The position numbers were made by a program, and so were the translations under genes. From Escherichia phage RB43, in sequence record NC_007023.1: a stretch of 64,000 bases of DNA; one strand, given 5' to 3'. The notes under the pieces were generated by a model that worked only from the letters and a program-made list of their open reading frames with translations, searched no databases and was not told the origin of the DNA. Positions 1-64,000 of this stretch are shown in pieces (position 1 is the first letter of the stretch; each line of letters begins with the position of its first letter).

Positions 1-939
1 TTAGTAGTGACTGAACCCTGCGGTTACATCGGTCATCACCTGATAACGACATACACGCATTTTGGCGTTGTCGTAATCTACTGGAATTGCTACCACATCG
101 CGAGGGTTAGCCTTAACGTGGATCACGCGCCCACGTCCACCGCCATAGTGAGGAAGATATGATTTAGCGGCAACATGCAAACCACACGAGCAAGTTTTGG
201 TTTTGTCTTCGTCTACCTGGTTGCGAGGCATTTTGACGATAGCACCAGGGCTGTTATCAAACTTGCCTGTTGCCATGTCTTTATAGTCTTCGCTAACACG
301 TTTCCATGCGTAGAAATCACCATCATCAGCCAGTTCGATATCGTTATGCACCAGGAAGCCATAAAGCTGATACACAGCATCACGGGACGGGTTTTGCATC
401 AGCTTTTCGAAGAAGTTCACCAGGTGTTCATACGGACGTTCATTATACATTTCACGAACGATTCGTTGGGTGATCCCTCCATCGAAAACGACATCTTTAT
501 ACAGCACTTTATGTCCGACGATCTTAATATTGCCTTTGCTGTACACTTTCAGGGCTTGCTTAGTGTTCAGCAATGCGGCTACACCTTCGATATCGCCTTT
601 AGTCAACAGCGCGTGTGCCTTTTCGAAGTTCGGGTGAGTAGAATCAGCAGTCAGGATTTCGCCGTTGATTACCAGAGTAATGAATGATTCAGAACCAATC
701 ATTTTCGAACTCACATCCGTTTTCGGTAGTGCTTTCGATTCTTCCTGCTCATACTTCGCGTGTTGTTCGGTAATAACGCGCCCGATGGTTCGGACGCTTA
801 CACCAAATTGTTTAGCCAGTGCGGTTTTGTTTGCGCTGGTTAGAAAGCCCTCATAGACTGCTTTCTTTTGTACATCATCGAGGATCTTAACAGTTCTCAT
901 TATTTCCACCGTATTAATTTTACCATAATCATCAGTCAT
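1..939 (-). CDS. rIIB: rIIB-like protein (C-terminal 312 codons of the continuous 1049-aa rII ORF)
   Basis: Internal ATG at 939..937 preceded by GGAAGA; HTH-like ALAKQFGVSVRTIGRV near N-term; conserved C-terminal FYAWK/FDNSPG/HPRD motifs; 312 codons to TAA at 3..1, the length I recall for T4 rIIB; no stop separates it from rIIA part. Confidence 0.55.
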   Translation of the reverse strand: MTDDYGKINTVEIMRTVKILDDVQKKAVYEGFLTSANKTALAKQFGVSVRTIGRVITEQHAKYEQEESKALPKTDVSSKMIGSESFITLVINGEILTADSTHPNFEKAHALLTKGDIEGVAALLNTKQALKVYSKGNIKIVGHKVLYKDVVFDGGITQRIVREMYNERPYEHLVNFFEKLMQNPSRDAVYQLYGFLVHNDIELADDGDFYAWKRVSEDYKDMATGKFDNSPGAIVKMPRNQVDEDKTKTCSCGLHVAAKSYLPHYGGGRGRVIHVKANPRDVVAIPVDYDNAKMRVCRYQVMTDVTAGFSHY

Positions 940-3150
940 CGCTTTATCTTCCAGAATATACCGGATTTGATAGCCATCACTGTTTCTCAGGATTCGAGCA
1001 ATTAACGGATTGCGTTTAGCGAAAATCTCATATTGTTCGTCAACGCGTTCAATCATTGCATGTTCCATTTCTTCATGTCGGGCCTGTGCCACACGAATAG
1101 ACGGGTTCTTTGCTTCTGTCGTTTCACCGTCTTCTGTAGTCTGCATCAACACTTTACCATCAAGCGTGTTCAGAATATTGTATCGACGCGCATCATAACG
1201 GTTTTTAACCATGCGATCAAGGCTAATACCCAACTTTTCATATAGCTCTTTAACGGAATCACGGTACTTTTTCGAAACAAAAGCCGGATACCAGTTAGGT
1301 TTCATTTCTTTTGCAGTCTTGCAGAACAATTCAGCAAGGAACGTATCAAGACAAATCATGCTGCTGTCTGGGATCTTATTCCATAACGAATTACGGAGTG
1401 TATACACCACACGAACACCAGAGATTTCCATCACAGTAGCCAGGTTATTCATGATGTTTGACATCGAGAAGTTATTCGACTCACTCAACGAACTGTAATC
1501 ATCAACACCATACAGACGCAATGCGTATGCAGATTCGAGGTTGACAAACTCCGCTTTCGTGAGGAACAAATCTTCTTTGTTCAAATCGCCATTGATCCCG
1601 ACCGTGTAACGGTATGCTGTCGGCGTTTTCGGACGCGGTTCGGAATCTTTATCGATTGTTTCGCGTGTTGCTCTCCAGCGACGGCGATCCTCAGTATACA
1701 CTTCCAGTTCTTCCGTCATTTCACTGGTTTTCAGATAAACGATTTCAGATTCATCATAGTAACCGTTTTTGATGAAGTTCTGTAAATTATCCTGATTTCT
1801 GTTCGGATCGTATTCAATAAAGTTCATACGGTAAGTTTTGTGAAGCATACAGTACCCGATAGCATACGCACGTACAGACTTCGCGTTGTTATCGTTCTGT
1901 AACAGATACAGGTTTCTTTGCTTCCACGGGTGCAGCATACGCGTAATATCCTGGCGGCGCATGGTTTCAGATTTATACGCGTCGTAACGACGACCAGAAC
2001 CTGTGCGCTCAAAACTGCAATCTTTACCGTCATACACGTTCGCCCAGTATCCCCAGATCTGCATACTGGTGACCAGGTCTTTACTATTGAAGTGCATCAC
2101 CAGTTCAGCAAGGGTATTTTTCCCTACTTTAAACTGCTTATCACGGGTAACGAAAGTCTGCAACAGCGTTGGTAAATTTTGATACCAAATAACCTTTTCA
2201 CGCGTCGTTTTCAGTTTAGCAAATTCTGCTGATAGTTCTGAATAATACTGGTCGTTGATTGCTCCGAGTCGATCCATGATAACTTTCTTGGTGATCTTAT
2301 CAAGGCTTAACTCTTCGCGTGACGGCATGAAATCCAGAGAACCCAGCGGAAAATCCAAAATGTACGCATAGCTACTGTTCTGGTAGCAATAAAACAGGGA
2401 TTCTCTGAACATATCCAGGTCAATAGGATAGCAAATGTTACCCATACGCGCATACAAACCGGAATAATGCTTTGACTTATAACTGATGATCCCGCGATTA
2501 TTTGCTTCTGTCGGTTGCCAGTTGATATCCAGTTGAACACCAATAAAGCGAGGACGAATAGTTGTAAACGCTTCGTACACACGAGCGGCTTCACGTTCCC
2601 ATTCTGGGATATCTTCGACGTTAACCGGAACTGTTACCTGAACGCCGTTAGGTTCATCAGTTTCTACAGCATACAGAGGGTCAATGTACGGTTCGCCGTC
2701 TTCATTGAGGTAAGCAGTATAACCGCGCTTCATGCCGTCCTGAATTGATTCTACGGTGAATGTTGAGGTGTAGCAGAACGGTGATTTGCTACCCAGCCCC
2801 AACGCCCCGATCAGGTCGTCGGTGTCGGTTTTGGTTGATTCGAAATAAACGGTGAATACTTCGTTCACCATGTAATCACTCAGGCCAGTACCGTAATCAC
2901 GAACGATGAAACGAGGATCGAGAACAGTCGGTAACTGAACGTCAAAGCGATCCATGTTACCCGCTACGATATGACCATCAATCGCGTTACAAGAAATCTC
3001 ACGAATGATTGCGCGGATCTTGTATTTGTAGATTGTGGATGAAAGGATTTTGAACGCTTTCTTACCTGCTCTCATTCCAAAAGCTCTACGGCTTCCAGAC
3101 TCGATACCTACACGATGAACTGTGCTTGCTTGGCTTTCGCGTAACTTCAT
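940..3150 (-). CDS. rIIA: rIIA-like protein (about 737 codons, reads in frame into rIIB)
   Basis: ORF track 1..3150; N-terminal ATPase-like motifs (NAIDGH, DYGTGLS, GLGSKSPF) resembling T4 rIIA. Confidence 0.7.
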
Positions 3151-3160
3151 TGTTTATATC

Positions 3161-3394
3161 TCACTTGTTGAAAATAATGTTTTCGCATGAATACTTTGTC
3201 GGTTTCTTGTCGATACCGTATTCAAGCGGTGTACACATACGATCCATATAATCGTAAATTTCTTGTTTTCGTTTTTCTTCCTTTTTCATTTCAAGGATAC
3301 CAAAAACGATAGCAGTCACAAAACACATAGCGATAGTTGAAAGAATAACGATAGCTACATATTTTGATGTGTTTGGTGCGCTGTATGGTCTCAT
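3161..3394 (-). CDS. small membrane protein (hypothetical)
   Basis: 77-aa ORF with hydrophobic helix VAIVILSTIAMCFVTAIVFGIL; ATG overlaps upstream stop (ATGA). Confidence 0.4.
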   Translation of the reverse strand: MRPYSAPNTSKYVAIVILSTIAMCFVTAIVFGILEMKKEEKRKQEIYDYMDRMCTPLEYGIDKKPTKYSCENIIFNK

Positions 3395-3933
3395 TGTAAC
3401 ACCTTTGCAAATTCCTGTGAAGTCAGTTTACGGGCAACTAAACGCCCTTTTGTTGATGCTTTATGGCCTACCATATACATCGTTGAAATGTTGCGCTTTC
3501 CTGATTGAATCTCATTATACATCTTTTCAGGCATGGTTGATTGATAAACTTCACCGTTTGATGTTTTCAGGAACATCGCGTAAACATGGTCATCTTTCTT
3601 TTCGATGATTTCTTTTTCACGAACACGAACCTTAGATGATGTTGGTTTAGCACCCAATTCAATAGCCTTTCTTTGCCATGCAGGTCCGTGTCCAGCACCA
3701 TAACCAACAAGGGCATGTGCGATTTCGTGCATAAGAGTATCTAAAATGCACTCGTAGGTATCTTCTTCAACATGTTTCCGGCGTAACTGGATCTCTCTTT
3801 TGGAGTAACTGCAACAACCCAGAGTAGTTTTCAAACGTCCATTAATTTTGAATGACCAATCAGACAAACCATGTTTAGCCATGATGCTTTTGGCCCAAAG
3901 AATAATTTCCATGTCACTACGAGTTTTGAACAT
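3391..3933 (-). CDS. SprT-like zinc metalloprotease domain protein
   Basis: HExxH motif (MHEIAHAL) plus Cys cluster; start MFKTRSD with AGGAGGA 6 nt upstream. Confidence 0.6.
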   Translation of the reverse strand: MFKTRSDMEIILWAKSIMAKHGLSDWSFKINGRLKTTLGCCSYSKREIQLRRKHVEEDTYECILDTLMHEIAHALVGYGAGHGPAWQRKAIELGAKPTSSKVRVREKEIIEKKDDHVYAMFLKTSNGEVYQSTMPEKMYNEIQSGKRNISTMYMVGHKASTKGRLVARKLTSQEFAKVLQ

Positions 3934-4005
3934 TTTACATCCTCCTAATCGGTAGCGGGAGTAATATAACAAAAAAGCCCCTGCATCGCAAGGGCTTAAT
4001 GTAAA

Positions 4006-5296
4006 TTATTTCAATTTCTTCGAAAGTTCTTTCAAATCATTGAGATATTCAATTTTCGGGGTTGTCTCTTCCCAGTATTTCAGTTGCTTGCGCAATTCAT
4101 TTGCTTCATCTTCCAGCTTTTGACGTTCGTCAGTAGTTAGATGATAGGATGTTCATCGCAACCAGTATTTCGGCGTGGTTTTCGCAACCCTTCCATGTTG
4201 ATACGAATTGAACCGCTTCACTACGACTCAAGCCCTTCAACGAGTCAGGAGATTCAATCATCTGGTCGATAAATTCAACCTTAGCCAGCGCCCTTGCAAG
4301 TGCTTCCTTCGCTTCCTGTATGCGTTTTTCGATGCGCTGTTGATAAACCGTCATACGGATATCAACGAAATCTTTCAACAACGTTTCAGGACGTTCATAT
4401 GAATGCAACTTACCATTGAAGATAACGTTGATGTTCGGGTTTGAGTTCTCAATCAATCCAAAATCTTTCAGGATCTTTTCATGGGTAAGCCCGTTGGCAT
4501 ACTCACGTTTAAGGGTTATCTCATAGCGAAAATCTTCTTTCGATAGATCCTTATAGCTTACGATACACCCTTTCTCTTCCAGCTTATCCAGAATCGCAAT
4601 ATATTTCACGCGATCATACTTGACCGGAATCTCAGTGATCACCAGTTTAGTTTTACCCTGGAGTTCGTACTTACCGTACATTGTCCCGTCTACAATGTCA
4701 CCTTTAAATTGTGGATATTTCAGGTCAAGCGTGAAATCTTTCCCGTTCAGGTAACTAACACATCCATTCAGAACCGAAACCGGATCATGTGGTGGAATGT
4801 TTGTCGCGTATCCTTTCGCGATCCCTCTGAACCCGTTAACCAACACCATAGGAATGATTGGCAGATAATAGGCTGGCGGTAGGTGTTCAGGATCTTCATG
4901 CGGGATTGTTAAATCTTCGTCCATGTAGATAGCCTTGAACAGCGGAGACAGCTTACAGTAAATGTAACGAGGTGCGCCAGGCTTCTTAACCAGACGGGAA
5001 CCAAAGAACCCATCACGATCGAAAAGCGGGATATTATTGCACCAGTGCGCCGCCATGAGAGACAACGCTTCTTCAACGGATGTTTCCCCGTGGTGATACC
5101 CGTATATTGCAACACCGCCAGCAATAGATGCTACTTTCTGGAAGCCTGAACCTCCTTTCGCTGCTGAATGCACGAAGAAACGGTGAACGGGTTTGAACCC
5201 GTCTACCAGGTGCGGGATAGCACGAGAATAAATTGTGTAAAGGGCAAACGTAAGCCCTTCAACCTGTACAACGTCTTTAATACTTCTTTCCATCAT
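4006..5296 (-). CDS. 52: DNA topoisomerase II medium (GyrA-like) subunit gp52, reading frame broken near 4133-4152
   Basis: N-term AIPHLVDGFKPVHRF GyrA signature; 388-aa ORF 4130..5296 ends prematurely and a coding-like +1 frame (DERQKLEDEANELRKQ...KKLK) continues to TAA at 4008..4006. Confidence 0.7.
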
Positions 5297-7185
5297 TTCA
5301 CCGAAAATTTATGTTTTCCGTCAACCCAGTCTTTACGCGGATCGGACTCTTCACCGAAACACAGTTCCAGAACGTCTTTGTAATCGTCGCCCAGTACGAT
5401 TGTATCGTATTTTAACTGGTCGCCCAACACGCGATCGTAATCTGATTTACGCAAAGAACCCAGACCTTTGATGTATCGTACCTCTTTCGCTTTGTCGCGG
5501 AAAGGTACAAAATCGTCCATAGAGTAGAACCATTTTTCATCTTTTCCGATTTTAGCAATGATAATCGGTGTACGGATATACCGGATCTTTTTCTTCTCGA
5601 ACAACTCAGGCCAACGACTAAAGAACGCAATCAGTAGGGTGAGAATATCGCCCCCGTCAACGTCCGCATCCACCATGATCCCGATATTGTCGTATGCCAT
5701 TTCGGAAGAGTCGCCTGGATGGAGATTCAGGATCGCCATTAACTCGAATAACTCTTTGTTTTTGAGAATGTCGGTAAAGCTCATTCCCCAGGTGTTCAAC
5801 GGTTTGCCACGTAGCGGAAATGCGCCTTGTGTCTCTTCGTTTCTGCACTCGATAAACTGCCCTACAGCGGAATCACCTTCGGTCAGAAACAAAGTGGTTT
5901 CGACTCCATCGGTATCAATCCCTGATGCGGGAACATGTTTTGCAATCTTCGCCTTTTTCGCTTTCTTTTTCGCTTTCGTAATTGCTGCGGCTTCTGCTGC
6001 TTGCTTGCGAATAAGAGCGGATTCAATGATCGGAGTGATTATTTCAGAAGTATCCATAATCTGCTTCGCGATCTTTTTGTAATTCAATCCGGCGTGATTG
6101 TTGAACTCTCCAGCAGTATTGGTCAGTTTTTCTTTCGTCTGACTGTCAAAAGCTGGTGCATTGAAGTTATGCAAAAACACGACCAAAGTCAAGCATTCTT
6201 TTACACGGGCTTTCGGGATCTCGATAGCGTGTTTCTTCTTGATCATCGGTTCCAGTTCGGCATAGATACCATCAATCATACAATCGACGTGTACGCCACC
6301 GTTTTTTGTGTCCAGACCGTTGACGAATGATTTTTGTTTGAATCCGTCTTCTGTGCTCGCCAGGATGAAACTAATTTTGTTGTTTGTCTGCGTGATTGTG
6401 CTGTCGCCATACATCGCGCCATACATCGCAAACTTATTCGGTAATGTTTCACCGTTGTATGTGAATTTAACCGAAGGGAACGCCACTGCAAGCGCCATAA
6501 GGCGATCTTTGATGACTTCCTTTGTTTCTTCGTCGATGCCATCAACACCGAAGATTGAGAAATCAGGGGTAAACTTAACAGTGGTTCCCTGTTCTTTCGT
6601 CGGGCTTGTACGGTAATCCATGTTCTGTGCGCCGTCAGTACAGTTGATCGTGACTTTGCGCTTACCGTTGGATGTTTCACCGATAAAGATTGAACTGTAA
6701 CAGTTCGTCAGGAAAGAACCTACACCGTTCATCCCCATTGTTACGCGGTTTTCATCATCGAAGTTTGAACCAGATTTTGCCATAGTCCAGGCTGCAACAG
6801 GTTTAGGAACAATTTTCCCTTCTGGTGTTCTCACGTCATCTTGTGGAATACCGCGCCCGTTATCTGAGATTGTCACCAGATTATGATCAATCTTCACTTC
6901 GATTCTGTTCGCGAATTTAAAATCTGTACGGATCGCTTCGTCGATTGAGTTGTCGAGAATTTCATTGATGATTTTCACCAGACCTTCGACATATTCCACT
7001 TTGCGGAATTTACCCATGATGAAGCGTTCGTGTGCTTCGCGGTTCACTGAACCCACATACATGTTAGGACGTTTGCGAATGTGATCGCGGTCACTCAGGC
7101 AGAAAGATTCATCAACCTTTACGCCTTTTGGCGTTTCCGGTACTTTCTGCGGTTCGTCTTCGTCCATTAAGAAATCTAAACTCAT
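5293..7185 (-). CDS. 39: DNA topoisomerase II large (GyrB-like) subunit, gp39 and gp60 equivalents in one ORF
   Basis: GHKL ATPase motifs (ILDNSIDEA, ISDNGRGIP) and Toprim motif (TEGDSA) in one 630-aa protein; ATG at 7185 after AAAGAGGTG. Confidence 0.85.
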   Translation of the reverse strand: MSLDFLMDEDEPQKVPETPKGVKVDESFCLSDRDHIRKRPNMYVGSVNREAHERFIMGKFRKVEYVEGLVKIINEILDNSIDEAIRTDFKFANRIEVKIDHNLVTISDNGRGIPQDDVRTPEGKIVPKPVAAWTMAKSGSNFDDENRVTMGMNGVGSFLTNCYSSIFIGETSNGKRKVTINCTDGAQNMDYRTSPTKEQGTTVKFTPDFSIFGVDGIDEETKEVIKDRLMALAVAFPSVKFTYNGETLPNKFAMYGAMYGDSTITQTNNKISFILASTEDGFKQKSFVNGLDTKNGGVHVDCMIDGIYAELEPMIKKKHAIEIPKARVKECLTLVVFLHNFNAPAFDSQTKEKLTNTAGEFNNHAGLNYKKIAKQIMDTSEIITPIIESALIRKQAAEAAAITKAKKKAKKAKIAKHVPASGIDTDGVETTLFLTEGDSAVGQFIECRNEETQGAFPLRGKPLNTWGMSFTDILKNKELFELMAILNLHPGDSSEMAYDNIGIMVDADVDGGDILTLLIAFFSRWPELFEKKKIRYIRTPIIIAKIGKDEKWFYSMDDFVPFRDKAKEVRYIKGLGSLRKSDYDRVLGDQLKYDTIVLGDDYKDVLELCFGEESDPRKDWVDGKHKFSVK

Positions 7186-7230
7186 ATTCACCTCTTTATT
7201 AGTTCAGTCATTATATAGGGTTCTATGAAA

Positions 7231-7252
7231 AAGAAAACCCCTTTCGGGGTTT
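7231..7252 (-). terminator. rho-independent terminator hairpin
   Basis: Minus strand ACCCCGAAAGGGGT followed by T-run immediately after stop of 7251..7460 gene. Confidence 0.55.
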
Positions 7253-7460
7253 AAGCATCTTTGATTTTTTGAAGAATGGGTATCAGTTCTTCAACTTGCA
7301 TTCGTGTTAACGCGATCTCAAAACCATATTGATTAATTCGCGTGATTTGAGACACCGATTCTGAATCAAATTCAATAACCAGTCCATCACAATACTCTTG
7401 CGGTTGAAACCCATCGGCATATCCGTAATCATCGGGTATGGTTTCGGTTATTTTAGACAT
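7251..7460 (-). CDS. hypothetical protein (69 aa)
   Basis: ORF with ATG (MSKITETIP) 8 nt after AAAAGGTGG. Confidence 0.4.
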   Translation of the reverse strand: MSKITETIPDDYGYADGFQPQEYCDGLVIEFDSESVSQITRINQYGFEIALTRMQVEELIPILQKIKDA

Positions 7461-7614
7461 AGGGAAAACCACCTTTTACCATTTGGGGCTTGTCAACTGT
7501 TCGATGTGCTTCGCCTCCACATTCACAGTCTTTTGGTGCATCACGGGTCGCAATGCTGGACATTTTACTGAATTCTTTTTCGCACTTGGTGCATTTATAG
7601 GTATATGTTGGCAT
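7453..7614 (-). CDS. zinc-ribbon protein (FmdB-like CxxC...CxC)
   Basis: MPTYTYKCTKCEKEF...CECGG; start overlaps upstream stop (TAATG). Confidence 0.45.
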   Translation of the reverse strand: MPTYTYKCTKCEKEFSKMSSIATRDAPKDCECGGEAHRTVDKPQMVKGGFPYV

Positions 7615-8045
7615 TAATAAATCTCTGACAATGGAATAAAACGGATCGGGGTTGCGGCTTTGCTGAAAACACATTGAGTCTTTCCAGCAAACAGGAGATC
7701 AGTTTCATACACCATACAGATATATCCCTGATGCTCCAGAATTTCCCGCTCCCAGCTATCGAACCATTTAGACAACTTCTGCAATGAAGAGAAGCCGAAA
7801 AGATAGCTACGATAATTTTTACCATGTTTTGCAAGGTTACGCATTAAACGTTCGTCGTCATATGGTGGTATGTGGCGTTCATCGGAACAGCTAAAGTTCA
7901 AGCCAAATTCGATTCCATGCATATCAAGATATTCATGCAAATCATCATCGTCCGAAACATAACCGTTATACGGCCCTAACTGTTTGCACCAACCGTCATA
8001 TGACGAAAAGATAGACGCTTTCAATTCAACGCGATAAACCAACAT
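7614..8045 (-). CDS. hypothetical protein (143 aa)
   Basis: ORF with GAGGA 7 nt upstream of ATG. Confidence 0.5.
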   Translation of the reverse strand: MLVYRVELKASIFSSYDGWCKQLGPYNGYVSDDDDLHEYLDMHGIEFGLNFSCSDERHIPPYDDERLMRNLAKHGKNYRSYLFGFSSLQKLSKWFDSWEREILEHQGYICMVYETDLLFAGKTQCVFSKAATPIRFIPLSEIY

Positions 8046-8065
8046 GATTCGATCCTCGTAATTGA

Positions 8066-8734
8066 TTAACTACAAGTAGAGTACCACTTATCTAATTTCT
8101 TATCAAGCAGTTTATTGATCACTTGCGCAATTTCCGTTGTTCCGTGGGTTGTGTTCAGTTCCAGATAGATGACATCCAGAGCACACACGATCGCATCAAC
8201 ACTTTCTTCTACGATATTGCCCCCGCGTTGAGGCTGAACCAGGCATTCGGAAATTTCCCCGACTTCTGCCGATAGGTGATGAACAACATCACTCTTTGTG
8301 CGTTTCTTGACCTGATGTGCAACTTTAAAAAATTTGTCAAGCACAACAGAGGAATTTTCACGCGGGACGATCTCGCCTCCAGCATTTGATTCTACCATCG
8401 TTTTCTCGACAACATTTGATTCTTCCATCATTTTCTTGAATGCACTTGGAGTAATGATATCTTTATCTTCCGGCGCTTCGATTTCGTTCATGGAGACATA
8501 TACAGGATTAAACATTGAATCCATGATATCAACCGTAACCGGACAGGAGACACCCTCAAGATAAACTGAGTTCGGCATGACCATGCAGATTTTACGCGGT
8601 GCGTTGAAGTCCATCGGATTCTTTCGCAACTCTTCATAGACACGACGAACCGGGTCTGTCTGTTTAACCATCTGTACAACTGCGAGAAAAATCGATTTCG
8701 GGGCGTACATGTCGCCTACTTTATACTTGCTCAT
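8066..8734 (-). CDS. hypothetical protein (222 aa)
   Basis: ORF; internal ATG (MSKYKVGD) preceded by AAAGG. Confidence 0.5.
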   Translation of the reverse strand: MSKYKVGDMYAPKSIFLAVVQMVKQTDPVRRVYEELRKNPMDFNAPRKICMVMPNSVYLEGVSCPVTVDIMDSMFNPVYVSMNEIEAPEDKDIITPSAFKKMMEESNVVEKTMVESNAGGEIVPRENSSVVLDKFFKVAHQVKKRTKSDVVHHLSAEVGEISECLVQPQRGGNIVEESVDAIVCALDVIYLELNTTHGTTEIAQVINKLLDKKLDKWYSTCS

Positions 8735-9005
8735 TAACAATACCTTTATAGTAACCAAAAATAAAACAGTTCACGGTCGGACGTTCGCCAGGGAAGTGAA
8801 CACATTGCATGATGCGTTCTGCCATTAAAACATCGTCAAGATAAACACACGTTGTTTCTTCGTTATAATGACTGTCATATGATGTACGCTTAACCATACC
8901 AGGCAAACCAGCAATGTGCATGAATTTAGCGTTGCTGCACGGCTTTCCTGGTTTATCGTCGTAACATAAAACTACATTAGTTTTGCTGTTTTTTGGTCTG
9001 CTCAT
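8721..9005 (-). CDS. hypothetical protein (94 aa)
   Basis: ORF, ATGA overlap with upstream gene stop. Confidence 0.45.
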   Translation of the reverse strand: MSRPKNSKTNVVLCYDDKPGKPCSNAKFMHIAGLPGMVKRTSYDSHYNEETTCVYLDDVLMAERIMQCVHFPGERPTVNCFIFGYYKGIVNEQV

Positions 9006-9592
9006 TTGTTCACCACATCATTATATGTTGTTAAGTTCCATTCATGCACTTCCGGTACTTTGGAATAGTGATCCAGGAAGATTAGCTGTACTTGCATAAC
9101 ACTAGCACGATTCATATTGAACAGGAAGCGTTGAGGGGAAGAAATACACAGGTAATCTTCTGTTGTTCCTCTGCTCGCGGTAAATTCTTTTGTTTCGCCA
9201 CCATCAAATTTTGCATAAACGGTCGTGGAGAAGTACGGCGCATAAAGATTACGTTTTTCATCGTCAGTAATCGCGCTAAAACAGGCGCTGACGAGTTTTC
9301 CGCTACCTTCCCTTGTGATGGTGAAGGTCGTTCCCTTCGTGCGTCCTAAGACGTTCACAACGCGATCTGTGACATCACCGAAAGCATTCGTATAGTTCAC
9401 GGTTTCTACAAACCCATTATCGCGACGTTCCTGCAACATCTTTTCGTGTTGTTCAGCGGCGTCTTTCTCCGCTGCTTGTTCTGCTGCTTGATAAACCAGT
9501 TTATTCGGATCTCTTGATTGCCACGCAAAGAAAAACACTCCAGCGGCTATCAGTCCGAAAATTGTCCATCGTGCGGTTCCTGATAGTTTCAT
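9002..9592 (-). CDS. membrane-anchored hypothetical protein (196 aa)
   Basis: N-terminal TM helix WTIFGLIAAGVFFFAW; AGGAACAG before ATG. Confidence 0.5.
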   Translation of the reverse strand: MKLSGTARWTIFGLIAAGVFFFAWQSRDPNKLVYQAAEQAAEKDAAEQHEKMLQERRDNGFVETVNYTNAFGDVTDRVVNVLGRTKGTTFTITREGSGKLVSACFSAITDDEKRNLYAPYFSTTVYAKFDGGETKEFTASRGTTEDYLCISSPQRFLFNMNRASVMQVQLIFLDHYSKVPEVHEWNLTTYNDVVNK

Positions 9593-9628
9593 TTTCTGTT
9601 CCTGAAATGGGGCCGAAGCCCCCTTAGA

Positions 9629-9958
9629 TTAACGTAAGTATTTGACATACCCAGACGCATCGATGCTGTTTTCTGGGTTGTTGTAGATGTTACCACGAAT
9701 ACCCTTAGCAGGTGCTTTCCAGCCAGCGGCTTTGTAGATATTCCCGTCATTATCCAGGAATCCGGCAACTGAACGCTGGTTGAACATTTCACCAGTTTCT
9801 TTGTTGCGAGTATCCTGCACGATGCGGTGATACTTACGACCTTTCTCCAGAGTGAAAACAGTTTCAAACGGAGAATCCTGGAAACGTGCGTTACGAGCAA
9901 CGAACATCGCGTTCAGGTAAGGTGCTGCGGCGTTAGCGAGAGTTTCAAAAGTATTCAT
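9629..9958 (-). CDS. hypothetical protein (109 aa)
   Basis: ATG (MNTFETL) 7 nt after AAGGAGA; preceded by conserved promoter-leader cassette. Confidence 0.5.
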   Translation of the reverse strand: MNTFETLANAAAPYLNAMFVARNARFQDSPFETVFTLEKGRKYHRIVQDTRNKETGEMFNQRSVAGFLDNDGNIYKAAGWKAPAKGIRGNIYNNPENSIDASGYVKYLR

Positions 9959-9990
9959 GGTAAATCTCCTTAGTTCGTTTCGATGTGTGT

Positions 9991-10019
9991 ACTGTATCAA
10001 AGTCGGTATTTTAAAGCAA
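9991..10019 (-). promoter_or_regulatory. promoter (TTGCTT-N17-TACAGT; -35 region also matches MotA-box TGCTTTA) with conserved leader
   Basis: Read on minus strand; followed by leader GTACACACATCGAAACGAAC shared with three other genes. Confidence 0.45.
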
Positions 10020-10024
10020 GCGTT

Positions 10025-10237
10025 TTATTGATTTTCGAGCAAATAATTTAAATGGGCTTTCAGTGCCGGAAGTTCAGCAATATGATTCTGCTTAACTTTC
10101 TCATACTCTTTACGTTCCCACGGTTCCAGATCAGAAGCCAGTGCTTCATTGCAGTATGCGATCCCACGTTCCGCGTCTTGAACCATTTGGGTCCACTGTT
10201 TTACCGCTTGTTGGTGCATTGAACCGTTAACCATCAT
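10025..10237 (-). CDS. hypothetical protein (about 70 aa)
   Basis: ORF; ATG 8 nt after AGGGGAGGAA. Confidence 0.4.
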   Translation of the reverse strand: MMVNGSMHQQAVKQWTQMVQDAERGIAYCNEALASDLEPWERKEYEKVKQNHIAELPALKAHLNYLLENQ

Positions 10238-10461
10238 AATCATTTCCTCCCCTTGTTTTGATGGGATAACTATATCAAAGCTACCCCGCGAAGTCTTTAG
10301 CAAAAAGTGCTATGAATGCACCCAATTTCCGATCGCTACGATAAAGCAGGTAATGAAAGGTGCATTACAGAAAAAGTAGATCCCGTAATCAAATTCGGGA
10401 AGTTTAAAATTGTGGGCTGCGAGATAAACAAAGTTAGCAAACACCCACAAAGAAAAGACGA

Positions 10462-10686
10462 TCAAGAATTCGAACATAAATCAACCTGTTTTCCCTGATA
10501 CCATTTCGGGAATGTAACCTTTTCAATCAAGATCCGCGCCAGGTTGTAACTGTCACCGAAGAGAAGAACCCCGAACAATGGGTCTTTTTTAATATCACCC
10601 TTACCGACTGTTCTCATATGCCCTTGATGAATCACGGTGTCGCCCACCGTGATATCTTTGATACTGACTTTTGTTACATGATACAT
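10462..10686 (-). CDS. hypothetical protein (74 aa)
   Basis: ORF track only. Confidence 0.3.
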   Translation of the reverse strand: MYHVTKVSIKDITVGDTVIHQGHMRTVGKGDIKKDPLFGVLLFGDSYNLARILIEKVTFPKWYQGKQVDLCSNS

Positions 10687-10835
10687 ACGATAACCTCAGC
10701 GAGTTTAGCAGGTTTTGCTTCTGGTCTGATTTTCAGAGCATCATTTAAATTGTTTTCAACCATCGCTACTGCGTCTTTTTCGTTGAACCCGTTTTTAACC
10801 AGGGCTTTAACTACTTTGGCTTCTAAGTTTTTCAT
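10674..10835 (-). CDS. hypothetical small protein (53 aa)
   Basis: ATG (MKNLEAKVV) directly after conserved leader ...CGAAACGAAACAGACAAAGGAACGCATC. Confidence 0.4.
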   Translation of the reverse strand: MKNLEAKVVKALVKNGFNEKDAVAMVENNLNDALKIRPEAKPAKLAEVIVCIM

Positions 10836-10871
10836 GATGCGTTCCTTTGTCTGTTTCGTTTCGATGTGTGT

Positions 10872-10900
10872 AATATACTGCATATCGAAATTCGGGTCAA
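10872..10900 (-). promoter_or_regulatory. sigma70-like promoter (TTGACC-N17-TATATT) with conserved leader
   Basis: Read on minus strand; followed by TACACACATCGAAACGAAACAG leader. Confidence 0.5.
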
Positions 10901-10908
10901 TACCCAAA

Positions 10909-11394
10909 TCAAAGAAAATCGTATTTTTCTTTTAATTTTTCGTAATACGTACCCCATGCGGCTTCGTCGTTAATGATCTCAGTACCGAACCGATAAGCAC
11001 GTTTTCGCAGTTCGAAACGTTCACGGATACGCTCAACATTGATTTTCACTGATTCCGGCGTGGGTTTCCAGTCTGCACAAAGATGACGATGAAACAAGGA
11101 GTTTAACAACGGACTAAGATCGAAATCTTCATATGTTCCGTCCATGTATTCTTTACCATTACGTGCGAGGTATTCAGCACGTAATGCAGCATGACGATCG
11201 CGAAGGTATCCCAGCTTATTGTAAAAGAAGGTTACGTGTCCAGTTCCCAGCGTATACACAGCAGGTATTTTAGACAGGTTGATTTTTGCCTTACCGGATA
11301 AAACGGCATTGGGAATGCGCGGGAGTTCGCGGAGTTCTGCGATCAGGTGTTCGTTCAGCAGAAGAGAAGGATCGATTGTGTTAATACGTGTCAT
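10909..11394 (-). CDS. denV: pyrimidine dimer DNA glycosylase (endonuclease V)
   Basis: MTRIN... N-terminus and GHVTFFYNKL motif resemble T4 DenV; GGAGG SD. Confidence 0.8.
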   Translation of the reverse strand: MTRINTIDPSLLLNEHLIAELRELPRIPNAVLSGKAKINLSKIPAVYTLGTGHVTFFYNKLGYLRDRHAALRAEYLARNGKEYMDGTYEDFDLSPLLNSLFHRHLCADWKPTPESVKINVERIRERFELRKRAYRFGTEIINDEAAWGTYYEKLKEKYDFL

Positions 11395-11422
11395 AATTGC
11401 CTCCGTTTGTGTATGTGCGTAA

Positions 11423-11460
11423 TATACAAAAAAGCCCCCTGCATTGCAAGAGGCTTCTTT
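11423..11460 (-). terminator. terminator hairpin of the GCCC-TGCA/TGCA-GGGC family with embedded -35 and downstream TATATT
   Basis: Minus strand AAGCCTCTTGCAATGCAGGGGGCTTTTTTGTATATT. Confidence 0.5.
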
Positions 11461-11474
11461 AGCAAAAAGTGCTA

Positions 11475-11771
11475 TTATCTCAATAGTCGTTTACGAATAC
11501 CGCCATCACGGGTTTGGTCGTAAATCGCTTTTGCTTCTACTATTGTCTTTTTCAGTGTATGGCTTTCCCCGTGTCCGGTAAAATAGAACTCAACGAACCC
11601 TTCGTAAAGGTTTACATGGGTCGTCACACCTTCACCACGGAAGTGTTTCACAAACTGGCGCGTATTATACTTAAACCAATCATGGGCTTCCCCGTGTCTG
11701 TATAAGGAGTGGATCACAAATGCACCACCAACACTAATCAGAATAAGGCCAATTACTATAAGAGCGTTCAT
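11475..11771 (-). CDS. membrane protein (98 aa, hypothetical)
   Basis: N-terminal TM helix ALIVIGLILISVGGAFVI. Confidence 0.45.
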   Translation of the reverse strand: MNALIVIGLILISVGGAFVIHSLYRHGEAHDWFKYNTRQFVKHFRGEGVTTHVNLYEGFVEFYFTGHGESHTLKKTIVEAKAIYDQTRDGGIRKRLLR

Positions 11772-11977
11772 TATTTTCCCCTGTTCACAGACTGACGATG
11801 CAGCGCACGGTTGATGCGCGGTGCTTTATATGGTTTTACTTTGTATGGAGTCGGTTCTTCGTATGGAATTCGACTACACAAATCAACACAAGGTGTATTA
11901 ACCCAACGAATAGAATCAATCAGGCAACTTACCAGAGTGCGGCTAATCATAGTACCACCTAATACAGCTATACGCAT
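11771..11977 (-). CDS. hypothetical protein (about 68 aa)
   Basis: ORF 11771..12013 trimmed to ATG after GGGG; weak. Confidence 0.3.
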   Translation of the reverse strand: MRIAVLGGTMISRTLVSCLIDSIRWVNTPCVDLCSRIPYEEPTPYKVKPYKAPRINRALHRQSVNRGK

Positions 11978-11984
11978 AAAACCC

Positions 11985-12128
11985 CCTATCGTGCCGCCAG
12001 AAGACGAAGCCATTCACCCAACCAAACGATCGCCTCGTAAGACAACCATAATCCGATTGATACAATCGAAATCATACCAATAATTGCAAATGCGAATAGA
12101 ACCTTAAACCCTTCTTTCAAATCAAACA
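11985..12128 (-). CDS. small hydrophobic peptide (47 aa)
   Basis: Not in ORF track (<60 aa); AAGAGGA 6 nt before ATG; MFDLKEGFKVLFAFAIIGMISIVSIGLWL... Confidence 0.35.
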
Positions 12129-12167
12129 TAAATTGTCCTCTTTTGTCTCAGTCCCTATAAAATAACA

Positions 12168-12197
12168 AAGCCCCTGCACGAATGCAAGGGCTTTTTA
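12168..12197 (-). terminator. terminator hairpin (same family) with embedded -35 TTGCAT
   Basis: Minus strand AAAAAGCCCTTGCATTCGTGCAGGGGCTTTGTTATTTT after LysM gene stop. Confidence 0.55.
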
Positions 12198-12479
12198 TTA
12201 TAATTCTGTCATTTGGGGAAGTTTCAGAACCATACCAGGAAGAATATGACTGGCATTCTTAACTGTATCTCGATTCAGCTTTGCGATGGTGCGCCAGCGT
12301 TCACCGCATCCATACAGATTATACGCAATAGAATACATTGTATCGCCAGGCTGAACGATGTATTCACCATATTCAGTTGTAATTAAAGCAGGGTTCATTA
12401 CTCGATCGAACATCTGTACTTTTGCTTCATCCAATGTTTTAGCACGTACAGATATACCAGCAAATGTTAATTTGATCAT
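12198..12479 (-). CDS. LysM domain protein
   Basis: YIVQPGDTMYSIAYNLYG...ILPGMVLKLP LysM pattern; GAGGAA SD; ATGA overlap with dexA stop. Confidence 0.6.
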   Translation of the reverse strand: MIKLTFAGISVRAKTLDEAKVQMFDRVMNPALITTEYGEYIVQPGDTMYSIAYNLYGCGERWRTIAKLNRDTVKNASHILPGMVLKLPQMTEL

Positions 12480-13150
12480 CGTTTCCTCGGAAAACTAAGT
12501 TCGTCAGTTTCTTCTTCGGTCGGCGGTTCTTCCAACCCCATTGCATAACGCATAGCATAGATTAGCATCAACGCATCTTTTGCGCAATCGTGAATTGAGT
12601 TGTGCATCACAAAACCATTCAAAATACCTTTACGCAGAGGACAGGTAGAAGCCCCACGGGTTAACAGTCGGTTTTCAATGGCTGTACGCACATCACGGCT
12701 ATTCCAGAACACGGTCGGCATATCATCAAAGATATCAACCTTCCCTGTCATCTTGCGCACCACGTCAACCAGGATACCGCGATCGAACTCAGGGCCACGA
12801 ACATAATCGAGTGATTGCCAACGGCTTACACCATCTGCTTTCAAGTCCTCGAAAAACTGTTTATGCCCTTCGTACAGGTCTATATCATCAGGCGAAGGTT
12901 TCAGAATAACACGGGCTTCTTCGCTTTGCTGTTTCCACCAATCGGATCGTTGATTTGTCTGCAATGCGATCTGGTTGCTTACGCAAATCAAATTTATACT
13001 TTTTACCGGCGGTGACACCAGTTCTTCGAACGTTGGCGGGTTGTGCGGATCATCGATAAACGGAACGTAAGACAGTTCGACGATTTTACCGTTTGGTGAT
13101 GGTCCTACAGTTTCGTAGTCCCATACATAATCAACGTAAAGATGCGTCAT
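12476..13150 (-). CDS. dexA: exonuclease A (DnaQ-like DEDDh 3'-5' exonuclease)
   Basis: DxE motif (VWDYETVG) and H-x4-D (HDCAKD); sits next to dda as in T4. Confidence 0.7.
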   Translation of the reverse strand: MTHLYVDYVWDYETVGPSPNGKIVELSYVPFIDDPHNPPTFEELVSPPVKSINLICVSNQIALQTNQRSDWWKQQSEEARVILKPSPDDIDLYEGHKQFFEDLKADGVSRWQSLDYVRGPEFDRGILVDVVRKMTGKVDIFDDMPTVFWNSRDVRTAIENRLLTRGASTCPLRKGILNGFVMHNSIHDCAKDALMLIYAMRYAMGLEEPPTEEETDELSFPRKR

Positions 13151-13442
13151 GGTGAATCCTTCTATATTCAGTCATGAAGCCAGCCAACGCAAGAGCTACT
13201 TTCGGAGTGATATCAAATTCGCTAATTTCTTCGCCACATAATGATTGCATACCGAACTGACGCAAACCACAGTTGTAGATCGATTGTTCGAGTCGTTTTG
13301 CATTTTCAACGGCTTCCACAAATTCACACAGATAATCATAATCAACATGTAACGGGATTTGTTCGCGGGGGGTCTTTAAAATCAGATCTGCAATCAGGTC
13401 CGCATGAAGACGAGATAATTTCATAGAGATATCAGTTTTCAT
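13131..13442 (-). CDS. hypothetical protein (103 aa)
   Basis: ATG after GGGAAGG; TAATG overlap with upstream gene. Confidence 0.45.
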   Translation of the reverse strand: MKTDISMKLSRLHADLIADLILKTPREQIPLHVDYDYLCEFVEAVENAKRLEQSIYNCGLRQFGMQSLCGEEISEFDITPKVALALAGFMTEYRRIHHDASLR

Positions 13443-13750
13443 TAGAAACCTTCCCAAAGTTCTTTTTTCTCGTATACGTTGCGAGTCATACGGAGGATCG
13501 CAACAACAACGGTGTATTCTTCGTAAGTCAGTTCTATATCTTTAGTGATATCTTTCCATGTTACGCAAGGCCCGTTAGGACTATAGATCCCGATGTTTTT
13601 ATTTGCGTTTCTGATGAACTCCAAACGGCGAATTACTTCATTTAGGTCAGCGCTGGAATACATACCAATCATTCCGCGTCCTTCATCACCAATACGCGCA
13701 ACGCCTCTCAGAATTTCATCAATATCGTTCGCTTTTAAAATAATTTTCAT
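13442..13750 (-). CDS. hypothetical protein (102 aa)
   Basis: Start taken at ATG after hairpin GGGGCTTTTGCCCC and GAGG. Confidence 0.45.
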   Translation of the reverse strand: MKIILKANDIDEILRGVARIGDEGRGMIGMYSSADLNEVIRRLEFIRNANKNIGIYSPNGPCVTWKDITKDIELTYEEYTVVVAILRMTRNVYEKKELWEGF

Positions 13751-13775
13751 AATAACCTCAAAGGGGCAAAAGCCC

Positions 13776-15107
13776 CTATACATAATCAACGGTATAACGT
13801 GCGCGGGTAACGCCCACGTAGATTAATTGTTTACACAGGTCGTAATCAGCGAAAGCGTAAGCATCGCGTGTGTACATGTAAGCATGGTCATACGTGCTTC
13901 CCTGTGCTTTATGGTACGTACAAACAGGAAGAGGCTTAACGTCCTGAAACTTGTTTTTAATCGCCCAGAATGAATGCCACGGGGCTTTATAACCTGTCTG
14001 CTGCTTGATGCGCTTATAGTTGCTCGCGACATAAGCCAGATAGTTCCCCAGACGTTCTTTCATCACCGGATCAACAACAACCTGAATCTGTGCTTCCTGT
14101 TCTTCTTCTAAGGATACCGTTTTCAAAAGGTAATAGTCAATAGAAATTTTCTCGTCGCACTTTTCAGCCTTAATGACTTCGGTTCGCGGGACAATTTCAA
14201 GAACACGAATCTTTTCGTTGTTGTTGTAAATGATCTCGGTGAATATCTGCCCGTTTAAACGCATTTCCTGAACTAACGGTTCCTGCATCACGATCACTTC
14301 ATCGAGAATAAAAGGTTGCGTTGTTTTGTACAGGTGTTTTCGGATCGTTGCGTTCAGTTTGTCTACGTTGTCGTTGGTGTAGGCAAACATACGGTTTTCC
14401 ATCAGGTCATCAGGCGTTTTCACACGACGAAAATACTGTTTCAGGAAGTCTACAGCGTTCGCATGTTGGAATACGCCCATATCCCCGACCGACATCGGTT
14501 TAAGCATCTTACCATCGCGTACAGCGCGTGAAACCTGAATGATTGGGTTTCCTTCTGCCTGTCGCATGATTTTATCAAGACGAATAACGTCAAAGATTTC
14601 TTCATCAAAGAATGGTGATAGTTCGGTTCGTCCATCAGCATTCACCGGACGGATCTGATCTTTGTCACCCAATCCCAGAATAACCGCATGGCTGGGAATA
14701 GTTCGCTTAATGATGCGAAACATTTCGTGATCAACCATCGATACTTCTTCAACAACAAACACACGACATTCAGACAAATCAGGCGCTTTTTTACCGCGTT
14801 GTTGTTCGAATACGCGGATCTCTTCATTAGTCACAGGGCTAATTTTCAAAGCAGAATGAATCGTCGTTGCATCCATACCTGTAGCCGCTGCGAGTACGTT
14901 TTTAGCCTGGTGCGTCGGGGCTGTTAACCACAACCCGCTAATCCCCATACTTTTTAGGGTTTCGAAGATAAACTTCACCAGCGTAGTTTTACCAACACCA
15001 GGGCCACCCGTGATTGTGGTATGCACCTTGTTTTGAATGTTTTTAATTACTCGATCATGACCTTTCTTCTGGTCATCACTCAGATCATCAAATGTTAACT
15101 CGTTCAT
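13776..15107 (-). CDS. dda: Dda DNA helicase (SF1)
   Basis: Walker A GGPGVGKTT; overall colinear with T4 Dda; 443 aa. Confidence 0.9.
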   Translation of the reverse strand: MNELTFDDLSDDQKKGHDRVIKNIQNKVHTTITGGPGVGKTTLVKFIFETLKSMGISGLWLTAPTHQAKNVLAAATGMDATTIHSALKISPVTNEEIRVFEQQRGKKAPDLSECRVFVVEEVSMVDHEMFRIIKRTIPSHAVILGLGDKDQIRPVNADGRTELSPFFDEEIFDVIRLDKIMRQAEGNPIIQVSRAVRDGKMLKPMSVGDMGVFQHANAVDFLKQYFRRVKTPDDLMENRMFAYTNDNVDKLNATIRKHLYKTTQPFILDEVIVMQEPLVQEMRLNGQIFTEIIYNNNEKIRVLEIVPRTEVIKAEKCDEKISIDYYLLKTVSLEEEQEAQIQVVVDPVMKERLGNYLAYVASNYKRIKQQTGYKAPWHSFWAIKNKFQDVKPLPVCTYHKAQGSTYDHAYMYTRDAYAFADYDLCKQLIYVGVTRARYTVDYV

Positions 15108-15391
15108 ACTTTGAGTATTACCCCTTGAATTTTCGAATTCTCAATAAACCAACGCATTTCTTTTTTCTGTTCCTCGGTAGCCGGAAGCATTTCAGTTTTA
15201 CGGAATAAACTAAAACGTGATCCATCAGGCACGTAATCAATTTTTGTTTGATAGCAATTGCGAATGAACTGCAATTTAGCATTTGCTGAGTTCTGATCAA
15301 GGAACAGTTCAGGCGGTTTTCCGTTTTCGATGTAGGGAATAGTAAACCCTTCTTTGTCTTTGGTAACAATAATATAGTATTTGTCAATCAT
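15104..15391 (-). CDS. hypothetical protein (95 aa)
   Basis: ORF translationally coupled (ATGA) on both sides. Confidence 0.5.
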   Translation of the reverse strand: MIDKYYIIVTKDKEGFTIPYIENGKPPELFLDQNSANAKLQFIRNCYQTKIDYVPDGSRFSLFRKTEMLPATEEQKKEMRWFIENSKIQGVILKV

Positions 15392-15573
15392 CTTTCTCGC
15401 CCCTCATATATGACGTAGAATAAACCTATAAACCATAATATTGATACTACAGCCAACAGGGGTTTGTTGTCAACACCGTTTACATGGAAAACGCACCATC
15501 CAAAGAGATACGTTATCACCGCGCATACAATGTATGACATTAAAAATATTATGTAGAGCGCGGTGATATCCAT
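15388..15573 (-). CDS. small membrane protein (61 aa)
   Basis: Two hydrophobic helices. Confidence 0.45.
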   Translation of the reverse strand: MDITALYIIFLMSYIVCAVITYLFGWCVFHVNGVDNKPLLAVVSILWFIGLFYVIYEGRER

Positions 15574-16106
15574 TAGTAGTTGTTAGCCCAACGACGCAGG
15601 TTTTCAGCCTGTTTCAGAGCATACAGCTTATAGATGGTTTCCGCATCCATACCCAGCGCAAGGAACTTGCACATGAAGAAATGCCACTGGTCGATCATTT
15701 CGAACAGGATTTCCAGTTTATCTTCTTCGCTCATTTCAGCGAATACCTGGTTACGCAGTTCCTGATGATTTGCTTTCCACGGCTTCCAGACACCAGAAGC
15801 AGGTTTAACACCGCGAGACATACCACCCAGAGCGGTGTAGAGTTCGCGGGTCTCGTCTGCGATCGCATCATCTTGCAGTTTCAACCAATCCAGAATTTCA
15901 CCACAGGTTTTCAGTCCATCAGGACGCGGAACCCAACTGAGGGTATCAGAAAGGCTTTGCTGTGCATGATCCTGTAGATCCAGCATAGATTGCAGAGGGT
16001 CGCCATTACGTGCCAGCACTTTTTTGTATTCATTATCAACAAATTCCAGATCGGCAGGATTTACCAGGTGCGCACAGGAATTAAAAACAGGAGTTTTATC
16101 AGTCAT
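15573..16106 (-). CDS. 56: dCTP pyrophosphatase gp56-like (MazG-like)
   Basis: Segments CAHL, ELYTALGGMSRG, EILFEMIDQWHF resemble T4 gp56. Confidence 0.7.
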   Translation of the reverse strand: MTDKTPVFNSCAHLVNPADLEFVDNEYKKVLARNGDPLQSMLDLQDHAQQSLSDTLSWVPRPDGLKTCGEILDWLKLQDDAIADETRELYTALGGMSRGVKPASGVWKPWKANHQELRNQVFAEMSEEDKLEILFEMIDQWHFFMCKFLALGMDAETIYKLYALKQAENLRRWANNY

Positions 16107-16600
16107 TTATTTGTCTCTTCATTATGAAAATTGCCGAAAATATCTTTTGCGGCATCATTGTAAGCGGCTTGTGCTTCTTCAACAGTTGCAAACGAACCTA
16201 AATGTTTTCTTTTGCCCTTGTATTGAATACTTGCAGAAAATCGGCTACCGCGAGGGTATACACCAATAGAACCGCTTGTGTTGTTTTTGCGTTTGTTGAT
16301 GTGGTTTGCATTGTTTTCCGCTGTACTTGCAGGACGCAGGTTATCAGGGAAGTCTCCTACATCGACACCTTTGATATGGTCAATCATATCAGGAAGATAC
16401 CCGAAACGCGAGTAAAATATAACACGATGTCGCATATATTTCACGCCTTTTGTTTCTATACGAGTATATCCCTTTTTGGTTTTCGTCCCAGCTTCCATAT
16501 CATTTTTAAGCCAGTAAACCTTTCCGGTATTGTAATCTATTCTAACCTTAGTCAGAAGATCCTTTATACCATCTATTTCTTTTTCGGACTTCGATCCCAT
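16103..16600 (-). CDS. HNH homing endonuclease with AP2-like DNA-binding domain
   Basis: HRVIFYSRFGYLPDMIDHIKGV HNH core and C-terminal GVYPRGSRFSASIQYKGKRKHLGSFATVEEA; overlaps primase 3' end by 28 nt. Confidence 0.7.
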   Translation of the reverse strand: MGSKSEKEIDGIKDLLTKVRIDYNTGKVYWLKNDMEAGTKTKKGYTRIETKGVKYMRHRVIFYSRFGYLPDMIDHIKGVDVGDFPDNLRPASTAENNANHINKRKNNTSGSIGVYPRGSRFSASIQYKGKRKHLGSFATVEEAQAAYNDAAKDIFGNFHNEETNK

Positions 16601-17601
16601 TGGTTGAATCTCAATTTTGCAGTTAAACCGGACACTGTATTTTCTTTCAGATACTTCGCAATGTCTGCTTTTGTAGCACCATCACTTTTAATCATTTCGT
16701 TGATATCTTTCGAAGGCCAGGGGCATTTATCCCATAACACGACCTTTTCTCCAGCATCAATCAATTTTTTTAACCTTGCGGTAGTATCTGGATGATGTCG
16801 TTCATTGTCAAGTACCCAAACACGCATATTTTTATAGGGAACCTCAGACAGTGCTAACTGTCCACCAGTGATCGCACCAGCATTATCAACAAACAAGCTA
16901 TCCAATGGCCCTTCAAGGAAGTAAACAGTTTTCAACGGATCGATGGTATCTTGACCATATATTTTCGTTGACTGTTCACATGCTTTGATAGTCATGTATT
17001 TTGCTGCTGCATTGTCACGCAAAGCACGTCCCTGGAATGATTCGATTTTACCTTTGTTGTCGAAGATAGGAATCACTAAGCGCGGTTCATCCTTCGGCAA
17101 TGGGTATGAATCAGGGTTAACAGAATTAACCAGGTGTTGCCATTGACGCGTAAACCAGAGGCGATCATATTTGTCTTTAGGTATGTGACGACCTGCAACA
17201 TACTTAACGATAGGATGATTTTCAGGTAACGTGTCCAGACGTTCACAGAACTGCAATTCAGGAATGTATTTCTTTTCTTCCTTCGGCGGTTCTGTATGTG
17301 TTGTTTTGGTTTGTTTGCGATCCTTGAACGATTCCATAAGATAATCCCTGTAATCGTCAGGGTAATAATCTTTAAGGAACACAGTAAACGGTCGGTTATA
17401 CCCACAGTTAAAACAACCACAGTTCATGTGATCGCCTTTCTTCGACGGATAGATCCAGAAACGTTTTTTGTGTTTGTCTTTCATGGAGTCGCCACAAATC
17501 GGACAACGGGAATGGATGCTCAATGCACCACCCCGTCGAACGATTTCACTTTGTGGTAATGATCCCATGATACGAGTCGCAAACTCAATATCAAGATACA
17601 T
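16573..17601 (-). CDS. 61: DNA primase gp61
   Basis: Zn finger CPICGD...CFNCGY and primase core; 342 aa. Confidence 0.85.
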   Translation of the reverse strand: MYLDIEFATRIMGSLPQSEIVRRGGALSIHSRCPICGDSMKDKHKKRFWIYPSKKGDHMNCGCFNCGYNRPFTVFLKDYYPDDYRDYLMESFKDRKQTKTTHTEPPKEEKKYIPELQFCERLDTLPENHPIVKYVAGRHIPKDKYDRLWFTRQWQHLVNSVNPDSYPLPKDEPRLVIPIFDNKGKIESFQGRALRDNAAAKYMTIKACEQSTKIYGQDTIDPLKTVYFLEGPLDSLFVDNAGAITGGQLALSEVPYKNMRVWVLDNERHHPDTTARLKKLIDAGEKVVLWDKCPWPSKDINEMIKSDGATKADIAKYLKENTVSGLTAKLRFNQWDRSPKKK

Positions 17602-17751
17602 TTTTACCTCTTTATACCGATTTTAGTAGCTCTTGCTTCGAGCAATCGATCAAGATATGATTTAGCCGCTCCCATATTCGGATGTCTATTGACAAAATCG
17701 CGAGCATTTACAATTCTTTCTTCGATTCGTTTTAGAGGAAGTTTAACAAAC

Positions 17752-18252
17752 TCATTCGGTTGTTTCAACATCTTTCATGATTTTCCGTTTACGTTTGTAC
17801 GGACGAGTAGAACCCAGAACCTTTGGCCCTTTGTTCGTGATCGCGCCAGTGGTGACACCAGAAGCGATATTTTCTACGCTACCGCCTGAATCACCCGCGA
17901 CCATTTCTTCGTTCATGATTTGACGCATTTCCGGCATGTTCAACATGATCAGTTCGTGGTCGGCTTCTGTCAGATTATAACGGCTACGCAACGAATCGTA
18001 CATACTCGTTAAGTTCATGAATCCAGACATATAAGGAACCGCGTTTAAACGGCGCTTGATGTGTCTTACAGAGCGATGGAATGGGGAATATGCTTCCTGT
18101 TCTTCCTTCGTCTTAGGGTTCTTGATTACTTCCCCTTGACCGTCCAGAATACCCAGCTTGTATGCTGTCCATTCAGTCCAGGGCTTTTTCAGTAGGCGAA
18201 TCATTCGCACACTGTAAGTTAAATCCATGTTTTTTACTAATTGGTCGCTCAT
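17752..18252 (-). CDS. hypothetical protein (166 aa)
   Basis: ORF track; basic C-terminal tail. Confidence 0.45.
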   Translation of the reverse strand: MSDQLVKNMDLTYSVRMIRLLKKPWTEWTAYKLGILDGQGEVIKNPKTKEEQEAYSPFHRSVRHIKRRLNAVPYMSGFMNLTSMYDSLRSRYNLTEADHELIMLNMPEMRQIMNEEMVAGDSGGSVENIASGVTTGAITNKGPKVLGSTRPYKRKRKIMKDVETTE

Positions 18253-18257
18253 AGTCT

Positions 18258-19037
18258 TTACTCTATTGTGAAAGTGAAAAGGTTTTGTGCGGGTTCTGGT
18301 TCGTTGAATTCCATACAGACAACTTCACACAAAGGCTTAACGCCTTTCCAATCCTCCAGATAGTACGATGTATCGACTCCGCATCCTGGGTGCATTTCAA
18401 GGCCAGTTTCATCAAGAAACTTTTTACATTTTGATGACGTTGTTGATTCGTTCTGCTGGAAGTATTGAGCACCAGAATAACGAAAGTTAGCCGACATTTG
18501 AGGAATAATGAACGTACCCGCACGGGCAATCTGTGACGCACGTTCAATAACCTTATATTCAAATTCTGCCCCAGTATACTTACCCTTAAAATCGGATGTC
18601 TTTATCTTCCCGAAAGGTGGATTGCTGATCGCCATATCAAACAGAGTATCAAACTCAGTCGTTAACGCGTCTGCATTAATCCAGGTCGCTTCCGGTACGA
18701 TACGCTTACCCAACTTATAGTATGTATGGTTCAACTCAACACAGACGATTTCACGCGGTTTTGCGTACATCATCATATGAATCATCGCGAAGGATAGCCC
18801 ACCGATACCAGCACAGAGATCAACAACACTTCCGCTTGTGCAAGCATCGATCGTGAAATCGCGAGCAAGCCCGATCGGGGTAAAGAATGCCCCTAACTCA
18901 GAATTATTCGTAAAAGCACCTTCATGGAAGTTCTCAATAATGAATAACTTCTCTTCATAGGTTAGTGCTTTGTCAGACTCCACCAGATCCATTATCTGAT
19001 TGTGTTTCTTCGTTTCCGCTTTTGTTAACTTCGCCAT
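18258..19037 (-). CDS. DNA amino-methyltransferase (N6-adenine type)
   Basis: Motif I VVDLCAGIGGLSFA and motif IV NPPFG. Confidence 0.7.
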   Translation of the reverse strand: MAKLTKAETKKHNQIMDLVESDKALTYEEKLFIIENFHEGAFTNNSELGAFFTPIGLARDFTIDACTSGSVVDLCAGIGGLSFAMIHMMMYAKPREIVCVELNHTYYKLGKRIVPEATWINADALTTEFDTLFDMAISNPPFGKIKTSDFKGKYTGAEFEYKVIERASQIARAGTFIIPQMSANFRYSGAQYFQQNESTTSSKCKKFLDETGLEMHPGCGVDTSYYLEDWKGVKPLCEVVCMEFNEPEPAQNLFTFTIE

Positions 19038-19365
19038 TGTTCCAACTATACAATAATGTTGATTCGTTTGGATAGAATTCCCACCCGTCTACATATCCTG
19101 TTTCCCAGTCAGTAGTTTGGTCAAAACCACAGATCCATTCATACACACCAGGCGGCATGTCAACGGAATCAGGAAGCCCGATATCTTCCGCACTGCGTCC
19201 ACATTCAAAGAATGAATCATGTATGTTTGGTCGAGATAATACCGTAACGTAACCTTCGTCGTCAATAGCCACAATCCATTTCGAACTATGAGGACTATCG
19301 AAAACTGGTTCTTCTGCATCAGGGATTGCTTGCATTTCCGCGTTTCCCCAGTCAAAATTGTTCAT
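18973..19365 (-). CDS. acidic hypothetical protein (130 aa)
   Basis: ORF track; overlaps MTase start by 64 nt so one boundary is uncertain. Confidence 0.4.
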   Translation of the reverse strand: MNNFDWGNAEMQAIPDAEEPVFDSPHSSKWIVAIDDEGYVTVLSRPNIHDSFFECGRSAEDIGLPDSVDMPPGVYEWICGFDQTTDWETGYVDGWEFYPNESTLLYSWNNGEVNKSGNEETQSDNGSGGV

Positions 19366-19592
19366 TTCACTAAACCCTCTTTCAAACCTTCTTTGATTGC
19401 TTTAAGAACACCAATGAACGCATCTTTACCGCCCATAGCACCGATGATAAGCATAAGCCCCATTACAAACCCTGCTGCTGCGATCCTGAAAAGGTTCCAT
19501 GCAAACGGGATAGCCATTAAAACCAACCACGGGAACGGGAATCCCATCAGCGCGTTCAGAACAAGTAAGATAAAAGCGATTGCAAGTTTCAT
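19362..19592 (-). CDS. small membrane protein (76 aa)
   Basis: ATG after AAGGAGGA; two TM helices. Confidence 0.5.
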   Translation of the reverse strand: MKLAIAFILLVLNALMGFPFPWLVLMAIPFAWNLFRIAAAGFVMGLMLIIGAMGGKDAFIGVLKAIKEGLKEGLVK

Positions 19593-19656
19593 GATGTCCT
19601 CCTTTTGTTTAATATAAGGTATCACTTTTCACATGTGATTGCAATACCTACAGATA

Positions 19657-19680
19657 CAAAAAAGCCCCGAAAGGGGCTTT
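19657..19680 (-). terminator. rho-independent terminator
   Basis: AAAGCCCCTTTCGGGGCTTTTTT on minus strand. Confidence 0.6.
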
Positions 19681-19684
19681 AATT

Positions 19685-19942
19685 TTATGCTTTGTTGATA
19701 AGATACCGAAGAACGTTTTTCGCCTGAACTTCGTTACAGCACAGTTTGAAATCTGGGTCGATTGGGAGGAAGCTCCAAAGAAACTCAACGCTACCTTCGA
19801 CATCAGCTTTAGCGCTTTTCAGCATTTCAACCAGTAAACCTCTGTTTACTACGCTGTTGACTACTGCATCGAAATAACCGCTGCTGAAATCCAGGTTAGG
19901 ATTCATCACTTCATCGTATGGGTTGTTCAGTAATGCGTTCAT
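19685..19942 (-). CDS. hypothetical protein (85 aa)
   Basis: AAAGGAGA SD. Confidence 0.45.
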   Translation of the reverse strand: MNALLNNPYDEVMNPNLDFSSGYFDAVVNSVVNRGLLVEMLKSAKADVEGSVEFLWSFLPIDPDFKLCCNEVQAKNVLRYLINKA

Positions 19943-20225
19943 GGGTATCTCCTTTTAATCTATCGTTGTCTACGGGAGACATATTATCATACTGACTACC
20001 CGTGTCAACAACTTTTAGATATCGGGAATTTTTTGCGATCCATCGCGTTAAAGCAGGGAAGATACCCGCAACAGCAATCAGCACGAACACCCATGCTGCG
20101 AATTTAATCACCGCCAGCAGAATGAGCGGAGAGAATACCAACCACCAGGACGCGGTAGCCATAAGCCCAACTTGAGCGAGTTTCAAAGCAAGCAGGATCA
20201 GGAAGATGATAGTTAAAGTTTTCAT
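19911..20225 (-). CDS. membrane protein (104 aa)
   Basis: Two TM helices; AAAGGT SD. Confidence 0.45.
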   Translation of the reverse strand: MKTLTIIFLILLALKLAQVGLMATASWWLVFSPLILLAVIKFAAWVFVLIAVAGIFPALTRWIAKNSRYLKVVDTGSQYDNMSPVDNDRLKGDTHERITEQPIR

Positions 20226-20254
20226 AGTTTACCTTTAAGGGGGCTTTCGCCCCG

Positions 20255-21691
20255 TTAGAATTCAATGTTCATAGATTTTGCGGCTTCGGCTAACTTACTT
20301 CTGTTACCCTCTGCCTGTTTTACCATAGCGCCTTGTGCTTCTTCAACTGTTTTCGGCATCTGACGACCTTTATAATCAGATTTAAAGCCGATATCGCTGT
20401 TATCTGTATCCATCCAGCGCTGATTTCCTTTGCGAACTTCAAGTTTGAAATGGTTGAAATGATTCTTATCACCATAACGAGACTTGATTTGCTTAAACAT
20501 TTGCAAGCCCTGTTCGGCTAGTTCATCCGTTTCAATCACCGCTAACATGAAGTCGGCAGTAGCTGGCAAGCCAGCAGATTCCGCAACATCACCCATGCTA
20601 ATATCAGAAGCATCCCACGCGTTACGAGTGGTTTGCGCACCTGTCCACATCACAGCATTAGTTTCTACAGCTAAACCACGAAGTTCTTCGGCAATCGCTT
20701 TAACTAAAATGTAAGTGTTTTCAGCACCACGCACACGGGTTGATGCACAGATCCCCAGGTAATCGACAATAATAACATCGGGAACAAAGTTCTTCTTCAA
20801 TTTAAGCTCTTTAATAAGCGCTTTGAAGTGGTTCGCGTTTGCCCCTGCTGTTGGGTATTGCTTGACGATTAAACGCCCGACCTTGCTTTGTTTAAGGCGT
20901 TCCATGCGGTTTTTATAATCCGCGTACTGTATATTACCGTTATCGATATCGTCCATCGACACATCAAGAAGGTTAGCATCGATACGTTTAGAACAAACGT
21001 GTTCAGCCATTTCCATACTGATATAGAGAACGTTTTTACCCGATTGCAGATAATCAGCAGCAAGAGAACAAAGCCCCAGCGATTTACCAACGTTAACACC
21101 AGCCATAAGGATGTTCAATGTTCCTCGTTCCGCACCGCCTTTTGTAATGGCGTTCAGGATCGGGATATTGAACGGGATTTTCATCGCCTTAGACTGATAA
21201 AGCATCCAGCGCTTTTCGTAGTCTTCGAAGTAATCATGACCGACCGAACTATCGAAGCTAATCGCCAACGCCTCAGCCATGATATCAGGGATAGCCCCAA
21301 CGTCAGGGATTTTATTGTTGCGTTCACCAGCAGGTTTTTCAGCGTTTGCCTGGATCTCGATTGCGCGTGACAAAGCGCGGTACATCGCTTTATCTTTGCA
21401 GTACGTTTCTGTTTCCTTCATCAACCAATCCAAATCTTCCGGCGCATTCTTCATGCTGCGGATCATCTTCTTGGTGTCTTCGTATACTACATCACTCAGG
21501 CTCTTTTTCTCAAGCGCAACTTCCAACGCAGTTTGTGAAGGAATGCTGTTGAATTCCTGAACGTGCTTATCCATTAAATCATAAAGGACTTGCGCGTTAC
21601 CTTCGAAGTAGTCGCGTTTTAAATGGGGCCATGCCTGAACAAAATACGTTCCGTTAAAAACCAGATTTGAAAATATTGTTTCGACGATCAT
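20255..21691 (-). CDS. 41: replicative DNA helicase gp41 (DnaB-like)
   Basis: Walker A GVNVGKS and long colinear similarity to T4 gp41. Confidence 0.9.
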   Translation of the reverse strand: MIVETIFSNLVFNGTYFVQAWPHLKRDYFEGNAQVLYDLMDKHVQEFNSIPSQTALEVALEKKSLSDVVYEDTKKMIRSMKNAPEDLDWLMKETETYCKDKAMYRALSRAIEIQANAEKPAGERNNKIPDVGAIPDIMAEALAISFDSSVGHDYFEDYEKRWMLYQSKAMKIPFNIPILNAITKGGAERGTLNILMAGVNVGKSLGLCSLAADYLQSGKNVLYISMEMAEHVCSKRIDANLLDVSMDDIDNGNIQYADYKNRMERLKQSKVGRLIVKQYPTAGANANHFKALIKELKLKKNFVPDVIIVDYLGICASTRVRGAENTYILVKAIAEELRGLAVETNAVMWTGAQTTRNAWDASDISMGDVAESAGLPATADFMLAVIETDELAEQGLQMFKQIKSRYGDKNHFNHFKLEVRKGNQRWMDTDNSDIGFKSDYKGRQMPKTVEEAQGAMVKQAEGNRSKLAEAAKSMNIEF

Positions 21692-21700
21692 TATTACCTC

Positions 21701-22006
21701 TTAAACCAGATTGGCGAACATTTGAAAGAAATTGTACAGCTTTACTTTCAACGCCGCCCATAAGGTCTTTTCAGGCTTTGGGAGATTTGGCTTTATTTGT
21801 GCATAGATTGCGTCGTGAACCAACGGGATCAATGCTTCTTTATCGTCGTCAGGTGTACTGAATTCAACTTTCAGACCGTTGTCCCAATAAACCTTATGGA
21901 TGTACACCAAATGAGGAACATCGTGTTCATCGTTGATCAGCAATTCCTGAATAACATCTTGCATTGCTTCATCAAGAATCTTTTTTGTTTTCTGTTCAAT
22001 TTCCAT
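21701..22006 (-). CDS. hypothetical protein (101 aa; occupies gp40 position)
   Basis: Position between uvsX and 41. Confidence 0.4.
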   Translation of the reverse strand: MEIEQKTKKILDEAMQDVIQELLINDEHDVPHLVYIHKVYWDNGLKVEFSTPDDDKEALIPLVHDAIYAQIKPNLPKPEKTLWAALKVKLYNFFQMFANLV

Positions 22007-22043
22007 AATTCACCTTTTGGAAGGGGGCTTATGCCCCCTAATA

Positions 22044-23204
22044 TTACATGATCGGTTCTTCGTCTTGATCGATTCCGATATCATCAGGGATATCGTCATC
22101 TAAATCAATTTTATTTGATTCAGGTTCATCAGTCGAATAAAGATCTTCAAGTGCTGCACCGTCCGTGATTTCCTTATCTGGAATACGGTACTTATCCTGA
22201 ATTGCATCGAGGAAAGGTTGATGTGTAAACAGAGGTCGCCAGAACTCGATAGAGTTGGTTTCTGATTCACGCCATTTCTTTTCTTCAAGTTCCAGTTCAC
22301 CCGTTTCAGTGTTCAGGAACGCACGACCGCGCCAACCTTTTGTTGGAGTCTGAACAAAGTTCATTTCCATCGCAAGATCCAGAAGACCAGAATACATACT
22401 GATACCGCCCTCATAGGTAACATGCAGCGGGAATTTTGATTTTTCTTTCACGAAACGAGATTTCTCGATATTCATGATGAAGTCATACCCGACCACTTCG
22501 GTTCCCTCTTTCACCTGCTGTTTACCCAGAATGATCGCGGTGTCTGCTGAATACATCAGACCAGTACCACCAGAAATGACCTTCTTACTGTACATTTCCT
22601 GTGTATCGTAGGTGTGACAGATACAGACCATCGGAATATCCAGATCAGCCAGGTAAGGCGTTACCATACGGAACATACCTTTAAGGGCTTTAGCTCGCGT
22701 CATATCCTGCTTATCGTTGTCTGAAAGCGCATCAGCCAGTTCTTTTTTACTTGCTGTGTTGCCTACTGAGTCAACGAAGATAATTACCTTATCGCCGCGT
22801 TCAAGAGCGTCAAGCTGGCTTACGACATCGTTTCGCAGTTGTTCAACAGTAGTGATACGAGTATACACCACACGGTCAGGATCAACGCCCATTGATTTCA
22901 GGTAAGACTTCGTTACGCCTTTTTCTGAATCGTAGAACAAACAGACCGCATCCTCATTAGCTTTGAGGTACGCAGAAACCGTCACCAAACCCAGATTCGA
23001 TTTAAAGTGTTTTGACGGGCCAGCAAACAGAGTCAAGCCGGAAGTCAGACCACCATCGAACGCACCAGAAAGTGCGAGGTTGAGGATCGGTACACGAGTA
23101 CGAGTTTTGGTAATGTTATTGAAAACATCGCTTTCAGATAAAATTGCAGCAGATTGGCTATTCGAGTTTTTAATCAGTTTTTTCAGTAGTGCTTTATTTG
23201 ACAT
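22044..23204 (-). CDS. uvsX: UvsX recombinase (RecA-like)
   Basis: LFAGPSKHFKSN Walker A region; colinear with T4 UvsX. Confidence 0.9.
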   Translation of the reverse strand: MSNKALLKKLIKNSNSQSAAILSESDVFNNITKTRTRVPILNLALSGAFDGGLTSGLTLFAGPSKHFKSNLGLVTVSAYLKANEDAVCLFYDSEKGVTKSYLKSMGVDPDRVVYTRITTVEQLRNDVVSQLDALERGDKVIIFVDSVGNTASKKELADALSDNDKQDMTRAKALKGMFRMVTPYLADLDIPMVCICHTYDTQEMYSKKVISGGTGLMYSADTAIILGKQQVKEGTEVVGYDFIMNIEKSRFVKEKSKFPLHVTYEGGISMYSGLLDLAMEMNFVQTPTKGWRGRAFLNTETGELELEEKKWRESETNSIEFWRPLFTHQPFLDAIQDKYRIPDKEITDGAALEDLYSTDEPESNKIDLDDDIPDDIGIDQDEEPIM

Positions 23205-23283
23205 TTATTTTTCCGGTTTATATACACGCATAATATAATCCTCACAAGTTTATATAAAAGGGGCATTTCTGCCCCATCAGGTC

Positions 23284-25989
23284 TTACCAGTCATCACCAA
23301 ACAATGTGTTCAGGGATGCGCGTTTTTCGTAGTCAATTTTACATGCTTCCGTGATGTTTTTCAACGGACTAATCACATGTTTTTCAAATAATCCGTTGTA
23401 GTCTACCCATTTGAGAATATCACTTTCAATCTCATTTGGTAAACGACTACCGGATTGCCATGCAATGCAATCAGATTGCCACGGATTTTTATCACGTAAA
23501 GGCAGAACCATAACCTTTTCACCTTCCATAATCTGCGTGATTCCTTGAATCCCGCGAGTAAGACGGTTGAAGAACAGAACACCTTTGATGTGGTTCGGAG
23601 TTCCTTTAATTGGATGCCCCGTACCATCATTGTATTTCGTGATATTATTAGCAGATGATACACCAGCAATCTCTCGATAGTCAAGCGCCTTATACTCTTC
23701 TTCAAACACTTTGAAAGATTCGTGTAATGACTCTTCACCTTCTTGCAGAATGCGACGGATCGCTTCCTTTAAGAATACTTTAACTGCTGTTGGTGTACTG
23801 CTTCGCTGGGTTTCCATTCCCATGATTTTCAGCTTAGGCTTTTCATAGCGGGTTCCTTCGGAGTCCCACACGTTAGCCGCATAGCGTTTTTTCGCAGTCC
23901 AGAAACTACCCAATCCTTTCGATCCCAGAGGTGGCCCAGAAATGATTTCGCGATCCATAAACATCAAGTGTTCGACGTTGTTCATGTACTCGCATAGTTC
24001 GCGATAGCCCTTATCAATGATAGGTTCCATGCGCTCACGACTGAACTTATCCAGGAAATCAACCCAATGGTTGTTATCTCTGAACTTACTTTCACCACCA
24101 ACTTTCTCGATCACGTTATCCATACACACGTAAATTGAATCCGTGTCACAGTAACGCACGTATGCGTAATCGGTAGTGTTGCACAACTGGTTCAGGTATT
24201 CGTTAACTTTACGCTCAATCCACTGAATAGCCAACTGCCCGAACATGGTGATCGCGCTGGCGTTTCGGATATCAAAGTATCTGAAATGCTCGTTACCCAA
24301 CGCACCATAAAGGGAGTTGATACTGATTTTACGGTTAAGCTGTGCGGTGTTGGCCTGTGCGATCTTCTTCTCACAAACTTTCTTCACTGCTTTGAGCATT
24401 TGCTTAGTTAACGTTTTCAGTACCGCTTTCGATTCATCACTGAAATCAGAATAGAAATCGAAATCAGGATCGATCATTTGGTTGTGCGCGTCTGTCAGGT
24501 GTTCGAGTTCATGCTTGATTAATTCAAGATTTCGCTCACCTGCCATCATTCGTTTTTTCCACATCTTACGCTGATCAAATACTTTCTTGATCTCGACGGG
24601 GATCACGCCTTTAATGTCACGCCTGAACATCCACCCGTTAGGAGAGCAGCTAAATTCATCGCTAGGACGTGGAGCGGTCTTATTGATATATTCATCCAAA
24701 GGACGCACCGCGAAGCTGTTAGCGATTGTCTCAGGGCTTATATTCACCTGTCTGATGATAGACGGATACAGGCTGGTTAAGTCGAACGATACAATGTATT
24801 TGTATGGAGCGACAACCGGATCTTTAACATATGCGCCGTCATACGGGGTTTTCGTATGTCGTTTGTTTTCTGGTATCGCAATCTTATCTTCACGCAACGA
24901 GTTGTATATAATAGCGTCCCACGTTTTCAACGGAGACATAACCCCAGGGAAGTTAATTTTTGCGTAGTACGCAACAGACAGAACCAGTTCAATAAAGTTA
25001 CGCTTACCGTCGATATCAAGTACGCGAATAACATCAACGATGTTGTACGTGATGTACGTCTGGTGATCCTTCTGACGCAGTTCAGACAGAGAACCTTCGT
25101 AATCAACTTTGTTTTTGCCTGTTTCGTACTCAGCGATCGCGCCCAGAGAGTAAGACGGTTGCGGGGTGAAACTGAACTTTTTATAAAGATCCATCCCATC
25201 CATTTGAGACACGCCATAAATTTCGTATCCCAACTGTTCGTTTCCGTACTGGTCTGTTGTCGTCTTCGCTGTTACCTTACCGAACGGGCTAAAATGACGA
25301 ACCACGTTTTGCCCGAAAATGTTCAGGTAACGTGTGATGATGTAAGCGATATCGAATTTGTTCGAGTTCCAACCAGTAACAATTACTGGGGTTCTTTCTT
25401 TCCAATCCTTGATGTATGCAGACATCAAAGATTTTTCAGTCTGGAATGCACGATAAACGATTTTCTTCAAATCCTCTTCGCTGATTTCCTTTTCAGTATC
25501 AACTTTAGAGGCTACCCATTCATCTAAACCACCTTCAACTAGGTCATACACAAAGAACTTATCTTCAACACTATCATAGTGTGTGATTGCGTCGATTGCG
25601 TATTTTGCTTCGCGTGGATCGGGGAACTCAGGCGCTGTAACTTCGATATCGAGCGAGGCAATGCGAATACGTTCGCGGTTATATTCGATCTCATTTCGAT
25701 AGGTGTCGGAAATGTACGCCAACCTGAAATCGTCCATACCCAGCGCTTCCATACCAACATCTTTCATGCGCTGCATCCAGTTTTTAGCATCCTTGATGCA
25801 ATCAAACTTTTTCTTTATGCAGGTTTTGCCATAGATATCTTTATACGGCGAGTCAGTACCCGCCATAGCGTGTTGAAACAACGTAGGTTCATACTTTGTT
25901 TTACGAACTTGTTCGCGTCCGTCTGCGTCGATGAAGCGCTCATAGATATGATCGCCCATTTGTTCGACTGATAGATAAAATTCATTCAT
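23284..25989 (-). CDS. 43: DNA polymerase gp43 (family B)
   Basis: 901 aa; exo motifs and polymerase motifs (SLYPSII, YCDTDS) colinear with T4 gp43. Confidence 0.95.
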   Translation of the reverse strand: MNEFYLSVEQMGDHIYERFIDADGREQVRKTKYEPTLFQHAMAGTDSPYKDIYGKTCIKKKFDCIKDAKNWMQRMKDVGMEALGMDDFRLAYISDTYRNEIEYNRERIRIASLDIEVTAPEFPDPREAKYAIDAITHYDSVEDKFFVYDLVEGGLDEWVASKVDTEKEISEEDLKKIVYRAFQTEKSLMSAYIKDWKERTPVIVTGWNSNKFDIAYIITRYLNIFGQNVVRHFSPFGKVTAKTTTDQYGNEQLGYEIYGVSQMDGMDLYKKFSFTPQPSYSLGAIAEYETGKNKVDYEGSLSELRQKDHQTYITYNIVDVIRVLDIDGKRNFIELVLSVAYYAKINFPGVMSPLKTWDAIIYNSLREDKIAIPENKRHTKTPYDGAYVKDPVVAPYKYIVSFDLTSLYPSIIRQVNISPETIANSFAVRPLDEYINKTAPRPSDEFSCSPNGWMFRRDIKGVIPVEIKKVFDQRKMWKKRMMAGERNLELIKHELEHLTDAHNQMIDPDFDFYSDFSDESKAVLKTLTKQMLKAVKKVCEKKIAQANTAQLNRKISINSLYGALGNEHFRYFDIRNASAITMFGQLAIQWIERKVNEYLNQLCNTTDYAYVRYCDTDSIYVCMDNVIEKVGGESKFRDNNHWVDFLDKFSRERMEPIIDKGYRELCEYMNNVEHLMFMDREIISGPPLGSKGLGSFWTAKKRYAANVWDSEGTRYEKPKLKIMGMETQRSSTPTAVKVFLKEAIRRILQEGEESLHESFKVFEEEYKALDYREIAGVSSANNITKYNDGTGHPIKGTPNHIKGVLFFNRLTRGIQGITQIMEGEKVMVLPLRDKNPWQSDCIAWQSGSRLPNEIESDILKWVDYNGLFEKHVISPLKNITEACKIDYEKRASLNTLFGDDW

Positions 25990-26302
25990 TACGTTTTTCT
26001 TTCTCCGCGTTTAATCGTATCAGAAATGATACACCAGCCAGCTTGATCAGATCAAGTGAACGCTGTGCAGAATCACGAAGGGGTTTATGTTCTTCAATCG
26101 AACTCAACTGATTTACCAGCAGTGTATATTCATTCATGATACGTTTATAGAAATTGGGGAAGTAGTCCTGTGCGTAATTATAGGTACGCAGATCAGAGAG
26201 ATTGCAAGTCAGAGACAGATCGATTTCGTCGCGGTGCAGACGGATAATCAAATGGTCGTCTGTTTTGAGAGATTTAAGAATTTCTTCAATACTAATTTTC
26301 AT
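25982..26302 (-). CDS. hypothetical protein (106 aa)
   Basis: ORF between regA and 43. Confidence 0.45.
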   Translation of the reverse strand: MKISIEEILKSLKTDDHLIIRLHRDEIDLSLTCNLSDLRTYNYAQDYFPNFYKRIMNEYTLLVNQLSSIEEHKPLRDSAQRSLDLIKLAGVSFLIRLNAEKEKRNE

Positions 26303-26330
26303 AATTTAGTCCTCATAATTGGTGTACAAC

Positions 26331-26369
26331 CAATATAACAAAGCCCTTGCAGAAATGCAAGGGCTTTTT
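26331..26369 (-). terminator. terminator hairpin (same family) with embedded -35 TTGCAT and downstream TATATT
   Basis: Minus strand AAAAAGCCCTTGCATTTCTGCAAGGGCTTTGTTATATTG. Confidence 0.55.
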
Positions 26370-26371
26370 GA

Positions 26372-26740
26372 TTAATGTCCGATCCGGTACTTGTATTTCA
26401 AAGTCCATTCGGCTTTTTGTGCGTGGGTCAGTACGCGGAAGTTGTTTTCTTCGGAGAATTTCAGATCAGGTGTAAGGATCTTAATCATCCCCCACTCTTC
26501 CAGAAGTCTCGCAATGTTGTTGCGGCGCAATTCGTCGTCTTCGGTCATATCAACCTGGCGACCATCCAGTTTCAACAGTTCTTTGAAGTGCGTAATGAAA
26601 TAGCGCCCTTGCTTCTGTAGAATATGGCACGATTGCCACAACATTTTCTTTTTGTTATTTGCGATCCCGATACGGGTCAGCGTTTCGCGAATTTTTAAAA
26701 AACTGTCGTCGCTGGACAGCTTGATTTCGAGCATGTTCAT
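26372..26740 (-). CDS. regA: translational repressor RegA
   Basis: 122 aa; ETLTRIGIANNK..LWQSCHILQK..DGRQV colinear with T4 RegA. Confidence 0.85.
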   Translation of the reverse strand: MNMLEIKLSSDDSFLKIRETLTRIGIANNKKKMLWQSCHILQKQGRYFITHFKELLKLDGRQVDMTEDDELRRNNIARLLEEWGMIKILTPDLKFSEENNFRVLTHAQKAEWTLKYKYRIGH

Positions 26741-26743
26741 ATA

Positions 26744-27316
26744 TCACCATTTCTTTATTAATTGTTCAACCTTTTTCTGGTCAGTTTTATTTTTCACAAC
26801 AACAGCCAACACAGATAAAGCAACTTTCATATTTTTACGCTTCCACTCAGAAAGTTTATCCAACGATTTGAGTTCTTCGTAATACTCCATTGCTATACGT
26901 GTATTTACACCATACCGTTTTTGGAGAACATACAAGATAACTTTCATTTCGTTATCTTCGGTGAGTTTAGCCCACGCCCCGAATCGCTTACCTTTGCGCA
27001 CGGTATGCAAATAATAATTAAAGTGCGCCTGGTCAGGTAGACCGGAACCAATCATATTCATTGTGTATGCAGGGATCAGCGTGTCGATGTGCTGGCTCAT
27101 TGCATTGTCAATAAAATACTTGTCATAGGTATCGAGTCCGGCAATTACCAGAGGTTTCTTGCCGTCATTCAACTCTTCCAGGATCATGAACAAGGTGTTT
27201 TCCTTGTCCTTCCCGTAACCTTTTACAAGTTCTTCGATCTTGTCCCAATCTTTAGAACGCCAGGCCGCTTCATGTTCGTTCAATTCATCTTCATCGAGAA
27301 AAGCAGCCAGTGACAT
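26744..27316 (-). CDS. 62: clamp loader small subunit gp62
   Basis: Position and similarity (NEHEAAWRSKDW, MNMIGSGLPDQAHFNY). Confidence 0.8.
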   Translation of the reverse strand: MSLAAFLDEDELNEHEAAWRSKDWDKIEELVKGYGKDKENTLFMILEELNDGKKPLVIAGLDTYDKYFIDNAMSQHIDTLIPAYTMNMIGSGLPDQAHFNYYLHTVRKGKRFGAWAKLTEDNEMKVILYVLQKRYGVNTRIAMEYYEELKSLDKLSEWKRKNMKVALSVLAVVVKNKTDQKKVEQLIKKW

Positions 27317-27318
27317 AA

Positions 27319-28317
27319 TCAGCCCTCCCAGGCTAGGGTAAGCATTAAACCCATGAACAGGTATTGCAGGTGAATTTCTTTGTTAATCGCCAGCCCGTAC
27401 TGTGCGTTGTTTTCGCCTACTGCCTGAATCAAAGCAACTTTAGATTCGTTGGTAACAATCGGGTAAACCGCGTCCAGCAATTTAGCAAGGAACGTTTCAT
27501 ACTCAGGCGCATACTTAATCGCTTCGGATCGCAGCGCTTTGAAGTTTTTCGTTTTAAGCGCCTCAATCACTGGTGTGATGTCCGAACCTACGATCTCACT
27601 GAGAATACCAGCATCGATTTTACCGCGCTTAGAATAGAACCCAAGAGCTTTTACGATGGATCGTGCATCAGGGTAGTGTTTCTTAACGAACGCAGCGATA
27701 ACCTGTTGGTCATACTCGATTCCTTCGATTTCCAGAATACCAAAGCAACGTTTAATCATTTGCTTCATCAGATCAATACGTTCTTCTTTAGAAGGAGAAC
27801 CGAATTTAATCGGAGGACAGCGAGACAACAGCGCCGGATGAATACCGTTAATGTTGTTAGCACTAACAATAACCGTTACGTTTTTGCTGTATGCTTCGAT
27901 AAAGCTACGCATGTGCTTCTGTGCTTCTGCCATACCAGGTCGATCGAATTCGTCAATAAGGATGATTTTACCGCCTTTCTTCTGAGTCATTGAGGATGCA
28001 AAGCGATCCAAATCAGAACGGATAAAGTTGACACCACAATCGGAACCGTTAACAAACATCACTTCTGCATCAACTTCCGCACCCAGAACCAGCGCAAGTG
28101 TGGTTTTACCAGTACCAGGGGAATCAGAAACCAGTGTCATGTTGTCGATGCGACCAGACTTGATAAACCCACGCATAATTTCTTTATCAGCAGCAGGAAG
28201 AATACATTCATCAATCGTGGTCGGTCGGTAGCGTTGATCCCATGCGAATTCATCAGGAGATTGGGAAATTTTGCCGTATTTGGTTTCGATCAGTTGTACG
28301 TTTTCACTAAGTTCCAT
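27319..28317 (-). CDS. 44: clamp loader ATPase gp44 (AAA+)
   Basis: Walker A SPGTGKTT, DEFD Walker B, SRC motif. Confidence 0.9.
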   Translation of the reverse strand: MELSENVQLIETKYGKISQSPDEFAWDQRYRPTTIDECILPAADKEIMRGFIKSGRIDNMTLVSDSPGTGKTTLALVLGAEVDAEVMFVNGSDCGVNFIRSDLDRFASSMTQKKGGKIILIDEFDRPGMAEAQKHMRSFIEAYSKNVTVIVSANNINGIHPALLSRCPPIKFGSPSKEERIDLMKQMIKRCFGILEIEGIEYDQQVIAAFVKKHYPDARSIVKALGFYSKRGKIDAGILSEIVGSDITPVIEALKTKNFKALRSEAIKYAPEYETFLAKLLDAVYPIVTNESKVALIQAVGENNAQYGLAINKEIHLQYLFMGLMLTLAWEG

Positions 28318-28340
28318 AATATTACCTTCAATTTATTATC

Positions 28341-28359
28341 AAAAAGGGGCCGAAGCCCC
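28341..28359 (-). terminator. rho-independent terminator
   Basis: GGGGCTTCGGCCCC followed by TTTTT on minus strand. Confidence 0.6.
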
Positions 28360-28371
28360 ATTCATACTATC

Positions 28372-29035
28372 TTACTTGAACTGGCTGGTTGCTTCAAGTA
28401 CAACCACGTAGGCAACGCCATTTTCGGAAGAGAATTTTGCAGCGCCCTGTGCGGAGATCAACTTTGTAATCGCTGTTGATGAACTGCATGTTGTCAATTT
28501 TCATATCGAAATTGAAAACGTTGTCACCTTCATACTCACCAACTTCAACAGAGAATGTTGATTGGCTTTCTTTACTTTTCGCGGTGATTACCAGTTTGCC
28601 GTTGATTGGTTCAACAGACAGGTCGGTCAGTTTCATCATGCGTGATGCTTTGATCAGCTTTTCGAAATCGTTAGCGCTAATCTGGAAAATCAGATCCGCT
28701 ACAGGCATTTGCAGACGCTTTTTAGGTTTGACGATAGTCGTCGGATCACATGAACGCTCAACGATTTTCATTTTCTCTCCGCGAATAACGATTTCGCCAG
28801 TGGACAGATCGTGTTTTACGTCAGCATCAGTACCAACAACGTTCATCATGTTCAGGAATGAGTTCAGATCGTAGATACCTACATCTTCGTCGATTACATC
28901 GGGAATTTCGGCTTCCGCATAAACCACGCTGTTAATAGATTTCGTCATAATGAACGAACCTTTGGTCAGCATAATAGACGGGTTGATCTGGGAGAAGTTT
29001 TTCAGGATATCAATTGTTTGTTTTGAGAATTTCAT
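28372..29035 (-). CDS. 45: sliding clamp gp45, C-terminal frame broken at homopolymer 28445-28447
   Basis: N-term MKFSKQTIDILKNF as T4 gp45; listed ORF ends in non-homologous tail RCKILFRKWRCLRGCT, while +1 frame gives GAAKFSSENGVAYVVVLEATSQFK ending TAA 28374..28372. Confidence 0.8.
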
Positions 29036-29055
29036 ATTCAACCTATAGTATTCAA

Positions 29056-29340
29056 TTAGGCAAAAGTGCCGTTAATCAGAGTTGCTACTACATTATCAGC
29101 AGCGTTATCGAGTAATTTCTTGCTTTCGGATTCGTTGACTTTATTACCCGCTTCGCGAGCGTCCAGAACTAATCCACGGTGTACAGCTAAAACTGCTTCA
29201 TCGACACGTTTATAATGCTCGAAGCGTTCAGCTTGAGGCATAGCAGAAAACATCGCCTTTACTTGTCCAGGCACTTTACCTACCCATGCTTTACGAACAT
29301 TGTTCAGGTGTGCAACATATACATTTTGTTCTAAATTCAT
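29056..29340 (-). CDS. hypothetical protein (94 aa)
   Basis: ORF track. Confidence 0.45.
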   Translation of the reverse strand: MNLEQNVYVAHLNNVRKAWVGKVPGQVKAMFSAMPQAERFEHYKRVDEAVLAVHRGLVLDAREAGNKVNESESKKLLDNAADNVVATLINGTFA

Positions 29341-29387
29341 AATTACCTCAAACTTTCAGAATTGGGGGCTTTCGCCCCCGTTAAGCA

Positions 29388-30368
29388 TTACAGATCCAGC
29401 AGTTTATCCAGGTCGTCATCACCGGAAGTGTTATCCAGATCAAACGGAGTATCGTCTTCTGGTACAGAACCACCAACATTCAGTTGATTGACACCGCCAG
29501 ATTCTTTAACACTACCGGACTGATTGCCATTATCGAAGTTTTTCAGATCCGCGTCAAATGAGTTTAACTCGCTATCCAAATCAGCACCAGCGCTTGAACC
29601 AGCACCCATTGCAGCACCGCCACCGAATACTTTGGTGAACTTCGCGGTCAGTTCAGCAGTAGGCTTAAACTGATCAGGTGCGGTAATAGGACGGAGGTCG
29701 CTCATACCTTCGAAAATCGCTTTCTGAACTGCTTCATCGTCGATACCTTTAATCGGGCCAGGTACACCGAATGTGCTGTCGTCATAGTTAGGCCAGTCGC
29801 CTACTTTCTTCGCTTTCAGGGTGAAGTTAGCACCAGCGAACGGACAGGTTACAGCAATACCAGGTTCATCCAGATCAGGGTTGCCAGCGATGGTTGCGGT
29901 GATTTTATCCATAATCTTCTTACCGAAGCGGAATTTAAACACTTTACCTTCGTTTTCTGGATTGCCTGGATCTTTAATTACCAGAATGTTAGCCCAGAAT
30001 GATTGTTTACGTCCGATTTGCCCCAACAGTTTATCGGCTTCACCGCCTTTGTTGGCTTTTGCTTTTTCGAACAGGTCGTTATCAGTAATATACTGACATA
30101 CAGGACAACCATCATAATCACCGTGAGTAGACGGGCAATTTTCGATATACCACTGATTCTGTTTTTTGAATGAATGGTTGACGATACGGACGAATGCTAA
30201 TTCATCATCGGAGCGGTTAGGCAGGAAACGAATCACTGCGGAACCGTTTTTCTGTGCATCCAGAGTTAATTTCCACTCTTTTTCGTCTTTCTGAAAACCG
30301 GAGGAACCTTTCAGGGCTGCAACTTGTTCTTGAAGTTTAGTTGGATCTTGACGTTTGAAAAAGGACAT
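29388..30368 (-). CDS. 32: single-stranded DNA-binding protein gp32
   Basis: EWKLTLDAQKNGSAVIRFLP, zinc ligands, acidic C-terminal tail; colinear with T4 gp32. Confidence 0.9.
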   Translation of the reverse strand: MSFFKRQDPTKLQEQVAALKGSSGFQKDEKEWKLTLDAQKNGSAVIRFLPNRSDDELAFVRIVNHSFKKQNQWYIENCPSTHGDYDGCPVCQYITDNDLFEKAKANKGGEADKLLGQIGRKQSFWANILVIKDPGNPENEGKVFKFRFGKKIMDKITATIAGNPDLDEPGIAVTCPFAGANFTLKAKKVGDWPNYDDSTFGVPGPIKGIDDEAVQKAIFEGMSDLRPITAPDQFKPTAELTAKFTKVFGGGAAMGAGSSAGADLDSELNSFDADLKNFDNGNQSGSVKESGGVNQLNVGGSVPEDDTPFDLDNTSGDDDLDKLLDL

Positions 30369-30371
30369 ATA

Positions 30372-31037
30372 TTATTTCTCGTTTAGTTTAATTAAGGTTT
30401 GTTTCATTAAGTTTCGGTATTTTACGATTTCTTCGTTACTGATTTCAACTAATTTTCTGTACGCGTTTAGTTTTTTGCTAAATTCATTCCAGACGAAATC
30501 TGTAGCAATTTCATCGTGTTTATTTATGATGTCTAAAAACGAATCGAGGATCAAGAAAGATTCGTAAGAAATCACCCCTGATTGAACGAGTTTACTGATA
30601 TAAGAAGTGGACGATTTAACGCTATACTGAAACACCGTTGATAGGGGTATACCTTTCATGCGGGAAAATTCATACAGGTTTTTTACATCTTCCACGAAAA
30701 TATTATCAATTCGTCGCAACTTACCAATGTATTGACGATAAAACACGATCGTATCTTCGTCTACATCCCCAACCCAAAAGTCGGGGTTAGCCACCATATT
30801 GCAGAGTAGTATAAGGTAAATCTCCTTGAAAGTAAACCTTTCGGCTAACTTTGTGAAAAAATACCTATCTTTTCTCTTTTGGAACGCTTGTTCAGTGATC
30901 TTTATTTCCCATTTGTACTTGATCGCGTCATACCTTCCCGCAAAGTGATTTTTCATCACCAGATACAGTTTGTATACCGCAATCGGTTTCAAACGGGAAT
31001 TAGCGTCTGAACTTCCAAACGGGGTTTTAAATTTCAC
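30372..31037 (-). CDS. 59: helicase loader gp59
   Basis: AVYKLYLVMKNHFAGRYD..FFTKLAERF colinear with T4 gp59. Confidence 0.85.
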   Translation of the reverse strand: MKFKTPFGSSDANSRLKPIAVYKLYLVMKNHFAGRYDAIKYKWEIKITEQAFQKRKDRYFFTKLAERFTFKEIYLILLCNMVANPDFWVGDVDEDTIVFYRQYIGKLRRIDNIFVEDVKNLYEFSRMKGIPLSTVFQYSVKSSTSYISKLVQSGVISYESFLILDSFLDIINKHDEIATDFVWNEFSKKLNAYRKLVEISNEEIVKYRNLMKQTLIKLNEK

Positions 31038-31285
31038 ATGAAATCATCCAGAGTTTGCGTTGTTGTGTGGTCTTTAGCCACAGAAGGACGCAACAAATTA
31101 TTTTTGATTGCTTCATCGCTAATCTTGTCAATGATAGCTTTCGGAACAGTTTTATTCAACATGGAATAGTCGATACTATTTTCATCCATCCACTGTAACG
31201 TTGCTTCCATGTAGGTTGCCCCTTCTGAGGCAACCAGATTTTCGATGTACAAGCCTACTTCGGTTTTATTTCCGATTTCGCTCAT
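31034..31285 (-). CDS. 33: late transcription co-activator gp33
   Basis: 83 aa; C-terminal IIDKISDEAIKNNLLRPSV resembles T4 gp33; position upstream of 59. Confidence 0.65.
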   Translation of the reverse strand: MSEIGNKTEVGLYIENLVASEGATYMEATLQWMDENSIDYSMLNKTVPKAIIDKISDEAIKNNLLRPSVAKDHTTTQTLDDFM

Positions 31286-31286
31286 T

Positions 31287-31550
31287 TTACGCCTTATCGA
31301 TCACATCGTAAAGTTCGATCAGTTCGTTGTTTTGTTCTTCGAACTCGGTACGCGCCTGGTTGTGATACAGGTTGAACAGCTTGCTAAACGTTTTACCGTC
31401 GATGCCGTAGTCAGTTTTCGCTTTGGATTTGATATCTTTCAGCGTACCCTGATGAATTTCGATCTGGGTTTTGACGTTGGAAGCATCTTTGATCATGTCT
31501 TTGATTGCTTTGGCAATATCAGGGTTTTCTTGCAGTAATTCTACACTCAT
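31287..31550 (-). CDS. dsbA: dsDNA-binding protein DsbA
   Basis: YGIDGKTFSKLFNLYH..ELIELYDVI resembles T4 DsbA; position between rnh and 33. Confidence 0.6.
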   Translation of the reverse strand: MSVELLQENPDIAKAIKDMIKDASNVKTQIEIHQGTLKDIKSKAKTDYGIDGKTFSKLFNLYHNQARTEFEEQNNELIELYDVIDKA

Positions 31551-31559
31551 TTTGTTACC

Positions 31560-32495
31560 TCAAAAATCACTTAATTTTTCATACATACGGACAAGTTTGT
31601 TTTCCATGAAGTATTTCTCCATTTTGGCCTTGTTGCCCGTTTTCGGATTATTGTACGCTTTTTCAATTTCATCTGCAACATCTTTTGGAATAAAATCGAA
31701 ATCTCGTAGTTCTTCGTTTTCTCTGTACCGTGCGGCCCATTCAGGGGTCATGTGTACAGTTGGGTCGTCGGCTTCAAGCCACAATTCAAGTTCGTTCGCA
31801 CGAATTTGCGGTGCTCGTTCACCTTCCACTTTCGTAACAATATAGTCGTTTCTCATTTTAATACAAGCGATACTATCTTTTTTATCGCCCTTAATGATCT
31901 TCATACGTAAATCATTACGAGGTGTACCATACTTCGGCGTAACCCATTTCTTCTGGGTAGGCGACCATTGTCGAACACCTTGATATTTTTGCAGTGCCGT
32001 AAAGTCGCTATCTGCTGATACAATCAGGACTCGCTTACCTTGCGCTACTGCGTTTTTTGTAACGACACCTATAATATCATCGGCTTCTGCGAAGTCAACC
32101 CTCAAGCCTTTGTACGGAAGATTTTCGCGGATCTCGTCGTAAGTCGGGTGAAGGAAACCGTTCAAAAAATCCCAGTCCCATTCAGATTCCGCGTGTTCCA
32201 TTTGTCGTTTCTTTTTGTAGTACCAGGCTTTACTTCTTCGCCAATACTTGTTATCATCAAAGGCTAAGACAATTTCTGGATACTCACCTTTGAATTTAAC
32301 CACGTTGTACCGGATTGTGTCAAGAACAATGTGACGAATAATTTGTTGATTGATGTCTTTCTGGTCTTTCGGCTTGAAGTTGTTCATCAACGTCGCTACC
32401 GAAAGGTTCGATATATCTACACACATCACATCAACAGGATCGTCGTCATTACTCATAAGACTGTTCAGATTGAACATGCTTGCAAATGAAGACAT
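31560..32495 (-). CDS. rnh: RNase H (5'-3' exonuclease, FEN-like)
   Basis: 311 aa colinear with T4 RNase H (ADDIIGV, SADSDF, GDKKDSIA). Confidence 0.85.
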   Translation of the reverse strand: MSSFASMFNLNSLMSNDDDPVDVMCVDISNLSVATLMNNFKPKDQKDINQQIIRHIVLDTIRYNVVKFKGEYPEIVLAFDDNKYWRRSKAWYYKKKRQMEHAESEWDWDFLNGFLHPTYDEIRENLPYKGLRVDFAEADDIIGVVTKNAVAQGKRVLIVSADSDFTALQKYQGVRQWSPTQKKWVTPKYGTPRNDLRMKIIKGDKKDSIACIKMRNDYIVTKVEGERAPQIRANELELWLEADDPTVHMTPEWAARYRENEELRDFDFIPKDVADEIEKAYNNPKTGNKAKMEKYFMENKLVRMYEKLSDF

Positions 32496-32525
32496 ATCAA
32501 TACCTCTTGTTGTTGAATGGTGATG

Positions 32526-32553
32526 ATTATAGTGATCACTTTTTCAAAGTCAA
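32526..32553 (-). promoter_or_regulatory. sigma70-like promoter (TTGACT-N16-TATAAT) for rnh operon
   Basis: Read on minus strand upstream of rnh SD AGAGGT. Confidence 0.5.
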
Positions 32554-32572
32554 TAGATCACTTCAAGATTCT

Positions 32573-32711
32573 GAGCGAAGCGAAGGACACGAACGTAGTG
32601 AGTGTCTAACTACAGAACTACACTTTTAAATTTTTATATTTTATATATAGAGAAAAATGTAGTTTTTGGTATGTTTTTTAACCAATATTACCTATCCGTT
32701 TCGCTTCGCTC
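32573..32711. repeat. 12-bp perfect inverted repeat pair (GAGCGAAGCGAA / TTCGCTTCGCTC) flanking 115-bp AT-rich core
   Basis: Arms at 32573-32584 and 32700-32711; extra CGCTTCG copy at 32719-32725. Confidence 0.7.
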
Positions 32712-32762
32712 ACGGAAACGCTTCGCGTTGTTTTTATTAAATAATATAGATTGGAAGTAGGT

Positions 32763-32791
32763 TTGAAACCCGTAATTCCATCAGCTATAAT
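32763..32791 (+). promoter_or_regulatory. sigma70-like promoter (TTGAAA-N17-TATAAT) for gene 55
   Basis: Near-consensus hexamers 26 nt upstream of gp55 ATG. Confidence 0.55.
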
Positions 32792-32816
32792 GAATGTATT
32801 CAATTTGGAGAATATA

Positions 32817-33332
32817 ATGACTACTAAGATTTATGCAGATAATGATAAGCTGTATCCGGTAATGTGTAAGTGGAAACAGCAGATCCGTGAAACTGGTGAT
32901 CGCAAAATGCCTGATGAACTGGGTATTGCAATCATGAACATCGCTCATGGTTTAGCCCGTCGATACAACTTCAACCGTTATTCCGAAGATTGGAAAATGG
33001 ATATGATCGATGATGGTATTTCCGCTACGATTTCCGGTTTACATAATTTTGATGAAACCAAATATACAAACGTTTATGGGTATATCAACAAGGCTTGCTG
33101 GCAAGCGTTTGTAACCCGCATTCTTTACGAGAAGAAAGAGAACGCGAAAAAATACAAATACTTCCTGGAACACGTTTACGATAGTGACGATACTGATATG
33201 ACCGCGATAGCTGATGAAACTTTCATTCAGGATATCCATGATAAACTTAATCAGTACGAAGAGTCTGCGAAAAAACCTAAAGATAAAATCGAGGTTGTGG
33301 ACGAATCGCCAACTTTGGAAATGTTTCTATGA
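32817..33332 (+). CDS. 55: late sigma factor gp55
   Basis: ATG after GGAG; GLHNFDETKYTN and DETFIQDI colinear with T4 gp55. Confidence 0.85.
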   Translation: MTTKIYADNDKLYPVMCKWKQQIRETGDRKMPDELGIAIMNIAHGLARRYNFNRYSEDWKMDMIDDGISATISGLHNFDETKYTNVYGYINKACWQAFVTRILYEKKENAKKYKYFLEHVYDSDDTDMTAIADETFIQDIHDKLNQYEESAKKPKDKIEVVDESPTLEMFL

Positions 33333-33556
33333 AAATTAAAATTGACCTGAACAAAATTTTAGCAGATGCTGACAACGAAATTGATCTGCTTCCTTACCTT
33401 GTGAAATTAGAGTTGCAGAACGTAGGTGTTCCCGTTATCATCGACCCTACTGATGTACGAGATCCAGACTTCGCTATAGAAAGTGGACGTTTGGACTATG
33501 TAATAAATGCCGATACAATGATCATGGAGATCACTTACTATGAACAAGCAGCATGA
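33329..33556 (+). CDS. hypothetical protein (75 aa)
   Basis: ORF track; ATGA coupling. Confidence 0.45.
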   Translation: MKIKIDLNKILADADNEIDLLPYLVKLELQNVGVPVIIDPTDVRDPDFAIESGRLDYVINADTMIMEITYYEQAA

Positions 33557-33887
33557 AGTATTAGACGAAGTGGCGCACGAGAAAACAGCAACAGAACTTC
33601 GTGAAGAAGAACTGGAATCCCTGAAAGGTACGCGTGTTGAACAGGAAGCGCTACGCAAAGCACAGAAGTATATGCGTAAGAACCGCGCTGAATGGAAACG
33701 ACTTCACAACCACGCTGAAAATGCCCTGTTTGATGGTAACAAAGCACAGTATGTGTACGCTATCAAAAAGATGCGTGATATGCTCAAACAACCATACAAC
33801 GATGAACTGATTGAAACGATGTGGATCACTTCAAATCAACAGCTTAAAGATCTGTTCGTCATGGCTTCTGAAAAATACGGTAAATAA
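33540..33887 (+). CDS. hypothetical protein (115 aa)
   Basis: ORF track. Confidence 0.5.
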   Translation: MNKQHEVLDEVAHEKTATELREEELESLKGTRVEQEALRKAQKYMRKNRAEWKRLHNHAENALFDGNKAQYVYAIKKMRDMLKQPYNDELIETMWITSNQQLKDLFVMASEKYGK

Positions 33888-33906
33888 ACCCCTTCGGGGG
33901 TTTTTG
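33887..33906 (+). terminator. rho-independent terminator
   Basis: AAACCCCTTCGGGGGTTTTT. Confidence 0.6.
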
Positions 33907-33914
33907 AGGTTCTT

Positions 33915-34934
33915 ATGAATTATGTTTTAATTGGTGATACACATGCAGGACTTCGCCAGGATAACCCCTGGAACGAAGAAAACCTGTATGCGGTATTCAA
34001 ACAGATTGTAGAATATTGCAAAGAAAACGGGATCACTCGCGGTTTCCATGCTGGCGATTTCTTTGATGTTCGAAAAGCAACCACACAGACAACGATGAAC
34101 TTCGTTCGTGAAAAGCTGGTTCCTCTTCTGATTGAGGCGGGGATCACGCTGGATGTTCTGGTCGGCAACCACGATTGCCAGTTTAAAGACCGTATACGCC
34201 CCAACGCGCCACGCGAGATATTAAGTCAATACGAATGTTTCAATGTCATTGATGAACCGACTACGGTTGATTTAGGCAACGGGAATTCGATCGACCTGAT
34301 ACCGTGGATCTGTCAGGAAAACAGTCACAGGATTTTCGAGTTTATCAAACAGTCAAAATCGAATTACTGCCTGGGACACTTCGAACTGTCTGGTTATTAT
34401 TTCTACAAGAACAGCAAAGCCGATCATGGGCTAGAACCTGATTTCTTGAAGAAGTACGAGCGCGTTTATTCTGGACACTATCACCACGCTAACGAGGGTG
34501 ATAACGTGTTTTACATTGGTACGCCTCTGACTATGAGCGCGAACGATGAAGACGAAACACGGGGTTTCTATGAATTTACTGGTTCCCCTGAACTAACGTT
34601 CATTGCAAATCCAGTTTGCCACCATCGCCGGATCATGTATCCTTCACAAAAGGATGTCGATTTAGAACAGTTCCGTAATTGTTCTGTACGTCTGATTGTC
34701 AGTGAAGTTGACAGCGGTCTTGCCAAGTTCCAAACCAAGATCGAAGAAATTGCACATGAAATCAGCATCATCGACAAAATCCAGACTGATTCGAACGTCG
34801 ATACAGATTTTGAGATCAAGACCGTTCGTGGCCTGATCGGGGAATACATCGCTAACATGCAAATAAGCGACGACGAAAAAGAAGACGTTAACAAGCTGAT
34901 AAGTGAACTTTACGCGGAGGTGTCAAGTGCATGA
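33915..34934 (+). CDS. 47: recombination endonuclease subunit gp47 (Mre11-like)
   Basis: Phosphoesterase motifs GDTHAG, GDFFD, GNHD. Confidence 0.9.
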   Translation: MNYVLIGDTHAGLRQDNPWNEENLYAVFKQIVEYCKENGITRGFHAGDFFDVRKATTQTTMNFVREKLVPLLIEAGITLDVLVGNHDCQFKDRIRPNAPREILSQYECFNVIDEPTTVDLGNGNSIDLIPWICQENSHRIFEFIKQSKSNYCLGHFELSGYYFYKNSKADHGLEPDFLKKYERVYSGHYHHANEGDNVFYIGTPLTMSANDEDETRGFYEFTGSPELTFIANPVCHHRRIMYPSQKDVDLEQFRNCSVRLIVSEVDSGLAKFQTKIEEIAHEISIIDKIQTDSNVDTDFEIKTVRGLIGEYIANMQISDDEKEDVNKLISELYAEVSSA

Positions 34935-35202
34935 ACGATATGAAAAATATTTTGGGGAAACCCCATTATATTTGCCACTGCTTACAACGTTCGGTATTGA
35001 CCATATTGTAAGCAAAAGCGATGATAGTGTATGCTTGACGTTCGTTAAAGATAACTGGCATTCTTCAAGAACGTTTTCTATCCTGATGCTTGATGCGTTA
35101 GACGATGATACATTGTCATACGCTCTTGAGGTCGAACTCGTTAATATGGTTGCAGAACTTAGTGAAGGTATTTTAAGTGAAACTAAACTTCAAAAAAATT
35201 AA
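34931..35202 (+). CDS. small protein (gp46.1 position), frame uncertain
   Basis: ATG 34931 overlaps gp47 stop (ATGA) but stops after 26 codons; 99-aa ORF 34903..35202 lies in -1 frame. Confidence 0.3.
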
Positions 35203-36880
35203 GTATCAGAATATTCTGTCGGTCGGGAATACCCCGATCGAACTCGAATTCGATACTGCAAAGAAAACCCTGATTACGGGTAAAAATGGTGGTGGTAAAT
35301 CCACACTGATCGAAGCGTTGACGTATGCTCTTTTTGGTAAGTCATTTCGTGATCTAAAAGTCGGGCAACTGGTAAACAGTGTCAACAAAAAGAAATGCCT
35401 TGTTGAACTCGAAATTGAATATGGCAAAGACTCGTACAAAATTGTACGTGGACAGAAGCCGAAGGTATTCGAGATCTGGAAAAACGGCGATAAGTTAGCA
35501 GAAGATTCGGCATCGGGTGATTATCAATCTCAGCTTGAATCCATGCTCAATATTAACCTGGTTGGATTCAAACAGGTAATCGTGTTGGGTACTGCTGGTT
35601 ATACTCCATTCATGGAACTGAGAACACCGGATCGCCGTAAACTGGTTGAAGACCTGTTGTCGCTATCGGTTATCAGTGAAATGGATAAGCTGAACAAATC
35701 ATATGTTCGTGGTGTTAATCAGCAGTTGGATACCCTGTCTATGCAGGTGAACCACATCCAGCAGCAGATCGCTACACACCAGCGCTTCATTGATGAACAG
35801 CGAGCTAAAGCGAACCAGAACAACGCACGATACAAAGAGATCTACGATAGTCACGTTGAAACCGCGAAGAACATCAAAGCACAGCTTATGCAGTTGCAAG
35901 CGGAGATCGCAGAAACGGTGATCACTGGTGCAGACCGAACGGAAGATATAAACAAACTCCGTGATGGTTATACGCGCCTCTCTATGACTGTAGAACAGTT
36001 TAAAAAGCTGGAAGTGATGTATCAGAAAGGTGGTGAGTGTCCGGCCTGTAAACAGGCGATTAAGCCCACTCCTGAACGCATGGAAGAGATCGCCAACAAT
36101 ATCAAAGCTGGTACACAACGATTAACGCTGATCAAAACCAAACAGGACGAGTTGCAAGGCATTATGAACGAGTTGCTTCAACAGCAACGCGCACTGAATG
36201 CTATGAAAACGAAATACGAAGCCCTGAAAGGTACTTTACAAAACGAAGTCGCCAACGCTAAACGCGCACAAGCTATTATGGAACAGGCAAGCGCGGAAGT
36301 CGTTATTGACGAAGAACCCGTTAAGCAGTTGCAGCAACAAGAAACAGAACTGAATGATAAACGTCAAGGATACGTGAAAGAAAAATATATCCGTGGTATC
36401 GTTACGGATATGTTAAAAGATTCAGGTGTGAAAGCCAGTATCGTAAAACGATATATTCCGTACTTCAATAAACAGATTGCGTATTATCTGAATCTGTTGG
36501 GTGCTGATTATCAATTTACACTGGATGATGAATTCAACGAATCGATCAAATCTCTGGGACGCGATGATTTTAGTTACGCATCATTCAGCCAGGGTGAACG
36601 CGCACGAATCAACCTATCAATTCTGTTTACATGGCGCGATGTAACAAGTAAAGTCTCCGGCGTGGATCTGTCTCTGCTGGTACTTGATGAAGTGTTTGAT
36701 GGGCCACTTGATAAAGAGGGTTCATTTGCGATTAAATCACTTCTGGATTCTGTCGATGGTAACGTTATTGTCATCAGTCATCAGGATCTTGATCCGCAAG
36801 ATTTCGATCGACACATCATCATGTCTAAGGTTGGACGGTTCACAAAACCATCAATCAAAGATATGGCGGTATCATGTTAG
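35177..36880 (+). CDS. 46: recombination ATPase gp46 (Rad50/SbcC-like)
   Basis: Walker A GKNGGGKST, coiled coil, CxxC hook (CPAC), signature FSQGE, Walker B LLVLDE. Confidence 0.9.
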   Translation: MKLNFKKIKYQNILSVGNTPIELEFDTAKKTLITGKNGGGKSTLIEALTYALFGKSFRDLKVGQLVNSVNKKKCLVELEIEYGKDSYKIVRGQKPKVFEIWKNGDKLAEDSASGDYQSQLESMLNINLVGFKQVIVLGTAGYTPFMELRTPDRRKLVEDLLSLSVISEMDKLNKSYVRGVNQQLDTLSMQVNHIQQQIATHQRFIDEQRAKANQNNARYKEIYDSHVETAKNIKAQLMQLQAEIAETVITGADRTEDINKLRDGYTRLSMTVEQFKKLEVMYQKGGECPACKQAIKPTPERMEEIANNIKAGTQRLTLIKTKQDELQGIMNELLQQQRALNAMKTKYEALKGTLQNEVANAKRAQAIMEQASAEVVIDEEPVKQLQQQETELNDKRQGYVKEKYIRGIVTDMLKDSGVKASIVKRYIPYFNKQIAYYLNLLGADYQFTLDDEFNESIKSLGRDDFSYASFSQGERARINLSILFTWRDVTSKVSGVDLSLLVLDEVFDGPLDKEGSFAIKSLLDSVDGNVIVISHQDLDPQDFDRHIIMSKVGRFTKPSIKDMAVSC

Positions 36881-37065
36881 AACGTGAGTTCGATTTAAAG
36901 ACCTCTCCCGAAGTGGATAGGTATTATCTACACAACGAACTGTTGGAAGAAAAACACGTTGTTACTATGGAAGATGTCAAAGAAGCCTTTAAAGACAATC
37001 AGTTAGAGCTAACGCGAATACTGAATAACAAATCGTCTGTATGGTTTCTTGAAAAAATCTATTGA
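36874..37065 (+). CDS. hypothetical protein (63 aa)
   Basis: ORF track; overlaps gp46 end. Confidence 0.4.
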   Translation: MLEREFDLKTSPEVDRYYLHNELLEEKHVVTMEDVKEAFKDNQLELTRILNNKSSVWFLEKIY

Positions 37066-37091
37066 CACCTGAACATAAATACCTTAAAGTT

Positions 37092-37125
37092 GCCCGTGTA
37101 CTGAGTTGCACGGGCTTTTATTTTG
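37092..37125 (+). terminator. rho-independent terminator
   Basis: GCCCGTGTACTGAGTTGCACGGGC followed by TTTTATTTT. Confidence 0.55.
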
Positions 37126-37136
37126 AGGAACGGAAA

Positions 37137-37850
37137 ATGATTAACGAAAAAATGACACATCGCGAAGCGTTGGAAATCTTAGGGGCTACTGGTACTGAAT
37201 CCAAAGCCGAAATGTCCAAACTCTTCAAACGTGCTTCTCTGCGTAATCACCCCGATCGTGGTGGTAGCACAGAACTCATGCAAAAAATTAACCAGGCATA
37301 TGACGTAGTAACGAGAACAAACAGTTCTGGCGAAACTATGATGGATATGCGAGCGCGTCACGCAGCGAATAAAAAAGCGTGGGAAGAAAAACTGGATGCG
37401 TATTTTGTTGTTGCTAAGAACTATTTCAGCACGAAATTTAACGCACAGGAATTCGCTGAATACTTCACCAAATACACCGGACAACCGACGACCTTCACAC
37501 AGGAAGTCAAGAAAGATACAATTTCCGTATCTGCTGTGTTCCGTTTCACTTCTGGTGATGCTCACTTTGATTTCGCTTTCTACTGCAAGCCGGAAGAAGG
37601 TAAAGGTTTGATGTCTCCTGATGCAAGCGCATTGGGTAGTGTTTCTGTCAATACTCTGGTATTGGTTGGAACCAAAAAACATAAAATGGCAAGCCGTGAA
37701 TATCAATGGGGCAAAAACCCAGATAAGATCACACCAGAAAGCCTGTTCCCGTCCAAGAAACTTGCATCAATTTTCAGCCCGACACAAAAGAACCTCAAGT
37801 TCAAACGTGCTGACTATATGACTTCTTTCCGCAAGCACTTAGACGCATAA
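37137..37850 (+). CDS. J-domain (DnaJ-like) protein
   Basis: ATG after GAGGAA; EALEILG...KLFKRASLRNHPDRGGS with HPD tripeptide. Confidence 0.65.
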   Translation: MINEKMTHREALEILGATGTESKAEMSKLFKRASLRNHPDRGGSTELMQKINQAYDVVTRTNSSGETMMDMRARHAANKKAWEEKLDAYFVVAKNYFSTKFNAQEFAEYFTKYTGQPTTFTQEVKKDTISVSAVFRFTSGDAHFDFAFYCKPEEGKGLMSPDASALGSVSVNTLVLVGTKKHKMASREYQWGKNPDKITPESLFPSKKLASIFSPTQKNLKFKRADYMTSFRKHLDA

Positions 37851-37913
37851 ATTAGCGGTAATGATATCTATGTTCCTGTAGGCGACCTGAAAGTTCGTTT
37901 CTATCGTCATGTA

Positions 37914-38834
37914 ATGATGCGTAAAGGTGCGTATGTGTTTAGTGCGGTATACGACCCAGCGGTAAGTAAATTCCGTTCTGCTGCAAACCTTCGCGGTACT
38001 ATGTTTGAAGACGAAGACGGCGCATGTTTGGATATGATTATCGACACTTTCAAAGAAATGCAGAAAGCAAAACCGAACGTTAACGGTATTGTCGGTATCA
38101 TTGACAAGATGAACGCAGAATTCGCAGCGGGACACCGTTCAGCATCTTTCGTCAAACGTATGGCACAGCAAGCAGCAGCACCGAAGCCGGAAGAAAAGCC
38201 GAAACGCACTGTTAACCGTATCAGCAAAGATGATTATTTCAACGCATTGAAACAAGCGGGTGCAACATTCCGTAGCAACTACGGTGAGTTTGATAACGGC
38301 GCTGGATTGACTTTCCACTTCAAACGCGAGATCAGCAACCGTAAAGGCTTCTGGAGTTTCAGCAGTTTTAATTTCATGCACTCTGGTCAACGTCATGTTG
38401 AATGGTTGAAAGATATCGACATTGACGAAGACAGCAAAGGTGCAAGTATCGGTCTGATGGTTGATACTCTGAAACAGTTGCGTGGTGTTGCTGATTGGTA
38501 TACTGCAAGAAAGATCCTGGAAGCGATGCGCGACAACTTCAAAGCTGGTAAGTTCTCCGCACCACACGTTAAGAAAGAAGCCGAACAGAAACGCACTGAG
38601 GCGCAAGCTAAGGACGAGTTAGGCGCACAGCCTACCAAACCCCAGGAAGCAAAGAAAGAAGCCCCAGCAGTTGATAAGGCTCATGAGGCGCAAATGGCTA
38701 AAGAGAAAGCACAGATGAATGCAACCATTCGTTCTATGCTCTCCGCTCTGGTTAAAGCTGGACGCAAAGACACGCCGGAAGAAATTAAAAAAGCAGTTGA
38801 TGAAGCAATCGCTCTCTGGCGCTTGAAACACTAA
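37914..38834 (+). CDS. hypothetical Lys/Ala/Glu-rich protein (306 aa)
   Basis: ORF track; same frame as J-domain gene, separated by single TAA and 63 open nt; no clear SD. Confidence 0.45.
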   Translation: MMRKGAYVFSAVYDPAVSKFRSAANLRGTMFEDEDGACLDMIIDTFKEMQKAKPNVNGIVGIIDKMNAEFAAGHRSASFVKRMAQQAAAPKPEEKPKRTVNRISKDDYFNALKQAGATFRSNYGEFDNGAGLTFHFKREISNRKGFWSFSSFNFMHSGQRHVEWLKDIDIDEDSKGASIGLMVDTLKQLRGVADWYTARKILEAMRDNFKAGKFSAPHVKKEAEQKRTEAQAKDELGAQPTKPQEAKKEAPAVDKAHEAQMAKEKAQMNATIRSMLSALVKAGRKDTPEEIKKAVDEAIALWRLKH

Positions 38835-38850
38835 CTGATTGTGTTATACT

Positions 38851-38880
38851 GGGAACTGTTGAAAAGCAGTTCCCTTTTTT
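38851..38880 (+). terminator. rho-independent terminator
   Basis: GGGAACTGTTGAAAAGCAGTTCCC followed by TTTTTT. Confidence 0.6.
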
Positions 38881-38894
38881 ATGAGGAAAATACT

Positions 38895-39221
38895 ATGAGT
38901 TGTCCAACATGGGCGCATTTTGAAAATTTGAAAGAAGGTACGCAGAAACGCGTGTATATCAATCTGGGTTGGATTCCTCCAAGTGATTTTGAATTATCCG
39001 TAATTCTGGTCAATGCCAGCAAAGAGATCAACGAAACTTTCGAATGGGAAAGACTTACTTTGCCTGTTCATCCAGGGTTCTTTATGTCCCGTGAAAAGTT
39101 CGAAGAAATGAAACGAGCGGTAGAATGTATCAATGGGTTTACTACGCCATCTCTACGTATGCACTACCGGAACCTATTCACCCTGAAAAAAGCATGGGAA
39201 ATCGCGGAGGTTGAATTATGA
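38895..39221 (+). CDS. hypothetical protein (108 aa)
   Basis: ATG after GAGGAAAA, downstream of terminator. Confidence 0.45.
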   Translation: MSCPTWAHFENLKEGTQKRVYINLGWIPPSDFELSVILVNASKEINETFEWERLTLPVHPGFFMSREKFEEMKRAVECINGFTTPSLRMHYRNLFTLKKAWEIAEVEL

Positions 39222-39499
39222 TTATTCAGGTATCCGTACAGGGTAACACTCTGACAGTAACCAATTCCATTATGACCGCTATGGCTGCATGTCGTGATCA
39301 TGTATTGACAACGCCGCCTGTGACTGAAATTTTGGAAATTGATATATGGCACGGTGGTGTAATTTCTGGATCTTATGGATTCACACCACTGGAAGAAAAT
39401 TTAAACACAATGGAAGAATGGTTATATGGGAAATTGTACACCAATGAAACTACCAAAGCATACGACGCTGTTAACTCGCGAAAAACTACATTCTGTTGA
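39218..39499 (+). CDS. hypothetical protein (93 aa)
   Basis: ORF track. Confidence 0.4.
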   Translation: MIIQVSVQGNTLTVTNSIMTAMAACRDHVLTTPPVTEILEIDIWHGGVISGSYGFTPLEENLNTMEEWLYGKLYTNETTKAYDAVNSRKTTFC

Positions 39500-39701
39500 A
39501 TGGAGTCCCTTAGACGTGATGATCTTTGATATCGAATCACGGATCATCAATGCTCGTATGAACGGATTAGGAATCTTTTCTGTTGAATTCGAAAAGATTC
39601 GCGGTTATAATGCTGAATGTAAAAACAAGTTACGCGTCATGGTGGAAGCAATGGGCTACATCGTGGATATTGAAGACAATAAAATGTGGATCGGATTATG
39701 A
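39426..39701 (+). CDS. hypothetical protein (start uncertain)
   Basis: ORF track; stop overlaps frd ATG (ATGA). Confidence 0.35.
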   Translation: MGNCTPMKLPKHTTLLTREKLHSVEWSPLDVMIFDIESRIINARMNGLGIFSVEFEKIRGYNAECKNKLRVMVEAMGYIVDIEDNKMWIGL

Positions 39702-40279
39702 GCAAAGTAAAAGCAGTTTTCGCAGTCGGTAATGACGCATATGACGAAGATTTTGCGTTTGGCTACCAGCAGGGTTTACCGTGGGGACACTGCAAAGAGG
39801 ATTTGCAGAACTTCAAAGCAGAAACCGCAAATAGTGTCCTGATCATGGGTGCAAACACTTTTACTTCTCTGCCTGGTAAATTGCCAGGGAGAGTTCATTG
39901 CGTTCTGTCTGCATCCGGTCAACGTTTGGTAACGAAGAACGGGAATACCGCTGATTACATTATTCACTGTGGCGGGTTGTCTGCTGCAATCGACGTGATG
40001 AAAGCAACGCATCCAGATAGTGATGTGTGTATCATTGGTGGTAAGGGGTTGCTTCTGGAAGCAATCAATAATACACTGGTTGATGAATTAGTCATAACTC
40101 ACGTTTATGGACATCGTGTGTATAATGCACCAGCGTTTAAACGTGATGTTTCGTTTAGCGTCAAAGAATTCTATGATGCAGTCTTGAAGTACGGATATTG
40201 TGATTTTGAAACTATCCATATTCACGACAACGAACGCGTTGCAAAACTCGTAATTGATCGATATACGAAAAAGGCATGA
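39698..40279 (+). CDS. frd: dihydrofolate reductase
   Basis: GLPWGHCKEDLQNFKAET and IMGANTF DHFR motifs. Confidence 0.85.
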   Translation: MSKVKAVFAVGNDAYDEDFAFGYQQGLPWGHCKEDLQNFKAETANSVLIMGANTFTSLPGKLPGRVHCVLSASGQRLVTKNGNTADYIIHCGGLSAAIDVMKATHPDSDVCIIGGKGLLLEAINNTLVDELVITHVYGHRVYNAPAFKRDVSFSVKEFYDAVLKYGYCDFETIHIHDNERVAKLVIDRYTKKA

Positions 40280-40280
40280 A

Positions 40281-41138
40281 ATGAAACAGTATCTTGATAT
40301 TATCAGGTTGGTTCTGGCAAATGGTGTTGAATCAACCGACCGCACTGGTGTAGGTACTATCCGTATCTTTGGTGCGCAAACCCGCTGGAACCTCGCAGAA
40401 GGTTTCCCAGCAACGACCAGCAAACAGCTATTCTTCAAACCGTGTAAGCATGAATTGCAATGGTTCCTGTCCGGTTCTACTAACGTTGATGAACTACGTG
40501 AAATGACCTGGGGAATAGGAAGCGATAAACGCACTATTTGGGACGATAACTACGAAAATCAGGCTAAATCGCTGGGATACTCTCATGGTTATCTGGGGCC
40601 AATCTACGGTCATCAATGGCGTTCGTTCGGTGGTGATTTGTATGGAAATCACAGCGTTGACCAGATTGCTCGGATCGTCAACGAACTGAAAACCACACCA
40701 GACGATCGCGGGATCATCGTTTCCGCATGGAACCCTGTTGATCTGGATAAAATGGCATTGCGTCCGTGTCACTGTTTCTTCCAGTTCGTCGTAATCAACG
40801 GTAAACTGTCTCTACAGTGGTATCAGCGTTCGGTTGATGTCTTCTTAGGGTTGCCGTTCAATATCGCCTCCTACGCTCTCCTGACGCATATTATCGCTGA
40901 TATTTGCGGGTACGAAGTAGGTGATCTGGTTTGGACAGGTGGTGATGTCCATATCTACAAAAACGCAATCGAGCAAGCGAAAGAACTATTGAAGCCGGAA
41001 CGTGAACCGTTACCGCTTCCGACCCTCTACATGCCGAAGGTAAATAGCTTACTTGATTTGGATCAAGAATTCTTTGACTCCATCCATTTGAAAGATTATA
41101 ATCATCACGGCTCGCTAAAAGCAGCTATGGCAGTATAA
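40281..41138 (+). CDS. td: thymidylate synthase
   Basis: Canonical ThyA motifs (DRTGVGT, ALRPCHCFFQF, YQRSVDVFLGLPFNIASYALL); uninterrupted. Confidence 0.9.
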   Translation: MKQYLDIIRLVLANGVESTDRTGVGTIRIFGAQTRWNLAEGFPATTSKQLFFKPCKHELQWFLSGSTNVDELREMTWGIGSDKRTIWDDNYENQAKSLGYSHGYLGPIYGHQWRSFGGDLYGNHSVDQIARIVNELKTTPDDRGIIVSAWNPVDLDKMALRPCHCFFQFVVINGKLSLQWYQRSVDVFLGLPFNIASYALLTHIIADICGYEVGDLVWTGGDVHIYKNAIEQAKELLKPEREPLPLPTLYMPKVNSLLDLDQEFFDSIHLKDYNHHGSLKAAMAV

Positions 41139-41140
41139 AC

Positions 41141-41164
41141 AAAAGGGGCGAAAGCCCCTTTCTT
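41141..41164 (+). terminator. terminator-like hairpin
   Basis: AAAAGGGGCGAAAGCCCCTTTCTT. Confidence 0.5.
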
Positions 41165-41178
41165 AACAAGGTAAGATA

Positions 41179-43434
41179 ATGAGTGAAATTAAGACAGTAA
41201 TTAAATCTTCTGGTGTAAGTCAGCCGTTCGAAAAAGAAAAACTGTTTAAAGTCCTGAATTGGGCCAGTGTTGGAAAGAATATTGATGTTAACGCATTCCT
41301 TGAAAGTGTCGTTGACCTGCTTCGTGATGGTATGACTACCAAACAGATCCAGGGCGTAGCTATCAAATATGCAGCGGATCGTATTTCCGTAAAAGAACCA
41401 GATTGGCAGTATGTAGCGGCGAACCTCGAAATGTTCGCACTTCGTAAAACCGTTTACGGGCAATTCGACCCGATTCCATTTTACGAACACATCACTAAAC
41501 TGGTTGATGCTGGGAAGTACGACAAAGAAATCTTAACCAAATGGACTAAAGCGGATATCGAATATTTCGAAGAGAATATTAAGCACGATAAAGATTTTGA
41601 ATTCTCTTACGCTGGCGTACAGCAGTTGATCGGGAAATATCTGTTGCAGGATCGCACCAACGGTGACATCTACGAAACACCGCAATATGCGTTTATGCTG
41701 ATTGCTATGTGTCTGCATCAGGACGAACCGCGAACCCTGAGCGCATTTAATCATGTTGTCGATTTCTACAACGCAATTTCGGATCGTAAGCTGTCGTTAC
41801 CTACGCCTATTATGGCTGGTGTGCGTACTCCTACGCGTCAGTTTTCCAGTTGCGTAGTGATTGAATCAGGTGATTCACTGGGTTCTCTGAATGCTGTAAC
41901 CTCTGCGATCGTGAAGTATATTTCACAACGCGCGGGTATCGGTGTTAATGCTGGACACATTCGCGCAATGGGTTCTAAAATCCGTGGTGGTGAAGCAGTA
42001 CATACAGGCGTGATCCCGTTCTGGAAACATATTCAGACAGCGGTTAAATCCTGTTCACAAGGTGGCGTTCGTGGTGGTGCTGCAACGTTGTATTATCCGA
42101 TCTGGCATTTGGAAGTTGAAAACCTGCTGGTTCTGAAAAACAACAAAGGTGTTGAGAATAACCGTATTCGTCACCTGGATTATGGCGTTCAGCTTAACGA
42201 TTTGATGTATAAGCGTTTAATCAATAACGATTACATCACACTGTTCAGCCCTGACGTTGCAAATGATCGCCTGTATGATGCTTTCTATCAAGCTGATCAG
42301 ACTGAGTTCGAAGAACTCTATACCAGTTTGGAAAAAGACCCAACGGTACGCAAGAAACGCATTAAAGCAGCAGACTTATTCCAGTTGCTTGTTCAGGAAC
42401 GCGCACAGACCGGACGCAAATATATTTTCAACAGTCATCACGTCAACCAGCAGGGCAGTTTCTCCGTTCCTGTTCGTATGTCGAACCTTTGCTGTGAAAT
42501 TGCGATCCCAACGTCACCTCTGGATGATGACGACAAGTTAGCAGGTGAAATCGGACTGTGTACGCTTATGGCTATCGTTCTCGATAACGCTGATGTAAGC
42601 GAATTCCCAGCCCTTACACGTATTGCAGTACGCGCACTGGATAACCTGTTGGATTACCAGAACTACCCTGTTGCGGCGGCTCTGAAAGCTAAACAGCGTC
42701 GTTCTCTGGGCGTTGGTATCACCAACTATGCTTCGTGGTTGGCAAGTAACTATTGCGACTACTCAGAAGCATACGCCGGAAACGTTCATGAACTGATGGA
42801 AGCGTTTCAATATAACCTGTTGGTTGCCTCTATGGAACTGGCGAAAGAACGCGGTGCATGTGGACTGTTCCATGAAACAAAATATGCACAAGGGCTGTTA
42901 CCGATCGATTGGTACTGCAAAACCGTGGATGAACTCGCGTTACCTGTGTATAATTGCGATTGGGAATGGTTGCGCGGCGAAATCAAAAAATATGGCTTGC
43001 GTAACTCAACTCTTTCCGCTTTAATGCCATGTGAGAGTAGTTCTCAAGTAAGCAACTCAACAAACGGGATTGAACCGCCTCGCGGTCCTGTGAGTGTGAA
43101 ATCTTCGAAAGAAGGTTCATTCAACCAGGTAGTACCGAACCAGAACGATCAGATTGATTTCTATGATTATCTCTGGACAATGGCAAAACGCGGTAATAAA
43201 GGTTATCTGTCTCATGTTGCTGTTATGCAGAAGTTTGTTGATCAAGCGATCTCTGCAAACACCAACTATGATCCGGCTAACTTCCCAGATGGTAAAGTGA
43301 AATCTGAAACCATCATTGATGACCTGCTTTATGCGAACTACTACGGCGTGAAAACTCTGTATTATCACAACACCCGCGACGGTGCAGGTGAAGACGAAGC
43401 AGAAGCCGATGATTGCGTAGGCTGTAAGATTTGA
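41179..43434 (+). CDS. nrdA: ribonucleotide reductase large subunit
   Basis: 751 aa; ATP-cone N-term; class Ia catalytic motifs. Confidence 0.95.
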   Translation: MSEIKTVIKSSGVSQPFEKEKLFKVLNWASVGKNIDVNAFLESVVDLLRDGMTTKQIQGVAIKYAADRISVKEPDWQYVAANLEMFALRKTVYGQFDPIPFYEHITKLVDAGKYDKEILTKWTKADIEYFEENIKHDKDFEFSYAGVQQLIGKYLLQDRTNGDIYETPQYAFMLIAMCLHQDEPRTLSAFNHVVDFYNAISDRKLSLPTPIMAGVRTPTRQFSSCVVIESGDSLGSLNAVTSAIVKYISQRAGIGVNAGHIRAMGSKIRGGEAVHTGVIPFWKHIQTAVKSCSQGGVRGGAATLYYPIWHLEVENLLVLKNNKGVENNRIRHLDYGVQLNDLMYKRLINNDYITLFSPDVANDRLYDAFYQADQTEFEELYTSLEKDPTVRKKRIKAADLFQLLVQERAQTGRKYIFNSHHVNQQGSFSVPVRMSNLCCEIAIPTSPLDDDDKLAGEIGLCTLMAIVLDNADVSEFPALTRIAVRALDNLLDYQNYPVAAALKAKQRRSLGVGITNYASWLASNYCDYSEAYAGNVHELMEAFQYNLLVASMELAKERGACGLFHETKYAQGLLPIDWYCKTVDELALPVYNCDWEWLRGEIKKYGLRNSTLSALMPCESSSQVSNSTNGIEPPRGPVSVKSSKEGSFNQVVPNQNDQIDFYDYLWTMAKRGNKGYLSHVAVMQKFVDQAISANTNYDPANFPDGKVKSETIIDDLLYANYYGVKTLYYHNTRDGAGEDEAEADDCVGCKI

Positions 43435-43438
43435 TAAT

Positions 43439-43457
43439 GCCCCTTCGGGGGCTTTTT
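43439..43457 (+). terminator. terminator-like hairpin
   Basis: GCCCCTTCGGGGGCTTTTT. Confidence 0.55.
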
Positions 43458-43470
43458 ATAAGGTAAACTC

Positions 43471-44646
43471 ATGTTAACAGTAATGAACACAAACCCCGAT
43501 CACAAACACTTAGAACAGCCAATGTTCTTCGGTGAAGATACTGGGGTTGCCCGATATGAAGAACAAAAACATCGCGTATTCGAAACTTTGACTGAAAAAC
43601 AACTGTCATTCTTCTGGCGACCGGAAGAAGTGGATCTGTCGATCGACCGTATGCAGTATGCAAAAATGCCGGAACACGAGAAAATCATTTTTGATTCTAA
43701 CCTGCAATATCAAACCCTGTTAGATACCATTCAGGGACGTGGCCCTAACCTGGCGTTTCTCCCGATTGCCTCTGATGTTTCAATGGAAACGTGGATCGAA
43801 ACATGGGCTTTCAGTGAAACAATTCATAGCCGCAGTTATACACACATTCAGCGTAACTTGCATATCGACCCGGCTAAAGAGTTCGACAAAATCCTTCGTA
43901 ACGAAGCGATTATGAAACGTTCGGCTTCAATGACAAAATATTACGATGACCTGATCGCAGAATGTCATGAACTGAAAAACATCGTTCTCAAGATCGAAAT
44001 GATGACATCCCACGGATACCCAGACGAATCGATCGCTGAATACGAACAGAAACGCAAAGAGCAAATGCGCAAATGTAAGGTTGCTCTTTATCTGTGTATG
44101 CACGCTGTCAACGCTCTGGAAGCGATTCGTTTCTATGTCTCGTTTACCTTTACGTTCAACTTTGCCGAACAGGGCAAGATGGAAGGTAACGCAAAGATCA
44201 TGCGTCTGATTGCCCGTGATGAAGCACTTCATCAGAAAGGTACTCAAAGCAAGATCCGACTCTGGCAGATGGGTAAAGATGACCCAGAAATGGCAGAAAT
44301 CGCGTATCAGTACGAAGAAGAAGCAACACAGATTTTCCTCGAAGTTTACGAGCAGGAAAAAGAATGGGCTGAACACTTATTCAGTATTGGTGATGTTGAC
44401 GGCGTGACACTGAAAAGTACAATCGCCTATATCGAACACTTAACCGACCAACGTATGCGAGCGGTTGGGTTACAGTCTCCGTTTAAACCGAGTCCTAACC
44501 CGTATCCGTGGATGAACAAATGGTTGAAGTCTGACAACGTTCAGGTAGCCCCGCAAGAGGTTGAAGTAAGTTCTTACCTGGTTGGCAACCTCAACACCGA
44601 GATCAGCGACGAAGCCTATGCAAAATGGCGACAAAAATACGCGTAA
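43471..44646 (+). CDS. nrdB: ribonucleotide reductase small subunit
   Basis: QLSFFWRPEEVD, WAFSETIHSRSYTHI, YLVGNL C-term; close to E. coli NrdB; uninterrupted. Confidence 0.95.
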   Translation: MLTVMNTNPDHKHLEQPMFFGEDTGVARYEEQKHRVFETLTEKQLSFFWRPEEVDLSIDRMQYAKMPEHEKIIFDSNLQYQTLLDTIQGRGPNLAFLPIASDVSMETWIETWAFSETIHSRSYTHIQRNLHIDPAKEFDKILRNEAIMKRSASMTKYYDDLIAECHELKNIVLKIEMMTSHGYPDESIAEYEQKRKEQMRKCKVALYLCMHAVNALEAIRFYVSFTFTFNFAEQGKMEGNAKIMRLIARDEALHQKGTQSKIRLWQMGKDDPEMAEIAYQYEEEATQIFLEVYEQEKEWAEHLFSIGDVDGVTLKSTIAYIEHLTDQRMRAVGLQSPFKPSPNPYPWMNKWLKSDNVQVAPQEVEVSSYLVGNLNTEISDEAYAKWRQKYA

Positions 44647-44655
44647 GGACATAAC

Positions 44656-45213
44656 ATGATTGATGCGATTCCCGTTTATACGGGAGTCCATCACAATCTA
44701 TACGCATACCTGGCGGGTTGTGTTGATTGTGATGGATGGATTAGTGAAAAAGGAAAGAATGGTTATCTGGTTGGGCTTACACAGCATATTCAACTATGGG
44801 ATGATATGGTTAGCATTCAATCTGATTTGATTAACGATGGTGTTGATGCAAAATTATATGAAAGAACCAGTAGAACAGGATTAGGTAATACGTTGATGTG
44901 CAACCTAATTATTCAAAAATCATCGGATCTCTTGATTCTGTTACCGAGAATCATTCCATACCTTCGATTTAAAAAGCAAAAAGCAGTTGACGCATATTTT
45001 AATTTGTGTAAACATTCAGATCTTAATGCAAGTTCATCCGATAATGATATGAAAGGAAGTAAACGAAAGTATTGGAAGCCGGAAGAAATATCCGAACTAA
45101 TTCGTTTACATTCGGAGGGTTACAACAACCCAGCGATAGGGATTAAAATGAATCGTTCTACCGATTCAATAAGTCATAAGTTGCATCGGTTGGGTATCAT
45201 GAGAAACGAATGA
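44656..45213 (+). CDS. LAGLIDADG-family homing endonuclease-like protein
   Basis: YLAGCVDCDGWIS matches LAGLIDADG motif; C-terminal HTH-like segment. Confidence 0.6.
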   Translation: MIDAIPVYTGVHHNLYAYLAGCVDCDGWISEKGKNGYLVGLTQHIQLWDDMVSIQSDLINDGVDAKLYERTSRTGLGNTLMCNLIIQKSSDLLILLPRIIPYLRFKKQKAVDAYFNLCKHSDLNASSSDNDMKGSKRKYWKPEEISELIRLHSEGYNNPAIGIKMNRSTDSISHKLHRLGIMRNE

Positions 45214-45620
45214 TGGAATCGAAAGTTTATAGAATGTCTCTTGACAAATGCGGTCGAATAGACCGCAGTTTTATCAAGTGTGGTGAGTTAAGAAATTGCG
45301 TTTACTGTATTGAAATCGACGGCGTGATCGTGTATGTTGGTAAAGCAAAAGACATGTGGAAGCGATTAGATACGTACAGGAATTCAAAATACTGGAGGGA
45401 AGCAAACCCCAGCAACATTTTGAAAACCGCACGTCTGGAAATGGCAATCAAAAAACGTAAGCGTGTGAATCTCATTGTGACAACACACGATGAAGAGACA
45501 TATCATGATTATGAAATCAACATGATCCGAAAAATCAATCCTGAATGGAACAAACAGCATTATGACAAAGCTAACAAAAAACCAGAAAACACTCTTCAAC
45601 CAATTGATGAAGCTGTGTAA
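45210..45620 (+). CDS. GIY-YIG nuclease domain protein
   Basis: CVYCIEIDGVIVYVGKAKD...R...E GIY-YIG pattern; ATGA overlap with preceding gene. Confidence 0.6.
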   Translation: MMESKVYRMSLDKCGRIDRSFIKCGELRNCVYCIEIDGVIVYVGKAKDMWKRLDTYRNSKYWREANPSNILKTARLEMAIKKRKRVNLIVTTHDEETYHDYEINMIRKINPEWNKQHYDKANKKPENTLQPIDEAV

Positions 45621-46719
45621 CGAAACCGAATGCTTTTACTTTATTGATCAAAAAACCGTAATGCAGACCCACGTTCGCATTTTCAACTATCGTATGGCGA
45701 GTTATTCCGATTGGTTGAAACCTGGTGCGCTGGAATGTCGCGGCATTATGTTTGCAATGGATGGGGATACCCCCGTAAAACTCGTCAGCCGTCCTATGGA
45801 GAAGTTTTTCAACTACGCCGAGGTAAAGGCATGGGAAGCACTTAAAGAGGCTCCTGTGACGATTGGCGACACCGTAGTTGATGTGATGATTAAGGAAGAT
45901 GGTTCCCTGATCTCTACATTCTGTGATTCCGGCTATCTGGGCGTTAAGTCAAAAGCGTCTGTACAGTCTGAACAGGCTATGGACGCAATGAGCGTGATCC
46001 AAACTAACCGCGCATTGTTCGAACGCCTTACAGAACTGGTTCGCGATGGATTCACCGTCAACATGGAATACGTCGCACCAACTAACCGTATTGTAATTGG
46101 TTATCAAGACCCTGCTGTTGTGATTCTGAACATTCGCAACAACGATACAGGTGAATACGTACCGTATCAGGATATTTTTGCTGATGCTGTGTTGCGTCCT
46201 TACCTGGTTGAACGTGAGAAAATCGAAATCACCGATCTGGATGCGTTTATTGCAGATGCGTACACGAAAGAAGGTTTCGAGGGATACGTAATCAAGACGA
46301 ACAAAGGTTTTGTGAAAGCAAAAACAAACTGGTACGTGAATCTTCACCGCACGAAGGATAGCATCACCAATAACAAAGATTTGTTCTTAAATATTGTTGA
46401 TAACACAGTTGATGACCTGAAACAATTATTCCTGGATGATACATATTCACTCAAGAAAATTGATGCGTTTGAAACTATGTTCCTCGATAGTCTGAATCGC
46501 CTGTCTGCAAAAGCATTCAAGGCGATTGAAGATACTAAAGGATTGTCCCGTAAGGATTACGCAATCAAACTGAGTTCGGATTTAACCCCAGATGGGCGCA
46601 TTATCTTTGGCCCGATGATGCGATATTTCGATGATACCGATAAACAAAAATTGGTTGATAACATCGTTTCTCTGATGGTTAAAAATTACGAACAGTTCAT
46701 ACCGGAAGAGTATAAATGA
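45562..46719 (+). CDS. rnlA: RNA ligase 1
   Basis: ALECRGIMF, KEDGSL (ligase lysine), APTNRIV, EGYVIK colinear with T4 RnlA. Confidence 0.85.
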   Translation: MTKLTKNQKTLFNQLMKLCNETECFYFIDQKTVMQTHVRIFNYRMASYSDWLKPGALECRGIMFAMDGDTPVKLVSRPMEKFFNYAEVKAWEALKEAPVTIGDTVVDVMIKEDGSLISTFCDSGYLGVKSKASVQSEQAMDAMSVIQTNRALFERLTELVRDGFTVNMEYVAPTNRIVIGYQDPAVVILNIRNNDTGEYVPYQDIFADAVLRPYLVEREKIEITDLDAFIADAYTKEGFEGYVIKTNKGFVKAKTNWYVNLHRTKDSITNNKDLFLNIVDNTVDDLKQLFLDDTYSLKKIDAFETMFLDSLNRLSAKAFKAIEDTKGLSRKDYAIKLSSDLTPDGRIIFGPMMRYFDDTDKQKLVDNIVSLMVKNYEQFIPEEYK

Positions 46720-47042
46720 ACATACCAGCTTTACCAAAGTTAAGTTCTTTGGTATGGCCTGTGATTGTGGGGCTATCTTTGATAGCCCTTTTTTATATTG
46801 CAGTCGATACCAAAATAGAAAACAGACAATTGTCTAATGATATCAAAGCATTACAAGCTGATATCAAGAAAGTCAAAGAGACAAACAACACCAACACAGT
46901 GATATACGTAGAGCAAAAGGCGAAGGATCAGCAACTGGTGAAAGATGCGGGACGTAAAGATCTGTTATTCAAAAAGCCAGGACTGATTGAAATCAAGATC
47001 AACAAATCATTCGAAGAGTATATGGAGGAATTCGATAAATGA
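46716..47042 (+). CDS. i-spanin-like protein
   Basis: N-terminal TM then coiled coil; upstream of lipoprotein gene. Confidence 0.5.
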   Translation: MNIPALPKLSSLVWPVIVGLSLIALFYIAVDTKIENRQLSNDIKALQADIKKVKETNNTNTVIYVEQKAKDQQLVKDAGRKDLLFKKPGLIEIKINKSFEEYMEEFDK

Positions 47043-47365
47043 AAATCTCCGTGTTAGTCCTTATCATCGGCGCTCTGTTGGTTGGGTGTGCTGAAAAGCC
47101 CCCAGAAAAGGTTTTACCGACCTTACCTGCTAAAGTGAATCCGGTTGATGTTAAATGGAAAGTGATCGCAGAAGTACGGGAAATCGACGGGAAGAAATAT
47201 CTCGTTATGCCGTTTGACGGAAACCCATATGTTGCGCTATCATATCCAGACTCATTGGTTTTTCGTAGCTGGATGAATGATGTCAAGCGACAGAAAGATC
47301 AAACCGATAATATCCTATGTACAGTGGGATACCCAGAAAAATGTAAGTTGAGAAATTTAAAATGA
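47039..47365 (+). CDS. o-spanin-like lipoprotein
   Basis: Signal peptide with lipobox LLVGC. Confidence 0.5.
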   Translation: MKISVLVLIIGALLVGCAEKPPEKVLPTLPAKVNPVDVKWKVIAEVREIDGKKYLVMPFDGNPYVALSYPDSLVFRSWMNDVKRQKDQTDNILCTVGYPEKCKLRNLK

Positions 47366-48249
47366 ATCTGATTATTACTGTAGGCGTACCAGGTAGCGGT
47401 AAAACTACTTGGGCGAAAGAGAAAGCGCGTGAAATGGGGAACACGTTGACTGTTTCCCGTGATGACATCCGTCGAACCCTTTACTGTGCTGGCGGCGATC
47501 TCACAGGATACCGCTTCACCGAAGAGAAAGAAAACCTGGTCACTAAGTTACAGGCAGACATCGTGTTAAACGCTCTTGCTTCTGGTAAGAATGTGATTGT
47601 GCATAACACGCACCTGAAAAAAGGCGACCATGTTTACTGGAAAGAAATCGCGAAGTATACGAAAGTAGATTTTCACATCGAATGGATGGATGCTGATATC
47701 GTTGAACTTCTGAAACGCAACCATAAACGCGGTGTAAATGCTTTACCTGTTTCCCGCTTATGGGAAATGTTCGAACAGTACCGTAAATTACGCGGTTGGG
47801 TTCCGGCTATGCAGTTTGCAGATCCGAGCAAACCGAAATGCGTTATCTTTGATGTTGACGGTACTCTGACCAAAGTCGGACAGCGTAGCCCGTATGACTT
47901 CACGAAGGTAATCGACGATCCTGCTAACCCTCCGGTTCAGGAACTGTTCAGGATGTATAAAGCCGCTGGTTATGCCTGTGTTGTTGTATCGGGGCGTGAA
48001 GGTACGGAACAATGCGCACATGATACCAAAGCAAGCCTTACTGCGTATGATGTTGACCTGAGTGATGGTATTTTCATGCGTGAAGAAGGTGATCATCGTC
48101 ACGATTTTTACGTAAAAGAGCAAATACTTGTTGAAAAGATTCTCGATAAGTATTATCCTGTTCTTGCAGTGGACGACCGAGACACCCCAGTAGGGATGTG
48201 GAGAATGAACGGAATTCCGTGCTTCCAGGTTGATTACGGCGACTTTTAA
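47362..48249 (+). CDS. pseT: polynucleotide kinase/3'-phosphatase
   Basis: Walker A GVPGSGKTT; phosphatase DVDGTL; colinear with T4 Pnkp. Confidence 0.9.
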   Translation: MNLIITVGVPGSGKTTWAKEKAREMGNTLTVSRDDIRRTLYCAGGDLTGYRFTEEKENLVTKLQADIVLNALASGKNVIVHNTHLKKGDHVYWKEIAKYTKVDFHIEWMDADIVELLKRNHKRGVNALPVSRLWEMFEQYRKLRGWVPAMQFADPSKPKCVIFDVDGTLTKVGQRSPYDFTKVIDDPANPPVQELFRMYKAAGYACVVVSGREGTEQCAHDTKASLTAYDVDLSDGIFMREEGDHRHDFYVKEQILVEKILDKYYPVLAVDDRDTPVGMWRMNGIPCFQVDYGDF

Positions 48250-48256
48250 AAAACAG

Positions 48257-48285
48257 TTGACAGTGAGTGCGGGTATGATAAGATA
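48257..48285 (+). promoter_or_regulatory. sigma70-like promoter (TTGACA-N16-TAAGAT)
   Basis: Upstream of SD AAAAGGAG and ATG 48310. Confidence 0.4.
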
Positions 48286-48309
48286 CTCGCACACAAAAGG
48301 AGATATATT

Positions 48310-48574
48310 ATGATCGAACGTGAAAATGTAAATGTTATGGTTGAACTGGGTGATCGTGTTAAAGTTGACAATCCTGTAGATTTGCAACTAAATTAACCAG
48401 TTAGGCCAACGTCTTGTTGATCGGCTTCCTGCTGGTTATAATGTGAAACTTGTCCGTGACGGTCAGTTCTCCTTCCTGTTGGGGATCATTAGTCAACGTG
48501 GTATCGTTGAACAACAGTTCGGAATCCAATGGAATCCGGTATCTAAATTTGTTACTTGGGCTGGTGTCCTATGA
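48310..48574 (+). CDS. small protein, frame broken at AAA run near 48390
   Basis: ATG ORF stops after 28 codons; +1 frame continues 60 codons and ends TGA overlapping next ATG (ATGA). Confidence 0.3.
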
Positions 48575-48840
48575 ATGAAACAAAAAATCCGAGTGATATA
48601 GTTGAGGTTCATGAAGCATGGATTCTCACTGATAAAGATAAGGTTCGGTATGGCTGTCTGTTCGGTTTAGTGTGTTTAGACCCAGAAGTAGACATAATGA
48701 CTAGCCCGATTGTATCTTATAGTCATCCAGCGAACACGGAATTTGTTGAAGTGATTACGCGATCTGGTAGCACGTATCGCGTAGTAAATCCAGATTCTGA
48801 TTTCATGAAGCAGTTATTAACCGTGATGGATGACAAATGA
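48571..48840 (+). CDS. hypothetical protein (89 aa)
   Basis: ATG 48571 (MNETKNPSDI). Confidence 0.45.
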   Translation: MNETKNPSDIVEVHEAWILTDKDKVRYGCLFGLVCLDPEVDIMTSPIVSYSHPANTEFVEVITRSGSTYRVVNPDSDFMKQLLTVMDDK

Positions 48841-49037
48841 AAAATGTTATCGTAGCGGCAGTGATAATGTGCATCATATCCATTATACTTGTTATAATGA
48901 GCACACCAAACAAACCGACTTCTAAGATAACACCATATCAGTCGAGCAAGACAGAAGAAAGCTCTTGCTCGATGCCAATGTGTGAATCGTTGGGTGGTCA
49001 TGATGCAATTGCTTTACAAGTTATGTTTGGAGATTAA
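48837..49037 (+). CDS. small membrane protein (66 aa)
   Basis: TM helix VIVAAVIMCIISIILVIM. Confidence 0.45.
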   Translation: MKNVIVAAVIMCIISIILVIMSTPNKPTSKITPYQSSKTEESSCSMPMCESLGGHDAIALQVMFGD

Positions 49038-49562
49038 ATGAAATTACTTCATATGATCCGCGCCATAAAGCAAAGTCAGGGTTCTCGATGTATATCGAAC
49101 CGTGTAGGCGCTGTTATTGTAATGAATGGGCGTGTGGTTTCACAGGGTACGAATAATACGGTTGATTCTGATTGTCGATGCGCCGATCATAACAATCATA
49201 TGCTGAATGATGAAGGTAAGTTGAAAGCAATTCATCGACCAGAACATTCAGCATGGTCGAACGATAACGAAATTCACGCTGAAATGAAAGCGTTGCTAAG
49301 TGCTCATACTAATGGTATCATGCTTAATAACGCAGAGTTATACACAACCGCTTCACCGTGTCCGAACTGTGCAAAACACATCGAATGGTATGTTGCGATT
49401 GGTGCAATAACTTCTGTATATTTCCTCGATAAATACGATCGTGGTAATGATGAATGGATTTCGCGTTTGCAAAAATATGGTTGCAAAGTGGAACAAATTA
49501 AACGGGAAAAGTTGGAACCTCATATCAACTTTTCTAATGTAGTGTTTAACAACAATGAGTAA
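49038..49562 (+). CDS. cd: dCMP deaminase
   Basis: Zinc-binding HAEMKAL and PCPNCA motifs. Confidence 0.85.
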   Translation: MKLLHMIRAIKQSQGSRCISNRVGAVIVMNGRVVSQGTNNTVDSDCRCADHNNHMLNDEGKLKAIHRPEHSAWSNDNEIHAEMKALLSAHTNGIMLNNAELYTTASPCPNCAKHIEWYVAIGAITSVYFLDKYDRGNDEWISRLQKYGCKVEQIKREKLEPHINFSNVVFNNNE

Positions 49563-49566
49563 CAAA

Positions 49567-49911
49567 ATGTCTGAACTGAAAGTAAAAGCATCTTTTGAAT
49601 ATGTGATTATCGAAACTGTCGCGCGTCCTGCTGGTTCCGAAATCGTTTCAGAATCTGGATTCCTTATTGGAATTCGTCAGCAAGGCGAAGAACCGATTTC
49701 TGGTAAAATCGTTTCTGTAGGGCCGGATGTACCGGAAGAAAAAGCAAAAGAACTGTTGGGTAAAATGGTTCCTCTTCCGAAAGGTCATATGGCAAATGTT
49801 CCTGATCCAGATTTGGTGAAGGGTGTTATTAGCGCGGAAGATGCACGTACCAAAGAAGTAAAATACGTTTCCGCACATTATAAAGCTGTTCAAGCAATTT
49901 ACGAGATCTAA
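49567..49911 (+). CDS. 31: co-chaperonin gp31 (GroES-like)
   Basis: MSELKVKASFEYVIIE...VSVGPDVPEE resembles T4 gp31; follows cd as in T4. Confidence 0.7.
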   Translation: MSELKVKASFEYVIIETVARPAGSEIVSESGFLIGIRQQGEEPISGKIVSVGPDVPEEKAKELLGKMVPLPKGHMANVPDPDLVKGVISAEDARTKEVKYVSAHYKAVQAIYEI

Positions 49912-49913
49912 TC

Positions 49914-50165
49914 ATGGCTAAATCTATTCAAGCAATTATCGCTGATACTGTCAGCAAGTCTAAAAAACTGTTTGACAAAGGCGATATCCTGGAAGCCCCC
50001 GCGCGTATTGACGTGATGACAGCAATGATCATCGATGCGCATCAGGGTAAACTTAAATCCCGTGCCGATGAAGTCATGGCATACATCGTCCAGTTCGAAG
50101 ACGTATGTAAGTATGCGAAAGGTGTAGATCCGCTGGTACAAGAAATTTACCGTAAGCAGTTCTAA
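49914..50165 (+). CDS. hypothetical protein (83 aa)
   Basis: ORF track. Confidence 0.45.
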   Translation: MAKSIQAIIADTVSKSKKLFDKGDILEAPARIDVMTAMIIDAHQGKLKSRADEVMAYIVQFEDVCKYAKGVDPLVQEIYRKQF

Positions 50166-50171
50166 AAATTT

Positions 50172-50248
50172 GGCCCTTTAGCTCAATTGGTAGAGCGAAC
50201 CCCTCATAAGGGTGTGGTTTCCGGTTCGAGTCACGGAAGGGGCCACCA
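50172..50248 (+). tRNA. tRNA with CAU anticodon (Met, or Ile2 if lysidine-modified)
   Basis: Cloverleaf by hand: acceptor GGCCCTT/AGGGGCC, D-arm GCTC-AATTGGTA-GAGC, anticodon loop CTCATAA, T-loop TTCGAGT, 3' ACCA; T-stem carries one extra base. Confidence 0.6.
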
Positions 50249-50407
50249 AATTAGGGTGCTGGCGCAATGCCGTTAAATGGTTCCGAATATGCAACCGTAT
50301 CTTATGGGATCGGCTCTGTTGGTATCGGGTAATAGGTTCCCTGGAATGCAGGGTGAAGTAAAGAAACTCCCAGCCCACAAATTAAATTAAACTTAAAGAG
50401 AAATGAA

Positions 50408-50836
50408 ATGAATACATCTGGTCTGATTACCCTGTTTAAACTGGCTCCGAAAATGCGTGATATTCTTGTGCATCCTCATGGACACTATAACGAAGAACTC
50501 ATGCGACTATTTCAAGAAGAAATTCCTGATTTTGAACGCGTGTTTGGTGATGCGCTTACCGCATATTCTACACAGGGTTATCTTGCAGCACCGTTAGTAA
50601 ACAACCCCGAAGAATATCGACGGACTTATTTCAACTGGCAGATTATTACACTGATTAAGCGTAGCGGCATTACCCCGACAAACTACAAGCTTTTAACAGT
50701 TGACGCGTCGAAATTTTTGATCCAATATATGATCACGGGTGGATTCAAAAACGAACTCGTACCAGTTGATAATGATGCGTTGCTGGAAGAATTCGACGAC
50801 GCAAAACATTTAATCGATGCAATGAAATCTATGTGA
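50408..50836 (+). CDS. hypothetical protein (142 aa)
   Basis: ORF track; AAAGAGAAA before ATG. Confidence 0.5.
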   Translation: MNTSGLITLFKLAPKMRDILVHPHGHYNEELMRLFQEEIPDFERVFGDALTAYSTQGYLAAPLVNNPEEYRRTYFNWQIITLIKRSGITPTNYKLLTVDASKFLIQYMITGGFKNELVPVDNDALLEEFDDAKHLIDAMKSM

Positions 50837-50843
50837 GGTTTAT

Positions 50844-51125
50844 ATGCAGTTTCGTGAAAAGATGCTATATCATCCAGACGGACATTTTGAGCAAGTATTT
50901 GTTCCGATGTCTCCGGTTAAATTCAAAGAACCCTACGGCGTTACTTTTAAAGAGTGGAAATCAAACCTCCATAAAGACGACTACCGGAAGAAATTCAAAT
51001 TTAATGAATGCTACGTTGAAGATGATCCCTATGATCAGGACGTGTGCGGGGAAACAAACCCAATCATTGAACGAACACCGGAAGAACTTTACGAATCTGT
51101 AATAACCGCAGCATACGAAATTTAA
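50844..51125 (+). CDS. hypothetical protein (93 aa)
   Basis: ORF track. Confidence 0.5.
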   Translation: MQFREKMLYHPDGHFEQVFVPMSPVKFKEPYGVTFKEWKSNLHKDDYRKKFKFNECYVEDDPYDQDVCGETNPIIERTPEELYESVITAAYEI

Positions 51126-51166
51126 TCAACAGGCTATCTTCGGATAGCCTTTTTTCTGGAGAAACT

Positions 51167-51733
51167 ATGCGCTATTTAAAATACGCAAGCTGGATCTTAC
51201 TGGTTCCGGTAGACATTATCACAGGTGTTCTTGCTATCCTGTTAGCCCCCTTTGTGGTTCCGTTCTATGATGAAAAAGTAGGACATCTGCCTAAAGGGTT
51301 CCGATGGATGGAAACCTATGATAACCCGATTGATGGTGACGGTGGACACATCGAACGCTGGAAAGATATTCGCAAATGGGGCGCTGTCGGTGTCTATGCT
51401 CAACGTGTGGCGTGGCTATGGCGTAACAAGGCGTATAACTTCGCGTATCATGTGTTGGGGCGTGAGTCTATATCACACACCTACTGGAAAGGAAACAAAC
51501 TGGTAGACAGCAGTTCAAGCGATCCTAAACATCATGGCTTCCTGGTGATGTGGAACGAATCTGCGTGGGGTGTATTCGGTTTCGTGCCGTGGCTACGTAT
51601 CCATAACATTCAATTCTGTCTGCGTGTCTATTGCGGGTGGAAACTGAAATCGGAAGTAAACAACCCAGACAACAAAGACCGTGTGATGCTGGCATTCCAC
51701 ATCAACCCGTTCCGGTTCTATAAAATCAAGTAA
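51167..51733 (+). CDS. membrane protein (188 aa)
   Basis: N-terminal TM helices. Confidence 0.5.
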   Translation: MRYLKYASWILLVPVDIITGVLAILLAPFVVPFYDEKVGHLPKGFRWMETYDNPIDGDGGHIERWKDIRKWGAVGVYAQRVAWLWRNKAYNFAYHVLGRESISHTYWKGNKLVDSSSSDPKHHGFLVMWNESAWGVFGFVPWLRIHNIQFCLRVYCGWKLKSEVNNPDNKDRVMLAFHINPFRFYKIK

Positions 51734-51742
51734 AGGTAATAT

Positions 51743-52105
51743 ATGAAAGCGTATCAAATTTTAGAAGGTTTACATACTGGTACTATCTATCTGGAAGAAG
51801 GAAACGATGTTCGGATCGTAGTATCAAAAACTCTCGAAGTGGATTCAGTGATCGGAAAATCTCGCGTTGTACCATTCGCAAAACGTGAAGTTGATATTGA
51901 GTTTCAACCGACTGTTAAAGTTGAAGGTGGACAGCACCTAAACGTGAATGTGCTACGTCGCGAAACCCTGGAAGATGCTGTGAAACATCCTGAGAAGTAC
52001 CCACAGTTAACGATCCGCGTTTCAGGTTATGCAGTTCGCTTTAATGCACTGACTCCAGAACAACAGCGCGACGTTATCGCCAGAACCTTTACGGAAAGCA
52101 TGTAA
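51743..52105 (+). CDS. grcA: autonomous glycyl radical cofactor (GrcA/YfiD-like)
   Basis: C-terminal 70 aa nearly identical to E. coli GrcA as I recall it, including glycyl-radical signature RVSGYAV. Confidence 0.8.
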
Positions 52106-52329
52106 TGTCTATTGAAGATATCAAGGGGTATAAACCCCATACTGATGAAAAAATTACGATCGTGAATCGTATCAAAGCAGCAGAAAATGAACTGGGTGCT
52201 ATCCTGGATGATCTTGATAAACGATATTCAGGTGATTACGCCTGTTCAGATCTGGAATCACACACAGAAAAAGAACTTGATGAAATGCTCGAACGTACAC
52301 ATCAAATTCAATGGCAAAAGACCGACTGA
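52105..52329 (+). CDS. hypothetical protein (74 aa)
   Basis: ORF track; ATGA coupling to grcA-like gene. Confidence 0.45.
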   Translation: MSIEDIKGYKPHTDEKITIVNRIKAAENELGAILDDLDKRYSGDYACSDLESHTEKELDEMLERTHQIQWQKTD

Positions 52330-52392
52330 AAGAAGCCTCTATGTGGGCGTGTCGTGCGGTGTTCCAGCCAGAAGAAAACTATTAAAATCAAG

Positions 52393-52419
52393 CCGTTGCC
52401 GAAAGGTGACGGCTTTTTT
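52393..52419 (+). terminator. rho-independent terminator
   Basis: GCCGTTGCCGAAAGGTGACGGC followed by TTTTTT. Confidence 0.55.
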
Positions 52420-52485
52420 CGTTTATATCGAAAATAATGCTTGCGTTGAATCCGGCTTTCTTGTATCTTTAACCACGTAGGCAAG

Positions 52486-52543
52486 ACAACTTAACTTTGA
52501 GGATGACATTATGAACAACTTAACTTTGAGGATGACATTATGA
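52486..52543 (+). repeat. perfect tandem duplication of 29 bp containing SD and ATG
   Basis: ACAACTTAACTTTGAGGATGACATTATGA at 52486-52514 and 52515-52543. Confidence 0.85.
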
Positions 52544-52828
52544 AAACTTACAACATGAAAGACCTGGTTGCTTCAAAACTCGTCGTGAAGCCCGTGCGTA
52601 TGTTCTGGCGGCTGGTAAAAATACCTCTGCTGTAATCGACCTGGGTACTGATAAAGAGGTTGGTGCTCGTTGGGCCGCTGTTGTGGTTATCGCTGTCCCT
52701 GTTACCCCTGCTAAAACTCTGGTTCTGGGTGCTCGCAATAGCGAAACTTTGAACACCAGCACTTGCAATAACAGAGGAGTTCATAGTGTCAAAGTGTTCA
52801 AACGTCGCAGCATTGGTGCGAGGGCTTA
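52511..52828 (+). CDS. internal-protein-like gene (MKTY N-terminus), frame broken
   Basis: ATG 52540 gives MKTYNMKDLVASK... but stops after 31 codons; 94-codon frame without start runs 52536-52828 and ends TAA overlapping next ATG. Confidence 0.3.
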
Positions 52829-53038
52829 ATGATGGTAAATTTCAAAGCAGGTGATCTTATTTCACCAAAGAACCGAGAATGCATTAAAGAGTTCCCATAT
52901 TGGGAAAATCTGGAGATTGTATCTTTCTGCTCTGATTTGTGTGAAGCGGTAGTACGTCAAAAGGATGGTTGGATGTGTAATCATTTTAACCTCGACCCAG
53001 AATTTGGTGAAGAGTTCGAAGTTGTTGGGAGTGTATGA
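52829..53038 (+). CDS. hypothetical protein (69 aa)
   Basis: ORF track; TAATG coupling. Confidence 0.45.
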   Translation: MMVNFKAGDLISPKNRECIKEFPYWENLEIVSFCSDLCEAVVRQKDGWMCNHFNLDPEFGEEFEVVGSV

Positions 53039-53039
53039 A

Positions 53040-53162
53040 ATGAGCAAAACCAAAGAATTAGAACAGAAAGTATTGGGGTTCATGAGTAACAGCGAAGATC
53101 GCTATGCGAAACACCTCATTGTTGAACTGATCACCGAGTACGCCGCCGTGACAAAGAGATAA
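53040..53162 (+). CDS. hypothetical small protein (40 aa)
   Basis: ATG 1 nt after upstream TGA. Confidence 0.3.
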   Translation: MSKTKELEQKVLGFMSNSEDRYAKHLIVELITEYAAVTKR

Positions 53163-53240
53163 AGATCTGAAAGATGAAAAGCGTGTGGTTCGCGAGGTTG
53201 TTGTAGAACCAGTTGAATACAACTTTGGCCCTGGTGGTGC

Positions 53241-53471
53241 ATGATGCGATATGGTAAAAAAGACTATGTTCTTATAGTCGGTCAGCAATACGTAAAGCGT
53301 GATTTCTTCGGCGAACTGTTCCTTTCGAACAATCCTGAATTGATGTACTCATTCGAAACGGAAGAAGACGCGTATATTGCTAAGAACAACAGCAGAAATG
53401 CAGATATTCGTAACTTTGCTCGCGTATACGAGCGCAACACTTTAATAACTTACGAGGCATGTGATCAATGA
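53241..53471 (+). CDS. hypothetical protein (76 aa)
   Basis: ORF track. Confidence 0.45.
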   Translation: MMRYGKKDYVLIVGQQYVKRDFFGELFLSNNPELMYSFETEEDAYIAKNNSRNADIRNFARVYERNTLITYEACDQ

Positions 53472-53698
53472 AATACGTTTTAGAATATTGCGAACATGAG
53501 TTCACCGAAGACATGATGAACAAAATGCGGGTGTATAACCAAAATATTACCAGCATCACCCCTGTTACAGCTTGTCGTGAATTCGTGGGTTATTCGTTTA
53601 CGATTTACACAAATTCAGAAGATGACGCAACCGCATATCTGAAAAGCATTAATGCAATCTTCGACAAATTCGAAAAAGTATGGAAGGTAGGTTACTAA
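53468..53698 (+). CDS. hypothetical protein (76 aa)
   Basis: ORF track; ATGA coupling. Confidence 0.45.
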   Translation: MKYVLEYCEHEFTEDMMNKMRVYNQNITSITPVTACREFVGYSFTIYTNSEDDATAYLKSINAIFDKFEKVWKVGY

Positions 53699-53859
53699 TG
53701 AATTTTATCAACGCAGCATACAAGAAATTTTCGACGCGCTGGAAGCCTGGAAGACACGCACAGACGTTTCTATCACTTCGGCATCCAACGGTACTACATA
53801 CGACCGTTACGACCCTTCTCGTGGCTTACACAAGCCGTATGAGACTAAGGAATCAAAAT
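53698..53859 (+). CDS. small protein, frame broken near T-run 53703-53706
   Basis: ATG overlaps upstream TAA; coding-like -1 frame (QEIFDALEAWKTRTDVSITSASNGTTYDRYDPSRGLHKPYETKESK) ends TGA overlapping next ATG. Confidence 0.3.
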
Positions 53860-54154
53860 GAAGTATTACGGGTTTAAAACGAGTCATTACGGTAAAGCGT
53901 ACCGAACTGATAACATCGATCGCAAACGTCCGTATTATGATTCTCTGGTACGTGCAGGTCGTAAACGTGCTCGCCAGGAAGGGAAGAAGGAAGGAGAAGA
54001 CCGTGGTTGATAATTCAGATCTGAATGAAGCACTTCGTTCTATTACTGCGAATACTAAACCGAAAAAGAGAACAGGAGAAATCATCTTTTTATGTGTATG
54101 GTATTTTGTGTTTAGCTTTGTTGTTGGCGCTGCATTTGCGAAATGGTTCTTATA
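53859..54154 (+). CDS. small basic protein with C-terminal TM, possibly frame-broken near 54005
   Basis: MKYYGFKTSHYGK... 50 codons, then +1 frame encodes hydrophobic tail IIFLCVWYFVFSFVVGAAFAKWFL. Confidence 0.3.
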
Positions 54155-54595
54155 ATGGATATCGGATCAGGTAGTCAATACCCATCATGCGCATTGAGCA
54201 ACTTTGCACCGCATCCGTTTACATTCGACGGGGTAGAATGTGCATCAATGGAGGGCTTTTTACAAAGTCTGAAATTTAGCAATCCAGATATGCAAGCGCA
54301 TGTGTGTACTCTGGTCGGTAAAGCCGCGAAGTTCAAAGGCAAAAAGAAAAAATGGTGGACAACTCAAACCCTGTATTGGAAGGGTATTCCGATACATCGT
54401 GAATCCGAAGCCTATCAGATCCTTATCGAAAACGCGTACAATGCGTTGTTCCTGAATGAAGGGTTTCGCCGTGCGCTGAAAGCAACCGGAAAAAGTACCT
54501 TGACTCATTCAATGGGAAAGAATAAGATGAATGAAACGGTGCTCACTGAACGTGAGTTTGTGCGAAATTTAACCCGACTAAGGGATCTGTTATGA
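54155..54595 (+). CDS. NADAR (YbiA/DUF1768-like) domain protein
   Basis: N-terminal LSNFAPHPFTFDGVECASMEGFLQSLKF matches NADAR core pattern SNF..P....DG......E..FQ..KF. Confidence 0.55.
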   Translation: MDIGSGSQYPSCALSNFAPHPFTFDGVECASMEGFLQSLKFSNPDMQAHVCTLVGKAAKFKGKKKKWWTTQTLYWKGIPIHRESEAYQILIENAYNALFLNEGFRRALKATGKSTLTHSMGKNKMNETVLTEREFVRNLTRLRDLL

Positions 54596-54857
54596 GTGAA
54601 AAAGAAAGAGTAGAATGCGTGTTCCTGTTCAAAGGCGCGATTAATCCATTAGCGTTACTGTATGCACAACATGCATTACGTTCAACGTTGATTCAGAGTG
54701 TTATCTATAAAGGCAGGTGTGTATTATGTTACCATCGGCGCAAATAACATGGTTGTTATTGAATCCTATGTTAAGGAATGCGCATCAAACGGCGTTGTCT
54801 TTGATAAAGTCGATTTTGATGCTGGGGTAGATGCTGTTTATATGTATAAGGGTTGAT
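54592..54857 (+). CDS. small protein, frame broken near 54700
   Basis: ATG overlaps NADAR stop; two consecutive frames each coding-like. Confidence 0.3.
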
Positions 54858-55055
54858 ATGAGTTACGTAGTTTATTTTGATTGTTCGGATCTCGATCCGT
54901 TCGTTCTTCAACAGGCAAAGAAATATCATCAAGATGTCGTTGGCATTGGTGTAACAAATGATGATATGTTGTGCATCGAATTTGAATATTATCGGACATT
55001 TGAGCGTGAACAATTCCTGGGTGAATTGAATGCATTCAAAAGTACCCTTTCTTGA
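54858..55055 (+). CDS. hypothetical protein (65 aa)
   Basis: ATG (MSYVVYFD) after TGATATG. Confidence 0.4.
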   Translation: MSYVVYFDCSDLDPFVLQQAKKYHQDVVGIGVTNDDMLCIEFEYYRTFEREQFLGELNAFKSTLS

Positions 55056-55073
55056 TCGTTATGAGGTTATATC

Positions 55074-55586
55074 TTGACAGAACTTGATGAACTCATTGAC
55101 AGTTTACGAATAGATTTCGAAGCTGGTAAGTGTTTCTGGGCTAAGAAGATAACCAAAAAGACTGTTGTTGGAGAAGAAGCGGGTTCCGTCCGTCCCGATG
55201 GTTATTGTAGAATCCGGTTCAAAGGAAAATATTACTACCGTCATCGAGTCATCTTTTATGCACGGAATAGGTTTCTTCCTGACGTTGTTGACCACATAAA
55301 AGAGGTTGACAATGGCGACGGTGTAGGTAATATTCAGGCAGCAACTCATCAACAGAATATGATGAAACAAAATATCAATTCGTTGAATAAATCTGGTTGC
55401 CCTGGTGTATCATGGGATACACAAAGAAACAAATGGCTTTCCACTATTAAAAAGGATGGAAAGAATATCTATATAGGTCGGTTTGCGTCTTATGATGACG
55501 CGGTTACTGCCCGAATTAACAAAGAAAAAGAACTATTTGGAAACTTTTATAATGAGCACAAACGCAAAGCCTGTAATTCTGACTGA
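55074..55586 (+). CDS. HNH homing endonuclease with AP2-like domain (paralogue of 16103..16600)
   Basis: YYRHRVIFYARNRFLPDVVDHIKEVD and GVSWDTQRNKWLSTIKKDGKNIYIGRFASYDDA. Confidence 0.7.
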   Translation: MTELDELIDSLRIDFEAGKCFWAKKITKKTVVGEEAGSVRPDGYCRIRFKGKYYYRHRVIFYARNRFLPDVVDHIKEVDNGDGVGNIQAATHQQNMMKQNINSLNKSGCPGVSWDTQRNKWLSTIKKDGKNIYIGRFASYDDAVTARINKEKELFGNFYNEHKRKACNSD

Positions 55587-56181
55587 TATTGACGGGATCG
55601 CCGTAAAATGGCAGTCGGGGTTGCCGTTCTTTTTGTCTAAACACAATATGCCTACTGATATTGCTCTGGACATGGTCACCGATGAAAGATTTCGTGATAT
55701 GACCGAAATATTCGGGTGTGATCACCAACTGGCTAAAATCCTGATGGAAGAATATAACAACAGTTCGTTTATTCGCTATCTAAGCGCGTATGACGATGCG
55801 TTAGTTGTGATCAACCGTCTGAAAGCCAAATATGATTTCGTCGCTGTCACGGCGCTGGGAACCACTCCTACGGCAAGTCTGAACCGTATTGCAAACCTGA
55901 ACACATTGTTCCCGTCTGCATTTCGTGAAGTGATGGTCGTCGGGCATGGTGAAACAAAAACACATCGTTACCTGGAAGCGAAAGCCAAATACGGATCGCG
56001 GTTGGTTTGCTTTGTTGATGACCTTGCGGTAAACTTAAACGAGTGTCATAACGTTATCAGTCAGTTGCCGTTATTTCACATGTTGCGTGGTGAACGTGAA
56101 CAACCAAATGTTCCGCACAGTATCGTAAAATCATGGTTTGAAATTGAAGAGAAATTAGATGATCTTATCAATATTGAATGA
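55552..56181 (+). CDS. HAD-superfamily hydrolase (possible 5'(3')-deoxyribonucleotidase)
   Basis: Motif I ILTDIDGI, motif IV CFVDDL; start overlaps HNH gene 3' end. Confidence 0.5.
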   Translation: MSTNAKPVILTDIDGIAVKWQSGLPFFLSKHNMPTDIALDMVTDERFRDMTEIFGCDHQLAKILMEEYNNSSFIRYLSAYDDALVVINRLKAKYDFVAVTALGTTPTASLNRIANLNTLFPSAFREVMVVGHGETKTHRYLEAKAKYGSRLVCFVDDLAVNLNECHNVISQLPLFHMLRGEREQPNVPHSIVKSWFEIEEKLDDLINIE

Positions 56182-57682
56182 ACTTGCATCGACTCTGAAA
56201 ACCTCAGAGAAGGAAGCAATTTTAAAACGTAATGCAAACAACCTATTGTTGAAAGAGATTTTCCGAATTACGTACACAAAACAGATTATGTTCTATGTGC
56301 GTAAGTTTCCCCAGGTGGACGGCAAACCAGGAACAACCCCGCTATCAAATGCAATCGCGGACCTGATGTCCGATTTAGCATCGCGGAAGTATACAGGTAA
56401 TGCAGCCCGCGATCGCCTGATGGATATTGTGTCATCAGTAAACGAGAACGATCGCGAAGTGTTGCGCCGTATCATTAACCGCGATCTTGAATGTGGTGCG
56501 GGTACAACTCTGCCAAACCGCGTATGGAAGAAACTTATTCCAGAACAGCCTCAATGCCTCGCTACGCCGTTTAGTGAAAAAGCCTTAAAACGTATTCGCT
56601 TCCCTGCTTACTCTCAGCTTAAAGCCGATGGTGCGCGTTGTATGTCGGATCTGTTAGAAGACCAGATTCGCAAAGCAACCCGCGCTGGAAATGAGTATAC
56701 AGGTTTGGTTGATCTGGATAAGGATTTGAAAAAGATCCGCGAATATCTGGGTTATGATGTTGTGCTGGATGGAGAATTGATTTATGTCCCTACTGAAAAA
56801 GCTGTTATCGAACCTGCAAGCGGGATTCCTTTTAGTCTTGCTGGGTTTATGGATGATGACGACGATGATATTTCTGGTCTTGTGGCAGATGTTCGACGGG
56901 AAACTACCGAGAACGAAACACTGGAAGAAGCGAAACGCGAAGAGGGCAACGGGATTGTAAACAAATCCCTGAAAGGCACTATTAGCGACGAAGAACAGCG
57001 CAACATTGTATATGTTGTCTGGGACATCATACCGTATGAAGTTTATTATGGCGATGCTCCGAGTGTTCAACCGTATTGCGATCGTTTGTCTATCCTGGAT
57101 GGTGCTCTGGCTGGTTCTGGGGTATCGTGTGTTAAGTTAATCCCTTCTCGCGTTGTGTATAACATTGCAGAAGCAAAACTGGATTACAACAACTATCGAA
57201 ATGACGGTAAAGAGGGTTCTATCCTGAAAAATACCGATTTCGTCTGGAAGGATTCACGCGTTGCGGACCAGGTTAAGTTGAAGAACAAAACCCCGATTGA
57301 ACTACGGATCATCGACGTATACGCGCATACCAAAGAACCCCATAAAGTAGGTGGTTTTGTGGTTGAAGACTTATCAGGCGAAGCCAGGACAAACACAGGT
57401 TCCGGTCTGACTGATACAGACTACCGCTATGATGAAGATGGTATTACGCGTGTGTATATCCCGTTAGAAGAACGCGGAGAACTGGATCGCGAATACATCA
57501 TGGCGAACAAAGATGACTATATCGGCGCTATCGTCGAAATGGAAGTTGACGGACTCCAGAAGTCTAAGACGCGTAAGAAGGGCGAACCTGAATACAGTTT
57601 CTTCTTACCAATCATCAAGAAGATTCGACGCGACAAGACCGAACCGGATGACATTCACGTTATCTTTGCAGATTTGTTTTAA
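56159..57682 (+). CDS. 30: ATP-dependent DNA ligase
   Basis: MILSILNELAS N-term, KADGAR adenylation motif, colinear with T4 ligase. Confidence 0.9.
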   Translation: MILSILNELASTLKTSEKEAILKRNANNLLLKEIFRITYTKQIMFYVRKFPQVDGKPGTTPLSNAIADLMSDLASRKYTGNAARDRLMDIVSSVNENDREVLRRIINRDLECGAGTTLPNRVWKKLIPEQPQCLATPFSEKALKRIRFPAYSQLKADGARCMSDLLEDQIRKATRAGNEYTGLVDLDKDLKKIREYLGYDVVLDGELIYVPTEKAVIEPASGIPFSLAGFMDDDDDDISGLVADVRRETTENETLEEAKREEGNGIVNKSLKGTISDEEQRNIVYVVWDIIPYEVYYGDAPSVQPYCDRLSILDGALAGSGVSCVKLIPSRVVYNIAEAKLDYNNYRNDGKEGSILKNTDFVWKDSRVADQVKLKNKTPIELRIIDVYAHTKEPHKVGGFVVEDLSGEARTNTGSGLTDTDYRYDEDGITRVYIPLEERGELDREYIMANKDDYIGAIVEMEVDGLQKSKTRKKGEPEYSFFLPIIKKIRRDKTEPDDIHVIFADLF

Positions 57683-57700
57683 ATAGCACTTTTTGTTAAA

Positions 57701-57737
57701 GAAGCCCCTTGCGTAAGTGAGGGGCTTTTGTTATTGT
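57701..57737 (+). terminator. terminator hairpin (GCCCCTTGCG...GGGGC) with embedded -35 TTGCGT and -10 TATTGT 17 bp later
   Basis: GAAGCCCCTTGCGTAAGTGAGGGGCTTTTGTTATTGT. Confidence 0.55.
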
Positions 57738-57774
57738 ACACACATCGAAACGAAACAGACAAAAGGAACATCCC

Positions 57775-58044
57775 ATGAACATCAATAAAGAACTCGAAGG
57801 CAAAGTAATCAACCTGGCAGACCGTGCGCGGTTTGAAAAGCTGGCTAATGGTGGTGAATCTCTGGGTGATGCAGTAGCATTATTCGAAAGACTTCGTGTT
57901 AAACGTGTTGTAGATGGCTGGGTTATCGCTCTCCCTGTTGCAGACGAAGACAAAGCGGTTTACGATCCTGTTGCCGATTCATGGGATATTGAAATCTGTC
58001 TGGTTAATATTGAAGTAGAACTTTGCTTCGAGGAAGAAAAATAA
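57775..58044 (+). CDS. hypothetical protein (89 aa)
   Basis: ATG preceded by conserved leader ACACACATCGAAACGAAACAGACAAAAGGAACATCCC. Confidence 0.5.
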   Translation: MNINKELEGKVINLADRARFEKLANGGESLGDAVALFERLRVKRVVDGWVIALPVADEDKAVYDPVADSWDIEICLVNIEVELCFEEEK

Positions 58045-58057
58045 TTAATTAAACCAC

Positions 58058-58086
58058 TTGCACATCGCGAGGGGTTTTGATACATT
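58058..58086 (+). promoter_or_regulatory. sigma70-like promoter (TTGCAC-N17-TACATT) with conserved leader
   Basis: Followed by CCATATCGAAACGAAAGGAG leader and ATG 58116. Confidence 0.5.
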
Positions 58087-58115
58087 ACCCATATCGAAAC
58101 GAAAGGAGAAACATC

Positions 58116-58295
58116 ATGAAAGTTATGCACACTGCGAACCAACTTCAAAACGGCAACTACGCGATCCACGATGCTATCGGTGCGCTGGTTGGGGTTTATC
58201 TTCCTGGTAGCAAATACCTTGAAGTTAGTGGGAATACCTTTACTGATGTTGAAAACATCGAAGCAGCAATGGAAATCATTGGTGAACTGAAATGA
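58116..58295 (+). CDS. hypothetical protein (59 aa)
   Basis: ATG 7 nt after AAAGGAGAA. Confidence 0.45.
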   Translation: MKVMHTANQLQNGNYAIHDAIGALVGVYLPGSKYLEVSGNTFTDVENIEAAMEIIGELK

Positions 58296-58483
58296 GCAAG
58301 AAACTCGAAACATGGGAAACCATCAGCGAAGATCCGAATCTTCGTTGGTGTTGTGCGAAAACTGGTTTTGATGCTGCATGGGGTGCTACTCCAGAACAGG
58401 CGCGAGAAAACTGGGAACATCAGCAAATGTTCTTTGCGCATAAAACCCCATTCAATTATGACGGGAGTCACATAGCAGCATGA
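58292..58483 (+). CDS. hypothetical protein (63 aa)
   Basis: ORF track; ATGA coupling. Confidence 0.4.
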   Translation: MSKKLETWETISEDPNLRWCCAKTGFDAAWGATPEQARENWEHQQMFFAHKTPFNYDGSHIAA

Positions 58484-58788
58484 AAGAGCTAAATCTATCA
58501 AAAGAAGAAGTTGAAAAGCGGATTGCCGAAGGACTTGAAGTGATCAAGTCTATCGACTGGGGAAAAGTGATTGATTCAATGCCTGATATCCCTGATACGA
58601 TTTGCCTTAATTGTGGGCGATCCGTAATGGTTGGAAAGTGCTGTGATAATCAGAATATCGTTATCATGGAAAGGAAAGAAGTTTCACCGGAAGTGTGGGA
58701 TCAGATTCAAGAAATCATCAAAAACCCACCAAAACCGACGAAACGTTTACGCGAACTTATGAGCAGGACACCACGTTATGAAAAATGA
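58480..58788 (+). CDS. hypothetical Cys-cluster protein (102 aa)
   Basis: CLNCGRSVMVGKCC. Confidence 0.45.
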   Translation: MKELNLSKEEVEKRIAEGLEVIKSIDWGKVIDSMPDIPDTICLNCGRSVMVGKCCDNQNIVIMERKEVSPEVWDQIQEIIKNPPKPTKRLRELMSRTPRYEK

Positions 58789-59155
58789 ACCAAGCAAAAC
58801 TGTGCGCCTTATCCGTTGGGAAGGTAACGAACTCCGTTATGAAGACGGCGATCGTGAATTCGTTCATGAAATGCTGGCGCACAATCTGGGATTGAAAAAC
58901 GCTAACCTGGTGCAGATGCAGCAGACAGCAGATCCCGACACATGGCAATGTGTTATTGTCGAACTGAACCCTAACAAGGAATACACAGAAGATGAACTCT
59001 TTGTGCTTGTTCAGGACGTTCCAGCGCGTCAGAAATGCTTTATGATCGACATGCCACGGGAAAACTATGAGAACATCAAGAAAGCCCGTCAGAAGCCCAT
59101 ACACAACGTATTTGATTTGTTTATGGGCTATCATGAGGAACCGGAAACGGCCTAA
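58778..59155 (+). CDS. hypothetical protein (125 aa)
   Basis: ORF track. Confidence 0.45.
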   Translation: MKNEPSKTVRLIRWEGNELRYEDGDREFVHEMLAHNLGLKNANLVQMQQTADPDTWQCVIVELNPNKEYTEDELFVLVQDVPARQKCFMIDMPRENYENIKKARQKPIHNVFDLFMGYHEEPETA

Positions 59156-60255
59156 GCCTCGCTTGTTTTGCTGTCGTCGTTAGTCGATGCCGCCACCTGT
59201 ACACATTCTAATGTTTGCAGGTGGAAATCTTTTGATACGTCACGAATACATTCAACAATCAAATATTTTCCCGCGTATTCGTCGCCTAATACTTCAATTA
59301 ATGCCCCCACTTTTACATCCATTCGACCTTGATTAATATCAAACTTAATCCGTTTTTCATAGCTGGACAGCAACTGACATTTAACCGCCTGGAATGGCTG
59401 GCCTTGTTTGTCTGGGTTCTGAAAGTTGGTATCATATACCGCGTTTCGGTTCATGGTGATCCACGCGTTCTCTATGTCTGTACTTGCGAGGATATCGCTA
59501 TACAGCTTTTTATCTGTCATTGAGAAGCTAAAGAAACTTGCATCACCTAATAATGTGGTGTTATCCTTATACGTAATGTATTCGCCTTTGGTAAACACCA
59601 GCGAATCACCTAAAAACGGGTTGCTCACGTTATACTTGTAAGCCTTGATCGGGGTTTGTGCAAGGATCTCCGTATTACTTTTCATAAAGATACCGGAACC
59701 ATCTTCCCACAAATAACAGAAGTCGGACGAATCAACGCTCTGACCATTATCCCTGATGTAATCAAACACGGTTTCATATGTCCCGCTTAAACATGCCGGA
59801 GGTATACGCACGTTTGATGCGTCAATCGTTGGGGTGATCAGTTTCTTATCGTTGTATAGTGCCGTCATGCACTCTGTAATCGTCTGTACGGCGTTATTAC
59901 TGAATGAACGGGAAAACTTACGACGAAACACCGTATGCACCGGAGAAAGGTTTAGGCGCAATATAGAGCGGTTCATATCATCCGTTTCTACGTTCGAATA
60001 CAGAACACCATAGTAATGCTGTTCCAACGTCTGATTATACTGGAAGGATACCTGTATGATCGGTTTCTCTGTCAACTGATAGATTAACTGGTTATCATAT
60101 ATCTGCATCAATGTTTCAGAAGTCCCGTTGATTATGGTCTTCTCACTCATTGAGACAAGGGCAGGTAGCAATTCAAGATAGACGTTATCAGCAAACTTTT
60201 CATATGTTGGATATAATTTAACCGATACGACACGGTTTATAACTTTATTGGACAT
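59152..60255 (-). CDS. baseplate hub-like structural protein (possible gp27 homologue)
   Basis: 367 aa, GGAGGA SD, divergent from gp28/29/48/54-like genes; similarity to T4 gp27 is a weak recollection. Confidence 0.4.
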   Translation of the reverse strand: MSNKVINRVVSVKLYPTYEKFADNVYLELLPALVSMSEKTIINGTSETLMQIYDNQLIYQLTEKPIIQVSFQYNQTLEQHYYGVLYSNVETDDMNRSILRLNLSPVHTVFRRKFSRSFSNNAVQTITECMTALYNDKKLITPTIDASNVRIPPACLSGTYETVFDYIRDNGQSVDSSDFCYLWEDGSGIFMKSNTEILAQTPIKAYKYNVSNPFLGDSLVFTKGEYITYKDNTTLLGDASFFSFSMTDKKLYSDILASTDIENAWITMNRNAVYDTNFQNPDKQGQPFQAVKCQLLSSYEKRIKFDINQGRMDVKVGALIEVLGDEYAGKYLIVECIRDVSKDFHLQTLECVQVAASTNDDSKTSEA

Positions 60256-60315
60256 TAGACATCCTCCCTTTATTCTATTTACTAAATAGTAAATATCGGG
60301 ATACTTGAGGCGATT

Positions 60316-60891
60316 ATGAAAAGAAAGAACACACTTGATAAATTTATGGTTACTCGTTTAAACATCAAGAACAGCAAGAACAAAACTGTTACCTTGCCTA
60401 CTGGTGAAGAAGTCACGATCCCGCGTCTGGGTTATCGTCATTTCACCCAGATTAAAGCAATGAAAGACCCTATGCAGTTACTTGATTATATCATCAACGA
60501 GATTAAACCACGCGATCTAACAGCAGCAGAAACCGAATTCCTTTTGATTCATTTGCACTATCATAACGATGATAAAGCAATGGAAGCATTGAAAGAGATC
60601 GGCATTAATCTTGATGATATGAAAATCAGTGAGGCTAAGTATGAATACACTTTCGATAACATCAAATTGGTATTCAATAAACCGACCCTGATGCTGGATG
60701 AACTTTCATTACTAATTAAAGAAGCATACGACAACGGGCAACCGATCGAGCTTACGGACGAAAACCGGATTCAATTAATTAACAGCCTGTATCGTTATGA
60801 ATATGACGAGGTAAAACGTGGCGTACTCCAGGAAGTATATATTGTGCATGAGGGGAAAACCATCAAAGGGCTTAACATCATCGGTGAATGA
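60316..60891 (+). CDS. baseplate hub subunit gp28-like (position-based)
   Basis: 191 aa immediately upstream of gp29-like gene. Confidence 0.35.
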   Translation: MKRKNTLDKFMVTRLNIKNSKNKTVTLPTGEEVTIPRLGYRHFTQIKAMKDPMQLLDYIINEIKPRDLTAAETEFLLIHLHYHNDDKAMEALKEIGINLDDMKISEAKYEYTFDNIKLVFNKPTLMLDELSLLIKEAYDNGQPIELTDENRIQLINSLYRYEYDEVKRGVLQEVYIVHEGKTIKGLNIIGE

Positions 60892-62625
60892 TAATGGCTA
60901 AAAACCCATATTACAGCGACGAACAACGTCGCAGGATGCAAAATCCACAACAGCCACAACCCACCGTTCGTAAGATTAACGCAACGTTGGATAAGGCTTC
61001 AATGAACGAATTGAAGGACATCAACAATAACACTCTTGAAACCGCGCTGAATACGCTGGATATCAAAGAGGGTATGAAGTCCTTTGAAGATAGATTTAAA
61101 GACAAATTTGCAGGGTTTAAAGAGCAATTCGAACAGGATCAGGAACCTCTTGCAGAACAGTTACCTGATTTTGTCGGCCCCGCACGACCTGCATCACTGA
61201 CAGACAACAGCACAACCACTGTTGACAATTCCGTTAGTGTAAGAAACCATCCGTTTAGCAAGCTGGAAGAACATACAGGCACTATTGCAGAAGCGATAAC
61301 ATCGTTTATCGCTCTTGCAAGCAAGAAGCCGGAACCAGCACCTGAACCGGAACCCGTGCCGGAAGAAGAACCAGAAGTTGATAAGACGAAGAAGAAAATT
61401 CGTGATAAAGACAAAGACGAGAAGAAATTCAGTAAACGTGTATTAGCATTGCTTGATTCAATCAAAAACAATACATCAGGGATACTGTCTCGCTTTATTG
61501 GTTATTCACTCGAAGCACTGGCTAAATTCGCTAAGTGGACATTGATTATTGGTAGCATTGTATTCGCGATCGACGTTCTGGCTAAGGTTGTTCAGAAGTG
61601 GTTCCAGGATATTCTAAGCGAGGGTGAAGCCTCGAAAGAATTGTTCGGATCATATTTCAAGAACATCAAAACACTTGCTGAAAAAATCAATGATGGTCTG
61701 GAAAACTTCGATATGAGCAATCTGGGCGACTCACTGAAAAATCTCTTTTTGGAACCGTTCAAAGTTCTGGGTGATACGATTAAAACCGCTATCACTGAGG
61801 GTATCGGTAATCTGATTTACGCACTGGGTGAATATACCGGATCGGAAACCATTACTGATGCAGGGCGCGGAATGAAAGTATCTGCGTTGCGTGATAAACA
61901 GAAATATGGTTTAGAGATTGATCAGGATGACCTGATTATGCTCAAAGAGCAAGAAATTCAGGATCAGAAAGATAAGATTGTTGAAGCCCGTTCTCAACTT
62001 ACGGATCAGGTTAAAGCGACACAGGGCGCGTTCTCCTATAGTTTCGGGAAGCAGACAGACGCACAGAAAGCATTGTCTAAGCAACTCGAAGAAATGCGCG
62101 ATCGTGTTTCTCTGGAAGAACAGATCACGAAGGAGAAAGAAAAGGAACTCCAGATGCTGAAAGACAACCCTACTCTGTTAAAAGAGCAGGTGCAGAAGGA
62201 GAACACCGAGAACCGGAAACGTGTTGATGATTCTAAGCAGATCGAAGCAGCACAGCAGACAAGCTAAACCAAAAGCCGAAAGCGAGTTTGATCGAGGTGA
62301 AGAAATTTTGGGTAAAGACGATATCACCGCGAAAGATAAAGAGTTGATGGATAAGATCATGGAATCTCTTGAAGAGAAAAATGCTACCCAAAAACTCGAC
62401 GAAGACGATCGCGAAAAATATCGTGCGATGCTGGAACAATGGCAGAACAAGATTGCAGTAGTACCGGAAAGCAGCGCACCAATTGACAAGCAACCGGAAC
62501 CTGTGAGAGCACCAGTTGATGCAGTTGCTTCTAACAACGTCCAGGTAAACCAAAAAACAGTTAATAACATGGTACAACATTCAGTACAACGCACTGAACG
62601 TAAGCCATTGATTGCATTAGCATAA
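60888..62625 (+). CDS. 29: baseplate hub / tail-length protein gp29-like, frame broken near 62259-62267
   Basis: 459-aa ORF 60888..62267 plus +1 frame continuation to TAA 62623-62625 totals about 579 aa; coiled coil and hydrophobic segment; precedes gp48/gp54. Confidence 0.55.
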
Positions 62626-62636
62626 GGGAAATTTAC

Positions 62637-63722
62637 ATGAAAATCAAAGTATTACAAGACACTGTGCAATCATTTGCTGAAATAAAAAATGCTGGCATCC
62701 CCTCTGGGGGTGCTACAACCACGAAAAACGCATTGAGTCAACCTATTGTAACAGCGGAATTTCCTTCCCAACGTGCAGCAGGTATTGATAACGCGTACAA
62801 CGCATCAAGCCTGTATAATAACGGCTTGCTGTTTACTGCATATGATTTCACTGGTGGTCTTGCACCAGGTAGCAAAGATAACTATCGTTCATTACGTCAA
62901 GCAGCACAGAACGCAAAACAGATATTAAGCGCTAACACAGGTAATGTTCGATATAAACAGGTTTTGAATACCCGTACTATGGGTACATTGAACCCGATTT
63001 GTCAAATACTTTTACCTCGAAGCCTTAACGACAACGAAGTAAACAGCCACCGTTACCAGGATGCAACCGATAGTATCGTTGCTAAAGGTTTGTCCCGTGC
63101 GGTGTCTAACGTTATCTGGGGTGCTGTAGAATCGGTTTCTGGTGGTATTCTGGCAGACCGTAGGGAAGCGATCGATATTGGTACGAAAGCAGCGTTTCAA
63201 GGCTCCGATAAACGTACAAAGATGTATTACAATACATTCGTAATCGAAAGCCGTTATGATCTGCTTGAACTGATTAAAATCTATTACCTGTTTACTGTTC
63301 TGGGTTATGGTACTACGTCAGGTGGTACACCTGCTGAACTGGCTGGCCTTGTTAAAACGGCGTATAACAATACAGCGTCTAAAGTGGCTAACGTGTTTGC
63401 ACCATCCAGCAACCAGACAACAGCAAGCGATTTCAATGACAGTATCGGTGATCAGATTGTTGACTTCGTATCGAACGTTGAGGTTATTAAATCGCCTCCA
63501 GTATGGTTTATTCGTGATTTCCAGACAGGTGACAGTCTACGCTTCCCGCATTCTACATTCGGGCCAGCAGGTATTACCAGCGTTCGTTTCGGGCGTACTA
63601 TGGATAATATCGTAAATACATTAAGAGAGTCACCCAATACACCGATATCCGTTGAAATCGAAATTCAGTTTATGGAATTGATCGACATGCGTCAAGATTC
63701 TATTTTCGATGTTCAATACTAG
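62637..63722 (+). CDS. 48: baseplate tail-tube junction protein gp48-like
   Basis: 361 aa, AAGGGAA SD; size and position as T4 gp48. Confidence 0.55.
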   Translation: MKIKVLQDTVQSFAEIKNAGIPSGGATTTKNALSQPIVTAEFPSQRAAGIDNAYNASSLYNNGLLFTAYDFTGGLAPGSKDNYRSLRQAAQNAKQILSANTGNVRYKQVLNTRTMGTLNPICQILLPRSLNDNEVNSHRYQDATDSIVAKGLSRAVSNVIWGAVESVSGGILADRREAIDIGTKAAFQGSDKRTKMYYNTFVIESRYDLLELIKIYYLFTVLGYGTTSGGTPAELAGLVKTAYNNTASKVANVFAPSSNQTTASDFNDSIGDQIVDFVSNVEVIKSPPVWFIRDFQTGDSLRFPHSTFGPAGITSVRFGRTMDNIVNTLRESPNTPISVEIEIQFMELIDMRQDSIFDVQY

Positions 63723-63730
63723 GGGGAATA

Positions 63731-64000
63731 ATGTTTTATAGCGTAGATGAATTCTTATCTGGAATGGCAAACAAAGATTTTCAACGCAGCAACTTGTTTA
63801 GCGTTGTGTTCGCCACGAGTCCAGCATCACGCATTCTTGATAGCACGATCGGAAGTATTCGAGATACGTTGATTGACGGCACAATGAGTTCAATCAACGC
63901 GAACAACCCGAACGAGTTCATGAACGCTATCACAGGGGGTGTAAGCAAATTATTCAGCTATACAGTTGATAAAGCGATTATGTCCCTCAACAAAACAGGA
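63731..64000 (+). CDS. 54: baseplate protein gp54-like (5' partial, continues beyond window)
   Basis: ATG after AGGGGG; ORF open to window end. Confidence 0.5.
   Translation, partial: MFYSVDEFLSGMANKDFQRSNLFSVVFATSPASRILDSTIGSIRDTLIDGTMSSINANNPNEFMNAITGGVSKLFSYTVDKAIMSLNKTG

Follow-up and report, generated by a model that had tools for sequence, protein, structure and literature searches.

Gene 27 of Escherichia phage RB43 and a candidate two-way late promoter at its divergence from the hub operon

Gene content of the locus

The window, meaning the whole stretch of DNA that was analysed, comprises 64,000 nucleotides of Escherichia phage RB43 (sequence record NC_007023.1). Over 58700-61000, the part compared, it is 100% identical to records of Pseudotevenvirus RB43. 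A preliminary description had drawn attention to a structural-looking 367-aa open reading frame (ORF) on the minus strand, divergent across a 60-bp gap from a plus-strand block resembling gp28, gp29, gp48 and gp54. The ORF list confirms this 367-aa frame at 59152-60255, and the gap is exactly 60 bp, the next plus-strand ORF beginning at 60316, so that the interval originally flagged, ending at 60315, consists of the ORF plus the gap. The divergence from the plus-strand block is borne out by the Pfam, PHROG and RB16 matches of those genes. The features of the locus are as follows.

59152-60255, minus strand: gene 27, gp27 baseplate hub / central spike complex subunit; 367 aa, ATG start, coordinates including the stop codon
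60256-60315: divergent intergenic gap of 60 bp, from the start codon of gene 27 (minus) to the start codon of gene 28 (plus)
60262-60268, minus strand: Shine-Dalgarno sequence of gene 27, GGGAGGA, 6 nt upstream of the ATG, read from the sequence
60306-60310, plus strand: Shine-Dalgarno sequence of gene 28, TGAGG, read from the sequence
60316-60891, plus strand: gene 28, baseplate distal hub subunit, first gene of the plus-strand hub operon (PF11110, PHROG 1140, RB16 annotation)
60888-62625, plus strand: gene 29, hub subunit / tail length determinator, split in two ORFs (PHROG 7361, PHROG 1283)
62637-63722, plus strand: gene 48, baseplate tail tube cap (PF11091, E 3.6e-63; RB16 annotation)
63731-64000, plus strand: 5' part of gene 54, baseplate-tail tube initiator, continuing past the window end

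Among the plus-strand genes, gp28 scored 24.1 bits against PF11110 (Pfam cut-off 21.5) and matched PHROG 1140 with an E value of 3e-46, and the part of gene 54 within the window is 98% identical to residues 1-89 of RB16 gp54. Gene 29 is represented by two ORFs of 459 aa and 134 aa, which match positions 1-459 and 454-579 of the 579 positions of the PHROG 7361 profile. One extra C at 62260 splits them; this 1-nt insertion is visible in the alignment with RB43-GVA and RB16, and the coding sequence is intact in RB43-GVA (576 aa).

In RB43 and its relatives, gene 27 stands alone on the minus strand, between an early block of co-directional genes, with the DNA ligase region at its end, and a plus-strand hub operon with the order 28-29-48-54-51-26-25. 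Its membership of the hub cluster is evident from its position beside 28-29-48-54 in the window, with 51-26-25 following further on in RB16 and RB43-GVA.

Identity of the minus-strand gene

T4 gp27 is a trimeric hub protein of four domains (PDB 1K28 and 5IV5); at the centre of the baseplate it forms a cup that connects the six-fold tail tube with the gp5 cell-puncturing needle. The 367-aa ORF passed the family thresholds for T4 gp27 in PF09097 (E 7.1e-25, 88.4 bits, Pfam cut-off 27), in PHROG 1135 'baseplate hub' (E 3.6e-129, residues 1-365) and against the PDB chain 1k28_D, which it matched as a single sequence with an E value of 2.4e-25. When a clade profile was used instead, the match to 1k28_D reached an E value of 4.1e-29 and aligned query residues 10-344 to residues 12-350 of the 391-residue chain, and hhalign against the gp27 proteins of RB69, Krischvirus and Jiaodavirus gave a probability of 99.8% (E 3.4e-28, 323 columns, 10-345 to 12-350). 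Homology to T4 gp27 in the clade-profile and hhalign alignments thus spans the multi-domain protein, beyond the N-terminal tube-like domain.

The two proteins are similar in size (367 aa in RB43, 391 aa in T4) and homologous over almost their whole length, and both genes adjoin hub genes 28, 29, 48 and 54, although the RB43 protein is only about 22-25% identical to gp27 of the T-even-type phages. Whereas the T4 family is described by PF09097 and PF09096 together with PHROG 1135, the Pfam match of the RB43 ORF covers domain 1 only (PF09097, residues 10-191), and the separate model for gp27 domain 2 gave no score at E <= 0.01.

This Pfam pattern, together with the record of Pantoea phage Phynn, which names one homologue 'tail associated lysozyme', could be taken to mean that the ORF encodes some other protein of the baseplate or tail, for instance gp51 or a lysozyme of the tail, with only the N-terminal domain in common with gp27. 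Such an identity is extremely improbable, however, given that the profile alignments to T4 gp27 continue to query residue 344 and that the PHROG baseplate hub family covers nearly the entire ORF. No lysozyme family was matched by the ORF in Pfam, and a putative gp5-like gene appears, by its length and position, to lie elsewhere (contig L014, 6079-7848). Nor did the gp51 family match the ORF in Pfam or PHROG; RB16 annotates a separate gene 51 downstream of gene 54, which excludes gp51 as the identity of the ORF, and RB43-GVA carries an unnamed coding sequence with the length and position of RB16 gene 51.

The ORF is accordingly identified, by its sequence homology, as an orthologue of T4 gene 27 encoding the gp27 baseplate hub subunit. 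Of the two names originally proposed, gp27 is upheld by the near full-length profile matches and by the gene 27 annotation in RB16, and gp51 is dropped; a match to a non-structural family, which would have contradicted the structural appearance of the ORF, was looked for in the profile searches and none was found. In GenBank the RB16 orthologue, RB16p093, is annotated as gene 27, as are those of many relatives, and the annotated gene 27 of RB43-type relatives shows no difference of substance from that of RB43, gp27 being 57-98% identical. In the collection searched, the two closest RB43 records label every coding sequence in the inspected region 'protein of unknown function'. The flagged ORF is the already annotated baseplate hub gene 27 of the T4-related coliphage RB43.

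The best PDB match of the ORF was 9F4A, a 'putative baseplate hub subunit'; a literature search on this PDB code returned unrelated papers only. A word-indexed homologue search for gp27 yielded 20 close relatives, a shallow set for structure modelling, and the AlphaFold2 model built from an alignment of 13 close homologues (mean pLDDT 46.4, pTM 0.38) was too poor for a fold search.

Late-promoter-like boxes in the gap

The T4-type late promoter TATAAATA, located at -13 to -6, is recognised by gp55 acting together with gp33 and the gp45 clamp. As the preliminary description had indicated, the gap lacks an exact TATAAATA but contains TAAATA-containing boxes, and the string reported from it, TAAATAGTAAATA, is present at 60283-60295. 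The canonical octamer had also been judged by eye to be missing elsewhere, and string counts agree, with 0 exact copies of TATAAATA on both strands of the window; shuffled sequences led us to expect 2.6 per window, so that this absence alone is not significant. Counting both strands, the window holds 14 copies of the relaxed core TAAATA, and 3 of these copies fall within the 60-bp gap, where 0.013 were expected (Poisson P about 4e-7). These 3 are also the only TAAATA hexamers of the window with a Shine-Dalgarno sequence and an ATG close behind.

The boxes in the gap were read directly from the sequence and then ranked among 127,966 window positions by a weight matrix, which was derived from 16 sites in the RB43 late region that lie outside the window. 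The candidate elements are listed below.

60276-60283, minus strand: late-promoter-like box AGTAAATA, gene 27; ranks 3rd of 127,966 by the weight matrix
60281-60288, plus strand: late-promoter-like box ACTAAATA, gene 28 operon; ranks 17th by the weight matrix; the clade-wide plus-strand box
60288-60295, plus strand: second plus-strand box AGTAAATA; ranks 8th by the weight matrix; corresponds to the published Pl:60263
60276-60295, either strand: opposed late-promoter-like boxes, which together make a perfect inverted repeat of 9 bp, TATTTACTA aa TAGTAAATA; read from the sequence

The specificity of the matrix is modest, since sites at 26902 (minus strand) and 37074 (plus strand) that are not upstream of start codons score equally high or higher. 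Each gap box matches 6 of the 8 positions of TATAAATA and departs from it at -13/-12 only, where the T4 late box reads TA and the candidate RB43 promoters read AG or AC. In other respects the gap boxes resemble the T4-type late promoter: both are short AT-rich boxes with a TAAATA core and no need for a -35 element, and both shortly precede the Shine-Dalgarno sequence and start codon of virion genes. From the end of the box to the ATG there are 20 nt for the minus-strand box and 27 or 20 nt for those on the plus strand. Because the T4 rule puts the box at -13 to -6 (PMC1524935), the start site of gene 27 would lie near 60270, with a leader of about 15 nt.

The gap has no exact copy of TATAAATA because the late-promoter consensus of RB43 is relaxed, as seen in the RB43 late-region sites and in PMC1524935. 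Sites upstream of structural genes in the RB43 late region read (T/A/C)ATAAATA, and also CCTAAATA, GCTAAATA and TGTAAATA. The gap boxes fit this phage's own late consensus, NNTAAATA, and are placed immediately before the Shine-Dalgarno sequence and start codon of late-gene orthologues. A C at -12 is found repeatedly in front of late genes in RB43 (CCTAAATA, GCTAAATA), and CTAAATA, with C at -12, is the late-promoter consensus of Aeh1 (PMC1524935). The G at -12 found in AGTAAATA counts against the promoter reading: it is rare, being present in a single site (TGTAAATA, in front of the gene 24 homologue) among the 16 used for training, and a review of T4 late promoters describes them as adhering tightly to TATAAATA and deviating from it mostly at single positions (PMC2988020).

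Nolan et al. (2006) listed an RB43 late promoter, Pl:60263, on the plus strand at 60263-60305 with a score of 10.7 (PMC1524935, Additional file 5). In two other sites of that list that we inspected, the box begins about 25 nt into the 43-nt listed span. Five of the RB43 late-promoter coordinates of Nolan et al. lie in the window, and of these 60263 alone has a TAAATA core; the matrix was therefore derived independently, from the RB43 late region. Their list has no minus-strand counterpart serving gene 27 (PMC1524935), which weighs against the minus-strand box; as a candidate, this box is a small addition to the 2006 predictions. The KP15/KP27 genome paper contains nothing specific on this gap or on late promoters.

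It is quite unlikely that transcription of gene 27 starts not in the gap but at an early or middle promoter of the sigma-70 type, or at one in the antisense strand of gene 28. The non-canonical G at -12 of the minus-strand late box would favour such a promoter, as would a weak minus-strand sigma-70-like match at 60341-60313 (TTATCA, a 17-nt spacer and CATAAT; 9 of 12 positions). Sigma-70-like matches are not enriched in the region, however (16 found vs 17.0 expected from shuffles), and the weight matrix detected no further strong box on the minus strand between 60316 and 64000, the part of the window beyond the gap. Moreover, gene 27 encodes a virion protein, and late promoters were reported by Nolan et al. 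exclusively upstream of orthologues of T4 late genes (PMC1524935). The TAAATA core on the minus strand is, in addition, invariant across the clade.

Conservation of the divergence point

We compared the locus in eight RB43-type lineages, namely RB43, RB16, KP15-like contigs, contig L009, Mm5, POP12, Phynn and JC221. Gene 27 diverges from gene 28 in 8/8 of them, with gp27 57-100% identical, and RB16 (RB16p093), Citrobacter phage Miller, Lw1, KP15-like phages, JC221, POP12 and Mm5 share with RB43 the same gene 27, the same divergence and the same neighbours. By contrast, genes 51, 27 and 28 are co-directional in five other T4-like genera (RB69, Krischvirus, Jiaodavirus, Acj9 and Biquartavirus); in the T-even type, 51-27-28 form a one-strand unit with overlapping 51/27 reading frames, whereas in RB43 genes 27 and 28 lie on opposite strands.

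Within the gap, nothing but TATTTA(N0-1)TAAATA is invariant; this block is retained in 8/8 lineages, down to a gp27 identity of 57%. The motif TTGAGGC at the Shine-Dalgarno sequence of gene 28 is kept in 6 of the 8. The second plus-strand box is kept in RB43, RB16, the KP15-like contigs, L009 and JC221, and is degenerate in Phynn (AACAAATA) and POP12 (AGTAGATA). The gap boxes of POP12 read AATAAATA on the minus strand and ATTAAATA on the plus strand, and in Morganella phage Mm5 the gap carries the palindrome TATTTATAAATA, which yields the canonical TATAAATA on both strands.

In T-even-type phages such as RB69 the predicted bidirectional late promoter lies between genes 26 and 51 rather than between 27 and 28. 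The same block, TATTTA(N0-1)TAAATA, occurs at this 26|51 divergence point in 4 of the 5 T-even-type phages checked, and in 3 of the 5 (RB69, Jiaodavirus and Acj9) the gap contains the palindrome TATTTATAAATA with the canonical TATAAATA on both strands; the Krischvirus gap has a canonical box on the plus strand only. For RB69, paired plus- and minus-strand late promoters had been predicted in the 26|51 gap (Pl:118620 and Pl:118672; Nolan et al., PMC1524935). The predicted RB69 and RB43 promoters are alike in that each marks a divergence within the hub cluster and has back-to-back boxes, a palindrome and a gap of about 50 bp. They differ in that the T-even-type boxes overlap as the canonical TATTTATAAATA, whereas the core hexamers of RB43 stand one extra base apart and are followed by a second plus-strand box.

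The symmetry of the gap raises the question of whether the 20-bp palindrome is mainly an operator for a dimeric regulator, or a hairpin or cruciform signal, that coordinates both hub units. Its arms are symmetric over 9 bp, three positions past the TAAATA core, and both share the unusual AG at -13/-12; furthermore, an exact scan of IMG/VR found the 20-mer inverted repeat identical in 10 relatives, including where gp27 is only 75% identical. Against this, only the two TAAATA cores are invariant across the 8 lineages, and the additional symmetric positions vary in POP12, Phynn and Mm5. The gaps of Mm5 and of the three T-even-type 26|51 regions collapse to overlapping canonical TATAAATA, as promoter selection alone predicts. 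The hairpin that the palindrome forms as a single strand is weak, at -5 kcal/mol (z -1.7), and is matched by 12 of 200 shuffles; a hairpin or terminator reading was rejected because so weak a fold lacks significance. No candidate for the regulator emerged, and we consider the operator or hairpin explanation unlikely. The 20-mer was also found in an unrelated AT-rich IMG/VR contig (L025), which we took as a probable chance match, the neighbouring ORFs being unlike hub genes.

Discussion

The ORF is very probably the gene 27 orthologue, with the gap acting as a compact bidirectional late promoter for both units. In the mechanism that we propose, the 60-bp gap would drive both transcription units late in infection, with the phage sigma factor gp55 recognising it. 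The minus-strand box AGTAAATA (60276-60283) would serve gene 27, and the plus-strand boxes ACTAAATA (60281-60288) and AGTAAATA (60288-60295) would serve the gene 28 operon. The 9-bp inverted repeat would then be created by two back-to-back boxes relaxed at -13/-12. The identity of the protein, the order and orientation of the genes, the sequence of the boxes with its conservation, and the earlier prediction of the plus-strand promoter are shown directly; we infer that the gap boxes are active, where transcription from them begins, and that they require gp55, gp33 and gp45.

A more speculative reading, which as a whole we regard as unlikely, is that RB43-type phages turned the overlapping TATTTATAAATA into a spread symmetric variant with G or C at -12 and a duplicated plus-strand box. 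Hub proteins are needed in few copies, and the spread variant, if true, could mean a lower level or a different timing of these proteins. On the same reading, since no terminator-like site was found on the plus strand between 58071 and the 3' end of gene 27, early plus-strand transcription might pass antisense through this lone inverted gene and keep it silent until late. Another version is that a dimeric regulator specific to the site binds its symmetric 9-bp arms.

Overall, the analysis adds little that is new, as the stretch is confirmed to be gene 27 as annotated in a published phage genome. The unusual orientation of gene 27 corresponds to the known genome topology of RB43-type phages, and the lack of TATAAATA to the relaxed late consensus that earlier work had described in RB43. 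As a small comparative addition, TATTTA(N0-1)TAAATA marks the hub-cluster divergence point in all eight RB43-type lineages. A divergent arrangement with a conserved, probable two-way late promoter is ordinary for the RB43-type phage group.

Gene 27 and the facing plus-strand block

The minus-strand ORF opposite the gp28/29/48/54-like block is identified by all sequence evidence as gp27, the baseplate hub subunit. The preliminary description, a 367-aa minus-strand ORF separated from the plus-strand block by a 60-bp gap that contains TAAATAGTAAATA (60283-60295) and lacks an exact TATAAATA, is correct in every part; the latter motif is absent from both strands of the 64-kb window, against 2.6 copies expected from shuffles.

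Features of the 27|28 region
59152..60255, minus strand: gene 27 ORF, 367 aa, ATG start
60256-60315: intergenic gap between facing start codons, exactly 60 bp; the next plus-strand ORF runs from 60316
60276-60283, minus strand: late-promoter-like box AGTAAATA, containing TAAATA
60281-60288, plus strand: late-promoter-like box ACTAAATA, containing TAAATA
60288-60295, plus strand: late-promoter-like box AGTAAATA, containing TAAATA
Plus strand: gene 28 (PF11110, PHROG 1140)
Plus strand: gene 29 (PHROG 7361 and 1283)
Plus strand: gene 48 (PF11091, E 3.6e-63)
Plus strand: start of gene 54, the end of the plus-strand block in the window
63611-63618, plus strand: CGTAAATA, inside gene 48 at its 3' end; gene 54 begins 112 nt further downstream

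The sole Pfam match of the ORF product is PF09097 (baseplate structural protein gp27, domain 1), which scores 88.4 bits where the curated threshold is 27, and residues 1-365 match PHROG 1135, 'baseplate hub' (E 3.6e-129). Among PDB sequences it matched T4 gp27 (1k28_D and six more entries, E 2.4e-25) and 9f4a, a 'putative baseplate hub subunit' (E 6.8e-30). A profile of 13 clade members aligned residues 10-344 to T4 gp27 12-350 of 391 (E 4.1e-29), and profile-profile comparison with gp27 of RB69, a Krischvirus and a Jiaodavirus gave a probability of 99.8% over 323 columns. Whether the protein was gp27 or gp51 is settled in favor of gp27 by these matches and by RB16, in which the orthologue is annotated '27, gp27 baseplate hub subunit' and gene 51 has its own annotation downstream of gene 54. 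The AlphaFold2 model, made from a shallow alignment, was poor (pLDDT 46.4). The segment 58700-61000 is 100% identical to two Pseudotevenvirus RB43 records and 88-98% identical to Citrobacter phages Miller, CfP1 and IME-CF2, Lw1, and RB16. Together with the published RB43 promoter coordinates discussed below, which fit the window's own numbering, this suggests that the window corresponds to the start of the original RB43 GenBank entry.

The cluster runs from the ligase region (plus) through 27 (minus) to 28, 29, 48, 54, 51, 26 and 25 (plus), the last three genes being seen, all on the plus strand, in RB16 and RB43-GVA. Divergent 27|28 was found in every examined relative with gp27 at least 57% identical, comprising RB16, KP15-like and other IMG/VR contigs, Yersinia phage JC221, Pantoea phage Phynn, Pectobacterium phage POP12 and Morganella phage Mm5. 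By contrast, five other T4-like genera (Mosigvirus RB69, Krischvirus, Jiaodavirus, Acajnonavirus Acj9 and Biquartavirus) have 51, 27, 28, 29 and 48 on the strand opposite to 25 and 26, so that 27 is co-directional with 28. Inversion of gene 27 therefore belongs to the RB43-type genome topology, which has been described as unique to RB16, RB43 and KP15 (Petrov et al. 2010, PMC2993671); RB43 also shows the most gene-order exceptions (Nolan et al. 2006, PMC1524935).

A predicted bidirectional late promoter in the gap

TAAATA occurs 14 times on both strands of the window, with three copies inside the 60-bp gap (Poisson ~4e-7), and only these three closely precede a Shine-Dalgarno sequence and start codon. 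Across the late region of RB43 (RB43-GVA 100-150 kb), boxes upstream of structural genes are mostly (T/A/C)ATAAATA, with CCTAAATA, GCTAAATA and TGTAAATA in addition, in line with published comments on the poor conservation of -13 in these phages and on CTAAATA as the Aeh1 form (PMC1524935). A weight matrix from 16 RB43 late-region sites, none inside the window, ranked the gap boxes 3rd, 8th and 17th of 127,966 window positions, with high scores also at a few non-promoter-like positions. G at -12 is rare in RB43 late boxes (1/16 training sites), and the T4 late consensus is normally tightly kept (PMC2988020). A late promoter had been predicted at 60263-60305, exactly inside the gap (Nolan et al. 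2006, PMC1524935).

The simplest reading is that the RB43 gap is a T4-type late promoter working in both directions, non-canonical at -13/-12. The gap also holds a perfect 9-bp inverted repeat (plus strand 60276-60295, TATTTACTA aa TAGTAAATA), which on this reading follows automatically from two opposed copies of one motif; its single-strand hairpin is weak (-5 kcal/mol, z -1.7). A regulator-binding role for the 9-bp arms is less likely, since their symmetric positions outside the core vary in POP12, Phynn and Mm5.

With a bidirectional promoter, gp55-RNA polymerase would open the minus-strand box late in infection and start near 60270, giving a ~15-nt leader with GGGAGGA before the gene 27 ATG. 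Plus-strand transcription would begin near 60294, near 60301 or at both, upstream of TGAGG and the start codon of gene 28, and would cover 28-29-48-54-51-26-25. Gene 27 could hardly be served from elsewhere, because only the antisense of the hub operon lies upstream of it on the minus strand, the weight-matrix scan found no other strong minus-strand box there, and sigma-70-like matches in the region are at chance level.

The window's top score with the same matrix was CGTAAATA at 63611-63618, where gene 54 may have an internal late promoter. Nolan et al. 2006 place four more RB43 'late promoters' in the window; these, at 17672-17714 (minus), 25805-25847 (plus) and 32617-32662 (both strands), have no TAAATA core at the listed coordinates and read ATAGACAT, CATAGATA and TATATATA; that list seems to mix in weaker motifs.

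Adjacent sequence features

Compared with RB43-GVA and RB16, the window has one extra C at 62260 (CAGCAGA[C]AAGC), which breaks gene 29 (60888-62625; hub subunit / tail length determinator) into two ORFs, 459 and 134 aa long, whereas the CDS is intact (576-591 aa) in RB43-GVA, RB16, Phynn and JC221. Since gene 29 is essential by established T4 genetics, the extra base is probably a sequencing error in the record, and we favor a real mutation or frameshift site less.

On the ligase side, a plus-strand ORF of unknown function (58778-59155, PHROG 7253) and gene 27 overlap convergently at their stop codons (59152-59155). As we found no terminator-like site on the plus strand from 58071 to the gene 27 start (60255), early plus-strand transcription coming from the ligase region could pass through gene 27 in antisense and enter gene 28. 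A 170-aa ORF (55074-55586, plus), located two ORFs ahead of the DNA ligase gene, has a sub-threshold AP2-domain match (20 bits, cut-off 33.3), in keeping with the HNH-AP2 putative homing endonucleases described in RB43 and RB16 (PMC2993671). For Lw1, an absence of putative AP2-domain endonuclease genes has been reported (PMC3861415).

Divergence points across T4-like phages

Ten IMG/VR relatives, among them four with gp27 only 75% identical, share the 21 bases CTATTTACTAAATAGTAAATA without a change, and the flanks differ. When four more distant lineages were added, TATTTA(N0-1)TAAATA, the back-to-back core hexamers of one minus and one plus box, was the sole invariant block of the gap. POP12 has AATAAATA (minus) and ATTAAATA (plus), Phynn keeps the first plus box and has AACAAATA as the second, and Mm5 carries a 12-bp palindrome, TATTTATAAATA, that yields canonical TATAAATA on both strands. 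An exact copy of the 20-mer TATTTACTAAATAGTAAATA also lies at 7460-7479 of an unrelated AT-rich viral contig (L025, IMGVR_UViG_3300025886_000425) beside lysine-rich ORFs with no apparent resemblance to hub genes, and is probably a chance match.

The Mm5 palindrome also fills the divergent 26|51 gap of RB69 (L015, 2669-2715), Jiaodavirus (L018, 2665-2715) and Acj9 (L019, 2163-2215), and that of Biquartavirus (L020, 2185-2227) holds TATTTAAATA. For the RB69 gap, paired plus and minus late promoters have been predicted (Pl:118620, Pl:118672; Nolan et al., PMC1524935). A predicted bidirectional late promoter is thus widespread where the hub cluster diverges, although the RB43-type divergence point differs.

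Much of this is already known: many relatives have gene 27 annotated, the topology is on record, and the Nolan et al. 2006 predictions include the plus-strand promoter but list none on the minus strand for gene 27. One small comparative addition is that TATTTA(N0-1)TAAATA is common to two separate points at which the hub cluster diverges.
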